Both the position numbers and the translations under genes were made by a program. 64,000 bases of DNA from Eutreptiella sp. 'Long Island Sound 2002'. Lineage: Eukaryota; Protista; Euglenida. Each line of letters begins with the position of its first letter. The first letter of the stretch is position 1. Under the pieces are notes generated by a model. That model was not told the origin of the DNA. It ran no database searches and saw only the letters and a list, made by a program, of their open reading frames with translations. The stretch spans positions 76,136,001 to 76,200,000 of the forward strand of contig OZ038379.1 in the NCBI GenBank assembly GCA_964036045.1, written 5' to 3'. Below, in pieces: positions 1 to 64,000 of this stretch.

Positions 1-27
1 CCCGATTTATGGGCTGTTCGACACTGT

Positions 28-504
28 GTGATGTTTGGGGATGCTGCATTGGATATCATTCGATATAGAGGAGGGGCATTCATCCCGCGATTGTCAGGTG
101 TCCGTTCCCAGGTGATCCCCCCTGCACGGCACACGCAGCAGAGCGCTGAGCTTTGGGTCTTGGTGTGGTTGGTACGGTTGGCAATCAGGTTGGGGTGGAG
201 TTATGTTGTGCTGGTCACGGATTCCCAGGTATCTGCGTGCCAGTTGGTGGCCCTGCGGGCGTCCACGTGGCTGTCAAGGCAGCAGAAGCTGGTGAGGGCC
301 CTGGTTCTGAGGTTGTTGCAGTCTGGTTTGATTGTCGAGGTCCGGCTGGTGCCGGGCGTTTTACAGCGGGCTGACCCGCCAAGTAGGTTGGACTCCAATT
401 TCCAGTCTAATGTGCAACGGGCGTGTTTCCGTGCGTTTCAACTCTGGCGGGTGTTGCTGAAGCACCCTCGCGAGGTGGTGTCGGTGGGAGGGTTGGTATT
501 GTGA
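28..504 (+). mobile_element. RNase H domain of a tyrosine-recombinase (DIRS/Ngaro/VIPER-type) retrotransposon, cut by the window edge
   Basis: The translation has QSAEL...VVLVTDSQV...VRLVPGVLQRADPPSR, matching the E / D / NPAD-SR motifs of DIRS-type RNase H. It is homologous to the ORF at 47413-47868 and is directly followed by a YR-like region. Confidence 0.75.
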
Positions 505-552
505 GGTGTTCTCTGTTAGTTTTAGAGAAACACAGGGTTCGCCATTTTCGCG

Positions 553-1500
553 GTGCTCAGTGCTTTTGCCATGCCTAAACGTGGAAAACGCCGCCGCCGT
601 AGGCGTGGAAAATTCCGTCACCGCCGGTCGGTGGAGGCGCTGCAGTGCAGGCGGGAACGTGCGCAACAGCACCTCAGAGTTGTGCTGGAGAGGCGCCTTG
701 CCTGGTGGCCGGTGAAGCGGATCTGGTTGGGTCTGGCTGCTAGGCTGGTCTTCATGCGGCCTTGCTCGAAGGAGGATGCTCCGGGGGTGCTGCAGCTGGC
801 GGCGCAGGACCTGGCGGGCCGTTTGCATGGTGTTGCGGAGCAGCAGAAGACCCCGTCCGGTGATGCGAATGTTAAGGGGATGGGCGGGAATCACCTGTGC
901 CGCCATCGTTGGATTGTGAGGGTTGGGGATAGTAGGCTGTACCTTAGTCTGTCGTCGCACACGAAGGCTGGGGGCCAGCGTCTGCCCTATATATGGGTCC
1001 AAGGGAAGCAGGTGTTGGTGCGGCGCGTGTGCTTCATGTTCCGTGCTTTTTGAGCGCCCGCCGTTTCTGAATATGCGGGGTCTGGAGTTTGGGGCCTGTG
1101 CATGCGAGCACTGTACCCTGTGGTTGGCGCCGGCGCCATGGATGTTTGTCTGCGGGCACCAGAAGCTGCCCCCCTGTGAGTTCGGGCGCCAGGGCTGCGG
1201 CCCCATGCCTTTTCCTGTATATGGGACCAAGGGGTGCGCGAGTTTACTGCAATGCATGTGCTATATCCAGGTGGTTGTAATCACCATCCGGTCTGCATTG
1301 CTTGAGTAGGATCAACATGTGTGCTGATGCGGTGCGGTCGTGCAGTGATACGGGCCGCTGACGTGAAGGCATCGGTGGGGATTTTAACCAATGGGAATAC
1401 AGCGCAATGAACTCGCGCGCTGGGGTTCGCGCCGGTGCTGTGGCTGCTTGGCTGCGTGCGCCGAGCGCTGACCCAGTTTGGGTTCGTATGTATGTAGGTT
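553..1500 (+). pseudogene. Degenerate tyrosine recombinase of the same retroelement
   Basis: Across frameshifts and stops: box I-like FLNMRGLEFGA (~1065-1100), HxxR-like GLHCLSR (~1290-1310), then GR*(W)R...EY (~1350-1400). This is the R...HxxR...GRW...Y order of YR integrases. Confidence 0.55.
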
Positions 1501-1551
1501 CCAGCTTGGTGAGCGTGTATGGTCTGTGCATGGGGACAAGGATGAGGGGTA

Positions 1552-2113
1552 CCAGAGGTGAATTGTTGAATTGCCTTGGTGCTTTGTCCTTTGTGATCCC
1601 CTGTTTGTCTTGCCCCGTTTTCGTTTACGAACAGGGGATCACTATCTCTGTGTGTGTACAGATTTGTTGAAAATTTATTGTGTTCCCCCCGCCCGCCCCC
1701 GCGCCCGCCCCCTCACTGTGTGCGGCGGTGCATATGAGTCTGAGATTCTTTGTTGGTGGGTTGTCGATACTTGCGGTATATTTCTGTCAGTTGTTATAAT
1801 TTTGGGGCTTAGGCCTGCATCAGTGCTGCTTCACGTGTTTTGATCGCCGGTGTGTGTACGTGTGTGGTTGTGTCCCATAGACCCGGCGGGGTCTTTTGGA
1901 GAGCGCACACTAAGGCCTGTGGCGCTATGGGCGAGTACAGCTTTAGATCTATTGCAGGCGATGAGGTCGCCCGCAGCACTCTGACTGTTTTGGTCGGCCA
2001 GAGGTGAATTGCTGCAAGACTACCAAAACGTCTTGAGACCAGCGCCTGTGCAAGCACCTGCGTGCCAGAGTTGAATTGTTGAATTGCCTTGGTGCTTTGT
2101 CCTTTGTGATCCC
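1552..2113 (+). repeat. 49-bp direct repeat (1552-1600 and 2065-2113, one mismatch) with a third partial copy at 1998-2011
   Basis: ccagag(g/t)tgaattgttgaattgccttggtgctttgtcctttgtgatccc occurs twice; ccagaggtgaattg occurs a third time. Confidence 0.9.
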
Positions 2114-2394
2114 GATGTCCCACCAAAAATATGTGGCGTGGGCAACGATGTGTGTGTACTGTATGCCAGGGCGTGAACAATGGCTTCGTGCGTCGTTGAC
2201 CTCTGTTGAGGATTTGTACAATGTTTCTTTTCGAAGGGCGGCCCGTGACACACGAGCTATGTGGCACAATGTATTGTTGTCCCTTACCCGGGCTTTGTGG
2301 GAAGAAGCGGCATCTTCGCGGCGTGCCTATTTTTCAGACTGCTGTAGTGTGCATACAGCTCATCATCTGGACCAACGGTGGATCCACTGGCTTA

Positions 2395-5012
2395 GGAGGC
2401 CTTAATTGCCCGCTCTGGTGACCCTCAAGAAGTCGAATTTGTTACCCCGAACTGGGGTGTTTTTTTAGGGTATGAAATGCAGGGGGGGGGCGAGTCACTG
2501 TTTCAGTGTGTGTTTTAAAAGCCATTTTTTTAACCGTACCAATGTTCCAATTCCGAATAGTCAATTTCAACCCCCAAATCAGCCAAATTCCAAAAATGAA
2601 ACGAAATTTCGCCACTCCTTTGAAATTGGCCGATATCATACCCTTTTTTCATGCATTCTTTCTCTCATGAGACGCGAAATTTCGTCACTCCTTCATTATT
2701 TGATGAATCAATGCCCTTATTGTGTATTTGTATTTGTGTATGTTAATTTGATTTCATTTGTACCGAAATTTGTGCCTTTGATGAATTTTATGAACATTCC
2801 GACAATCTTGGTATGCAGTATGTTCCCTGATCTGAGGCAAATATTTGAGTATTTGTTGTGAGGTGACCACAGGACATGGATCCGGCACTGCTAAGGGTGG
2901 TTGTGGCAAGTCGTGAGTTTCAAAACGTTGATGACCTCATGATGGATGTTGCCAATGGGGGCTATGCAAGGTCATTGGCTGTCTGGGCCCTGGCAATGCG
3001 AACAAATTGACGCTCACGGAAGGATCTTACACGGCTGCTGTTTGCCCATGGAATACGGAAGAAGCCCCGTTGGTACACTGTTTTCTCAAATCAATTGTTA
3101 CGCTTGTGGCGACTTTTGACAAAGATGGCAGCCCCTAATGCACAGTCCCAGGATGTACTAATGCCTATTTTATTGAGCCGGAGGACACGCCGATTGTTGG
3201 CTCCCACAGGACTTGTGCATGCAGCTATGCCCTCACCTACTGCCAATCCATGCCAACAAGCCACTTGGCTATGGCAAAGCATGCAGAACCGCCAGATGGC
3301 GCTCTGGTACGACAACTGGGTGAAAAAGAATTATGGGGTGGCCCCGCTGCATCCCGACCACTCCATAAATTACACAGTTGTGGCCGTGTTACATTTGCCA
3401 GCGCTACCACCATTTCCGGGTCATGTCTCACTAATTCATGCCGTCCAGGCAATTGGGGCACATGTTGATGCTTTCCAACTCCGTCATGCGGATCTGTTTC
3501 GGCGGGTTTATGCTCTTCCTGACATGACTTAGCGCACCTTTGTTAGAGTTCCCCTGGGCATTGTGCGGCAGAATGTGCTATCTCTCCGTTGGCAACCAAT
3601 GATGCTGTCTCAACTACGGTGTGGAACCAAACTTGAAACTTCTAAATACAATTCGGCATGTGCAGCAGGCAACCCGGCATGATTTGCCTCTGTGTGTGGA
3701 TATGAAGATTCACTATGAGCTCTTGAAATACCTGTATGGGGAGAGTTACACTTCATGGATTTTCCAATTGCACTAGTTAAGCCTCCTCCTCATCTTCGGG
3801 GTTGGCACCCGTACAAGCATATGATCACTCTGCTTTACCGCAATTTTATGCCCAGAATCTGGCTGATCGAGAGAGTACACACCGATTTCAAGGAAGGGGA
3901 TGCAGTACCGACAAAGGTGAAGCTCCTTCATATGGAGAAGACAATACTGGCGCTTTGTCTAAATGCTGGCACTTACCTACCAAGAGTTCAGGCAAGATTT
4001 GATGTATTTGCTGTGGCGGCGCAGAATGGACCACTGACGGACATGCAGTCTAAAAGCAAGGAGCTATTTTTGGGGTTGAAGGTGTTGTTGAACGAGTATT
4101 GCCCAGCTGCATTTAGGATTGGTGTCCTCGTGAGGGACTGCAATTGGGCTGGTAGAGATCCCGGAAGTGGGAAGAATGCCTTGGCAGTGCTGGAGTCTTG
4201 TTTGTTGGTTATGCTTTCTTTGGTGGGGGATCAATGGGAGAATGTGGAGTACATCCTGGTGACATGGCAGCGTTGGCACTCTCGAGCGCCCGGTTGTATT
4301 CACGGTGAGGAATATGGGGAGGCAATGTTGAGCAAGTTGTGTGCACTGCTATGATGAGTCATTGGTGACTGCAGAACCACCATCCTTTGAGCAGGTGACT
4401 TGAATTTTAATTTGTGTCCGACTTTATTTGACTTGATATTCAGACTCACCCTTTGAGGGTGTTGGCACATGGAATTGCCTTTTGTAGGCAACATTTGGTA
4501 TTTTCTGTGATGTATGTTTGTGTATTGATTGATTATAAAGAGTTCTTTATGGTTCAAATCGTATGTCTCTGATATTATGTATCAATCGGGTAATGTGGCA
4601 AGCAGCCAATGGACTGACAGTATTTTTCTACCTCATTATCCTGCATTTTGCTAAATGTGGCGAAATTTCGCGTCTCGTTGAAATTCCTTGAAAATGGGGG
4701 TTTGTTTCACCATGCATTAGTGTATTGTTTCACAGAGTGTCACCTGTACACAACAGAAACCCTTCACTGTAGAATGCAAGTTGTCCTTCAGTGTTATTTC
4801 TTTGAATTCAGATACCTGTTTTAGCTGGTTTACAAGTGTGCTCAATTGCAGGCAAAAAGGGCAAAGTGGACAATATGGGGCATGATTTCAGTCAAAGACC
4901 TCACTCGTTGTGTGCCGTGTGCAATTGGGGGGTAGTAATTCACCATTTTTTTCACCCCATGAATGGCCTTCATTTCGCCCCCCCCCCCCCCCCGCGGGCA
5001 ATTAAGGCCTCC
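2395..5012 (+). mobile_element. Complete cut-and-paste DNA transposon: 19-bp perfect TIRs and a TA duplication
   Basis: Left TIR GGAGGCCTTAATTGCCCGC (2395-2413) and right TIR GCGGGCAATTAAGGCCTCC (4994-5012), with TA at 2393-94 and 5013-14 (empty site CTTAAG). Subterminal inverted motifs: gagacgcgaaatttcg (~2669) versus cgaaatttcgcgtctc (~4661). Confidence 0.9.
2875..4354 (+). pseudogene. Frameshifted DDE-like transposase (DUF6589-like motif order) inside the TIR element
   Basis: Motifs LWYDN, LCVDMKIHY, RGWHPYKH and GEEYGEAMLS appear in order across ORFs 3095-3532 and 3755-4354 and the intervening frames. A paralogous copy lies at 12293-13790. Confidence 0.6.
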
Positions 5013-5979
5013 TAAGATTGGGCCACCCTCACAAAACACTGGGAGGAGGGGGCCTGGCGTGAAAGAGTGAAATACCTAGAAGCGGAGAGGGCAGAGCTCC
5101 GGGTGCTGCAAGTTAAACGCCGCCGCTCGCAAGACACCGAGCCACACACACCAAAGAGGCGACCCCTCCCATGTTATACAGCTCACAGGATCATCTGTCT
5201 GCGAATCACCTGATGATTCTGTCACACAGCTAACTGGGTCGCCGCGGGGTGCGACTTAGTTTTCATGATGCCACCCCCATCTGCAGTTCATAAGACGTGT
5301 GAGTTTTTCAACTCTGTGAGATCACTTCGTGTGTTTCATGCCCTGTTTTCTTTTCTTTTCTTTTGTTTGTGTCTTACCGAAAAACTCCCTTAGTTCGGGT
5401 GTGGACCCTAAGGTCGTGGCAGGTCTCACCTCCTACATATAATGTGCAGTATTAAATGGGCAGGTGCCCCCGCTGGATTCCCTGAGTCCCAAGGACATAC
5501 GTCATCCGTATCCACTCCAGTGGCTAAGCCTTTCTGAGTGTACACACTCTTAGGCCATGGCGCCTACGCACACTGTTGCCTGTTGGCAGAACTTACCAGT
5601 GTCGGAAGACAAAAAAAAAGAATCTGCCCCGAACAACGCATATCTAAGTGGCCAATTTTGCAATCCTCTCTCAGATCCCTCAGTATCATGCCTCCCCATG
5701 GCTTCATATGTGCTCCCATTGACAGGGAATGATCACCCAATCACAGCCCAAAGGCCCCCAAGGGTTGTTTGTTGAAGGACGCCCAAGAATTGGTTTTGCA
5801 GCCAACCCATGCTAGCCTAAAAACGGCTAAGTCCTCCCTAGTGGGGCCGATGTGGAAAATTACATTGTCTTTGGCAAGTCCACCTTGTAGAGAATGAGGA
5901 ATGATCCTCAAAGTGGCTAGTTTCGCACTCATCCCTCAGGTCCATGAGGATGGTGGCTCATAATTTATGCGTGGTGTCG

Positions 5980-6600
5980 GAGGTTGCCCAAGACTCGCTA
6001 TTTTGAGCCAACCCTTGCCGGCCAAAAATGGCCGAGTCCTCACTAGTGGGTCCCTACGGGCTGGGCCGATCTAGGAAATTTGGAGGTGGCATTCGGAACC
6101 CTTGTCATTGGTTAGAGGGCAAATTTTGAAGAATAAATTGGAATGGGACAATGGTCTAAACCCACACATTTTTTGACAATTTTTGCCATTTGTAGTGCAC
6201 ACAAGCCCAAAACAACGATCCTCAGGGCCAGAACTTTTTCAAAGCTGGCTAAGATGGATTGGGTGGGAGTCCATGCACAGTGGCGGCTATCGACCAACCA
6301 TATTTTGCCCACTAAAGTGCACACAAGCCCAAGGCAGCGCTCTTTGAGGGCCCATAAGCGCCCCTAAGAGGGCCTATTTGGTGCTACATGGCACCCAATG
6401 GGTTTATATTTACTCCCATTGTCAACACAATCAACCGAAAACAGTCCAAGTGTCGTCGGGGGTTGGCCGGAGGTCACCAAGGAGTCGCCATTTTTGAGCC
6501 AACCCACGCCGGCGACCCAAAAATGCCACAATCCATAGGCGGCTCTCGAGCTCGCACCTACACCGGCCATGGCATGCAATCTGGATACCGTTCAAAAGTA
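5980..6600. repeat. Dispersed interspersed repeat (family also at 30640-31100 and, reversed, 39290-39790)
   Basis: Shared blocks such as tttgagccaaccc..gccggc, gcccat/tgtagtg..acaagcccaaaac.acg and atttggtgct.catggc.ccc.atgggtt. No credible coding potential. Confidence 0.7.
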
Positions 6601-7212
6601 CTCTTTGTCAAGAGTTCTGCAGCGTCTGTTGTTTTTGTAAAATATGCATGCTGAAAAAAGGGGGTGAACTACAATAAAAAGTTGGCTATTGTGAGGTCCT
6701 CTATTTTTTTGTGTGTGAAAGGTTATAATAGTAGGAATAGGCAACACAAAAGCACAATGCAGATACCTCAGAAGACACCATTGGAGAATAAACCCGATTC
6801 GGCTGCATCCATGCAGATTTGTTCGTCTTTGTGAGAGTATGCCAACCAGATGGACACCTCATTTCAACAACAACAATTTTGGATATCCGAGATTGGGTTA
6901 TTGGTTGCCAAAGTGCTGTGCATAGCGCTACATTGCCGTTTTGTTGTTCTGCAAAGCACTTCTGCTGCATTATTCAAACGGAGCGCTTTATAGAGCGCTT
7001 TTTGTGTCAGGGAAGGTTTTTATGGCAACTTTTGTATATGGCTCGAGTGCTTTGGCTATCGAAGTTTATTGGGACCAAAGTGGATATGAACATTTGTTAT
7101 ACATATTATACTGTTGCATTCCTGGTATGCGGCATTGACTGTAGCACTGCTTTGTGTGTTTGCTTTTTGCGGGAGTGTGCCGTATTCGGCACGAAGTCGC
7201 CGCCCCATACCC

Positions 7213-7935
7213 CGGAGGTACGGGGGGGGGGGGTACGGGGGGGGAGGTATGGGGGGGAGGTACGGGGGGGTACGGGGGGGGGGTACGGGGGATTTGGCGG
7301 TTACAAGGCGGTGCACACATAGGGCGGTGCATACACAAGGCGGTGCACACAAAAGGCGGTCTATAGCCACCGCAGGAGTCTTGTCATTCAAGGGGCCACG
7401 GGCAAGGTGGTACACACGAAAGGCGGTGCACACAAAAGGCGGCCTGTAGCCACCGCAGGAGTCTTGTTATTTAAGGGGCCACGGGCAAGGCGGTACACAC
7501 AGAAGGCGGTGCACACACACAAGGCGGTGCACACGCAAGGCGGTGCACACAAAAGGCGGTCTGTAGCCACCGCAGGAGTCTTGTCATTCAAGGGGCCAGT
7601 GGCAAGGCGGTACACACAAAAGGTGGTACACACACAAGGCGGTGCACACAAAAGGCGGTCTGTAGCCACCGCAGGAGTCTTGTCATTTAAGAGGCCACAG
7701 GCAAGGCGGTACACACAGAAGGCGCTGCACACAGAGGGCGGTGCACACACAAGGCGGTGCACACAACACGCGGTCTGTAGCCACCGCAGGAGCCTTGTAA
7801 TCTAAGCGGAGGTGCGGAGGTTGGCCTCCGCGTCGAGCGAAGCGAGGCGAGCTAGAGTTACAGGGGGGATACCGGGGGGGGGAGGTACGGGGGGGGGTAC
7901 GGGGGGGAGGTACGGGGGGGGGGTACGGGGGGGCG
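7213..7935 (+). repeat. Compound tandem array: two (GGTAC-G6-10)n blocks flanking a higher-order VNTR
   Basis: G-run arrays at 7213-7292 and 7860-7932. Between them are five copies of a ~55-60-bp unit (gtagccaccgcaggagtcttgtcatt.aaggggcca) at ~7364, 7447, 7563, 7662 and 7777, separated by variable numbers of 15-17-bp aaggcggtgcacac(ac) subunits. Confidence 0.9.
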
Positions 7936-7959
7936 CTTTCTTGCCGACTATCTGTGCAT

Positions 7960-8447
7960 TCGCACCGGTTTTGACCGAACACCACCCAATATGTGGAAAC
8001 GGGCGCCTAGTTAAAACCTTAAATTTGGACACATTTATTGTAGCACCATTTTGGCGAAGATAGCAGGAGAAACGCACACGATGGCACCAAATTATGCGCA
8101 AAACGCAGCAAAAAGTTGCCAAATTTGCGCCTTTGCGAATCCCCCACTCAAAGGAACGCTTCACGAAGGGTACACCCGCCTACCATGGCTAGGTGTGGCC
8201 AATCACATGTCCCCAATCCTAAGACCAACTCACGGAGCACCCCACCCACCCCCCCCCCCCCCACCCCCCCCCCCCTTCTGCCATAGCCCCCCTCCCGGTT
8301 AGCCTGGTTAGCCCTCCCCACTTTGCATGCACACATAGAACACACAGACACACACGCAAACACACAGTACAACAAGAATTAGTTACAGCTTGGTCTCTTG
8401 TTTCAAAGCAACTTCGGTGTTGGTAGGGAAGAAATCCCCCTCACTTA
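7960..8447 (+). repeat. Copy 1 of a ~490-bp near-identical duplication (copy 2 at 11795-12282); the upstream module 7090-7195 is also repeated at 11615-11730 and partly at 11476-11515
   Basis: Read directly: cgcaccggttttgaccgaacaccacccaatatg ... gaagaaatccccctcact(t/c)agca at both loci, differing by a few substitutions and poly-C length. Confidence 0.95.
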
Positions 8448-11095
8448 GCACTTGTGCGTGTCTTTGAAATGCACACAAAGAATACGCGGTCGCAAAGAAA
8501 TGACACGAACATCAAGAAAATTGAAGCCCCCCCGAGTTCGGACCACATCTATGGTGAAAGGGAGGTGGGCTGGGTACACTGTTTTCAAATAGGCAACCAA
8601 GTGGGTAGAGAATGAAGATGGGTGCACCAAACAAACGTCGTCAATAAAGCGAGACAACCAAAGCCTCGGGCAATCCGCCGTGTCAAAGCATCTTGTCTTT
8701 TCCTAGTAACGTAAGATCAAGTTGGCCCACGGGGCCGCGCGGTTAGTTCCCATTGAAAATCCGTATACTTGTCTAAAAATGCCTGCCGTAGGCGCGTGGA
8801 ACACGTTGTGGTTCCACACGAAATTAAAAAGAACTAACCCAATGCTCAAATCAGCAGAATGAGGGATGGAGAGGTAGGGCCGAAAATCAACCAAAGGCGT
8901 GAAGTCCGAATGACTTGTAGGTGACAAAGCCACGTCGCAAATAAGACCTCATTAGGAGACAATAGATCAAGGTTCAAACGACTCAAAAGGTACCAACGCC
9001 AATAATTGTAGGCGCCGGCTATGTCGGTCCACATGAAATTAGTGTAAAGTGCCGAGAAATCAATGGACGTAAAATCTGAACTCTTCAACGTCCGACCGTG
9101 TAGACCATGATTGGAGCCGGTGTACAAAATCGAGTGAGCCAATGAGAGGGGAATTTCGCGAATCACCGGCGCGGTCCATTCTAAGGAGCATGGCCCCTAA
9201 TGTGGAAAGCAGCATAGAGCAAAACGTGGCGGACCAACGAGAAAGGCCGACCACCGGTCTACTTGGCCACCTATCGTCAATGTGTGGGGTTCCTTTGTGG
9301 CTTTTAGCCAATAGATAGAAAACCGGGAGCTTACCCACCGAAAACGAGTCCATAAAAGTCGTGAGGGGCTTTTGGAGTGTCTCGGGTGCCGTACTTAAGA
9401 TCAAGTCCCGTGCAACATGCATCCATTTGTTCCCCTTGGAAAGCCAATATTTTTGAGAAACAAGAGAGGGGAGACTCAACTTTTCATAAACCGGCGGACC
9501 ACAAGTGTGTAAACCCACCATGTGCGCTTTTTGTTCCAAACAATATGCATCAAGTGACATTGTGATGTGATCACCATCTTTGTCGCACGCCACCACACAA
9601 TGCTCGGCGAAATATTTTTCCAATTTATAAGGCGTCCAACATACCCCGCGGACCGGCACATCATTCGTATCGATATCGGATAATGCGAACCGGCATAAAT
9701 CTTGAAACTCACATACCTTATTTGTCACAAACAAACCATCGGCACCCAATTTGTCAAGCACAACTTTAGGTGGCGCCACACCGGAAGCTTTGAGTAAGGC
9801 CTTGTGAGGGAAGGTGTCGAAAAAATTCCCTTTAGGGTGTTTGGTATGAAACAACGACCACAACAGCACTTTTTCGGTTTGTGTATGGAGTCCTCATACT
9901 TCAATGTTTTCGATGCGGGTGTAAAAGGCGTGAGTTTCCCACCATAGGATAGAACAAAGGAGAGGTACGGCGGAATGTTTGACGCCGTCGTATCACCGTG
10001 TAATGTGGTTGGCACAAATGGTTTTGGCACGAATGGAGGATAGTCATGTGGTGCCTCGAGAATATGGGAAGCATGTGTCCTTAAAAAACGGCGGCGTTCA
10101 TCATATGCCTTCTTTCGGCGAAGGCAACTCAATGACTTTTTGGGCGTCGGGCGCGCGGTGTGTTCGTCCCCTAATTGCTTCTTTTTCGACCGCACCCGGA
10201 GGCTTTTGAAGGTACTTGAAACCCCACTTTTGAAGCATGAGAGCCGCGTGCCGATCTCGGAGTGCTCGCCGAGCGTGAAGAGCTAGAAGATCCCGTTGTG
10301 CGCGAGCGGTGTGAAGACGAACTCCAAGAGGAGTGGCTAGTGGAAGAGCTACGTCGCGTGGCGTGAGAAGATGAAGATCCTTTTCGTCCCTTGGTCTTGG
10401 AATTAGATGCACTGGGTAGTTTCAAATGCTGCAACAAAAGGCGGATGTCGGATAATTGATCGGATAGATCCTTTTCCCGTTCCGCGTCCTCATCCTATGC
10501 CTCACGAAGGATAGTTTGTTTATTGATTGATGCGGATTTCAGTTTCGCACTTCTTTTGCACTTGAAGTTCATTCCATTTTTTGCAACGGAGTGTATGAGA
10601 AGCGGTCACGTCACTTGTAGCACGAGTGATGCATTGAACAACTTGTCCTCTTTGTGCCGCAAAGTCAAAGGGTGCCAAAACACCACCTCGTGCCCAACGT
10701 CCATGCATGGTTTGTGCTTCGGTGAAGTATTCATTGAGCGCTTCTTGAGTATTTTTGAACTTCGCAGCACAATGAGTTTGCCGTACACGTAATGCATTTT
10801 TGGGCAAGTCAATTTTCACCGAGTATTTAGCATTGTGGATTTTCCGTTGTGCTTCTTCTTCCAAAGTTCGGCAGATAACCGTTGACCCGTCGTGAAAAAC
10901 ATCCTTCTTGGCAACAAATCCGTGTTCTTTAAAGTATTCAAGTTTGTGCAAGCCAAACTTCTTGTTATGAAGAGCTTTGTAGGCGAGCAAAAAAGTCACC
11001 ACCACCGGCCGAATTCCATGTGGCACATCCCGTAAGTCCCATTGATGTTTAGGGCGTCTACAGCGTGGTTTGTTGTTCTCCTTCTTGCGAGGCAT
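8445..11095 (-). mobile_element. Penelope-like retroelement reverse transcriptase, fragmented; the C-terminal/GIY-YIG part is missing
   Basis: In order on the minus strand: DKD, LPVFYLLAKSHK...RPVVG, TSIDFSALYTN (motif A), FRQVYGFSMGTNRAAPWANL (motif B), RFIDD (motif C), FNFLDV. The ORF is cut at HFKDTHKC by the duplicated segment. Confidence 0.85.
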
Positions 11096-11454
11096 AACGG
11101 CGCAAGAATGCTTGATGGCAAAATGAAATTTTGAACGCTGTGTAATTTGCCTTGGGTGTGACCGAAGGTCTCCTCTAGGTCAACCAGTGAAATGCAAGAG
11201 GGCTCCACGTGCAAATAAAAGCAGATGTGTAATCAAAACATGTTTCGGGCAGATTTGCCCCTCATCAGTTGTGAACGTGCGAACAAGAAGCAAAATGTCA
11301 CCAATGGACTGAGAAATCGGTAAGCACACAAAGGTAACAAAAAATAGCAACAAGAAGCGATGGCGACTGGCGCCGTGGAGCGCGCTGTGGGCGCGTGTCC
11401 GTCCTCGTGTGTGACTCCCGATCCAAAATATATCGAAACAAATACAGCCAGAAA

Positions 11455-11615
11455 TTTTCGAAAATTTTCGGGTCAACATTTGTTATATATATTATACTGT
11501 TGCATTCCTGGTATTTTTGAAAATTTCCGAAAATTTTTAAACCTTTTCGAAAATTCTCAAAAAGGTACAAAAATTTCCGAAAATTTTCAAAAACTTTCGA
11601 AAATTTCTGGGTGGA
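11455..11615. repeat. AT-rich array of quasi-palindromic (C)GAAAATTT(T/C)(C)G motifs
   Basis: About eight copies of gaaaattttcg / gaaaatttccg / ttcgaaaatt within 160 bp. Confidence 0.8.
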
Positions 11616-11794
11616 CATTTGTTATATATATTCTACTGTTGCATTCTTGGTATGCGGCATGGACTGCAGCATTGCTTTTGCAGCACTGCTTTGTGTGTTT
11701 GCTTTTTGCGGGAGTGTGCAACCCATTGCACGAATTTCGTACGAAATTCAAAACCTTGAATTTGGAGCGAATCTTGTGTGAATTTAGGTGAATT

Positions 11795-12282
11795 CGCACC
11801 GGTTTTGACCGAACACCACCCAATATGTGGAAACGGGCGCCTAGTTAAAACCTTAAATTTGGACACATTTATTGTAGCACCATTTTGGCGAAGATAGCAG
11901 GAGAAACGCACACGATGGCACCAAATTATGCGCAAAACGCAGCAAAAAGTTGCCAAATTTGCGCCTCTGCGAATCCCCCACTCAAAGGACCGCTTCACGA
12001 AGGGTACACCCGCCTACCATGGCTAGGTGTGGCCAATCACATGTCCCCAATCCTAAGACCAACTCACGGAGCACCCCACCCCCCCCCCCCCCCCCGCACC
12101 CCCCCCCCCCCTTCTGCCATAGCCCCCCTCCCGGTTAGCCTGGTTAGCCCTCCCCACTTTGCATGCACACATAGAACACACAGACACACACGCAAACACA
12201 CAGTACAACAAGAATTAGTTACAGCTTGGTCTCTTGTTTCAAAGCAACTTCGGTGTTGGTAGGGAAGAAATCCCCCTCACTC
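11795..12282 (+). repeat. Copy 2 of the ~490-bp duplication
   Basis: Near-identical to 7960-8447. Confidence 0.95.
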
Positions 12283-12292
12283 AGCAAATGGG

Positions 12293-13790
12293 CTAGGGGC
12301 GCTGAGCTCGTCGCTGCATCAACATCAACGACAAGAGGGGCTCGCCGCCGGGACAAGCTATGTAGAGGGAATTGGCGCAGCTTTGCCACAAATCAAGACA
12401 AGAGGGCTTCCCATGGTTCCTCACTTCTTCACTGTGGTTTGGTGGCACAACTATACTGTGCCAATCAGACCACAGGAGGCGGGCTGTGACAAGTGTCAGT
12501 AGGTACTCATTACCACCATCCTCAAAAGCTAACAACCGGAATAGTACAAGAAAGGACGTGTCTAGTACTTCTAGGGCTAGGTGATGTGTTGCTGGCCGAC
12601 CCTTATACCAATTGCAGTCGCGAACCAACACTCCAAGAACAAACAGGGCTGCAACATACTCTGTCAAAAGCACCAATAGTCCCTTGGCCTATGTTTGACA
12701 ATCCTTCTGCAGCCGATTTTATTGAGCCATAGGTGTTTGCTCCATAATGTCTATTCTTTGTTGTAAAGGTTGCTACCACTTTGGAGCCAAGAGCATAAGG
12801 GACATGAAAAGCCTTTCCTTCCAAATGAGTTTTGGATGTGCATACACAAATGTGTCAGCACTTAGTGGACCGGAAGACGAGCATGTGCAAATAGAAAAAC
12901 ACTTACGGTAGACCACCTCGCAACAATACTTGCAAGGGTGCCAAACGCCATACAATGGAGGACAAGTGCGCAACTTCTCAGCCAATTGGTATGTAGAATA
13001 TGTGCAAGATTAGACGAACTTGCAAATGCTATAACAGATTTTCATGTCTACCAACATGGGGAGGGGACGGGAGCAACGTAGCTGTAATTTCAACACCATG
13101 TCCAAAATCCATGCCAAACCAGCCGGGTCACCAGTTTGGCCCTCACCAACAAAGGGGACCATTGTAAGCTTGTAGCAGCGAGTCCATGGGCATATGTAGA
13201 GCCCAGAGGCGCAAGCTGTCTTATGCTGGACTTTGCTTTTACAATGTGCCTAGTCTTTCCACACAAGCCTCTATCATTGCCGCCCAGCAATTATGCGTAC
13301 CCTCACAGTCAAGTCACATTGTTTGGTATGACAATTGTTATCGTGAGTGTTGGGTCCCTACTCCTCATGAGGCAAATAAACCTTTGAGCTGCACCACATT
13401 TGCCACACTGCCGTTACAACATTCTTTAGCACCTTACCCTTTGTCCTTTAGCTTGCTCAGGCGTTACCTTATGTGACCTGTGTTGTTGTCAATACTCACA
13501 GCAGATTGATCGGCCATATTCACACAACAATGAATGCCCAATTCGCACAGCAATGAATGCCTAGTTAGGTCTTCGTGACATGTGATGTCCAATGGATATG
13601 AAACGGACCGTTAGTAGTGCTTGGCTTCTGGCGAGGTTGCCATTGCCGATGTAACAAACAATAAAGATTAAAGCCAACCTCACATAAATGGCGAAACCAA
13701 GACTTCAGTGTACCCTTAGTCTTGAGGCTTGCAACCACTTCCCTGATGTCTACCATTGTAGAATAATGACAGACGTCGTTCTGCACATCA
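12293..13790 (-). pseudogene. Second, diverged and internally inverted copy of the 2875-4354 transposase family
   Basis: Minus strand: PLPMLVDMKICY, PPLYGVWHPCKY and VLLTEYVAALFVLGVLVRDCNW match copy 1 (LCVDMKIHY, GWHPYKH, VLLNEYCPAAFRIGVLVRDCNW). The VWYDNCY segment (copy 1 LWYDNW) lies on the plus strand at ~13195-13480. Confidence 0.7.
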
Positions 13791-15437
13791 AGGAGGAATT
13801 CAACAAAATATAGTGCCAGGCCCCCAACATCACAAGCACGTTGCAGTATGTGGAGCCCAGTGGTGTAGTCTTGATCAGCAAGAAACTCTCGGTGGGTGTC
13901 ACATCCGTTAAGAAGAACTAGGGATGCAGGAAGTAAAGAACACGACGAAAAATGGGCAACACAGGTAAAAATGCCTCCGCCACGAAAATGGACTTTTTGA
14001 TACTGAAATTAGTGCAAATCACAAAAGTAGCGCTCTTCAAGGCACTTTTGTATTGAATTATTAATGCTGTACGGATCATAACCATCACCTCAGAAAAGAA
14101 AGTGTTTCAGCCCAACTTGGAGGATTCAAAAAAAGAACTTTGTTGAGGCATTGGACAAGGTAAACAATGAGGACGATAAGATGTCAATTTGAATAAAACT
14201 CAGAACCGAATCACACATATGAATATCAATTAGGAATGCGGTAGAGGTGTGTGAGTAGGCTATGAATGACGGACTACAACCACAATCTGCACCAATTACA
14301 CCACATTGACGAGAAACATCACATGTTGACGAATTGGTCCCACTTTGCACTCTTCCGCTTTCCTACTGAGCTCTCATCGCCTTTCGTTATTTGATAATGT
14401 CGCAAACGCTTTCGCAATTGGCGTCCCTGCAGTCCAGACCTAATGCTGCTGCCGACACCCTGGCGCGGTATAAAGCCCCTCCAGTCGCCCATCACCAGAT
14501 GGAGGAGGTGACGTACAACTCTGGGGCGCTGGCAGTCGAAGAAGTTGTGGTCTGGGCAGCATCCCTCGAACCCCGCCCCCAAGGTGATTCACATTGATTT
14601 GCGCAGCCCCTCGCGCAACCTTTACCTTGGGGGAAGGCCTGGTCAACAGAGTTGTGGAGGGAACTCCGCTTCTGGGTTCCCTCCCTTCGTTTTTTGCACC
14701 TTCTCCCCACCCCCGCTACCATGGACCAATTGTTGAATGCAATGCGTACCAACCGGGTGGGGAACACTAAGGGTGGGGAAGACCAAGGACGCCCACGTCA
14801 AAGTGTACCCCACCACTAACCTGGTGCATACCCCCCATTGCGACATGGTGTGCCTTCACGATCCGTGTACCAGTTCACCACCTGCGCATTCCTTTTTCCC
14901 CTTCTTCTGGCACCTTGCCAACCCCTGGTTGTGGAGGATTTGGGCATCGCCCCTTTCCATCCGACCATCCACCCAAAGATTCATATCCCGGACATCACCC
15001 ACCCCACTTTCTACACCACCATTGCTTTGCAATGGTTCCGGGGATCATCCTGTGCCCCCCTCCTTTATTTCAAGCAAACCCCGCCTTCGCACCGAACCCC
15101 TTCCCGACCCCCCCCTTGGGGTGACGTGCGATTCCCCCGCCAAACCCCCACAGGGTTGGCCCCTCGCAGCCCCCCCTACACTTTGTTGATGGGAACGGCT
15201 ACATTGTGCTTCGGGGGTGGTGGATGCAAAGGATGGTGAGGTGGGGTGGAGCAAGGTGATGAGGGCGTACGAATTTCATGGCAACTGACTGTGAAGTGTT
15301 CATTCACACCATGGGGAAATATGGTGAATTCGTACGAATTTCGTACGAATCTCACCGAATTTAGTCACCTTGTGCATTGGGACCGTAGGGTATTGCGTAA
15401 AACCCTCCCCATTTCCACAGGGTTTCCTCCGCACACA

Positions 15438-17010
15438 ATGGGGTGTGGTGACGGGGCACGGTCCAAGGAGCCGTTCCATTTGGTAGCTGATCGCTCGCGA
15501 CGGAGGCGCCTCCAAGACCTTCAGCAAATTGTTAGCACGGAGGTCGCGGCACCCTACACCATGAAGTACCTGCCCGATACCGGGCAAATAGTCCTTACCC
15601 CGGAGACAAGAGTTACACGGACCGTGCAGCCTGAGCCCAGCATGGAGGAGAGGTTGATTATGGCCGTTTGGCGGATCCGGTCATTGCACCTCTCTAGGAC
15701 AGAGGCACAGTACCTAGTGGGGAGCATGACGTACCGTGTGGTATGGGAACAGGTGTACGGCATGCTTCGGAAGCTAGCTTCAACAGAGTGCCGGGCGTTC
15801 ACTGCCTATACGGGAGACGACACGGCCATCCATGGTGCGGCCTGCTACCTCCCTGACCGCACCGGGCACTTGTACAAGTGTCGACCACCCCCACCTTCGG
15901 ACATCATGCAACCTGGGGACCGACGGCTGCATTGGTTGCCTATTGCAGTGGATGGTACATCGAGGCACGAGGCCTCGTATGTGCATTGCACGCTGGGTGG
16001 GACTGCCAGCCCCAACCAACTATCTAGTTGGTGGCTACTAGGGGGCAGTGAAAAGTGGGAGACCCTCTACACGGCCTCCCAAGAAATAGATTTTGATGAA
16101 GAGTTGCGCAAGACCGCAACCATAAGTTTTAAGCATACGGGAGGGAATGATAGGCAGTCCTTTTTTTTTCCGTGTGCAGATGGGAAAGCACACGTGCTCA
16201 TGGCGGGCTGCCAAAATTGGAAGGCAGAATCCCCCGGAGCCACGGTGTGTTGGGTCTGCATGTGGAACCGTGCTCTTTGCCTTGTTGCCTTTGGCACAAC
16301 AACTGGAATAGACGTGGATTGGATAGGGGCTGTTGCCATAGGTTCTATATATAGGACCATTACGGGGGTTAGGGAGTGCCTGAGTATGGCCTCCACAGGG
16401 TCCTCCGTGTCCTGTTGTGCGGCATCAATGGGACACGGGACCTAGTTGTACAATTGACAGGTAAGGCACCGGCCACTATGGTACGCACCATGCTGCAGCC
16501 AATTTTAGATGAGGCACGGCTTGCTGCAAAAACTTGCATTAAATAATGAGAAGGCAAACAGCAAGGGGAAGGTAAGGATGGAGCATGCTGCTGCCATCCA
16601 CTTCATGCTCAACAGGGGATGGGAAAAGGGAATTGATGCTTGCCTACAACACCCCAGTGTGAGGCAACATCAAGTAGCAGGGGGAAGTTGGGAGTCGGTG
16701 TGCAACACGTGGTGGGAGAATTTTGCAAGCATGTGTGTGTTCGCTTGGCGTTTCGCATGGTTCTCTGGAGCCGACTTAGGGCGGCACTGCCCACAATGAG
16801 CTCTAGTGGGGCAAACTTGTGTGGACGCATCTTTGGATCGACCACATGTATTTTTTTTGCAAAGAAGTGGAGAATCTTATCAAAGTTCTCCTGCTTTGCC
16901 ATGGAGGGGAGTCACCGGAGGCTAAAGCGCATGTTGCAAAGCAGCAGGGGCCTAAGCCTCCTCCGGGGGAGACTAGGGGTGCAAGTGGTTGTGGACAACC
17001 ACACCATTGA
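15438..17010 (+). pseudogene. RAG1/Transib-like DDE transposase, about three frameshifts
   Basis: NBD-like GARSKEPFHLVADRSRRRRLQDL, then IAVDGT (D at 15951), LLGGSEKWETL, CADGK...CWVC (D at 16179), VPEYGLH (~16375), WTHLWIDH (16822-16845) and FSCFAMEGSHRRLKRM (E at 16904). These parallel the RAG1 core motifs as remembered (GRPRQHLLSLTRRAQKHRL, SCDG, ADESDHETL, YDEK...CTLC, DALH, FHKTLAH, SEGNESGNK). Confidence 0.6.
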
Positions 17011-17819
17011 TGATAGCCTCGCGGCGCATGGGTGGGATGCGATCAAAAGGGCACAGCACAGGCAAGGGCCCATGAGTGTACAAAGGTACGCAAGCCGTAC
17101 AAGAAGACGGCTTCTAACCGACGTGCAGCACCTTCAGACCCTAGAGCGGCGGTCCTGGGTGTCCTGGCGCCCAGGGCATGTCTTGTCAGATATACGCAGT
17201 GTAATTTTGGGAATTTTGTTTCTCATGGCGGGCACAGTACCAAGCATGTGACCCCGTTTCAGGGATGTGACACCTCCCCCACATGCAGATACTAGCACTC
17301 CCCTCAGCCAGTCAGCCTTATTGGAATGAGCCACGTGCCCCCCTTGGGCGCAGCCCAGGGTGTCCTGACACCCAGGGTGAATATACCTGTTAATCAAGCA
17401 GACGAGAACATGATGGGACAGCAGCTGTTCAAAGCCCTGCTTTCGAGGGACCTTAGGCTTAGCAAGGGTACAGGGGGACAAGTAGGGGGAAGCAGCAGGA
17501 CGGATCAGGTCACAGGCAGAGCAGGCCACCACAGAGCCAGCACTTATGCACCTCTGACTGTACATACTGAACTCCAAGAACCTTCGGAACGCTGCAGTGG
17601 CTATGATCCCAGCTTTGAGGGGCTGAGGGGAGCATTCAGGCATTTGAAAACCTCGAATGAGACCTAGAGCGGCGGTTTCCATGTCGCAAGAGACGGATGT
17701 GAGAATACAACATGACCCCGAACCATTGTTACCTTGGCCAGGGTGCTTGCAGGGGTGCATGGGGGGGTGTACTCCGGGTGTTAGGGCAAATGACGGGGTG
17801 CACAAGGGTGAAATTTGGA

Positions 17820-17906
17820 TGAATTCGTATGAATTCGCACGAAATTCGTGCGAATTCGTTTCGTATGAATTCGCACGAAATTCGTGCGAATTCATACGAA
17901 TTCATG
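17820..17906. repeat. Palindromic GAATTCG(C/T)ACGAAATTCG arrays; an inverted counterpart lies at 15326-15361
   Basis: The right block has acgaaattcgt and the left block has the reverse complement acgaatttcgt, so the two bracket the RAG1-like ORF in inverted orientation. Confidence 0.8.
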
Positions 17907-18685
17907 CCTATGGATCGGCTACAGGCTTGCCGGGTTTTGCCACTTTTCATTTTGGGCGCCGTTTGGGTGTGGTGGATGCGTTTGGGGCGGGACTTTCACT
18001 GGATGATGGGTAATGAAGGTGGGGCATCAATTTTACCCCCTCAACTCCCTCAAAGCAACCACTGTGGCGTTTTCCTCAAAGAACCTCAAAAATTGGGGTA
18101 AATTCGCGCGAATTCGAATCCTCCATTGAAACGGCCGCTTATCCCCCGTTCACGAAGGGTACAAGGCAGGTTCTCTTTGAGGAGTGGATCAGCAGTGTAC
18201 AACAATGTACTTTATATATGGGTGATGGTGATGGTGGTGGTTGGGGGGGGGGGGGCACAACTTGATTCGATGATCGTCGTTAGGTATGTTACACAGCTCA
18301 CACCGGGCGCGCGCACCAACAATCGGCTCTAAAAACGCTTCCGATTGATCCAGAGGTGTGGGGAGAACAGATTTCAACTTTAGTTGGAAAATGCTGCCCA
18401 CAATTGGGTGCAGTGCCCCCCACAGACCGGTCGGGGACAATGCTTCTGATGTCGGAAGCAACGCTCCCGATGACCGGGGGATGATTTGAGCCGTAGCTGA
18501 CAATGTTGCTAGCAAAATTGGGAGAATGATTGTCACCAAGGGTTGGCATGGTGCCAAGTATTTCGGTACCCCAAAAAAAGTTCTGTGCTGTGCGTTTGAG
18601 CGACATGTGTGCAGATTTGGGGAGGGGTGGGGCTCTTTGGTGTCTTTGATTTTTCACATGAGTCGTTCAGAAAATGGCGGACCTA

Positions 18686-19810
18686 GTTCAAAAAGCAGTT
18701 TTTGGAACATTTTTTGAATTTTGAACATTCAAACTTGAACAACTCTCCTTGCCTACACAAAGCAAAGCAAACCACAACAACCTTTCACTATGCTGCTCCC
18801 CCAATATCACATGGATGTCCTCCAGGGACACCCCAAGGGCCCCATGGTGCCCCTTAGAGTTCGCGAGACGCTTGGGTCCCCCAAAGGGGTTGGGTGTCTG
18901 AGGTTCGTCGGCGGACCCAATGGCAGGCTGCGCGGCGGCCTTTGCCGCTTGGGGGGGGGGGGGGGGGGCTCATCTTCTTGCGTGGGGGGGTGGGGGGGGG
19001 GCTGCTGCACCCCCCCCCCTTCCGCTCACAGCTCTTTACCACTGCACCTTGGCTACCTCCTCGGTTGCAAAGCACACATGTGCCGCCACCTGGTAAGCTC
19101 CCCCCCCCCCCCCCGGGGGGTGTGGTGCACCCACTTGTACCGCCCCCTTCACCAACCCTGTCATCCCCCCCCCCCCCCCTTGCTCACCCTCTATGGCCAC
19201 GGCACCTACACTAGCGTGCCTGCAGGACGTCCCCCCCCCCCCGCTCTCTCCCCTTTAGCCGCTCCTCCCCGCCCCCCTTTGCCTCTACTCCCTTCACCTT
19301 TTTCTCCCCTACCCCCTTGGCTTGCTTTTACTTACCATCCCCCGCGGTTTACCCCTTGCCCTTGCCCTTCGTTGCCCCCTTCTTCTTTGGCGGCTGCGGG
19401 GCCCCCAAATGCACCTCCTTGATGCTCTCGCTGCTTGACCTCTCCGCGTTGGTCCAGCTGCCGGGGCTGCTATAGGAGGAGAAGGAGGACAAGCTTGGCC
19501 CATGGGGCCGTTGCTACTTCTGGACATAGCCCTCATTGTCCGATTCCAAGTTGCGTCGGGCGGGCGTCCGGGCTACCGGGTTGTCCTCGGTGGTGACGGA
19601 GGCTGGAGTAGACGGCTTTGGTGTGCGGGGACGTACCAGCGTGGCCGATGTCCACCAACGCCGCCCACCAATGAAGCGGCTTCCCAATGGTCGCCCACAA
19701 GCCGTTGTTCAATTTTGAATGTTTTAAAAACTTGTTCGAATCTTCTACAAACATGAGATCTGCTCAACACTGCTCATTTTTGAATTTGATTTTTCAAATT
19801 TGAACGTCTG
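18686..19810. repeat. C/G-run-rich segment bracketed by inverted TTCAAA/TTTGAA modules
   Basis: cattcaaacttgaac (18726-18740) versus gttcaattttgaatg (19707-19721). Related modules lie at 20550-20650, 21140-21345 and 22075-22190. Confidence 0.55.
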
Positions 19811-19940
19811 CCTGAACGGTCACCAACATTTACCAACAGGCCGGGGGGGGGGGGGGGGCAAGGGGGCAGACCTGCACTGCTTGGCTGCCATTGAGGGTGC
19901 AGTGCTAAGGTTGCTAGGGGCAGCACCCGGAGCGTGGAGG

Positions 19941-20988
19941 GCCATTTGCTATCGCGCTTGCCCCCCCCCCCCCCCCCCAACCATGTCCTCTCCTTCCTTT
20001 TTTAGGTTTCTGAAGTGCCGGCAGTGGCCAAGATGATGGGGCGAGTGCCTAGATGGCTTGGGGTAGTGTCCACGGTGTTGCTGGCACTGCCCCAGCCGCT
20101 GTGGGCAGTGCCCAGACTGTTGAGGGAAGTGCGCAGATTGCTAGTGCCCAAAGTGTTGCTGGCAGTGCCCAAGGTGAAGGGGGCAGTGCCCAAAATTATT
20201 GAGGGCGGTGCCCACATTGCTACGGACAGTGCCCAGACTTTTGAGTGCCATGCCCAGACTGTTTGAGGGCAGCGCCCAAATGGCTTGGGACAGTGCCCAC
20301 ATTGTTGCTGGCAGTGCCTGGCTGGTGGCAGTGCCTGGCTTGCTGGTGGCAATGCCCAGCTTCCAGAATGCTGCGGACAGTGCCCAGACTGTTGAGTGCG
20401 GTGCCCAGACTCTTTGAGGGCAGTGCCTAGATGGCTTGGGCTAGTGCCCACAGTGTTGCCGGCAGTGCCCGGCTTGCTGGTGGCAGCGCCCAGATTGTTG
20501 GGGGCAGGGCCCATACAGCTACTTGCTGCAATGATGGCGGTCCACCTAAAACCAAATGTTCAAAACAGAAAATTCAAAAAAGAAAAATTCAAATTCAAAC
20601 AGATGTCACTTCAGAGCCTAGTTCTTAAAAGTTTTTTGACTTTTGAACATTCACTTTTGAAGAAAAAGGTGTGGGCACTGCCCTCATTAGTATGGGCACT
20701 TCCCCTAGCAAGCTGGGCACTGCCACCAGCTAGCCGGCCAATGCCACCAGCAAGGCGGGCAGTGGACCATCAGGGCACTACCCCAAGCCATTTGGGCACT
20801 GCCCCCATCAGCTTGGGCACTGCCAGCAACACTTTGGGCACTACCCCAAGCCATCTGGGCACTACCCCAAGCCATCAAGGCACTGCCCCCATCATCTTGG
20901 GCACTGCCAGCACTTCACAAACCTAAAACGGAGCGACAGGACATGGTTGTGTGTGTGGGGGGTGGGGGCAAGCGCGATAGCAAAGGGC
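19941..20988. mobile_element. Foldback-type non-autonomous element with long TIRs built from ~21-bp (gg)cagtgccc subrepeats
   Basis: The left end tttgctatcgcgcttgccccc..caaccatgtcct..ttttaggttt.tgaagtgc.ggcagtg.ccaagatgat is the reverse complement of the right end. Subrepeats read cagtgccc in 20020-20510 and gggcactg in 20670-20915, around an AT-rich spacer. No TSD was found. Confidence 0.85.
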
Positions 20989-21040
20989 ACCAAGCCATGT
21001 CACACCACATCACAGCACATCATAGCACACCACACCCGTG

Positions 21041-21071
<31 letters not shown>

Positions 21072-21323
21072 TGTGGTGTGTGTGTGTGTGTTTGTGTGTG
21101 TGTAGGGGGAGAGGGGTTGTAGTGCAAATTTTGTGTTGCTGCAACCTTCTTCGATGTATTTTAAAATTTGAAGGCCAAAAAAACAAACGTTCAGTTTTAA
21201 AAGTTCAAAAACAATTTTGAAACTTATGAAACCAGTTTTTTGGGCAATTTTGACGTTTTTTGAAAGCTTTTTGAATTTTGAACATTCAAATTTGAACGAC
21301 TGGGTAGCAAAGCTTTTGAACAT

Positions 21324-22070
21324 TCAAATTTGAACGACCGGGTAGCAAAGCGAATTAGCAAACGGTATGTTACAACGGTATGTTACTTGCAGGTTGTCCC
21401 GCCATATGGCACCAAGCTGGGCCATATCCTTGTCACCACAGACTGCCATGCCGATGACCCAATGGTAGGCCGGGTCGCGGGTGGTTGGCCAACGCGATGC
21501 GCAGGTGGCTCTAGCTTCCCCTGCGCAGGGAATCGCATCGCCCCGTGTACAAACGGGCCGCAGAAACGGCCGTCCGGTCTTCAAGGAGTATTGTAGACCC
21601 TGCCAGGTGAAGAACTCCGACAGGGCACGGAAGCCGGACTTAGGGGCCTTCAAGGCCACAACCAGTTCTATGGCACCAAGCGGAGTGATCAACAACTCCG
21701 CATATGCGTCCTCCGCGGCACGCACCCCATCCTCCACGGTGGCTTGCTCCCACTGGGCCTTGCAATGTGGGGAGGACACCGAACATTGGACCAGTAGGTG
21801 GCCCACTCGGGCATCTAATAGGTTGGCCGCCCCGCTCAAGCGAAATAATATCGTCGAGCGCTCCGCAATCATAGCTGGCCCATAGAGTGGCGCCGTGGTG
21901 GCGCTCATGTTGGTGGCCCCAAAGGGGCAACAACAAAGTGAAGGGCTACACGAACAATGGTATGTACGGGGCACTAGTACCATAGAGTCCTCAAACAAAC
22001 CTCCCCTACAGCAAATGAGCACACCCGGGTGTACTGTTGGGGGTGCACAACACGCGGTATGCTGTAACAT
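21324..22070 (-). other. Open 248-codon frame of unknown nature between two TTCAAA/TTTGAA modules
   Basis: Uninterrupted ORF with protein-like composition in its central part but no recognised domain. A 37-bp tandem duplication lies at its left edge (21278-21351). Confidence 0.3.
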
Positions 22071-22379
22071 TACCTCAGAAAAAAGTGTTCAAAAACGACA
22101 ATTTTGTTCAAAAAACTGTTTGAATTTGAAAGTTCAAAAAAGAAAGTTTCAAAATTGAATATTTCTTTTTGAACGTCATTATGTTTCAAACAGGTTCCCG
22201 GGGCTGTCGTTGATGGGGAACGTGTGCAGCTGTTCAAGCTGTTCAAGACGATGTGGGACTGCAAGAAGAAGTTCCACACTGTCCCTGTTTAGAACACAGA
22301 AGGGGCACCTGAAAACTGATGAATGGATGCAGTGCATAGAGCCTTTTGCTCATTTGCATTATGCGCATGGCACCATCAG

Positions 22380-24473
22380 CATCTATGCATGTCACCGTCA
22401 CCCACCAACAGGAACTCCACGGGATCACCCTACACTACACGGGCGAACCCACCGCTGCACGGTGGTACACTGACGGATCGAAACGACATGGTAGGGCGGG
22501 GAGGGGGCATCTATAATGGAAATTTCCGGGCGGCCTTCCGCGTGCACAGGCCACAGCAAGTGTACCGTACCGAAACAATCGTGTGTGCCGTGGCCTCCGA
22601 ACTTGCTCGGGAGGGGAACGAGGTCATCTTAGATAACCAAGGCGTCGTCAAGGCGACCCGACGAAACGACGTGGGGTGGTTAAAGACCAAGACTGCCGAG
22701 ACATAGGCTACCACAATGCCTCCACGAAATGCCTCACTATACGCTGGACCCCCGGGCATCGAAAATTAGAGCAAGCAACCACCTATAATGACTACAAGGA
22801 TATACAAGGGAACAACAACTCCGACACGCTAGCCAATATGGGTGGTGACAACCTGCCCATGGACTCCCGACACCCGCAACCCCATGACATTGTCCTAGTG
22901 GGACAGATCATGCCCACGCCCGCTAAGGCATGGATCATGCAAGTGCGTAGACAGAAACACACCGCGGATGTACACTGGGTGAGCTGGATCCCCATGAAAC
23001 ACTATAGACGAAACGCTTGGACCCCTTGGCTCTGGGGCCACGTGCGATGGTGGGGCATCGGCACCCCTTGGGAACGACTACCCGTACTGTGTGCCCACCG
23101 CGGGCAACATCATGGGGCGTCAGTCCAATCACGGCTAGCACACTGCCCTGCCTGGAGCGACTTCTGGGACATGTGGCACCGGAGCTGGACCGACTGACTA
23201 CGCCTGCCAATGGCAGGCCACGGCCACCAGCCACAAATGGTGGTTATGTGCCAAGTTACTGATCCCGTTATCACTCATCGACACCATACCCCATATGGAA
23301 CGACACAAACCACAAGCCGAGGTTGGACTCTTCCAGTTTTGGATGATCCAGGGCGTCCAGGTCCTGAGACGGAAACTAGCCGACCCCACACCACTACAGC
23401 CTCCTTCCCCCTTATGGCTGACGAGGTTCATCGCACAGCCCCACCCCCCACGAGAAACCGCACGGAACCTCCACGACAAAGTAGGGGCACCGCAGCAATA
23501 CCCAAACCGGAACCGAAAACACAAGGCAGAGGCGACAGCAACAGTAACAGTAGACACCGAACTGTGGCTGCAAGCAGCTCGCGCGGCAAACGATGGGGAG
23601 GCAATAACCTGGTTTACCAATACACATAGGCCACAAAAACAGATACACGAGGAGTGCACATCAAAACGCAGACGCCTCAACAACCTAGACTACCGGTGGA
23701 AGCACCACCTCTCACTCCTCGACAAACTAGCGGTACAACACGCCCACCGGGCATCCGAGTGTTACCATTATGCCCACGTCAATGAAACAACACTACACCA
23801 TATCCGGGAATTACGCACCACATACGCAAAAACACTGACGGCCAAACAGGATCACCACCTGCTGGTAACAAACTTACTGAGGGAGCACATAGAAACACAA
23901 CGCCATACGAACACATATACTGCACTGTGCTTGGAGCGCAGACAATTGTACGAACAGGCAAAGCACTCCACCATGCAGCAGTACAACAGCGCAAAAACGT
24001 CTTACCTCATGCATGAGAAGTACACACGCCTGTGCACGAACTCAGACCTGCTCCTCACAGACCACAGAAGACAGGCCCAGTATGCTCTCCTTCAGCAGGG
24101 GCGTTTTATCCAACTAGACCATGCCACAGCTACCGCATGCCGAAAAAAGATAGCCGTGTTCTGGGACGCAACCAGACAGGCACGACAGACCATATACTTA
24201 GCCGGGAAACGGACACGGGAACAGTGGTACCCCACCTTGTGGGAAGTCCCGCTGCAACCGCTACCAAAACGACAAAACGCACACTAGGATCCAAACGAGT
24301 GGGAAATCCAACTAACATGGCAACACCAACACCTATAGGAAACCATGGGGGCACAACCATGAGCTGCAGCCCGTATGCTCACCCTGGCACAGCCAAAATC
24401 TGTACTTATCGCTCTGAACTTGCCCGCAGCGGCGCCTGGCACATTTGGAACTAGCCTCTTTGATAAAAAAAAA
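22380..24473 (+). mobile_element. 5'-truncated non-LTR retrotransposon (LINE) 3' part with RNase H and a probable poly(A) end
   Basis: VVYTDGSKRHGRAGGG...ETIVCAVA...VILDNQGVV...IRWTPGHR...GNNNSDTLANMG is RNase H (with frameshifts). It is followed by a Trp/Cys-rich region (PWLWG..C..G.HH...HC), a 330-aa ORF (23295-24287) and ttgat(a)9 at 24460-24473. Confidence 0.8.
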
Positions 24474-25206
24474 TATGCATATCGCCGTCAATCCTAGACC
24501 CTTGAGTGGGCCACAAATTCTACATAATATGCCCCGGTAAGTGGTTGGCCAGGAGTGGTGTCCATACCCCCCCCCCCCCCAGGGGGGGGTGACCGTCACT
24601 CGGCGACGGCTCCCCCTGGGGGGAACCGTCTTCGGGGGGGGGGGGGGGGGCAGGTAAGTGTGTGGCCAAATTTACAGAAGAGTGTTCTTGTAGTGTATGC
24701 ACCGTGAAGCATGTGGTTTTTGTTTGCACACGTTTTCTTGAGCTTGATTTCGTTTCTAGTGCCAAGTTCCAGTTTTATCATGTTATACTATGTCATATTG
24801 GCCGGGTCCCAGTTAATTGGTGACCACACAGAGTACTTTGTGCTTTGTGGACTTGGCGGCATCCCATCGTTAAGTCGCCATGGGGTGCTGTACGGAGCCG
24901 GCAAGTGTACATATTGCAAAATATTTTTTTGAGAAAATTTACACCCACTAACAGCATTAAAAAAATTACACACGCTGACACTTTTTAAAAAAAAAATCCT
25001 TTTTTTTTAAATTGCATGCCCCAACAGGGAAAAAAAATTACGCGCTGACAGTTGAAAAAAAAAAATTACACGCGCTGACAGCAAAAAAAAATATGGGACA
25101 TGGCGATGCCTTTTGTTTTTCACTTTCAGCATCCCCGCCAACATTCCTCCAAACCTCTCCTCAGCCCAACTCCTCCTCCGCTTCCCCTCTTCACTACCTT
25201 CTCTAG

Positions 25207-25520
25207 GCTTCGGAAAGAAGGCCAAGGCCGAAGAGAAGCAGCCCAAGCCAGGACAACGCAAGCGCCTGGTGATGGAGCTGACGCGGGCCAACCTAGCAAC
25301 CCCAGATGCGGCCAACCGCCTCACGTTCGTGAAGGCCAGTCTGGCACAGGAGCAGACGCAGTTCAGCACGGCTAAGAAGGGGGCAAGGCCTTACTGGGGT
25401 GAGACCTTTGAGTTCAATGTCACAGACGAGGCCAGTCAAACCCTTGACCTCAGCCTTATGGACGACAGTGGTGTGCTGGCCATGTACCGCCTCCGCCTTG
25501 AGGGGCTCGTGGCCGATCAG
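25207..25520 (+). CDS. Multi-C2/PEGA protein, first visible exon (C2 domain A, N-part); the 5' end is uncertain
   Basis: Pyrimidine tract plus ctag acceptor at 25203-25206 (alternative ttcag at 25125-25129). Translation RLVMELTRANL...FVKASL...PYWGETFEFNV...LDLSLMDD is a C2 fold. Donor CAG/GTTGTT at 25521, phase 0. Confidence 0.75.
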
Positions 25521-26109
25521 GTTGTTTGCATTGGATGGCGGTGTAGGCCTCCAGACTTGTGACTGGTGCCCACCATGTCAGACCTGATCACATGGAGCTG
25601 GGTCCTACTTACTGTTGCAGGGTGTTTGAAGAAGGCACAGATATGTGCACCGATTGCGGCTAGTTCCCACAGAGTCCTGAGTATGACGGCGGTCGACAGA
25701 ACGGTATTGATTTTGGCTGATCCAGCTCCAATGCTATAGCCCTATAGGGACCAGAATGGAGGACACCATGAAGAGGGACCTGTTGATGGGCCTGCCAACC
25801 TTTGCACCCCCGCCCCCCCCAAAAAAACCATTCGCTCCAGGGTACTGGCGAGGCGCTGATGAGGTATTTTTGAAATCACCACGAAGAGAGGTTGTTAGAT
25901 CAAGCGCAGGCACGGACCCGTACGGCCCCCTTTTTGGGGGTCGTTCGCGTAGCATACCCGAAGGCATGATATCGGATGTCTGACCCCCTGTCAAAGCATT
26001 ATTTTGCCTTAATAAACGATCCCCCAATGATTTTTCTTTTATTTTGAGGCCTCTATCCCCCTGAAACTGAATGTCGCATTTTGGAGGGGGGGGGGGGCGG
26101 GGGTCAAAA

Positions 26110-26256
26110 GTTTGTGCTTAGAAGGATTTGAACCAGGGTCGGGTGAAAAGGAACAATCGGTTGGTCTACCCGCACCAGCAGTGGCCGGCCAGGAATCGAA
26201 CCGACGATTTTTGAGGCGTTAGGCAAATGTTCTACCACTCGATCGCCGATTGCTCC
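26110..26256 (-). mobile_element. tRNA-derived (Val-AAC-like) SINE-like unit with a second tRNA-like B box
   Basis: The minus strand reads GAGTGGTAGAACATTTGCCTAACGCCTCAAAAATCGTCGGTTCGATTCC (A box, anticodon arm, B box), then ...GGGTAGA...CCTGGTTCAAATCC. The acceptor stem is broken, so this is not a functional tRNA. Confidence 0.65.
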
Positions 26257-26324
26257 GGTGTTAATGGGGTTCCCCACTGTTCGTAGATGTAGTCCGCGAC
26301 TGAAAAAAAGCCAAACTTTGTGAT

Positions 26325-26410
26325 TCTGCCTGCCTGTCTGCCTGCCTGCTCGCCCGACCGACTGCCTGACTGCCTGCTTGCCTGACTGACTGACTGATTG
26401 GCTGACTGTC
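26325..26410. repeat. (CTGC/CTGA)n microsatellite
   Basis: Read directly. Confidence 0.9.
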
Positions 26411-26853
26411 AGCCTCTCTTCGAGGTGCCTTGCCGAAGGCAATGGAATTTTTGATGAAAATTCTCAAGGCGGCGAGATCCATCCTCCATCCTCCAAGGAT
26501 CCAGAGCCAGGGGTATCAGCACGAGGACGAGGCATGGTGAATGGCAGCGTGATGTCCCTGTTTCCTTGGTCATTTGGGATGGTAGACAGCCTCTGCACGT
26601 TGCTGCTGTATTGATGGTAACCTCAGAATTCGGAGCCCTTGCCATGGTATTGCAAGGTAACCAGAATGCGGATGTGGGTGCCAATGCATTGTGGCCCTCC
26701 CCTTTGGACCCAATCTGTGGGTGTCAGGCATTGCGGCAGATGGAACCAATGCAGGACACCAAAGGGGAGCACTAAACGAGAGAAGGGTGAGGCACTTGGG
26801 GTCACAGCGAGACCGTAAGGCTGTGACACCCCACCCACCCTGTGTGTCCACAG

Positions 26854-27996
26854 CGGCGTGCGCTGAAGCTGGACCTCTTCAAGAAGAACGCGAAGGGACA
26901 GTGGCAGGTCCCGGACACACCGGACAAGCTGGTGGTGACACTGAAGGCGGAGGGCTTCGGTATTACCACGGAGGCCGGTTGTGTACCATCCCGGGCCAGT
27001 GACAGTGGCTCTGATACTGAGGGTGGCCGATCCGTCCCAGTGGACTCACGTGAGGTGGGCATCGCGGGGGTCCTGCTACGACCTACCGGGCAGGTCCGCG
27101 TTGATACCGAGTTTGACGGGGTCCTGTATGACGACTCGTACCGGGACGACATGGGGCGCGTGCCCGGGGCCCATGGTTTCATCCCCCCGGGCCCCAACAA
27201 CACGCGGCCACTGGATGCGGGCTGCTACGATGACCTGTATGTGGACTGCAACGGCCGCCGCGCTGGTGAGCGCGGGTTCTGCCCGCCACTCATGGGTGTG
27301 CCCAACGCGAAGCGCCGGGAGACAAAGGCTGCAGGGCTGCCAAACGGGTACGATGAGGATTACCGCGATGCACAGCGCCGCGCCTCTGGGGACCCGGGCT
27401 TCCTGCCACCGTGCTACACAGACCTATACAAGGATGCCAATGGCCGGTCTGTAGGCATGCACAATTTCATGCCGCCCTCGCGGCAGGGCCGGCTGTCACA
27501 GCCACTGGACTATGGGTGCTACACCGACGAGTACCAGGACGCCAATTTCCGAAAACCTGGCGAGCCGGGGTTCATCCCGCCGTTAGAGGCCCGCCTCGGC
27601 AAAACGGCCGCTGACATGCAGGCGCAGATGATGCAGGGGTACGACAGTTATTACCGTGATGTCAACGGCCTGGGTCCCAGTGCCCGTGGGTTCATCCCGC
27701 CGCACACCCGAAAGCAGGCACCCTCGGTGGTGCCTCGGCCGCTTCGAGAGGCCCAGGCGACAGGGGAGGTGGAGAAGCCCCGGCTGCAGATCCAGCTGAC
27801 GAGTGTCACAAACCTGCACTCCACCTCTGAGGGTGCCCCCAATGCTTACGTGAAGTTTGCAGTGGGGGCGCAGAAGGCACGTAGCCATGTGGTGCCCAAC
27901 ACCTACAACCCGCAGTTTGAGGAGCATTTCGAGCTGCCTGTGGCTGACCCAAACACGCAGCCACTGTTTATCTCAGTTTGGGATGATGCCACCCAG
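26854..27996 (+). CDS. Multi-C2/PEGA protein exon 2 (end of C2A, six Tyr/Gly/Pro repeats, start of C2B)
   Basis: Acceptor ccacag/CGG and donor CAG/GTACAC, both phase 0. LQIQLTSVTNL...NAYVKFAVG...TYNPQFEEHF...LFISVWDD is a C2 domain. Confidence 0.85.
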
Positions 27997-27997
27997 G

Positions 27998-28168
27998 TAC
28001 ACTACACCACCCACACCACCTGGCACCACTCCACTCCACTTCACACCACACCGCACCACACCCCACACCACACCCCACACCACACTACAACACACCTGAC
28101 ATTACACCACGCCATGCCATGCCATGCCAGGCCGCACACCGCACTGCACTGCACTGCACTGCACTGCC
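27998..28168. repeat. Pentamer microsatellite series (CACCA)n-(GCCAT)n-(GCACT)n immediately after the exon 2 donor
   Basis: Read directly. Confidence 0.9.
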
Positions 28169-29420
28169 GTACCAGCAATTGGACCCGGCCCTGATGCTGA
28201 CACGCTGAAGGTGTGCCTGCTGGAGCCCAACAGGAGGGTGTCTGGGGTCGGGCACAGACTCTGCGTGAGTGTGCAGATGTGCAGTGCATTTTTTTCCCCC
28301 TTGTGTATTTTTGAACACCTCACGGGACTAAAACCCCCTGGGCAGTTTGAAGGTCGGAGCAATGCACCTGGGCCGCATACCAAAATGTTCAAAGGTGCCC
28401 ACCATTAGCGTGTGCCGATGTCTGGCGGGGGGTGGTTCTGCGTGTGCCAACGTATGGTGGGAAGATGTGCCCGTGTGTGCCGACGTGTCGTTTGCCGCAC
28501 ACTAAGGTATAGCCTGGTCGGGCACGGTTCAGCAATCAGGGACCCTGTAATGGGGGGGGGGGGGGGGCTTTACAAATCGCCACGGCACTCTCAGTTCGCG
28601 CATGCCGGGAGGGCTGTGCGGGTTTGGACGCTTGGATGGCCCAGCGCCAGGAGGTGGAACACATGGTGTGGAAAGGAGGCGGTGGAGATCTAGGGGTAGC
28701 TGTGGGCATAAACATGCCATGTAGTGCTGTGTAGGCGCTGGATCGACCAAACGCCACAAACTCGTCAAATCACCTGGGGGGGGTCCGGAACCAAAGTAGA
28801 GCTGTAGTACCAACGTCACCCCTAACCCCAATTTGGCGGTGGGCCAGGCGGGCACCATGGGGTTGGTCGCGCAGCCGGAGCAGCCGCAGCAGTGTCACAT
28901 CCCCTCCTCTTCCTCCGCCTCCTCCTCCACACCGCAGCACATCACATCACATCACATCCGCAACACCACACCACACCACACCTGCAGGGGTGGGCCCAAC
29001 TCAGACAACATCGGGAGGTCCCCACCTCGGGGTGGGGACCTCCCAGGAGGGGGAGGCCGTGACCCTGCTGCTTTGCGTGCCTCACCCCGAAGGCTTTGAT
29101 CAACATTGTGGTCACGCCTTAGCAGTAGATCACCGCAAGCAACGTGCTAGTGGGCGCCACCACGAGGGGAGAACGACTGTTTGCTTTGCAAATTTGGGTT
29201 TCATGTCATGCATATTTTATTTCATGGTTCAGACTTGTTTTTAATATTTGCCCACTGATAGCTGCCCCCCACTGATGTGCAGGAGTGGCGGTAGGAGCAA
29301 GCGGCAATCACTGCCCGGGTGCAGTACGAGCACCGTTGGGGGGCCTAACTACGGGCGGGGCCCAGGTCCGTCTCTCAACTGGTTTACGATTAACAAGCAG
29401 TGACACCTGGCGGCCCATCA

Positions 29421-29799
29421 GAGGGTCTGTAGTAAAACCTAGTAAAATCACCTCGATTTTTTTTGAAAGAAAATTTTTTTTTACTAGGCAACAATTTACT
29501 ACGTTCACTAGTTTTTGCTAGGTTTCGGAACCTGTAAAAAAAAGGTTTTTGTTTTCACTAGGTTTCAGAACCTCGCGAAAATTTTTTTTTGCTAGGTCAC
29601 TATGTAGCCACCTTACCCACTTGTGGGCCACCTCTGATTCTGCCCCCCGCTCTGAAGCGGTGGGGACCCACCAGGTAGCAGGGGTTATGTAGCCACCTTG
29701 CCCACTTGTGGGCCACTTCTGATTCTGCCCCCCGCTCTGAAGCGGTGGGGACCCCCCAGGTAGCAGGGGTTATGTAGCCACCTTGCCCACTTGTGGGCC
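29421..29799 (+). repeat. ACTAGG palindromic module followed by about 2.3 copies of the 85-bp hairpin satellite
   Basis: Same composite arrangement as 53720-54869. Confidence 0.85.
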
Positions 29800-30092
29800 T
29801 CGGTATATTGTAGTGTGTAGTGTGTAGTGTGTAGTGTGTAGTGTATAGTGTGTAGTGTGAGGGGGTTCAGTTTACCACACAGCATGGCATGGCATCGCAT
29901 CAGATTACATTCTTCCTCCCTTCTCATGAAATGTTGTCTGATGGATGGAATGAATGGAATGAATCCAATGGCATGGGTTTGTATGGCATGCCGTGTGTTG
30001 CGTTGCGTTGCGCGTTGCGTTTCATTACGTTATGTCGTCTGGTTTCACGCCTGTACAAGTTTGTATTTGATCCTTATGCCTGTACGTTCCAG

Positions 30093-30506
30093 GAGCCGCT
30101 GGGCTGGTTCACACTGAAGCTAGAGAATCTGCGGCGGAACCAAGAGATGGACATTGCGCTGCCACTGGCGCACAAGAATGACAAAGGGCAGTGGGAGGAG
30201 ATTGTGCCGCGGTCCAGCGTCGTGCTGATTGCAAAGGCGTGTGGGTTTGGGCTGAGTGATTCTCCTCTGGCCGAGGTTGCCGCCGATTCCGCAACGGACA
30301 CGGTGCACGGGCCTGCAGTGCCGCCGGTGAACCTGCAGGTCACGCTGTTGGATGCACGTGGTCTCATTACGGACGCCCAACGGCCGCTGCGCGACCCGTA
30401 TGTGGTGGTGGTTGTTGGGGACCAGCGGCGCACAAGCTCATGCTTCCTCCAGACCACGAATGCCGTATGGAACGAGACGTTCGGCTACGCTGTGTTGGAC
30501 CCGCAA
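30093..30506 (+). CDS. Multi-C2/PEGA protein exon 3 (end of C2B, start of C2C)
   Basis: Acceptor ttccag/GAG. SVWDDATQ joins to EPLGWFTLKLENL and completes the C2 domain, then LQVTLLDARGL...DPYVVV...TTNAVWNETF. Donor CAA/GTGCGT, phase 0. Confidence 0.85.
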
Positions 30507-30639
30507 GTGCGTTTTGTGTTGCAATGCATTCTGCAGTTTTGCTGATGTGGGAAGGGGTGTTTTTGTGTGATCAAAAGACGTGACTGCACAGAGACAGAAG
30601 GTTTGCCGAAAAAATCAAAATTCCATTGCCTTCGGTAAG

Positions 30640-31100
30640 TCTACTCACAGAGAATCTGCCCCGAGCAATACACCTCCCAATGGGTATCGCCCAAAAACCA
30701 CGATTTTTCAACCGACCCATGCCGGCCTGAAAAAATTCCTCACCGGTGGGGCCCCATAAGGCTTTCAATCTGACCTTTAGATAGCCCCCCCCCCCCCCCC
30801 CGCGCCCGTAGTTGCTGGTTAGGGGGTCAATATAGAAGAACAAAGTGGAATGGGACCAGGGTCTGAAACGATGCGCAGTGGCGGCTATCATGGCGAACCA
30901 CTTTTTGCCCATTGTAGTGGAAACAAGCCCAAAACGACGCTTTTGGGGGCCAATACGCCCCATGAAGAGGGCTCAATTGGTGCTGCATGGCTCCCCATGG
31001 GTTCATAGTTTAATGCAATTTTCACCAAATGGTCATCAAACAATGAAACCCACTTTTTGTTGGGGGCGGGTGGGGTCGTCAATAAACGTCAAAAAAATTA
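30640..31100. repeat. Dispersed repeat family member (cf. 5980-6600 and 39290-39790)
   Basis: Shared blocks gcagtggcggctatc, ttttgcccattgtagtg, acaagcccaaaacgacg and caattggtgctgcatggc. Confidence 0.7.
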
Positions 31101-31125
31101 CCCCCCCCCCCTATGGGGGCCGAAA

Positions 31126-31630
31126 CAGGGTTTTGCTTAGTGTCCGTCCTACCCCATGGGGGGGGGTGGGTCTGGCAGAATTTCAGGGTGGGTGGGTGTC
31201 CAACCAGCCCCCCCCCCCCCCCGGGGTGGGGTGGGACTTTGTGGGGGCCCTTGGGTCTATCGAGCCAGTGCCACTTCTTTCCTTCTTCTGTTGCAGGTTC
31301 TATGTATCATGTTTATTTATGGTGTGTTTACATGGCATTGCATATCACGTGTGCATGCCCCACGCCCATAAAGGGGCTAGGATGCACTGTCATTTGTGTC
31401 AAATGCGAAGGGTGTCTGCCCCACACCCGTAAACTTGGTCTTCTGTATTGCATGTCTCAGTTGGGTACGTGGGTGGGTGGGTGGGTGGGTGGGTGGGTGG
31501 GTGGGTGGGTGTCAGACCCCCCCCCCCCCCGGGGGGGGTGGGACATTTGTGGTCTGTGGGTATGCCAAAATTCTGGGTGGGTGGGTCCCGGAATTAACCC
31601 CCCCCCCCCGGGTGGGTAAGCAAAACCCTG
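31126..31630. mobile_element. hAT-superfamily MITE: 14-bp perfect TIRs and an 8-bp TSD
   Basis: CAGGGTTTTGCTTA (31126-31139) ... TAAGCAAAACCCTG (31617-31630). GGCCGAAA is duplicated at 31118-31125 and 31631-31638. CAGGG termini with an 8-bp TSD are hAT hallmarks. Confidence 0.92.
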
Positions 31631-31848
31631 GGCCGAAATCACGAATATGTTGTGACAGTGTACACATACTAGGATACAAAAAGATTATAGTTGCAGCCCC
31701 TACCATTGCCCAGGGCCAGTCATGGCCCGTGTGAATCACGCAAAATGTCCTGTGTTGGGTGAAAACTGCCATTATTCTAGCGACGCTTGACGGTGCAAAG
31801 GGCCGTTGTTGCTTGATCATTTGGTGAAAATGAAAGTACGTATAAAGT

Positions 31849-31887
31849 ACTTTCTAAGTGTCTATTTTTTTCGTTGCTATTTTTTCG
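31849..31887 (+). other. Genomic copy of the euglenid spliced leader plus a tandem relic leader
   Basis: ACTTTCTAAGTGTCTATTTTTTTCG (31849-31873) versus the Euglena SL as recalled, ACTTTCTGAGTGTCTATTTTTTTTCG: one substitution and one T fewer. CTATTTTTTCG follows at 31877-31887, then ATG at 31891. Confidence 0.8.
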
Positions 31888-31890
31888 TAC

Positions 31891-34800
31891 ATGGAAAACC
31901 CCACTGTGGGGCTGAATGGAGTGCCGCAGTACCCGGAAGTGCCGGTGAGATACCCGGTCGTCCCGGCTGGCACACCTGCCACTGCGGAATCGACTAATTT
32001 GACTCCGATGAAGACCGAATCCTCGCCATCAACAGCTGATGCCGCGGACGGAGTACTGGTGCCGACAACTGCAACTGATGGCGATCCCGGTGTTCCCGGC
32101 AGTGTTGCGCGTGCGCCTGGTATCACTGGTGCTCCTGGCGCTCTTGGCCTGGATGCCGCAGATGGAGTACTGGCGCCGACAACCGCAACTGGTGGCGATC
32201 CTAGTGTTCTTGGCAGTGTTGCGGGCGAGCTTGGCATCACTGGCGCTCCTTGGCGTAATGGGCGCTCCTGGTATTGCCCACATGGCAGACAACTCCGTCA
32301 CCAGCAGCAGATTCCCCAGTGTGGCAGGCAGCCTCGTAACGAGGAACAACATCCCCACAGGCACTAACGTTGTTTCCACGGCGTACGATGGTGTTGCGTC
32401 AGAGCCACCTGTGCAGGTTGTTGTTCCAACCACCATGGACACCACCCCCAATTCAAAAGCACAGAAGTATCAATCAGTCAATTGTTCATATGCAACGAGC
32501 CATGTTGCCTATGCCCTTTCGGACGCGGCTTTCATCTATCCTATCACTCCGAGTTCTGCCATGGGCGAGTTTGGAGACGTTTGGATGGCCCAAGGCCGCA
32601 AGAAAGGGTTCAATGAGGTTTTTGACGTGCGTGGGATGCAGTCTGAAGCTGGTGCCATTGGTGTGTTGCACAGAGCGTTGGCTGTTGGTGCGTTGGCCAC
32701 GATGTTGACAGCCTCTCAGAGCTTGTTGTTGATGATTCTGAATATGTGCAAGATCGCAGAACTGTTACCTTCTGTTATTCATGTCTCCGCTGGTGACGTA
32801 GCAGACCAAGCGCTCTGCATTTTCAGTGGTCACTCGGACGTTATGGCCGTTCGTTAGACTGGTTGGGCGATGCTGAGTTTGCACGCCGTGCAACAGGCTC
32901 AGACATGGCCCTGATCGCCCACATCGCCACCGTGAATTTTGAACGTTTCTTTTGTTCCCTTCTTCGACGGGTTCCCAACCAGCCATGAAGTGAACAAGAT
33001 CAAACTCATGCCTGCTGCAGAAATGAAGAAGCTTATCTCTTTAGGCTCGGTTGAGCGGCATTGGAGCCGCGCGCCGAACCCAGCCCACCCTACGCCTGGC
33101 ATCGTTTTTCAGTGCGCTCAGCGTATAAATGTCTTCTATGACAGCCTTGTAGAAATTGTTCAGGAGACCATTGATGAACCTGCACCTCACTTGGGACGTC
33201 ATTACAAGATCTGGAGTACATTGGTGATGCTGATGCCGAGGACGTCGTTGTCATTATGGGTTGTGGTTCCACGGCGACTTCCGAGGCAGTTGACCATCTT
33301 CGAGCACAAGGCTACAAAGTGGGAGCACTGATGGTGCACTTGTACCGCCTGTGGTCTGCGGATTTGTTCGAGAAGGCTTTGCCGAAATCCGTGAAGCGCA
33401 TTGCCGTGATGGGTCGGTGCAAAGAGGTCACTGCTATGGGTGAACCGCTGTACGTGGACGTTCTGGCATTGGTCGGACGTGTCCACCGTGACGTGAAAAT
33501 CATCGGCGGAAAGTATGGTCTGGGTTCCAAGGAATTCACTCTCGAGCAAGCACTTGCTATTTACGATTACCTGGTGGACCCAGGGTCAAAACACAGGTGC
33601 ACAGTCGGGATCAACGATGACGTAAACATGACCTCTATCCCGTATTGGGGTCAGGCCCCTGGGGACACAGTGCCCAAGGGCACTCGCCAGTGCTTTTTAT
33701 GGGGTTTTGGGATCTGACAGAACTGTTGGGGGTAACCTCTCCGCTGTGGAGATCATCAGTGACATCAGTGACCCGATGGTGCAGGCTCAGGCAGCAACAA
33801 CGGCGGAGGCCCCTGCCACTCCAGGTTCCTGTCCGTCCATGGGTGGCTTCGCATCCCCCAGCTTGGCAGGCACTCCGTATGCGGGAACAATGACCGTCTC
33901 GGGCAGCAGCGATACGGGAGCAACGACGATCGCAGGTACCACGTTCAGCGGTTTGACTGGAGCAACCGTCCCGGACAGCAGCGTTATTACAATGACACCC
34001 ATTCCGGGCACATTCGGAGGTTTGTCTAGAATGACCATCTTGGGCAGCAGCGTTGTTGGAACGACACCCATCGCATGCACATTCAGCGGTTTGTCTGGAA
34101 CAAGCATCAACGGGACGCCCATCTCGTGCACCACTATTGGCGGAACGACGATTGGAGGCTCCCATCGTGGGCAGTCAAACATCTCGGGGATGCCCCTCTC
34201 TGGCATTTTCAATTGTCTCAGCACCCTTTGATTTACAGGGGGGCGTCGGTGGCCTTGGCGGTTGCACGCCAGGCCTCGGCAGTACGTACAGCAGCGTGAC
34301 CGGGACGAGCATCCCTGTTGTTTCTAGTCCGGCACTGCCTGGTTTCAGCTCGTCAGCTGTAGCTCCTGGCACCAACACATGGATCAATGGAGTCCCACAA
34401 TTTCCCGTCTACTGGGCACAGTTTTTTGCTTTTGTGTGCTCATATCTGAATTGGCTGGTGACTCTTACAAGGCGGGTTCTCCGAGCATGCTAGGGGGGGG
34501 TTCCAGCTGGATCATACGCGGCTAGCGGTATTTCCCACGCCACAACAGGGTTGCTGGGCGCGACAGCGGGCGTGTCAAGCATGTTGGACACCCCTGGTGC
34601 TGGGGATGGTGCGGGAGATGTTACCAGCGTTTCCACCCCCAAAGATCTGCCTTCGTCTCACCCTGATCGCTTCTCCATGGGCACCACCTCCAGTGAGAAC
34701 CAGTTGGTTTCCCGACTCACCGGGGGGGAAATGTCTTACAGTGGGGTAGACGGATCCATCATCAATACTAACACTGGTTGGGAGAAAGCCGTTGATCAGC

Positions 34801-35796
34801 TCAAGAAGGATCTTGATGAGTTGAAGACAGAGACTCGGATAAACCATCATAGAGAATGTAGCCAATCAGGCGTGATGCTCCTCCTCAGCCCCATGAAAAT
34901 CCTGTAGCGGATCAAGGGTTGCACTGGCAGGGCGACTCTGCTGCATGGTTGCAACATTCGACTACATCTCAGCGTGCATGTCTGCTGCAACTTCAATTTT
35001 GTAGTCACCACGGCACTCTTCTCGGATCTTGGCTTCAAAATCAGCCTTCACAACCTCTAAATCGTTGGCCAATTAGGTGGCCTTGGCACTGGCTTCAGAA
35101 TGTTTCCGAATCTCATTGGCGTACATATCTTGCAAACGATGCAGCTCATGCTCTTTTGCCTGTTTGGACTGCCGACATTTGTTCAACTCCTCGATCTTGC
35201 CGTCTAGAAGCGTCCTCAACGCAAAGGTGTTATGCTATCTTTGATCTCTGACTATCGTTGATGCCAAGGCCACCTGTGCAGAGCTCAGCACCACAAAGAT
35301 CCAACAAGGTGGCCTCATTATGTCTTCCACGCTTGGCGACGACATGCAAGCCAACCTGACGCAATATGTCGGCAGTGTTCACACTCCTATTGATGTGAAT
35401 GTTCCTTCCTTTTCTCCTGCTTCGTCGATGTACTCTACCATGCAGGCCACCCCAGGCCTGGCTCATGATCCTGCCCAATTAGCTGAGCACCACAGTGTGC
35501 AGGCTCCACTGTGCCCAGCTGTTGACCTTGCCATGTTCCCCTCCCAGGGACGCTCCACAGAGGTGAGCGACATGGTGTTTCAGGATCCCCCAGGATGGAC
35601 GAGGCTGAGGGGAGTGGGGAGCAGAAGGTCTAGCGAGACCCCTACCAGCTCATCACCATCCGGACAAGGCACGTATCAAAACCGGAAACACAAAAAGAAG
35701 CACAAAGGCAAGAAAAGGGACCGGAGATCACAAAGTTCCTCAGGGTCAAGGTCAGAGTCACGGTACAGTAATTCTCAAAGGAGGAGATACTACTGA
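31891..35796 (+). pseudogene. Intronless chimeric retrocopy: T/S/G/P-rich repeats, a PNO fragment, more T/S/G-rich repeats, a coiled-coil segment and a basic K/R/S tail
   Basis: A chain of frameshifted ORFs (31891-32367, 32039-32857, 32939-33331, 33256-33717, 33707-34231, 34551-34907, 35320-35796) starts right after the SL. There is a ~123-bp tandem duplication at ~32035-32270, and NGVPQ(Y/F)P occurs on both sides of the PNO part. Confidence 0.55.
32400..33787 (+). pseudogene. PNO: Pyruvate:NADP+ oxidoreductase (PFOR domains I-II and the start of III), processed pseudogene fragment
   Basis: ATSHVAYALSDAAFIYPITPSS, DVWMAQGRK, MQSEAGA, LTASQSLLLM, HSDVMAVR*TGWAML, FFDGFPTSHEVNKIK, GRHYKI, GEPLYVDV, IGGKYGLGSKEF and GTRQCFLWG all match Euglena-type PNO/PFOR as remembered. 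It has a stop codon, several frameshifts and no introns. Confidence 0.9.
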
Positions 35797-36899
35797 CACA
35801 AAAAACAGATGGCCAAAATGAAACAAAAGTTGAAAACAGCACAAAATCAGCAGCTACAGGAATCGTGTGAAATGGAGTTAACACACCCCGGATGCACGAA
35901 AACGGATACAAGTGCACCTCGAAGTACCATAAGTTGAAGCCGCCAGCACAGAACATGAGGCACCCCCCCCCTCCGCTAGTCTAGCAATTGCCGCATACAC
36001 CAGCATAGGTCCTAGCGGTACCAATGCAGAGTGGCCCGCAAACGGTCCATTACCACTACACGCATTCGCCTTATCAGCAACCCCCAAGGCTAGAGGGGCC
36101 GCATGCCATCAACCCAACACCACACCGGCCTTGGTCGGTCCAACCAACGCACAGCCAACATACACACCACACTCAGGTCAGGAGGTGCAGCAAGCGCTCA
36201 ACTCACCGCCACAACCTATCTCTGCGGCCACGGCGGTCAAAGCAACCGTACGGCCCAGTGTGTGGAAAGCTTGGACGCAAAGCAACCCCGAATTTATGGC
36301 GTCCCTAGATGACGCCTTTGACGCGGGAAAAGATGCAGTGCGCGCCGAGGCCTTGGCAGAGTGTTCCTCCCACGGAGCGACAACGGGCGAGGTAATGACT
36401 CATCTGCGAACAAGGCGCCCACTGTCACCCCGCCACGTCCGCCCCCGGGTCCCCCCACGCGTCATCCTTCATACACGTACCAGGACCATTATGTGCCCCG
36501 GCATCATTCGCAAGCAGCCTCTTCCGGTCCCCCGTCCTATGAGGAGTCCAAGTACCACCAGCGACCCGGAGAGAAGGGCGCATTTGGAGGCCGAGGCAAG
36601 AAACGTGGGTGGGTCGGGAAGCTGGCACCCAAACCAAAGGTTTACCCTCCCTGATCCCCGGACAATACCACGCAATAGTTTCTCGTTTTGCATGATATGG
36701 GATCACGTGATGACATCGATAAACCAATTGATGCATCCACCATTAAATGTGCTTCTTTAGGGTCGACGCAAGCGAGACCACAGCTGTGAGCCACGGACGG
36801 GAGGAGAGTACGGCCCAAGAGACCGCACCAGCGGCCGCACAGAGGCCGACACCTCACCCGTCAGTGGTCATGGGACACAAGGAGAGTAAGGACGCCGAC

Positions 36900-38500
36900 A
36901 CCTTTGCCCCTACATGAACGTGCCGCCAAGAGTAAGGAGAGTCCGGCCCAGAAGATAGCATCAACTACGGCACGGAGGCCGGCGCCAAAGCTCATGGCCG
37001 TCAAACAAGGTGTAGGGGAACATGCAATGATGTTGCCAATAACCCCTCGCTTTGTCATGTCGCGCCATGAGCGAAGTGCGCCATACCATGATTTTGATTT
37101 TGCGCGCCGCCGCCCGGCAACTAATGTCTTCTACATTTGACGGTGGGGGTTCCCAAAGCATTCAACATTCCGATGACCCAATGGATACTGACCCTTGTGA
37201 ATCCTTTGCAACATGTGTGTGTGGGCATCCTCTACCGTGTTCATCGTCGTGCATGCATGTGGCCTCTTCCGGGTAGGGATACCCATGGCAGGAATCGTGG
37301 CAGGCATTAAACAACCGGGTAAATACATGGATGAATGAACACCCAAATTTGCCCCCAATACACTCCAGCAAGCTGGGGTACAGGTGGGATGCGGTGCAAA
37401 GTGACAACAACCGTTTGCAGGATACACCAGGAACACGTGTGCCCCATGACACAATTGTAAGCAAACACACGCATTGGTCAATGCCGGTCAATGCCGGACC
37501 CCACTACCAATGAACTCATGTGCGGACACTCCCCTCACTCCCTTGTATGCTTTACAGCAGCACCTTTAAGTCTGGATGTACGTGCATGGTCGGAACCCCC
37601 AGAATGGGCTCGAAACCGTTGTGTCTGGGCACCATGGTTCATGAGCACCCGCAAGGCACGTGAGGTGGACACAAGACGACATAGAACACCCACCGCTTTA
37701 ACTGGACCAAATCCCTTGGTACCTATATGAAAGGTAGTTTTGTTCATCATAAATTGTTGTATGAAATATGAACGCATTCTGCTCTTGCTAGCGTACCCAT
37801 GGGCCATTTTTGTTCACAATTCGGGGGGCTGGTTCAACACCCTTGAGGTGAGTTTTTTTTTGTGGACCGGGGGTTTTTTGTAAAAATTACCATTTTTGCC
37901 AGTTTGTGCAGTTGTGAAAACATCCTCCCCTGTTCATAATTCCATTCATAATCCCATTCATAATTAAGAGCTCGTTTTATGAACGGGGTTTTCATTTTAT
38001 CAACGCGTTTTATGAACGCGTTGTAGTCCTGCGCCAACCCCAGCCAAAAAATGGGTCATAGAGAGGAGACACTATGATTTATTTTAGGTACACACTGGGC
38101 GCCTTGGCTCCTGCTCACAGGAACTCGCCGGATGACATGGGTTAAATGGCTTTGGGCAAATGAGCGGTGGGATGGATGTGGCGCGCCATGGGATCATAAT
38201 GTTGTGAAGTGCCCATGGGCAATACCAGGCATGGCACCACTGTGCATACGCGGCTGATTCAATGCCGAAAATGGGCTCCTTCCTTCCGGAAGGCATGGAC
38301 ACAATCATGGGCCACATGGGCTGAATACGCAGAGCAATGGTATGACAACGCGTTCGCGGAAGACATGCACCATGTCGCGTGCCTAAGAGTTCCTAGTTCG
38401 CTCTATGACCAACTGCCCCAGGGATGTGGACCCCACTTCCGGGAGCACGTGGAAAGAAAGGTGACAAAGAAGGAGCAACGTATATTCCTACCCTGAGTAT
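36900..38500 (+). mobile_element. Highly degenerate LINE 3' remnant (RNase H-like and Trp-rich C-terminus)
   Basis: NVFYI(F)DGGG, and PWFMS..., QC..WAPSFRKAWTQSWATW, resembling the PWLWG/HCPAWSDFWDMWHRSW region at 23000-23200. Confidence 0.4.
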
Positions 38501-39289
38501 ACCTGTAGAGCGACTTGGGGTCGCCACAACTCATGTTTGGCCCTCGTCTTCTCACCTATGACAAATTTTCTTTGCTCCGGGGATGGGCATGGGTGACTCT
38601 GGTGATGCTCTGATTCACCCTGTTATCCTCCTAGTGGCACATGTCCATTTGGCCTGTGGCAGCGAGCAGGCTGTGCTGTGTGGTGCTTCCTCGCGCCGCT
38701 GCAAGCCCTTTTGGATAAGTGCGTCCGTTAGACCGAGGATATGATATGATAGGTTCACCTCATGCAGCCACTCCTCGTATGTCTTTTCCATCTAATGCAG
38801 CCACTTACAAAATGCCGTCATAGTGCCGGTCTCTGAGAACACTTGGGCACCCATTGTTGTGTATATCTTTGCCTCCCGCATCATTCCAGTGGTTTGGTCC
38901 TTCATCCTGGGTGCAGACAATTTCTCCATCACTTTTTGATGCCCGATAGCATCCTTGGTGAACTCAAGGTATTTTAGCGCCTTCACCTTGATATGGTATG
39001 AATCCTGGCGTCGTAGAATCTTGTGACACTGCTTATCAGCTGCGTGTGTCGCCGTTCCGGCTGGTTTGACTTTTGCACGCTTTTGTGTCCAAGGTTTATA
39101 CATTACTTGTTGTTGCAACACTTGTGGGGTGGGATTTGGGGTACACACCCTAGCCTTCACCTTACCACGCCATTCCCAAATAGACTGAATGGGTTGTGTT
39201 GCTTCATTGTCCCCAGGGGGCATGGTGAACTCATTTCTTAACTGGTAGCCAATGTGAAGCATCATCTACGTTTTGCGACTGTAGTTGGA

Positions 39290-39790
39290 CCCCGAGATTG
39301 ACTCGTGCTGTTGCACAACTATTGCAATTTTGTCAAAAAAATAACGATAGTACGTATAAATCCACGGGGAGTCATGTGGCACGAGCAAGGCCCTCTTAGT
39401 GGGTATAATTGGCCGTCAAAAGCGCTGTTTTGGGCTTGCTCGCACTACAATGGGCAACAAAGGGTTGACCTACAGCTGCCCAAAAGTTGCCCGTGTGCGT
39501 GGATTCACTTTTGTCTCCCACTCCTATCCCGTTCCACTTTTTCCACTTTTGTCTTCCATGTTCACCTCCTATCCGATGATGGGACTCCCGAGTGGTATGT
39601 CCAAAACTGAGTCCCCGTGTAGAGCCCAACCGGTGAGCTGTTTAGTGGCGCTTGCAATTTTCCAAAAATTCAGTTTCTTCAGCAACCCCTTTGTCGCCCT
39701 TACAACGGTTTTGGGTGGTTGTTTGTGGACAATACAGGTTTTTGGGCACCCATGGGGATCTATGTATGGGCCGGTTGGCCCATGTAAATA
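39290..39790. repeat. Dispersed repeat family member, reverse orientation (cf. 5980-6600 and 30640-31100)
   Basis: gctgttttgggcttgctcgcactacaatgggcaacaaa is the reverse complement of the conserved family block. Confidence 0.65.
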
Positions 39791-39949
39791 GCCCCCCCCC
39801 CCCCTAACGCTCCCACCCAAACTGCCTTGGATTAGGATTTTTAGTGGCAGGCAAATTTGCCAAATTCAATGTTTTCCAAAATCTTTTTTGGTTTTTGGGA
39901 TTGGTTTGGGTGATCATTTGGTGACAATACGGGTACTCCAGCACTTAGG

Positions 39950-42700
39950 GGAAGCGACGTAGTGGCCGCTTGGCCCATGTAGCTTGGGCCATAGCCCTGC
40001 CCCCCTTCCTCCCTCGAAGCCCCGCAATTGCTGCTATTTCGGTATTTTCGTGGACCCTTTGGGGTGATGGCCCGGGCTATGTGGGCCCAGCAGCCACTAA
40101 AGGGGGACCGCTTGCGGGGACGTGGGGGCAACCGTGTTGCCGAGCCTGCTAGCGGGATGCACGGCGGCCTACGGGACCACTCCTCTTGGAGCTTCCGTGG
40201 GGGGCTTGGGGGCACTACGACAAGGTGCACCTCTTTTGGGACTTCCCGGAGTGGGATGTGGCGTTGGCCATTTGGCAACCATGGATGTGCAATGCAGCCA
40301 ACAACTTTCCGCAGCCCGGCGTGCCATAGCTACGACAGGCGTGCCAGCGGTGTGCCACCCTATTACCACCCCGTTTTTTCGCGCACATGGACAAGGCAAA
40401 TTTGCATGAATGTGCGCTGCCCGTACATTATTTACCTGATGGTGGTTGCAGCCCCCATGCAGCGGGCAACGGACAACGGGCTCGCCAAGAGGTTCCTGCT
40501 TCTTGCGGGATTGGCGGCCCTAGTCCAACTCCAGCTATGTCTCCCATTGATAGTACTTGTGCATGCCGCTGCCCCGGGACGTGTTGCGGTTGTGCCTGTG
40601 TGTGGGCTTAGACCACAAATGCTACTGGCTACAAATGCGCACATGAGTTTGCGCACAACTTGATCCGCTGGGCTGGTTCGCCGGCGTGCCTACAAGGCTC
40701 TTGTGGGCTCGGCGCTACCTACGTCCCTCGACCACCAACTGTGTGGACGCTTGTTTTCAAGGTGTTTTGGGCTTGTGTGCACTATTGTGTTCCACAATTC
40801 GTTGGCCTCTTGTTGCCCCTAGTTGCCCTCTACTTTTTTCCTCTACATGAACCCAATGCGGGTGGTATCTCCAATTTTCCTATATGGCCCCCGTGTAGGA
40901 CCCCAACGGTGAGGATTTACCTACTCGGGTTTGCTGAAAATTGTACCTCGGGGTAACCGCAAACAACTCCGGGGACGCTTGCCACGACACGCAGCCCACT
41001 TGGTGCAGCGTCAATTGCCAATGGGAGGGGTGTTGCCAGTTCCTGCTACCGTAGGGGGGATGTTGGCACGGGCGTTCTTTGAAGCTCTTTCTTTGAAGCT
41101 CGCCACGACATGTTTCTACAATCACCGCGCTTGACATTCGTATGACTAGGACGCCTAAATGCGGAGTCCACGGCCGCTGGTGCAGTTGCGCAAGGCACGC
41201 ATGGACCGCTTCCTCATAAATTATGTTTCAAGGTTGCCGGCATAGGAGCGTGTGGTTCTCTTTTATGAGGCGTGGCTGTCAAGGGCCTGGGGGCTCAACG
41301 TTATGCTTGTAACGACGGGGCGGCATTCCCGGTTGGGGAGGGACGCACCACCATGTGGGCTATGTGGTTGGTGCGACGGTCGCCTTGGTGCCCAAGGTGC
41401 ACGCCGCTAGTTTCGGAATCGGGGGCTGCCATAGGGCGGGCCACATGGGGCATGACGTGGACACCTAGGGGCCACAGTGTCCCCCAGCCCCGGCCATATG
41501 CACCCGAGGCAGAAAGTCTTTCTTCCATAGGACTAGGAGTGGCGGCAATGTCGACGTGGCGGTGCCTAGCTAGCCCTCGAGACGACACTCGCCGCGGCGA
41601 TTGGGCGCGCAACCCCCAAAGCGGATGATTAGCCGGCCCCTGGAAATGGGTGTGGGCATGCGGGGAAGCACCGGTGGCCCCAAGCGCTGAAACGGGGTTG
41701 CAAGAGGGGGGGCACAAGGGGGGGGCGGGTGCCGTTCAGAGCTCTACGAAGCCCCACCCCTCTCCGCCGCCCCCCTGCAACCCCCCCCCCCCCCACCCAG
41801 AGAAATGAAAAAGCAGGGCGCCGTAGCGCCCCTGAGCCACAGGCACAACATGTTGTCACGTGTTGCACAGCCAAAGCACGACTGGGGCGGCGAGAGTGCG
41901 GCCCATGTGAGGAAGACGAAAGCAAGTAGGCATGAATGTGTGGGCGGCATGCGCATGCAGCGTGGGGAGCAGACGTGGTATGCGCCACACGCATAACAGC
42001 AATGATTTGTTGAGTTGCCTGACAGACGGAGCGCATGCTGAAATACTGAGACGCCTTTGCGCCAACCAAGGCGCCATTGCGCCCCTAAGGATGGAGTATG
42101 ACACGACCTCACGACCTGCGGGGCCAGGGTTAGAGACTAACCGGCACTGTGGGTGGGTGGTGGGTGCGAGCTGACCTCGATGTCCAAAGGAACAGTGCCA
42201 ATGCACAGCCAGCAGCCACCTGGTGTGGTACAGAACTGGTATACGCTGCAGTGCAGCAAGCAAAACACTGACCAATGTGGTTATGACCATGCGCCTGTGA
42301 CACGGGGGCGTATGCGAGCCCAGTTTCCGTTGCCTCATGGCCCCACCCAGGGGGTCTTCAGCCCACTTGTACTGAGGGGGGGGAGTCGCGTACAAAAGCG
42401 AGGAGACGCCCCCCGGTGACGGGCGGCTGCTGGGGCGCGGATTGCCTTCGCTTGCCGGTGGCGCAAGGGCAGTGACCCTTCCCTCTTTCGGGCGTAGACA
42501 CACTTGCTAGCCCCTCACGGGAGCACCTCACCGAGGGCACGGTTGACGAGACAGCAACGCGCCCAATGCACGGATGCATTAGAAGGGAAGGGGCCTCATA
42601 GGCGGCCCAAGAGGCGATTCGACAGGCGGTTGCAGGAGGTTGCCAAAGTGGTCGGGTGTTGTTAATGTTAGTTATAAATGCAATTGAAGCTGGCATTTGG
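39950..42700 (-). mobile_element. Degenerate tyrosine-recombinase retrotransposon (RT-like, RNase H, YR-like) on the minus strand
   Basis: RQLNK...FRLP (RT-like, ~41900-42050); GRGWGTLW, DSETSGVHL and WVPC-like..VDSAFRRP (RNase H, 41150-41500); WHACRSYG (HxxR-like, ~40310-40340). All are heavily frameshifted. Confidence 0.5.
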
Positions 42701-44290
42701 CGTCAAGGACACGGTGGTTTGACCTAGGTTGAACCCCGCCCTCTTCCCATGGATTACTCAGAAAGAACAAGGGAATTCACACCTTTCCCAGGTTGCAGAG
42801 GCACAGGAGGGGGGTAGGAAAAAAATATCCCGTGGGAGGCGAAATTTCATTCCATATGGGGCGGACACGTGTCGCGGTTGAAAAAGATCACCGCAAAAGT
42901 TGAAAACATTGGTGGGTGGCAACAGTTTCATTTGAAAAAAATGTGTGGAACGTGTGCTTGGACCTGGTCCCATTGCGGGTGGCCACAGCTGTTTGTCCAT
43001 GTTTGGGGAGGGCATCGGGGTCATCGTTTCGCAGCGGGTTACCGGCAGCCCACCCCCGAGTAGCTCCGGGAGGTTGTGGGGTAGCCCTAGGCGGGCCAGC
43101 TGTTCATGGCAAGCCGGTTTGAAGCGGTGTCTGTCTGGGCAAAATGACCTGAAACTGGTGGTGAGCTACGGTCCCCTCCCCCGTCTTCTAGGTTCCCGTT
43201 TGGTGTCTGTTGGTGTTTCATCAGGTGTTTGCTATGGATCAATCATTGGTGCCATTGGTCTGCGAGAGGTGAGTTTTGCGCTCCTTGTTCCACGAAAAAT
43301 TGCTGGCTCGTGTTTTGGGCATCGTCAAAAAAATTTTCTTCCCTTGCACGTGTCAACTTCACATCGTATTACCATGGCTCTCGCATCCTCCGCAGCCCTT
43401 TTGGCTGACGCCCCCCCCTCAAGCCCAAGCCCTTTGCAATATCGTTGCGGAGTGGCGGGAACGGAACATAGCCGCTAAGAAGTGGCAGTGCCCTTGTGGC
43501 AAGGTTTTGCCCATTACCATGGGCCCTACTACCAAGGCCTTCACACATGTCCACTGCAAGGGGGAGCAACACAAAGACTGGCTGCAGTACATTTTCGCGA
43601 TTTTCACCATTTTGGCCCCGTTTGGGCCGTTTGTTGATGTTTATTCATGTTTTTTTTGTGCTTTTTTTTTGTGTTTTTCAAAGTTATTTGAAAGGTTTAT
43701 GTGGTTTTCATTGGCTATTGCCTTTTTTTTTGGTTTTTGGTTTTTGTTTAATCTAATTTGTCACAGAATTCACTTGTCAGATGTTTTTTCGACGTGTTTA
43801 TGAGTGTCGCAAAAGTTTTCAACAACACTACGCGGTCCAATGGTTACGTAGAGAATATACAAAGTAGAAATTACAAAGCATAAAGCATAAAGTAGGAAGT
43901 AGGAAGTAGAAAGTAACAAAGGAGAGATAACGGAACAACCCGCGAAGAGCACTAAGGCAGTAAGGTTTCTAAGTGTAGCATTCTTCTCATGTGCATGGAG
44001 TCCCTACACGTGCGGGCATATGGGGTCAAGCTTGTGGAGTAGACGTTCAAGTAGGGATTTGTGGCGTTGGTCGCTTTATTCAACAAGGGTGTCCAAATTG
44101 GGGAAACGAGGTTGCGAGAGCTCTGCAGCCGCAACGTTTGGGACGGGGTCGTGGGCAAGGGTCGGCACATGCTTCATTAGTAGGAATTTCTCGGGTCAAA
44201 GCTGTACCAGGGGTTTAGGGCCTAGAGGAAAGGGCGGGAATGGGTGGCTCGTGCATTCTTCTCGTTTGTCCCTCTCACTAGCATCTTGTT

Positions 44291-45320
44291 ATGCGTCCCA
44301 TTTGGGCTCGACGCGCCGACACAGGCCAGTGGGTGCACCTGCACTCCGTTGCCGATGCGGTAGCTCGTGTGAAGCGCAATGGTACGGACATTTTTCACAC
44401 ACAGGTGACCCGTGCCGCATACAAAGGGGCTATCAGCAAGGGATGGCACTTCTCCTTTGAAGATGAGATCCCACGTCCACCCCTTGTGGCCACCGCCCCC
44501 CCCCCCCCCCGAGCAGTGCACGAGCTGTGGTGTCCTCCTACTTCCGCCCTATCTCTTCTCTCCTCACATGTGCCTGCTGTGGCGACAATCTACTCGGGGA
44601 TATCCTTGCGTGCACGAATTGTAATCACAATGTTCATGCCTTGTGCACGCAGTGCGGTCATTGCTTCAAATGTGTGTGCCGTGTGTGCAATCAACCACCT
44701 TGTTCTGACATGCGGGCATGCAAGACATGCAAGCATTTGGTGCATACCACATGCAGACATGTGCACTGCACGTCACCTTCCGTGTGGAGGTGGTATGCAA
44801 AGCATGCACACCCCGGCCACGGGAGCACGCACCGCCCGCCAAGAAGGAGAGGCGTCGGTTCCAACCCGCATGGCAAGCCGGCCGCCCATGGTTGCAACAT
44901 GCCAATGGGGTGATGTGTTGTGCTGCCTGCCGGGAGTACCCCCAGACTGGTGTGCAACAGTGTTGGTTGACTGGCAACAGACAATTCCGCCGTAGGATTG
45001 TGGAACAACACGGCAACTCGGGCTTGCACTGTAAGTCCTTGTCATTGTGGGAAAGCGGTGGGACCTCAACCACCGTTATAGGTACCTTGCCGGCGCCCAT
45101 CCGCCAGGCCATCCATGGCGTCTTCCAATTGGTATATCGCATGGCAAACGCGGCAGCCCACCTGCCCACATACCCGGTGATGCGGAGGCCCTAATTGTGG
45201 GTGGCGGCACCGTTACACCGTCCTATCACTCTGCCTCCTCGGTGCGCCAGATTTTGCATGCAATCGCCGCACCCATTGGCTTCGTGGAAGGTGAGGCCAT
45301 TGATACCTCGTTGTTCTGAG
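44291..45320 (+). mobile_element. hAT-type transposase N-terminal remnant (Cys-rich finger plus TTF-type zinc finger)
   Basis: RRFQPAWQAGRPWLQHANGVMCCAACR...WLTG..QFRR..V.QH..S.LH..S is a ZnF_TTF pattern typical of ZNF862/hAT-like proteins, followed by YHSASSVRQILHAIA. An upstream CxxC-rich segment lies at 44570-44790. Confidence 0.65.
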
Positions 45321-45375
45321 CCGAGAATCGGCGGATCCACGGCACCGAGGTCTCTTCTCAACCCTTCGAGATGAA

Positions 45376-45954
45376 TTGCCAGCATCAATCATAAGTGAAG
45401 CACAAATGTCCATACCCTATGCGTTCGACAAGCCTGCCAAATTCGTTTGCGATGCACTGAGATGGTTGACAGCACGTGGAAAGATTATTCATATAGCAAG
45501 CATCTCCAAGACTCTCACGCCATATGGGATGCTCCTCACAGCATCTGCGGATATTCAAATGGACACGGAAAAGACCTCTTTGGAATACGTCCCATTGGCA
45601 ATCATGAAATCACCAGCGCTTCTCTACAATGTGCAGCAGCACCTATTGCAAATACAACGACTCGTCCATCAATGGGATCCCACATATCGTGCAATTGCGA
45701 ACAAAGACATCAAAAATTTCTTGCAGAAACACCTCAAACTGCCGGATGCGGATATGAATACAGTCTCAGCAGTAGTGATGAAAGGACATCTGTATGACCC
45801 AATCAGAGACTACCTCCCGCAATATCAGCGGAAAGTATGGGCAGAATGGCAAAAGCATGGTCACAAACAGATTCTTGAACACATCATGGCTCTACCAAAG
45901 TTGCTCCCGGCAAAGACCACATGGAATATGACAGTAGAGGATCACCACCGCTGA
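45376..45954 (+). other. 192-codon ORF of unknown function, probably an element-derived fragment
   Basis: Protein-like composition, no recognised motif, no splice context identified. Confidence 0.25.
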
Positions 45955-46565
45955 GTTTGCATATTCTGTCATGGCTTGCTGATCACATAGCTGTGCCGCA
46001 TCTCAGGACTCTCCAAAAATTCAAAGGACAGATACCATGATCTCAATTGAGAATGCCAGGGAACAACTAATGAACTCCATTCTCTCTCTGAACACAGCCA
46101 ATGACCTCGACCGGATTCACGGAGCAAGGGCAATCTCATGGATGGATCACATGGTTGGATCACAGCTCCAACATATGCACTCATGATACCACATAATGCA
46201 CATCCAATGTCATCGGATCACATCGACTTGCTCTCTCAGCCATAGGCAAATCTTTCTCTCATTGCATCGGTGGATGATGAATCACTTTCACCTTCGAGAT
46301 CACGTCCAGCAATGAGCTTATTTGCCGATATCAATTCGGTTTCTCGAGCAGCCACATGGGGCACAAAATACCGGAGGGTTTCCCGGGTGATGTGTCGCAC
46401 ACCCATGTGGCCACAGAGTATGCGTGAGGTGGAGCGCTGTTCTGTGCTCATCGTGATTGGAGGTGGCCAAGCACTTGACTGTGAAGGCACTGCTATGCAC
46501 CAATGGAGCCTGGCGCGGCTGGACGCCCCACCAAAGCATGTGCACATTCGGGTGGGAGATCGCTT

Positions 46566-47314
46566 CTAGCTGTCGGCATCGGAAGGCACAGTGCCGCGAG
46601 GGCTGGCTGCGGCACTAGCAACCTTGTCTACCGTGGTGCCCAGCAACTCCACCGTGGACCGCACCAAGGGCGCCCCCAATGCCCTTCCCGGGGGTTTAGG
46701 CCGAACTATCCTCTCCCACGACGTCCTAGCCGCAGGGTCGCTGCGCAAGAGGGCATCCACGTGCGGCATCACTGGAGCAAACTGCTCATATCGGTGTTCC
46801 ATGGCCACATAGTGACGCAGATACGGCACGCCACCTGTTGTGAGCACTGCCATGCCTCCGATGCTCGTGGCGAATGGCATTGGGCCCTCTTCCGCTTCCG
46901 GCATTCGCGGCGTCAATAGGCTATGCACCATGCGTTGAAGGCTGCCTAGCCCTTGTGCTGTGCGCGAGGCCTCGTCCGTGAGGTCCTTCTGTGCCGGCAC
47001 GTAAACCTCTTCTGCTTGCCAGAGATGCTGTCCGACACGGCGTGATCCTCTCCTTCGTTGGTGACGTGGGTGTTGTCCGCCAGAGCTAGCACCCGCGTGG
47101 CCAGGGGAAGGTGCGTCTCTCGGAGTACCTTGAGCCCCAAATACCGACCAAACGTTTCCGAGGCCCCCGGGTACGGGTCCGCTACTACCACTGCAGACCA
47201 GGCATCGGCAAACACCCTACGGGCATCCGCTAGTACGGCTGCATACACTAGCAATTGCAGAGGGTGAGTCGGAGGTGCGTCCCGTGACCAGCCTTCGGCG
47301 CCGTGGACGGCCAA
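46566..47314 (-). other. Two overlapping frameshifted ORFs, possibly gag/ORF1-like
   Basis: Helical, protein-like translations (46946-47314 then 46566-47000) adjacent to a DIRS-type RNase H on the opposite strand. No diagnostic motif. Confidence 0.3.
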
Positions 47315-47399
47315 TTACCGTACACTAGTCCTCCTCCTCCTCCTCCCCCCCCCCCCACAATGGGCACCGCAACCCACTCTATTTTTGAGATGCGGCGCC

Positions 47400-47868
47400 G
47401 GCGCCGGAGCCCGTGTGCTTCAGGGCAGGCCTGGTCAGCAGAGAAGGGCTGTGGCGGAGCACACAGTGCCCGCGGTGGGTCCGCAGCCTCCAGGCGGCGG
47501 AGCTGTCGGCAGCGACTGGCGCTATCAAAGTCACGGTCAACATGGGGGAGCGCAGGATCTCGCTGGGCCTGGACAGCGAAGGGGCGCGCCAGATTCTGGG
47601 GCGGGGCACGTCGGCGGGGCATTGTGTGGCGCAGCAGCGAATTCTGAGGCAACTGTTCTGGTTGAGGGGGTGGGCTGGGGTACAAGTGAATGTTTTCCGT
47701 GTGCCGCCGGCCGACAACCCGGCCGACCCGCTGTCGCGGCTACCGTCCCTGGCCACTCGCACAGTCGGCGTTCGTAACGCCCGGTGCCTCCCGGTCAAGT
47801 GGCTGCGCCATGGCCACATGCCGCGAATGACCCCCTTGCCGGCCTTTCCCTGGCCACTGCTGCAGTGA
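47400..47868 (+). mobile_element. DIRS/Ngaro/VIPER-type RNase H fragment
   Basis: SLQAAEL...ISLGLDSEGA...AQQRILRQL...FRVPPADNPADPLSR; homologous to 28-504. Confidence 0.8.
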
Positions 47869-48186
47869 GGCGGCCCAATTTTGGGGCCCCCCGCATCCTG
47901 CTTGCTCTCTGTTGTGTGTGTATGTGTGTATCTTTTACCTTGTTCTTCGCTCCTTTCCTTTATTTACGCAGCAGGCCTGCAGGCTGCGGGGTGGACAGTC
48001 CTCTGCCCTAGCGGTGCTCTTTCGTCCCCGTCGGGACGTTTCCAGAGCGTCTCCTTTGACGCTAGTGTCTTTTCCTTTAGGTCCCGGGACAGAGTGACGG
48101 GGGAGTGGCGGCGCGTCCTCCAAAGGGACACGCGCGGCCCTGGCGGTGCGGCGGGGCACACATACGCGTGCCGGCATTTTGCATGA

Positions 48187-48587
48187 TGAGTGTGCTGCGA
48201 TGGACTGATTGAACAGTTTCTGTTACAAGTGGAGTATAGACAGCCTCTGCTTGTGCCAGGGCGAGGGTCAGTGGAGCAAACTGCGGTCTGGCATTGGGGG
48301 GGGGTGTGCTAGACCGGGTTTGCGTGAGCGAGCCTTGCCCCATGCCTGTTTCCTGTCCAGCCTAACCAGACTGCCTGCGTGACCTGCCCCTGCAGTCCTT
48401 TTTTGTTTTTGAGGGCTGTAAGCTCTGTGTTGCCATCACAACACTCGGCCCCCACCCGCCCATCCCGGACTTTCAGGAGTACATCAGCACAATGAGTGTG
48501 CTGCAATTGAGTGATTGAACAGTTTCTGTTAGAAGTGGAGTCCAGACAGCCTGTGCTCGTGCCAGGGCGAGGGTCAGTGGAGCAAAC
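48187..48587 (+). repeat. ~95-bp diverged direct repeat (48187-48281 and 48494-48587)
   Basis: tgagtgtgctgc.at.g..tgattgaacagtttctgtta.aagtggagt..agacagcct.tgct.gtgccagggcgagggtcagtggagcaaac occurs twice. Confidence 0.9.
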
Positions 48588-48707
48588 CCCCCCCCCCTTT
48601 TTTAAAAATGGTCTGTGGGGGGGTTTTAAGGGTGTTTTTAAACGCAGACACACCATTTCTGCGAAAATTTTTTTGGTGGTATTCTTTTCGACTGCACATC
48701 CAAAGCT

Positions 48708-49075
48708 TTGTCTTTGCCCCCAATTCAGCCACTTTTGATTTTGTCCCCTTAGCTAGGGACCCGCAGAATGCAAGGGTGACGTAGCATTTCCGCCCTTTTT
48801 TGGGCTCCCGAGAAGGCAGGGGTGTGGTACCCAGTTCTGATTTTGTCCCCCTTTGTTTTGGGGATCCCCGAGAATGCAGAGGTGACGTAGCATTTCCACC
48901 CACTTGTGGGCCCCAGAGAAGGCAAGGGTGAGGGAGCCACTTCTGATTTTGTCCCCCTTTGTTTGGGGATCCCTGAGTATGCAGGGGTGGCGTAGCATTT
49001 CCGCCCTCTTTTGGGCCCCCGAGAAGGCAAGGGTGAGGCAGCCACTTCTGATTTTGTTCCCCTTTGTTGGGGAAC
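48708..49075 (+). repeat. ~104-bp tandem repeat (about 3.5 copies) related to the 85-bp satellite
   Basis: gattttgt(c/t)ccc at 48737, 48839, 48945 and 49050. Shares the blocks gccacttctgatt, ggggatccccgag and cccacttgtgggcc with the 85-bp unit. Confidence 0.85.
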
Positions 49076-49509
49076 ACATTTTGCCTCCCACTTTCTTTCC
49101 TTTTTTTTTTCACTCCCACACTTTGTTGCGTGGCCTTTGAGTTGGGGTTAGGGACTCACAATCCACGCTTTGTTGTCTCCCCAAAAAGAAAGCTGTGCCC
49201 GGCAAGGGCACAAAGCGGCCCATCACCACTCCCAAGCAAAGTGCTAAGAAGCGTTGCACGGTGAAGACGTCAGGGCGGAAGAAGTAGGCGGAGCTACATG
49301 CACACACACGTCACAAACGGATACCTCCCCCACCCCCTACACCTCCTCGCTCTCGCTCTCCTTTCCTTGTAGTAGCATGCACACTAGGACTGGAAGGCCC
49401 ACACAATGGCGCGGGGAGGGAGGCTTGGCCTGCCATAGCCTTCAGGGCCTCCCGAGTTGCGTCGGCCGACCAGTCTAGCCCTTCTTTTATGCTCTCCCCT
49501 TGACGCATT

Positions 49510-49630
49510 TCTCACCCCATTGTGTATTTCTAACCCCATGATGCATTCCAAACCCCATGACCGACCTTGATGCATTTCAACCCCCATGCTGCAATTCTAA
49601 CCCCATGGTGTATTTCAAACCCCATGACCG
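49510..49630 (+). repeat. Short degenerate tandem repeat (tgcatt(t/c)(c/t)aaccccatg, ~19-20 bp core)
   Basis: Five copies of aacccc(c)atg plus a degenerate first copy (caccccattg). Confidence 0.8.
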
Positions 49631-50537
49631 CCTCGGAGACCCACACTCCCGAGGTTTCTCGTACCCACGGCCGGAAATACCCAAGCCGATGAAACCATAC
49701 CATAGATGTTGGTAGGGGCGGTGCGAATTGTCGGATCACACGTGGGCCGCATACCCAACTGCTCGGAGGTGCCCAACACTATGTATTTCATTGGGGGGGG
49801 GTTTGGGGGGCCGGGGTGTCTTCCCGCGGACAATACCCCCGCGCAGCGAAAAACCCCCTTAAACCCCCCCCCCCCCCCACGACCCCCCCCTTTTTCAATT
49901 TGGCTCCGGGGGGGGGTTTAAGCAGGACATCCGATTTCCGAGAACCCCTCCCCCCTGGCGCTGGGTATAATTTTGATCAAAGAGACCACCCCCAACCCTA
50001 CAATGGGCCATATGTGGCCACCCTTTGTAGTTAAGAGGGCTCTTAGTGCAGGAAGTGGGGGGTTGCATATGGAAACCAAGTGGTCCTCCCGCCACCCTGC
50101 TGTGCTGAATTCCTTTTCAGGGGTACCAAAAATGAATGAAACAAATACCCCCTGCAAAATGATCTCAAATGCAAAGATGAAAAATATTGCCTCAGCCAAA
50201 CAAAAAAATTGCGGAAATGAAAATTTCCCCCCTTTCTGGGTGCTTTCACAAAATTTTTGTGAAAATACATTTCAAAACACCGAATACACATTTAATATTT
50301 CGCAAATGGTTAATATTTGTATGGGACACTCGCGTTGCACATGTGTCGTTCAGAGTATCTCTTAACCATCAGCTGCTGGCGTTGGCGGTCAAATCTCTTT
50401 GCCCCAAATTGATCCCTTGGGACCATGTTGCGAAGCATCAGCATCCTAAGATCTCCTCAACCTGCCGTGCCTCTTTTGCCCCTATCTGCCTCTCCCCTTC
50501 CCCAAAGGAGAATTACCCCTTCTTCGCTTCCCCACAG

Positions 50538-52988
50538 ACGCAGACCATTGACGTGATGGTATTTGACAAGGTGCAAGATGGGCCGGACACGGATCTTGGC
50601 AAGTACCGGCTCGTGATTGGGGACTTGATTCGCAACCAGCCAAAGAAAGTGGCGTGCCGTGTCATGCTGCGCAACCCCGAAAGCGGCAAGTGGGAACGCC
50701 CCAAGCCCCCAACAACTGTTCGGCTGGTATTGACCGCTGTTGGGCCACCGTTCCTGACGGGGCTGCAGGATCTCATCTCAGAGGTCGGCACTGTCACATC
50801 CTCAGCCTCGGCACACTCTGGCGACGTCGTGAAGGATGCAGACGACTTTGAATACATCTCCTCTGACGAGAGTGACGCAGACGTCGACGGGGATGCGGAG
50901 CCGCGACGCCGGGCACACCGCGTCCAGGGCTTCGGCGGGACAGTGCACCTCAACTCACAGCCATCGGGCGCGACCGTGCTCCGCGACGGCGTGATTGTGG
51001 GCACGACGCCGATGATGTGGACGAAGGGGACAGCCGGACAAAATTACAACTTGGAATACCGCCTGCCGGGCTCTGTGCCCCTGTCTTTCGCGATGATCTA
51101 CCCTCCCGCGGGGGAGATCTTGCAGTACACACGCTCTTTCCAGCCGGATGAGCCCCTGCCCCCCGACACTGCCTCGATGCAAGAGAAAATCTCGCAGCGC
51201 GAGCTCCATACGCTCCGGTCCGCCCTCAATCGCATGTTTGACAACGCGCGGGTCAACCAGCGCAACCGCAACCGGATGCTGGACGATGTGCAGCGCAAGG
51301 CTGACAGCCCGGAGCACGAGTTCCGGTTGCTACTGGAGCTCTACGAGGCTGTCGCAATGCTGCAGATGACGGCACGCTCTCCGCGTCCGCCGAAGGCACG
51401 GGCCCGGCCGCCGCCTGTTGCGACGGCCTCCATTGGCACGGGTTCTTTCATGCTGGGTGAGACGCACGCAGTCCCGACGCAGACCGTTGCACCTCAGCCC
51501 TGGCCCCAGCCCCAGCCCCATCACCCTGCTGCCTACATCCCGGACCCGATGGCTGCAGCCCATTCCCCGGCCGCACCACAGGACGTGCCTTTTGTGCCGA
51601 GGCCGGTGATGTCAGCACCGCGCCCGTATGCGTCACTCCCGGAGGCAGCGGCCAGCCGCATTCCCGGCAGTAGGGAGGTCCCAAGCCATGCATCCTCCAG
51701 CCTCGCCTCCAGTGTCGCGTGGCCCCCCTTCCAGCCCATGCAGACGCCGCTGCAACGCAACGATGAGCACGAAGCATCACCGAGGCCGTTTGGGCCGCGG
51801 ATCTCCGGCAGCAGCCTGTACCAACAGAGCATGGCCGAGACGGACGACATGCGGTCGTCCCAGGGGATGCAGACCCCCGTGCCAGCGCCTGGGGCCTTGG
51901 AAGTGGAGCTAGAGCTTGCAGTGGCGCCAGTGCAGGAGGACCAGCTGACATTTGGGAATTTAGCACTGCACCAGACCCTCCAGCAGAAGGGCCGGTACAC
52001 GCAGCAGGCGGCGCAGCAGCGGCTGGAGTTGCAGCTGCTGGAGGACCTCACCACCAGCAGCTCCAGCGAGCTCACCCCCGACTCTGGGGGCCCAGCCGAG
52101 CTTCCCACAAAGCCCCGCGGGCCGCAGGGCGGTGAGGAGGCTTCCCAGTGCTCCGGCTGCACCAACGCTACATGCTGCAAGGGGCCGCATCTGCCAGAGA
52201 TCGAGGTCCGCCGCACTCGGGTGCAGCAGCAGGAGCGGCACGTGTACCGGCAGCAGAGGGCCTGGTCCCCTCTGCCAGGGCACAGGCCGAGCATCCCCTC
52301 CCCGGGGGGGAGCATCACCACCCCCCGCGGCGCCCAGACGATGCCCACGGCCGTCAGCCCAATCTACTCCATGGCAATGTCGCACGTGTCTGGAACCCCA
52401 AGCTCACATGTGCCGCCCACGTACCCTGTGGTGGACTTCTCCGCCACGCCAATGTGGCAGCCGCCGGCGGTGCTGCCCCCGGCCATGCACGTGAGCGAGA
52501 TCCAGACCACCATGTCTTACCCAACCGGCCTGCAGACACCGCCCCGCCACCCCTCACCCATCACTACCCAGTCTCACCTTGCCCCCACCACTCTGTATGC
52601 CCAAGCGTCTCCATCCTTTATGCAGGCCTCCCCCTCATACCCCACCATCGACATCGGAACCCCACAACGGCTCACGGAGGGGGGGCTGGGCAGCCCGTCG
52701 CAGGTGAACGATGCAATGGGCAGCCCGTCTCGCTGGGACGGCTCGGGCTCTTACCCAAGCGTCACAGTGGATATCCCGCGAGTGTCGGATGTTTTTGGAT
52801 CGCCCGCACGTGCCATGGAGTCGCCTCCATCAGTCATCCGATCGCCTCCGTCGGTCATGCGGTTTTCCTCGCCTCCGGTGGAGCGCATGTCTATTGTGCG
52901 CCCAGCGACCATGCAGATGCCACAGCAGGAGATGACTTATTACTACCAGCCACATCTCTCCGGAGGGCTATCGTATGGTCACTACCAG
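50538..52988 (+). CDS. Multi-C2/PEGA protein exon 4 (end of C2C, acidic linker, PEGA-like domain, helical segment, Pro/Ser-rich region)
   Basis: Acceptor ccccacag/ACG. AVLDPQ joins to TQTIDVMVFDK...DLGKYRL and completes the C2 domain. GTVHLNSQPSGATVLRDGVIVGTTP is a PEGA signature. The frame is open for 817 codons; donor CAG/GTGTGC, phase 0. Confidence 0.8.
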
Positions 52989-52989
52989 G

Positions 52990-53277
52990 TGTGCTGTGTG
53001 GCGCTGTGTTGTGTGATGCCTGTGGTCTGTAGTCTGAGGCGAGGTGGCGTGGTGTGGCTGAGGTGGTATGTGGTGTGGAGTCTGGGGTGTGGGGTTCGGG
53101 ATGTGGTGTGGTGTAGTGTGCTGAAGGGACTGTGACCAAAAGGAAGAGGACGAGGGGTGAGGTGGTGTGTGGTGAGGTATGGCAAGGCATTTGGCCTGTG
53201 GTGTGTGGTGTGGTGTGGTGTGGTGTGGTGTGGTGTGGTGTGGTGTGGTGTGGTGTGGTGTGGTGTGGTGTGGTGTG
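52990..53277. repeat. Pentamer microsatellites (TGTGG/TGGTG)n immediately after the exon 4 donor
   Basis: Read directly; a pure (tggtg)n run at ~53205-53275. Confidence 0.9.
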
Positions 53278-53719
53278 CCGAAGGCGCTGTTACTAGAAGG
53301 CAAGGGCCGGGATGTCTACCCACGGGTACAGGTAAACAGGAGGGTTGTGTGTGTTGTGTGTGGCTGCTAGTCCCCGCTGCTCTGCTTTTTTGTGGCGGCT
53401 GCCGGTTCCGTGCGGCGGGGGTTTCCATGCGCCTGCCCCGGCTGCGGCGTGTTGGTGGCGCTGCCTTCGCGCCATCCCCCCCCCCCCCCCCTTCGGCCTC
53501 CGCGCTGCCGCGCTCTGGGCCGGACCTGCTGCGCCGTCCACTGCCCGCACAGCTCATGGTCCAGTAACGGTTGTCATTGTAACTGGCGGCGGAAGTATAC
53601 CGGACCGCGTTGTCGTTGGACTCGTTGCTGCTCTCCTCAGCGGTGTACTCCAGGCAAGGGGACATACCATTGGTGTTGATCTTCTTCTCCTGCTTGGCTC
53701 TCTTCTGGGTCTGTAATGA

Positions 53720-53979
53720 AACCTAGTAAAAAAAAATTTATTAAAATAAATTTATTTTTTTACTAGGTAACAGTTTACTAGGTTCACTAGTTTTTTACTA
53801 GGTATTGGGAACCTAGTTAAAAGAAAAAGTTTATTTTTTTACTAGGTTTCGGAACCTAGTAAAAAAAAAGTTTATTTTTTTACTAGGTTTCGGAACCTAG
53901 TAAAAAAAAAGTTTTTGTTTTTACTAGGTTTCAAAACCTAGTGAAAAAAACAGTCTTTTTTTTACTAGGTTACTAGGTA
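53720..53979. repeat. Array of AT-rich palindromes ACCTAGT-A-run-T-run-ACTAGGT linked by ttcgga/ttcaaa
   Basis: Read directly; related arrays at 29421-29597 and 56845-57017. Confidence 0.9.
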
Positions 53980-54869
53980 GCCTTGCCCACTGGTGGGCCT
54001 TTTCTGATTCTGCCCCCGCTCTGAAGCGGTGGGGATCCCCGAGGCGGCAGGGGTTACGTAGCCACCTTGCCCACAAGTGGGCCACTTCTGATTATGCCCC
54101 CCGCTCTGAAGCGGTGGGGATCCCCGAGGCGGCAGGGGTTATGTAGCCACGTTGCCCACAAGTGGGCCACTTCTGATTCTGCCCCCCGCTTTGCAGCGGT
54201 GGGGATCCCGAGGCGGCAGGGGTTGCGTAGCCACCTTGCCCACAAGTGGGCCACTTCTGATTATGCCCCCCGCTCTGAAGCGGTGGGGATCCCGAGGCGG
54301 CAGGGGTTGCGTAGCCACCTTGCCCACAAGTGGGCCACTTCTGATTATGCCCCCCGCTGTGCAGCGGTGGGGATCCCCGAGGCGGCAGGGGTTGCGTAGC
54401 CACCTTGCCCACAAGTGGGCCACTTCTGATTATGCCCCCCGCTCTGAAGCGGTGGGGATCCCCGAGGCGGCAGGGGTGACGTAGCCACCTTGCCCACAAG
54501 TGGGCCACTTCTGATTATGCCCCCCGCTCTGCAGCGGGGGGGATCCCCGAGGCGGCAGGGGTTGCGTAGCCACCTTGCCCACAAGTGGGCCACTTCTGAT
54601 TATGCCCCCCGCTCTGAAGCGGTGGGGATCCCCGAGGCGGCAGGGGTTACGTAGCCACCTTGCCCACAAGTGGGCCACTTCTGATTATGCCCCCCGCTCT
54701 GAAGCGGTGGGGATCCCCGAGGCGGCAGGGGTTATGTAGCCAGTTTGCCCACAAGTGGGCCACTTCTGATTTTGCCCCCCGCTGTGCAGCGGTGGGGATC
54801 CCGAGGCGGCAGGGGTTGCGTAGCCACCTTGCCCACAAGTGGGCCACTTCTGATTCTGCCCCCCGCTGT
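53977..54869 (+). repeat. 84-85-bp tandem satellite, about 11 units, two hairpins per unit
   Basis: Units start at 53977, 54058, 54143, 54227, 54311, 54396, 54481, 54566, 54651, 54736 and 54820. Hairpins GCCCAC-aa-GTGGGC and CCCCGCT-ctga-AGCGG(t)GGGG. Confidence 0.95.
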
Positions 54870-54879
54870 TCACCCAGCC

Positions 54880-55328
54880 GTTGGTCGTGCTTTTTTTGCG
54901 ACGACACAGCCCACATCACGTGTCCTGAATGTGCATTTTATCAATGTGCCCTGCATGCTTCCGGTTTCTGTCCCTCGGAGATATGTGTGGCATTGCGCAA
55001 ATGGAGAGTGCAATTTACTGCCACACTGGCATGCATTGTGTTGGCATTCGCCTTGGGTGACCGGCTTGTGGTTGACAAGCCGCCTTCTGTAGATGAGGTC
55101 CGTCCAAAGGTGGTGATCCGTGGTGAAGAATTTTTTGTTCCAGAGCATTACCCCAAAGATGCCTCTGGGAAATTGGAGTATGACAAAAATCTAATCAAAG
55201 AGTTGGAAGAAAAGACCACGGGCGTGCTTCGCAACATGTGCAAGCACAACCCTCCCTCTGCACAGCCCACATACAAAGATAAGAAGTTGGACCTCATCTA
55301 CAAGCACGTGTTTTGCGACTTCATATAA
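54880..55328 (+). other. Cys-rich coding remnant (CFFC...CPEC...C..H), probably the C-terminus of a DNA-transposon protein
   Basis: Zinc-finger-like pattern followed by a charged helical segment. The long ORF start inside the satellite is artefactual. Confidence 0.35.
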
Positions 55329-55403
55329 AGCACACGTGTGTGCACCTCATATATGTATATATATATATATATTACTACACCCCTCTCCCCTTAAATTTAG
55401 CTA

Positions 55404-55410
55404 ACAAGCC

Positions 55411-55444
<34 letters not shown>

Positions 55445-56578
55445 GCACTTCTCCGTGCCGTTTTGGCCATTGCCCCGTCCCAACGCCTCGGATCTTTTGC
55501 CCATGTAGCCATCTTGGAGCCTAGGTGGTGGCCTTGCCAAATCCAAGTTTTGAGCCAAAAACTCAACGTTGGCGGCCCAGGGTGGTGGCGCCAAGTCGGA
55601 AGGTGCCCTCCCAAATCTGCGCTGTTTTGGGCCAAAAACAGCCATTTTTTGCCCAAAACAGCCCTAGTAAGGGTTCAAAACAGCCAAACGAAGCCAAACG
55701 GCTGCTACACTCCACGTGCGGCTTGACTTTCTCGTGACCAAGGGACCTTTGGTGCCCTCTAACTCCACGATATGTCCGAGAAACGGCCCAAAAAGGCGCC
55801 AAAAAGCCCCAAAAACTGCGCAATGTGCACCAGCACCCCGAAACCAAGAACGGACTGTATGTTGGGCTACGTGGCTCAAAAACGAATTCCGGGGGCACCT
55901 AGTCCACCCGCCACCCCCCACTTTTTATGGTTTCCAAGCCTCGGAATTGCCCAACGAGACACGTAGACCCCGGTACCAGTGGTTACTTGGTGCAGCTGGA
56001 GGGCCGGCCAGCCCACGCACAGTGGGGGCCAACGGTGGGTCCACCAGGGTCCCCAGGGTGAAAAAAAAGATTTTTTCCAAAGTTGTTCCTAGACCACTTG
56101 GGATCTTCAAACAAGTTTTTTTAGGCCGTTTTGAGCCTGTGGTGGCGCGTTTTGGGCCTTGGAAAATCCCAAAATGCCTTGGAAATGGGCCGTTTTGGGA
56201 CCAACAATACGTCAAAAATGGGTCAAAAATGCGTTTTTTCAAAAATGATCCTGGACCATTTATGATGCTCAAACAAGTGGTTTTAGCCCATTTTGAGCCC
56301 GTGGCGACGGGTTTTGGCTCATGGAAAATCCCAAAATGCCTTAAAAATGTGCCATTTTGGGACCAAAAATGGGTCAAAAATGGGTCAAAAACGCGTTTTT
56401 CCAAAAGTGATGGTAGACAATTTGGGATGCTCCAACAAGTGTTTTTAGCCCGTTTTGAGCCCGTTTTGACCGAGTTTAGCCCCTTCCACCACATGTATGC
56501 ACCACTTTGTGCCCTTCGCACGTACCTTAGAGCCGTGTGGTGGAGCCACCTAGAGTTGGGAGAGGGGTGTAGATTGGA

Positions 56579-56630
<52 letters not shown>
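55404..56630. repeat. Composite interspersed repeat with an internal 162-bp tandem unit (about 2.4 copies), flanked by (CAA)n and (AT)n
   Basis: Units start at 56092, 56254 and 56416. (caa)n at ~55410-55445 and (at)n at 56581-56630. Because 162 is divisible by 3, long ORFs appear on both strands. Confidence 0.85.
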
Positions 56631-56634
<4 letters not shown>

Positions 56635-56844
56635 GATATAACAGCTCCTTCTTTTCTTGAGCCTCATTTTATTTTTGCTGACCTTGCAATACACGGTTTG
56701 GCCCGGGTGGGGCGCCACTTACACAAGTGGCCTGGAATAGACCAGGGGGCACCATGCCCTTAAACATAAATACCACCTACCGTTGACCCCCCCCCCCCCC
56801 CATAAACTTGGTGTTTTTTGTTCAAATTCAAGTCCAAATTTGTC

Positions 56845-57210
56845 ACTACCTAGTAATCTAGTAAAGAAAATTTTTTAAAAATTTTGCTTTTTTTACCTAG
56901 TAAAAAAAATAAATTTTTTAAAATAAATTTTTCAAAATAAATTTATTTTTACTAGGTTTTGCTACATTTTACTAGGTTTTGCTACATTTTACTAGGTTTT
57001 GCTACGTGCATACTAGGTTTCACCAAATGCCCCTCTCTTCTGTGCTATGTTGTGTTGTGCTGTACTGTGTTTGTGTTTGTTGTGCTGCGCCGTGCCATGC
57101 TGTGCTGTGGTGTGCTTTGTTGTGTTGTGGCGTGCTGTGCTGTGCTGTGCTGTGCTGTGTAGTGCCATGCTGTGCTGAGTAGTGCCATGCCGTGCTGCCT
57201 TGTGCCATGA
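56845..57210. repeat. ACTAGG module with a 20-bp tandem (ttttactaggttttgctaca), followed by a (TGTGC)n microsatellite
   Basis: Read directly. Confidence 0.85.
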
Positions 57211-58619
57211 CAGTGGGTAGCGGGGCTATGCTAGACGGCCATACCTAGCACCCCCGGGTCCATCCTTCCACACCCATTCGTGGAAGATGGAGTACCTCCC
57301 GCCCCCACTGAAGGAGGTCTCCCAGGGTCTACAGTGGGACGTGCTTCTGAAGCAGGGGTGATATAAGGGCGTTTGGAAGGGGTGTGCTTGGGGACTCTTC
57401 AGGGGGAACATGGTCTAAAAAGTAGCGCGCAGTGCGCGCGCAGTGCAAGGGCGCCCCCTAGGTTTAGGGCTGAGAGAGCTGGGTTGGGTTGTGGGCTGTA
57501 TAGACATGCGTTCGCCACTCTATCTCATAATCCTATATGGGCAACTTTTACTTCCCCCCCCCCCCCTCTTCCCATGATTGTCAATCTCCTCATATCTTCC
57601 TCATGCCACCATTGCCATTTCCTGATAGGGAATGCTACCATCAAGGAAGTCACATTCCCGCAAGCAGCAGGATTTGGTTAAGAGGATCCTTTCACCCCAC
57701 AATTTTGCTTTTTTTTTTTTTGCTATTCTCATCTATGCTTTGCTGCTACAATCGAAATTGCTTATGTATCCATATGTGGATAATTTCTTTTCGTCCTTTT
57801 CAAGAACATCACACTACATGACATTCATCAAGTGCTGAATGAGCTTGGCCAGTTTTTGCTAATCATCGATTTTCAATTTGAGACATGGACAAATATTCTT
57901 ATGTTGTCAAGGGAACCATGATGAGGCCAATCTCCGCCTTCATGGACCAGTCCGGGTTCAAGGAAGAGCAACGGGTGCGTATCTGGTCCAACAAGGTGAC
58001 CCAAAATTGGGTGGGCCATCCAATGTATTTTCACCTTGAGAGGGGATGGATAGCGCAAGACGGAGGGATGTTTACACAACCGTTGTACCCATGGGTCTGC
58101 TCTCCTTGTGGCGATTTGTTGTGGGGTACAAGCCAACCCATTCCAAGCAACACGTTGTAAAAGTAGCGCGCGGCGCGCGCGCACGGGGCACAAATACTAC
58201 CCCTAAATCGGGCATCTTTCTATCAAGGAGGCCTTTGTAGGACTGCTGTGCAATGCCTTCCGCAGAGCCGGGACATCGGCCTCTCTAGCACTCTCCATTC
58301 CAAAGAAAATCATAGTGCTGAAAAGTTTGGATCCTCCTCTCCCTACCCCCCAACGTGGGTTCAATAGCCAATGAATCCATGTGTTCATTGTGACTCCGTT
58401 GTACAATCAAAGGTGCATAATGCTAGCACTATTGCGGCTTGTTCTACTTGTACTGCATGTGTCCCTCCCAAAGATAGTTGGTTTCTACAGCCCTACTTCG
58501 CCAAACACATCACCTTGCACTTGTGCATTGCACAGCACGACCCGCCATTAGATAGTAGTAATCCCAAGCAACGGAAGAGAAATCAATGCCAAGCGCGAGT
58601 TGCTTGGCAACTCGGTGGC

Positions 58620-59035
58620 GCATTTTTCATTTTGATGGCCCAGCGAAGCCCTGCCCAAAAATAGGTACGGTGGGAGGGCCTAGAAGTTGCCACTTGGGGC
58701 ACTGGGACTTCGCCTCCCACCTGGACCCCACCGAGCACCAAACACAGAGTACAGTAGAGCTAAAAGCAGCCATCTCTGCGGTGGTCAAAGTGACGCAGAA
58801 AACAATCATTTTTGGAGAGCCTCATTATATACTAGATGGTGTGAAAGGTTATGAGTGGAGAAGAAACGGCTGGTGTCTCCTCCCACACGACCAGTGCCTA
58901 GCTTTGATTTACTACTAGCACTACTCCTAGCCATTGATTTTGCACAGGATCTCATTCGGTGGGCTTGGTCGCCCTCACACCAGAGCATCCCTCGCAATGA
59001 ATAAGCAGACATACTGGCGGAGAAGGAGCTGCTCA
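58620..59035 (+). mobile_element. RNase H1-type domain remnant, probably from a LINE
   Basis: IFHFDGPA...STVELKAAISAV...IFGEPHYILDGV..YEWRRNGW...IRWAWSPSHQSIPRNE*ADILAE shows all four RNase H acidic positions, with frameshifts and a stop. Confidence 0.75.
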
Positions 59036-60518
59036 ACCACTCTTTTTTGCTCTTTCCGTCTCCGGACAATCAAGAACCCGTCCTTAAACCTAGTCCTCCA
59101 GTCCCTATCAAACAACGTCCACCACTCAATATTAAGGGTGAACTAGACGTTGAGTGCCCAATAGTCATGTCTCTTTTCTGAACTTAAGAGCCAAGGTGGT
59201 GTCCTCCCAGTGGAGGTTATTGGCTTTGTCTTGGGTCTACCCGGTCCTGAGGGAGCCGCAGTACCTAACGTGGACAAAGGGGTGGCTTGAGTGTACTAAG
59301 GGCCTAAAATTTTGTCTAGGGTCTTGGCGGGTGCCGTTTTGGCCTGTTTTTTGGGTGTCTGTTTCTCAGTCTCCACATCTTATTGTGGTTGGTTCTCCTC
59401 CTCCTCTTCCACTTCCTCTTCGTCCAAACACCTTGCCCCGCTGCAAACCACGGGGAACCTTGACATCATGTCATCATAAATAGCATTCCATGACTTGGGG
59501 GGGGGGGGGGGGGGGCAGGTGTTCGCATTGGTGAAAAGGGAAAGCGTCAGGCAAACCCGGTGATGTAGAAAGCATGAGTATCCACATATTGGAGTACACC
59601 AACATTTCTCCCGCTATGGGCACATTTTGGCCCATTTTTCGCCCTCACAAGCCAACCCAATGCAGTCACAGGCCCCTAGCACTGCTGCTGTGAAGCCAAA
59701 GCCTACCACTCACAAGACGCGTGCTTCTTCTGAGCGGCTGCGCAAGCGCTGAGTTTGTTCCTCTGCCTTTGCATTGTCTGACAGTATGGAGGTTGGCAAA
59801 AGTTTCGGCCCGCCTCTCCATTTGCATGCCACTATGCACCTGTTCTTCAATTGTCTGCGATGAATTTTGTATGTTACGTTCAATCACATTGGTATATGCT
59901 TGTAATTGAGTATATTGCCCATCATATTGCCGCAAACTTTTAGAACCTGAGCCAAGCCCACAGTTTGTCTTCTTGTTCTCTTCGGGTACCTATTCTGCTG
60001 AGTGTATGAGAGATTTGCCTAGAGCTGGCAGAAGTTTTGGCCAGCTTTCCCTTTTCATTGAAATAGACTGAGGTATTTTGATGTTTCTTGAAGAGCTGGC
60101 AGAAATTCCGGCTAGCTCCAAAAAAACGTTAAATACAAGCATCCACTTCAGAGGTCCTTTTTTGGGGTAACAAGGTGTAGTGGATATTGCCTACAAGTTA
60201 CAGCTACTGGTGAAGTGTGCTAATGGGTTATGTTGGATCCAAGGGGTAACTGGCAATACTAGGCACCCCCCCCCCCCCCCCCACATATGATGTGTTGCTG
60301 AAGGTCTTGAGTGATCAAGATAACCTCCAGATATACAAATGGGATGAGAGCAGTCCGATTCAGACAAACATGCTCATTGCTGCGAGTGGCAAGCGCTGGA
60401 CAACCATCCTCAAAGATAGATAGGAGTGTTGGTCTGAATTCCACAGGCGTACCCGTTTCCCCATTCACAACATCACTGAATTTCTCACTCACAAATCTAT
60501 ATCGTTGACAGTTCAAAC

Positions 60519-61400
60519 ATGAATGATAAAAGGGGACGTCCTCTCGACGACCCGCAACCCTCCCATGATGTAGTCGCTATACCTCAAGCCAGCGCCTTAG
60601 ACACACCCCAGCAAGAAATCAAACGCCGGAGACTCGCTCCACGTAGTGAGTCTATGGAGGTACGGTATCTGAGACTCTTCCCGGCCACGACTTTCACTCA
60701 TGACATGCGTTTTGCCAGCACAGGCAAAACCATATTCGCCCACACTAGTCAAACAGTATACCCGCACTTGCGCAGGGATGATTTGGTGGTCCCGCCAATT
60801 TCCAGCAGAACCCTGTTTTCAATTTCAGCAACCGGCACAGGTTGGAGGTGCAGGTTGCCAACCCCGCTCCTTCACAACAAAGTGTGGATATGCTAGGGGT
60901 CTTGATCCATAATTTCACTCTAGAGGCTTCAGCTCAGTCAGGAAAACTTGACATCTCCCCAGCAAAGCCCAGGGACCTCACGGCAGTGTTCGCCAACATC
61001 AGTGTACGCTTGATTAGTAGTGTTCGTACACCCACATGTTCGCAACAACGATCCCGAGAGCCAAGAAAGCACAGACATGTTGACAAGCCCCACCAGATCC
61101 AGCTCAGTGAATGATCAAGCATCCTCCTCCTCCTTTCAAAGGAGAAGGACCGACACAGACCAGTCCCAATCCACTGATGACAGCCGTTTGCCTGAACGTC
61201 CCCGCAGAAATGCAACACGCACACAGCTTTATCAAAGTGCAAAAGAAGCCTCCCGTGAAAAGGAAAGGTGCAAGAAAACGCGAAGACGCACACCTCAAAA
61301 GCATAAACACACCCCCTACAACAGAGCCAGTAGCTATCGTGTTTACCATGCTGCAGGGACTCCACCTTTGCCGCAAGGCAAAGTTTCCCAGGACTTTCTA
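60519..61400 (+). other. Frameshifted coding-like remnant of unknown family
   Basis: Three overlapping ORFs (60519-60896, 60842-61114, 61020 onward) read as one protein-like chain ending in a basic S/R-rich tail. No motif was recognised. Confidence 0.25.
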
Positions 61401-63083
61401 CCTACCCACACCCGGTTCTCAATGATGATTTGCTGTGTGTTCCGAGAATGCTTGATTCTCATCATTTCTGATTTTTCCATTATGCCTCTGTACTCTCATT
61501 CTCTCGTTCTCTGTTGTTCGACACACACATTTTATTTGCACTGTGTTGCACTGTATTGCATCTATTGTATCCTGCAGTTTGACTGATAGTCTGACTGTAA
61601 GTGACTGTCTGGCCTTTTTAGCCAGACATGATATTTTGTCTTGCTGTTTCAGACACAGAGGTGTCATGAGGTTCAACCAGGTCAGGCATAGAGAATAAAG
61701 ATGCACTTATGCCTGACTGTAGAGTGCATTACCTCAAGTTTGCATTTCTTGCAGCACTGCCTGTCTGTTTTTCATTCAATCTCAGTCAACCTAATTAGGT
61801 CTCCCCCCCCCCCCCCCCCACATAGAAATCCACAAGTGTGTTTGGAAAAAGGCACCCTATTTTGCATCTTGGGGGCTCAATATTTCACGAAATTCTCTAC
61901 AGCTTGGTGACTAGATTTGCATATTGCTGAAATACGCTAATTTGTTTAGCCCGTTTCCCCCACTGAGAATAGCGCACCCCCAAAATGACACCCCGTTTTC
62001 AGTGTTTTTCATTGCACTCCAAAATGGTCTTCCGTGGGTCATATGGCCTGATGGGGGGTTAGTGACGCCTAGGTAGGGGAGGGTGTGTGGATTCAGACAC
62101 TTCGTCCTATGTGTTGCTTGCAGGGCCAATGTTTTGGCAGAGGTTGGGGATGAGTGGTGTCTGCTTCCAAACACATTGCTACCAAATCATACCTTAGAAA
62201 CCGTTCACATGAAAATCTGTCTGGTTCTAGACACTTTGACAAAAAAACCGATATGCATTTGCAAATAAAATCTGGCTTTTCCATACTGTTGCACATCACC
62301 CATAACAGTACAAGTGCACAGTACAGTGTCGTGAAAGGGGAGGACATACGACAAAAAAAGCTAAACAATTGCACCGTGTGTGCGGTGTTTGCCAAAAGTC
62401 AAGGTCAACGGTAGCAAGACTGCTGGAAGAAACGGAAGAAACGCACCGTGCTGCATTTCTTCTGGACTGGTGGAGTGAATTTGCATATTTACATCAATGG
62501 GCTTTGTTTTGCATTGTGTTGTTTTGCATGAGGGCGGCACGCACACAGGTGATGCTCTGGGCTGAACAGCCTTTGCAAGCCTTTCGTTCAGACCAAATTG
62601 ATGGTTGTCAAATCTTTGAAACCCCTCCACCCCCCAACAACAACCCCCCTTCAAGCCCCCTTCGAAATTTTGACATTCTACAAGCACAGGGCCGAAAAAG
62701 GGGTTACTTTTGCAGCACAGTGCATGCACATAGCACTTGATTGTGGGGGCAAATACACCCCCCCCCCCCTACGGGGGTAGGTAGTACGTCCCAGGAAAAG
62801 GTGCCACCACGGAGGTGATCCCCCCCCCCCCCCCCCGCCCCAGTGGTGTGGTGCGGGATTTGCCCTTGGCTTTGAGTCTCCACTGCGTCTGCGTGGGTGG
62901 CTGTCACCCCTGGGTGGGGTGGGCTGGTGCGGGATTCGATGGGGTGGGGTGGGGTGGGGTGGGGTGGTATGGTGTGGGGCGTGGCGTGGCCTGGCGTGAT
63001 CAATTGTTCACTGCGCTGCAACTCTGCACCTGCACTGCTGAGCCCTCTGTGCTATTATCGCCCATGTTTCCCCCCTCTTGCAG

Positions 63084-63758
63084 GTGCCCCCCTCCAGCCG
63101 AGACTACACCCCTTCTGGTGGCCGCTTCTCCAGCCCCTTCCAGGGCTCGTATCCGGTCCTGCACATGGAGGACTTCAACCAATCGTTGTTCTTCCAGCCA
63201 CCATCGGCTGCATACAGCCCTGACAGCACCCCGTTCCGCTACAGCAGCCCCCCCTATGCTTCTGTGCAGCAAGCACCCGATTGCATGAGCCCGTTCCCAA
63301 GTCCGGGTCCTGGGCACCGCTTCACAAGTCCCATCCCAGGGTACGACAAGGCCTGGGCCAACTATCAATACTACGGGCAGGAGCTGTTCCTGCAAGAGAC
63401 AGTGCAGATCCCATTCCCCTCGCTGTCATACTACAACAACTCGCACATGGTGTTCCCCCAGGTCTACACCGTGTCCTATGTTCAAGGCACCCCAGCCTAC
63501 CCTTCAGCCTCCGTGTCCTACAGCCAGGCCTCTGACCCTTCGGCCAGTTATACATCATCGTTTGCTGGCACCAACGCTACAGCCTCCACCCCAGCCTTTG
63601 GGGCCTCCTTCACCCGGCCCACGTACCCTCAGTTCCCGGCCACCGCTGCCTACAACCCCAACCCTGCGGGTGTTGCGGTCGGGGTTGGGGCAGGGGATGC
63701 TGCTTCTGCACTGAGAGGTGGAGCCCCGGTTCCTACCGCAGGGGGGCTGGCGCCAGAG
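63084..63758 (+). CDS. Probable exon 5 of the multi-C2/PEGA gene (Pro/Ser/Tyr-rich); ends at a donor at 63759 or runs to the stop at 63965
   Basis: Acceptor ccccctcttgcag/GTG, phase 0. The composition continues the YYQP/SP-rich end of exon 4. Candidate donor GAG/GTCAGA is also phase 0. Confidence 0.6.
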
Positions 63759-64000
63759 GTCAGATGTGTGGCCCCCGAGACTGTATCGGTGACCACGGGG
63801 GACCAGCGGGTCTCTAAGAAAATCAATGTCCGCCGGGGCTGTGGACGATGTCACTGTTGCCTTGCAGCCAACGCCCGGCACATGTCCACCATGTCCACTG
63901 CCCCCATGCCCTCCGCCACCAGCATGCCATCATCTAACCCCATCCCCCCCCGTATGACACTGTAGCCAGATGGGGCAGACCAGATACTGTCCAGGGGACA

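Follow-up and report, generated by a model that had tools for sequence, protein, structure and literature searches.

Leaders at the head of the locus

The window, meaning the whole 64,000-nucleotide stretch of Eutreptiella sp. 'Long Island Sound 2002' DNA that was analyzed, contains at 31849-35796 an intron-less sequence headed by a complete spliced leader (SL) and the remains of a second one. Downstream lie parts of a gene designated X, a fragment corresponding to pyruvate:NADP+ oxidoreductase (PNO) and a sequence designated Y. The features are as follows.

31400..31632, strand unassigned: high-copy G/C-run repeat, outside the candidate retrocopy; dozens of 84-97% matches to positions 1-233 of the query
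31849..31873, plus strand: outer SL, full and DNA-encoded, read as the youngest layer; homology with paralogues begins at its first base
31874..31887, plus strand: inner relic TTGCTATTTTTTCG, a decayed and 5'-truncated SL 3' half of 14 nt that adjoins the outer SL
31888..32392, plus strand: 3-nt 5' UTR, ATG (31891), gene X exon 1 and the start of exon 2
32393..33786, plus strand: internal fragment of spliced PNO mRNA, with the Pfam domains POR_N and PFOR_II
33787..34832, plus strand: remainder of gene X exon 2 and exon 3, with three frameshifts
34833..35232, minus strand: inverted block, in which 35232-34983 is X exon 4 joined to exon 5
35233..37701, plus strand: multi-copy sequence Y, unrelated, including the ORF at 35320-35796; truncated at 37701

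Read directly from the window letters, 31849-31873 is ACTTTCTAAGTGTCTATTTTTTTCG. In 13 SL-RNA genes of this genome, which give the SL of the species, the leader reads (A)CTTTCTGAGTGTCTATTTTTTTTCG with GTAT... directly after it; the window SL has one T fewer and one G>A, a change also found in three of the 13 (L007, L009 and L010). Thus, the 25-nt near-SL of the original prediction agrees with the species' own leader. The second, decayed SL 3' half and the ATG that it described were also seen, with CTATTTTTTCG at 31877-31887 followed by TAC and then the ATG, and the relic is kept in paralogues. The spacer of three bases said to precede the relic did not hold, since these bases belong to the relic, as in the homologous relics of sister copies (GTGCTATTTCTTCG, GTGTTATTTATTCG and ATGTTATTTTTTCG). 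Decay of the first 3-4 nt of the window relic prevents its 5' end from being assigned precisely to the internal AG. As had been claimed, no GT donor or SL-RNA intron follows the window SL; the SL-RNA intron is absent from the entire window and no Rfam family was matched. In addition, the 40 nt upstream of the window SL are unlike the conserved upstream region of SL-RNA genes.

A chance origin of the window head is excluded, because the reversed SL 22-mer gave 0 matches over 2.28 Gb and the relic is kept in paralogues; the chance expectation for the 25-nt match is zero. Contigs from public runs (four runs, kind not on record) cover 31560-32556 with 0 differences to the window. These contigs are read as DNA, because they are unbroken across the upstream repeat and the SL junction, and they confirm that junction while being silent on expression. 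The possibility that the segment is the terminus of a high-copy transposon was tested and does not apply: the repeat, with a word depth in the thousands, ends at 31632, the interval between it and the SL (31633-31848, query 234-449) has no other match among the best candidates, the only ones scored, and the body has approximately 20 paralogues.

Composition of the mosaic body

The prediction of approximately 3.9 kb of intronless coding-like sequence was correct as to the introns and incorrect as to the coding sequence. The body at 31849-35796 is not a single gene and contains at least six frameshifts and one stop (32855-32857). Only 31849-34832 is a colinear sense mRNA copy, and the ATG opens an ORF of 158 codons. 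The window copy is a decayed chimera, a pseudogene, rather than a 3.9-kb ORF.

The protein encoded by X is an uncharacterized one of euglenids that combines a Ser/Gly/Thr-rich region with a coiled coil and a tail of poly-Lys. X is a genuine host family, with a homologue (UniRef100_A0A7S4G3N2) in Eutreptiella gymnastica. Its relative on C6 is intron-bearing, with open exons and four GT-AG introns, and has neither SL nor relic. Three of these four introns (1, 2 and 4) are precisely absent from the window. Intron 1 is missing at 32024/32025 and intron 2 (336 bp, GT-AG) at 34442/34443, and the sense copy stops exactly at the boundary of X exons 3 and 4. In the inverted block, which reads …ELHRLQ/DMYANEIRKH…, intron 4 is absent, and 34982-34833 continues in the same sense. 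Within the first X segment (31888..32392), 114 bp are duplicated internally (32038-32250), and the frame shifts at least once.

The PNO fragment is 1,393 nt long and intron-less, and its reading frame is continuous with that of X on either side. It contains the stop noted above and two frameshifts, and it comprises N-terminal domains only (POR_N and PFOR_II), not the complete open POR series. The PNO gene on C18 has introns of 83, 77, 106, 112 and 103 bp, and all five are precisely missing from the window, which, together with the missing X introns, is the pattern of a processed pseudogene. A PNO fragment beginning at a splice acceptor was considered and rejected. Both PNO borders lie inside exons, because the C18 ORF runs approximately 50 codons further upstream to a plausible start.

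Mammalian LINE (L1) reverse transcriptase, with template switching, gives rise to processed pseudogenes and chimeric retrocopies. The window copy resembles these in being an intron-less mRNA copy, in the joining of two mRNAs (X-PNO-X here, X-LHC-X on C14) and in the inverted segment. It differs from them in that neither the window nor the C3 copy has a demonstrable poly(A) tail or target-site duplication (TSD), and in that all four chimera junctions are in frame. Twin priming was rejected as the origin of the inverted exon 4-5 block: here the sense part lies 5' and the inverted part 3', an arrangement that does not fit the classic case. No inverted repeats accounting for the rearrangements were found in the window. 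Sequence Y has colinear copies on C11, C24, C1, C2 and C14 (70-84% identity), of which 0 carry an SL.

The proposed check for a TSD and poly(A) at the locus ends was not fruitful. Neither the window copy nor the C3 copy gave anything above chance, and the best TSD candidate, a 12-mer at 31835 and 39349 beside an A7 run (39335-39360), is at about the chance level (E~0.5). The 3' part of the window copy is rearranged. Extending the search to 38 further SL heads and their 1.5-kb flanks gave no informative signal.

Leaders and gene X copies across the genome

Contrary to the premise of the original prediction, the genomic SL of this species is not confined to SL-RNA genes. Approximately 7,466 SL 22-mers occur genome-wide (0 for the reversed control), as against approximately 1,311 occurrences of SL+GGTAT, which represent SL-RNA genes; dispersed copies of the SL are common. 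The SL-RNA genes share their first 25-26 nt with the window head and, unlike it, continue with GTAT..CTTACTAGGCAGCTTTGGTGC and have the conserved upstream region. They occur in arrays, for example at C1:0-0.46 Mb and C2:0-1.7 Mb, and in a 1.3-kb tandem array at C2:188.59 Mb. The suggested genome search for SL tandems outside the SL-RNA intron context identified 190 stacked SL junctions (control 0), none of which lies ahead of the SL-RNA intron. Most of the stacked junctions listed are of the form ...TTTTCG/TGTCTA, at the position right after the internal AG, and the same junction is present in sister copies. An AG-acceptor model does not account for a second class of junction, CG/AGTGTCTA. In L015 and L059 the inner leaders are full-length, with 2-5 nt of foreign or flank sequence between the leaders. 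As a separate observation, the body of the SL+GTGTCTTTTTG family (L017) had no recognizable ORF on inspection.

Paralogues with SL plus relic, which the original prediction had proposed to look for, were found behind different upstream flanks, some with SL + relic + relic. Approximately 17 family copies, the window included, have a near-canonical outer SL above the same decayed inner relic. The C3 copy has the same SL, relic and ATG as the window, its homology begins at the first SL base with unrelated flanks, and another assembly, deposited separately, contains it too. Fifteen further loci have the relic followed by TCC+ATGGAAGACCCC, with a homologous N-terminus. In the three copies whose flanks were read (window, C3 and C14), the upstream flanks are unrelated and homology runs from the SL on. 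Some family copies may be DNA duplicates, the flanks having been read in three members only; for example, C7:26778240 and C7:26782685 are 4.4 kb apart.

The layers differ in their degree of decay. The outer SLs have the canonical sequence or one close to it, the middle layers depart from it only by a T-run one base shorter in one copy, and the innermost relic has at least three changes common to copies. A canonical outer leader over a relic with derived changes fits a fresh leader added above an inherited one. A third layer occurs in at least five copies of two subfamilies. For example, SL + TGTCTATTTTTTT(T)CG + relic is found at C14:4915570, C1:21109770 and C1:38085177 (two subfamilies), and a third layer is also found at C1:194390640. 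A second chimera, X-LHCII-X, occurs on C14, C1 and C17. The heads of the window copy and the C14 copy, when used in protein searches, gave no match and no transcript-derived head, and a search with C6 exon 2 identified only the C3 copy in another assembly.

Proposed history and alternative explanations

The locus is very probably a second-generation processed retrocopy of host gene X, made through serial mRNA retroposition. Two passages through the mRNA-to-DNA cycle had been predicted, and this is supported by the SL+relic paralogues, their differing flanks and the leader-less, intron-bearing C6 relative. The architecture of the sequence, its layers, the missing introns, the unlike flanks of the three copies read and the genome-wide pattern are observed directly. 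In the history that follows, the intermediates made of RNA, the choice of acceptor, the enzyme and the sequence of rearrangements are inferred. First, an intron-bearing, C6-like X gene would have been transcribed, cis-spliced and trans-spliced to the SL, and its mRNA reverse-transcribed and integrated, which would place the SL in DNA. Secondly, this copy would have been transcribed from outside, with an acceptor at or near the AG within the DNA-encoded leader (CTGAG/TGTCTA...), so that renewed trans-splicing would add a whole new SL and leave a stump of 14-16 nt. Third, the SL+relic mRNA would have been reverse-transcribed and integrated repeatedly, giving the window copy and approximately 16 others, some of which would have passed through a third round. 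In the window lineage a 1.39-kb spliced PNO piece would have entered exon 2 in frame, probably by template switching of reverse transcriptase or by cDNA capture, and the exon 4-5 part of X would have become inverted. Lastly, the window copy would have decayed to a pseudogene.

Replication slippage is an unlikely source of the two leaders; on this view there was only one retroposition, after which the T-rich 3' half of the SL was duplicated in tandem at the DNA level. One SL and the TGTCTATTTTTTTTCG repeat are formally a 16-nt tandem duplication, T-runs are prone to slippage, and the heads vary in length from T7 to T9. However, the approximately 1,311 genes with the same sequence have 0 duplications before the SL-RNA intron, compared with 190 in dispersed heads, and the junctions fall in two fixed registers, one of them exactly after the internal AG. 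Slippage also has to contend with decayed, inherited inner layers under canonical outer ones, and with the full-length inner leaders and foreign spacers of some stacks (L015 and L059).

The two leaders could instead have been added at the RNA level, an SL being joined to an already SL-capped mRNA before one retroposition; there is an AG within the SL, and this route would leave the same product in DNA. This too we consider quite improbable. A mature mRNA has just 8 nt upstream of the AG, which leaves neither a branch point nor a pyrimidine tract. In addition, the relic's derived changes are common to approximately 17 copies under canonical outer leaders and thus imply that the sequence existed as DNA for a time after the first addition and before the second, and decay is graded in the three-layer copies.

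SLACS, CZAR and CRE of trypanosomatids are non-LTR retrotransposons that insert into SL-RNA genes and encode reverse transcriptase. An origin from a broken SL-RNA gene, or as a footprint of this type of element, was considered since SL sequence is present outside an mRNA context and such elements are known in kinetoplastids, the sister group; the locus also shares with them a retroelement biology tied to the SL, within Euglenozoa. This explanation is highly improbable and is refuted by the upstream region, Pfam, intron and Rfam results. The upstream 40 nt have no homology to the SL-RNA promoter region, the SL-RNA intron is lacking throughout the window, Rfam gave no match, and no reverse-transcriptase domain was found by Pfam in the ten largest body ORFs. 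The window leader, outside any SL-RNA gene context, is complete and is followed at a dispersed site by an mRNA body with spliced exon junctions, as the 5' end of a copied host mRNA would be. A live, promoter-driven gene with a merely SL-like 5' UTR, suggested by an ATG 3 nt past the relic and the 158-codon ORF, is refuted by the frameshifts (at least six) and premature stop that a comparison with the C6 and C18 proteins reveals, the inverted exon block and the 25-nt SL match, and has virtually no probability.

Serial retroposition of leader-bearing mRNA has a counterpart in the DinoSL-relic 'recycled' retrogenes of dinoflagellates, reportedly described by Slamovits and Keeling in 2008 and since reviewed (PMC6050394; PMC5585692; PMC12014239). 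In both lineages a DNA-encoded leader stands at the 5' end of intron-poor gene copies, and 5'-truncated stacked relics lie downstream of the full leader, the inner relics being more mutated than the outer. Dinoflagellates belong to a different eukaryotic supergroup and their 26-nt leader is unrelated; the present case is known from genome sequence alone, and its window copy is a dead chimera. The number of layers counts retroposition cycles in both cases, and the review cited has called dinoflagellates 'a unique lineage' in this respect. The original prediction was not aware of such a description for euglenids, and our literature search likewise found no paper reporting SL-relic mRNA recycling in euglenids.

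A wider reading is put forward tentatively and may well be wrong. Leader-tagged mRNA recycling could be one of the main ways, still in operation, by which genes are duplicated in this organism (thousands of SL-headed copies, with up to four layers), with trans-splicing re-expressing copies that lack a promoter. Family X would then show that domains, too, are shuffled in this way. Frame is kept at all four junctions of two independent chimeras, X-PNO-X and X-LHCII-X, and on this reading the captures, of pieces of other host mRNAs, would therefore be RNA-mediated and selected at first as fusion proteins.

SL relics are a built-in bar-code, which marks retroposed genes without the need for intron loss and counts RNA cycles, and which has so far been regarded as restricted to dinoflagellates. 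The same stratigraphy in a euglenid indicates that 'mRNA recycling' arose convergently in a second lineage with trans-splicing, unrelated to the first. It also suggests that retrocopies owe their viability to trans-splicing itself, because they do not need a promoter of their own. SL relics provide a way to date and census retrogenes, and with PNO and LHC pieces captured in frame, the shuffling of domains through RNA can be tested in this species. Recycling of mRNA would also explain, in concrete terms, part of this 2.3-Gb genome with its many paralogues.

The species' spliced leader and the head of the window locus

The genome searched was the window's own (G000, 2.28 Gb; C2, C3 and so on are its chromosomes), in which the window lies at C2:76,136,001-76,200,000. 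The spliced leader (SL) of the species was read from the genome's own SL-RNA genes. The 22-mer CTTTCTRAGTGTCTATTTTTTT occurs 7,466 times in the 2.28 Gb and its reversed control does not occur. Of the first 30 SL loci, 13 are true SL-RNA genes, with a common upstream region and the sequence (A)CTTTCTGAGTGTCTATTTTTTTTCG/GTATATACTCGCTCCTTACTAGGCAGC...; this shared reading fixes the SL of the species.

The original prediction described a near match to the SL, followed by a second, decayed SL 3' half (a relic) and an ATG, outside any SL-RNA gene. Each of these elements was borne out. Window 31849-31873 is ACTTTCTAAGTGTCTATTTTTTTCG, which has one T fewer in its T-run than the species' SL and a G>A also present in three of the 13 SL-RNA genes (L007, L009, L010). 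It is followed by TTGCTATTTTTTCG at 31874-31887, TAC, and ATG at 31891. No SL-RNA intron and no Rfam family was found anywhere within the window, and the 40 nt upstream of its SL are dissimilar to the SL-RNA gene upstream region; thus, the head is neither an SL-RNA gene nor a fragment of one. Public-run contigs span 31560-32556 with no differences, so this record's assembly alone did not create the SL junction.

Homology between the window and its copy on C3 starts exactly at the first SL base, and the C3 flank is unrelated; upstream flanks are known for only three members of the family (window, C3 and C14 copies). The C3 copy, which is also found in a separately deposited assembly, starts ACTTTTTGAGTGTCTATTTTTTTCG GTGTTATTTATTCG TCC ATGGAAAACCCC.... 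In the window, the leader stands at the 5' end of an mRNA copy. Neither a poly(A) remnant nor a target-site duplication was found for the window copy or the C3 copy; the best candidate, AGTACGTATAAA, which occurs at 31835 and 39349 with an A7 run next to it, does not rise above chance level.

Composition of the window copy

The mRNA copied at the head is that of an uncharacterised host gene, X. A relative on C6 (locus L046) has neither leader nor relic before its homologous ATG, and its exons are open.

Introns of the C6 relative
L046 4885-5806, GT-AG
L046 6615-6951, GT-AG
L046 7333-7566, GT-AG
L046 7669-8037, GT-AG

The C6 exons are precisely joined in the window at 32024/32025 and 34442/34443 and, on the minus strand, at 35131/35132. 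X is a genuine host family: a 394-aa protein of the euglenid Eutreptiella gymnastica (UniRef100_A0A7S4G3N2) is homologous to its C-terminal half. No Pfam domain was found in X.

Segments of the window copy
31888-32392, X exon 1 and start of exon 2
32393-33786, fragment of pyruvate:NADP+ oxidoreductase (PNO) / pyruvate:ferredoxin oxidoreductase (Pfam POR_N and PFOR_II)
33787-34832, remainder of X exon 2, and exon 3
34833-35232, inverted block, spliced exon 4 joined to exon 5, read on the minus strand
35233-37701, unrelated, unclassified multi-copy sequence; five other chromosomes hold colinear copies

Segment 32393-33786, which shares 85-96% identity with exons of a gene on C18, is exactly what the C6 and C3 copies of X lack. 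It is without the five introns of the C18 gene (83, 77, 106, 112 and 103 bp) and keeps the reading frame of X at either end; both ends fall within exons, since the C18 ORF extends about 50 codons further upstream. The C18 PNO-like gene (L043, G000:C18:48132667-48134800, minus strand) is apparently intact, and its ORF starts MRQSSSALRPLLAARD.... Three of its short introns start with GT and two seem to start with TATG or TGTG, with BLAST boundaries perhaps 1-2 nt off.

The copies of 35233-37701 (C11, C24, C1, C2, C14) have no leader, and the sequence has no Pfam match; its ORFs lie at 35320-35796 (its end a basic, Ser-rich tail) and 36131-36760. The same processed pieces occur in differing order and orientation at window 34833-36400, on C13 (L048, G000:C13:34090951-34092860) and at the C6 locus, with one breakpoint exactly at the exon 3/4 junction. 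In public-run contigs, copies of 95% identity or more join opposite strands at 34816/35426, 34832/35223 and 34848/35357. No inverted repeats that could account for these rearrangements were found within the window.

The body of the window copy is a decayed, rearranged chimera. The roughly 3.9 kb of intronless coding-like sequence originally proposed (31849-35796) holds in that exons are precisely joined, but not as coding sequence: against the C6 and C18 proteins the frame shifts six times or more and CAG>TAG creates a stop at 32855-32857, a block is inverted, and the ORF at 35320-35796 belongs to the unrelated repeat. By its reading frames, the copy is a dead pseudogene.

Stacked leaders and probable repeated cycles

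X-family heads were recovered through pattern searches of the genome, and 11 were read through the leader. The relic followed by TCC and ATGGAAGACCCC with a clearly homologous N-terminus occurs at 15 loci. Paralogues with SL and relic, as the original prediction requires, do exist. Most heads are canonical SL + GTGCTATTTCTTCG + TCC + ATG. The outer leader is canonical or close to it, and the inner relics have derived changes in common (a base lost in GTGTCTA, a shortened T-run and, in one subfamily, T>C). This is the expectation if each cycle adds a leader to a transcript inheriting the old stump.

Three-layer X copies
C14:4915570, SL + TGTCTATTTTTTT(T)CG + inner relic
C1:21109770, SL + TGTCTATTTTTTT(T)CG + inner relic
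C1:38085177, SL + TGTCTATTTTTTT(T)CG + inner relic

An identical SL/TGTCTA junction occurs at C1:194390640, and the head at C17:869589 matches these copies, its leader stack lying outside the reading. The three-layer copies span two subfamilies, which means that a third cycle took place on two or more occasions.

Genome-wide, GTGTCTATTTTTTT-N(1-12)-TGTCTATTTTTT stacks number 190 (control 0) and reach four layers. There are two fixed leader/relic junction classes (examples at G000:C4:178408707 and C10:51110897). The majority of the 100 junctions listed are ...TTTTCG/TGTCTA, where the relic begins at the base after the leader-internal AG (CTGAG/TGTCTA), which fits an AG acceptor inside the leader. 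The second class, ...TTTTCG/AGTGTCTA, retains that AG and shows no obvious acceptor.

We favour serial retroposition over two other explanations. DNA slippage is disfavoured. First, no stack was found ahead of the SL-RNA intron, though the same slippage-prone sequence is available in about 1,311 genes. Secondly, some stacks (loci L015, L059) have a full-length inner leader 2-5 foreign nt from the outer one; slippage cannot explain this arrangement, and use of an acceptor lying in the former flank is consistent with it. Double trans-splicing of a single RNA is likewise less favoured by these results and is in any case mechanistically implausible, since mature mRNA has only 8 nt before the leader-internal AG. 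Repeated mRNA recycling, as originally predicted, is thus well supported by the stacks, the inherited inner relics, the canonical outer leaders and the lack of stacks before the SL-RNA intron. We infer, rather than observe, that leader-bearing copies would have been re-expressed.

Dispersed leaders, a second chimera and comparison with dinoflagellates

Besides the 13 SL-RNA genes, the first 30 SL loci comprise 17 dispersed leaders, and the body that follows differs from one to the next. The signature of SL-RNA genes, SL+GGTAT, was counted 1,311 times against 7,466 SL 22-mers, so several thousand genomic leaders lie outside SL-RNA genes. SL-RNA genes are grouped in chromosome-end regions (C1:0-0.46 Mb, C2:0-1.73 Mb) at irregular 8-60 kb spacing, and C2:188.59-188.62 Mb holds a regular tandem array with a 1,303-bp unit; some of these genes have a CTAAGTG leader variant. 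One dispersed multi-copy family (L016-L018; G000:C1:2337680, 2491435, 4988478) starts SL + GTGTCTTTTTG + TCC ATG CTTGCCCGGGCC..., and its first bases resemble another decayed leader relic; about 230 SL+GGTGT sites genome-wide were listed with it. The related heads L053-L069 have the motif ...CCCGGGGACATGCCCC in common. Many dispersed leaders stand directly behind long C- or G-runs or GGGGGTACCCCC-type repeats (window 31400-31632; upstream of L016-18, L027, L029, L053, L054, L057, L060, L061 and L064), and in one contig window 31616 + CCCCTTTAC runs on into an SL start. This placement could be an insertion-site preference or reflect a carrier repeat.

In the three-layer C14 copy (L063, G000:C14:4914077-4917109, 1500-3033), the X head is followed, with the frame kept, by at least two chlorophyll a/b-binding (LHC polyprotein-like) units (PF00504, E = 1e-45), and X resumes in frame at the equivalent of window 34096. 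This LHC-X junction recurs at C1:194391728 and C17:868208, and in a public-run contig it appears as a loose end at 34096. For the X family this amounts to a second mRNA capture, independent of PNO. The chance expectation for two independent captures with four of four junctions in frame is about 1 in 81. The two cases hint that template switching took place in reverse transcription and that fusion ORFs were then selected for.

In dinoflagellates, DinoSL relics are leaders in DNA with truncated relics stacked behind them, the inner ones older and the layers corresponding to cycles (PMC6050394; also PMC5585692, PMC12014239). The architecture here agrees with that description. Within the literature searched, work pairing "spliced leader" and "retrogene" that treats SL-tagged retrogenes concerns dinoflagellates in every case. 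In agreement with the original prediction, no paper linking Euglena to retrogenes or leader relics was found, draft and chromosome-level genome papers included; this is an absence in the literature searched, which excluded subscription journals, and not proof. The euglenid adds a new lineage to a known kind of process, which here is genome-wide and not peculiar to the window locus.
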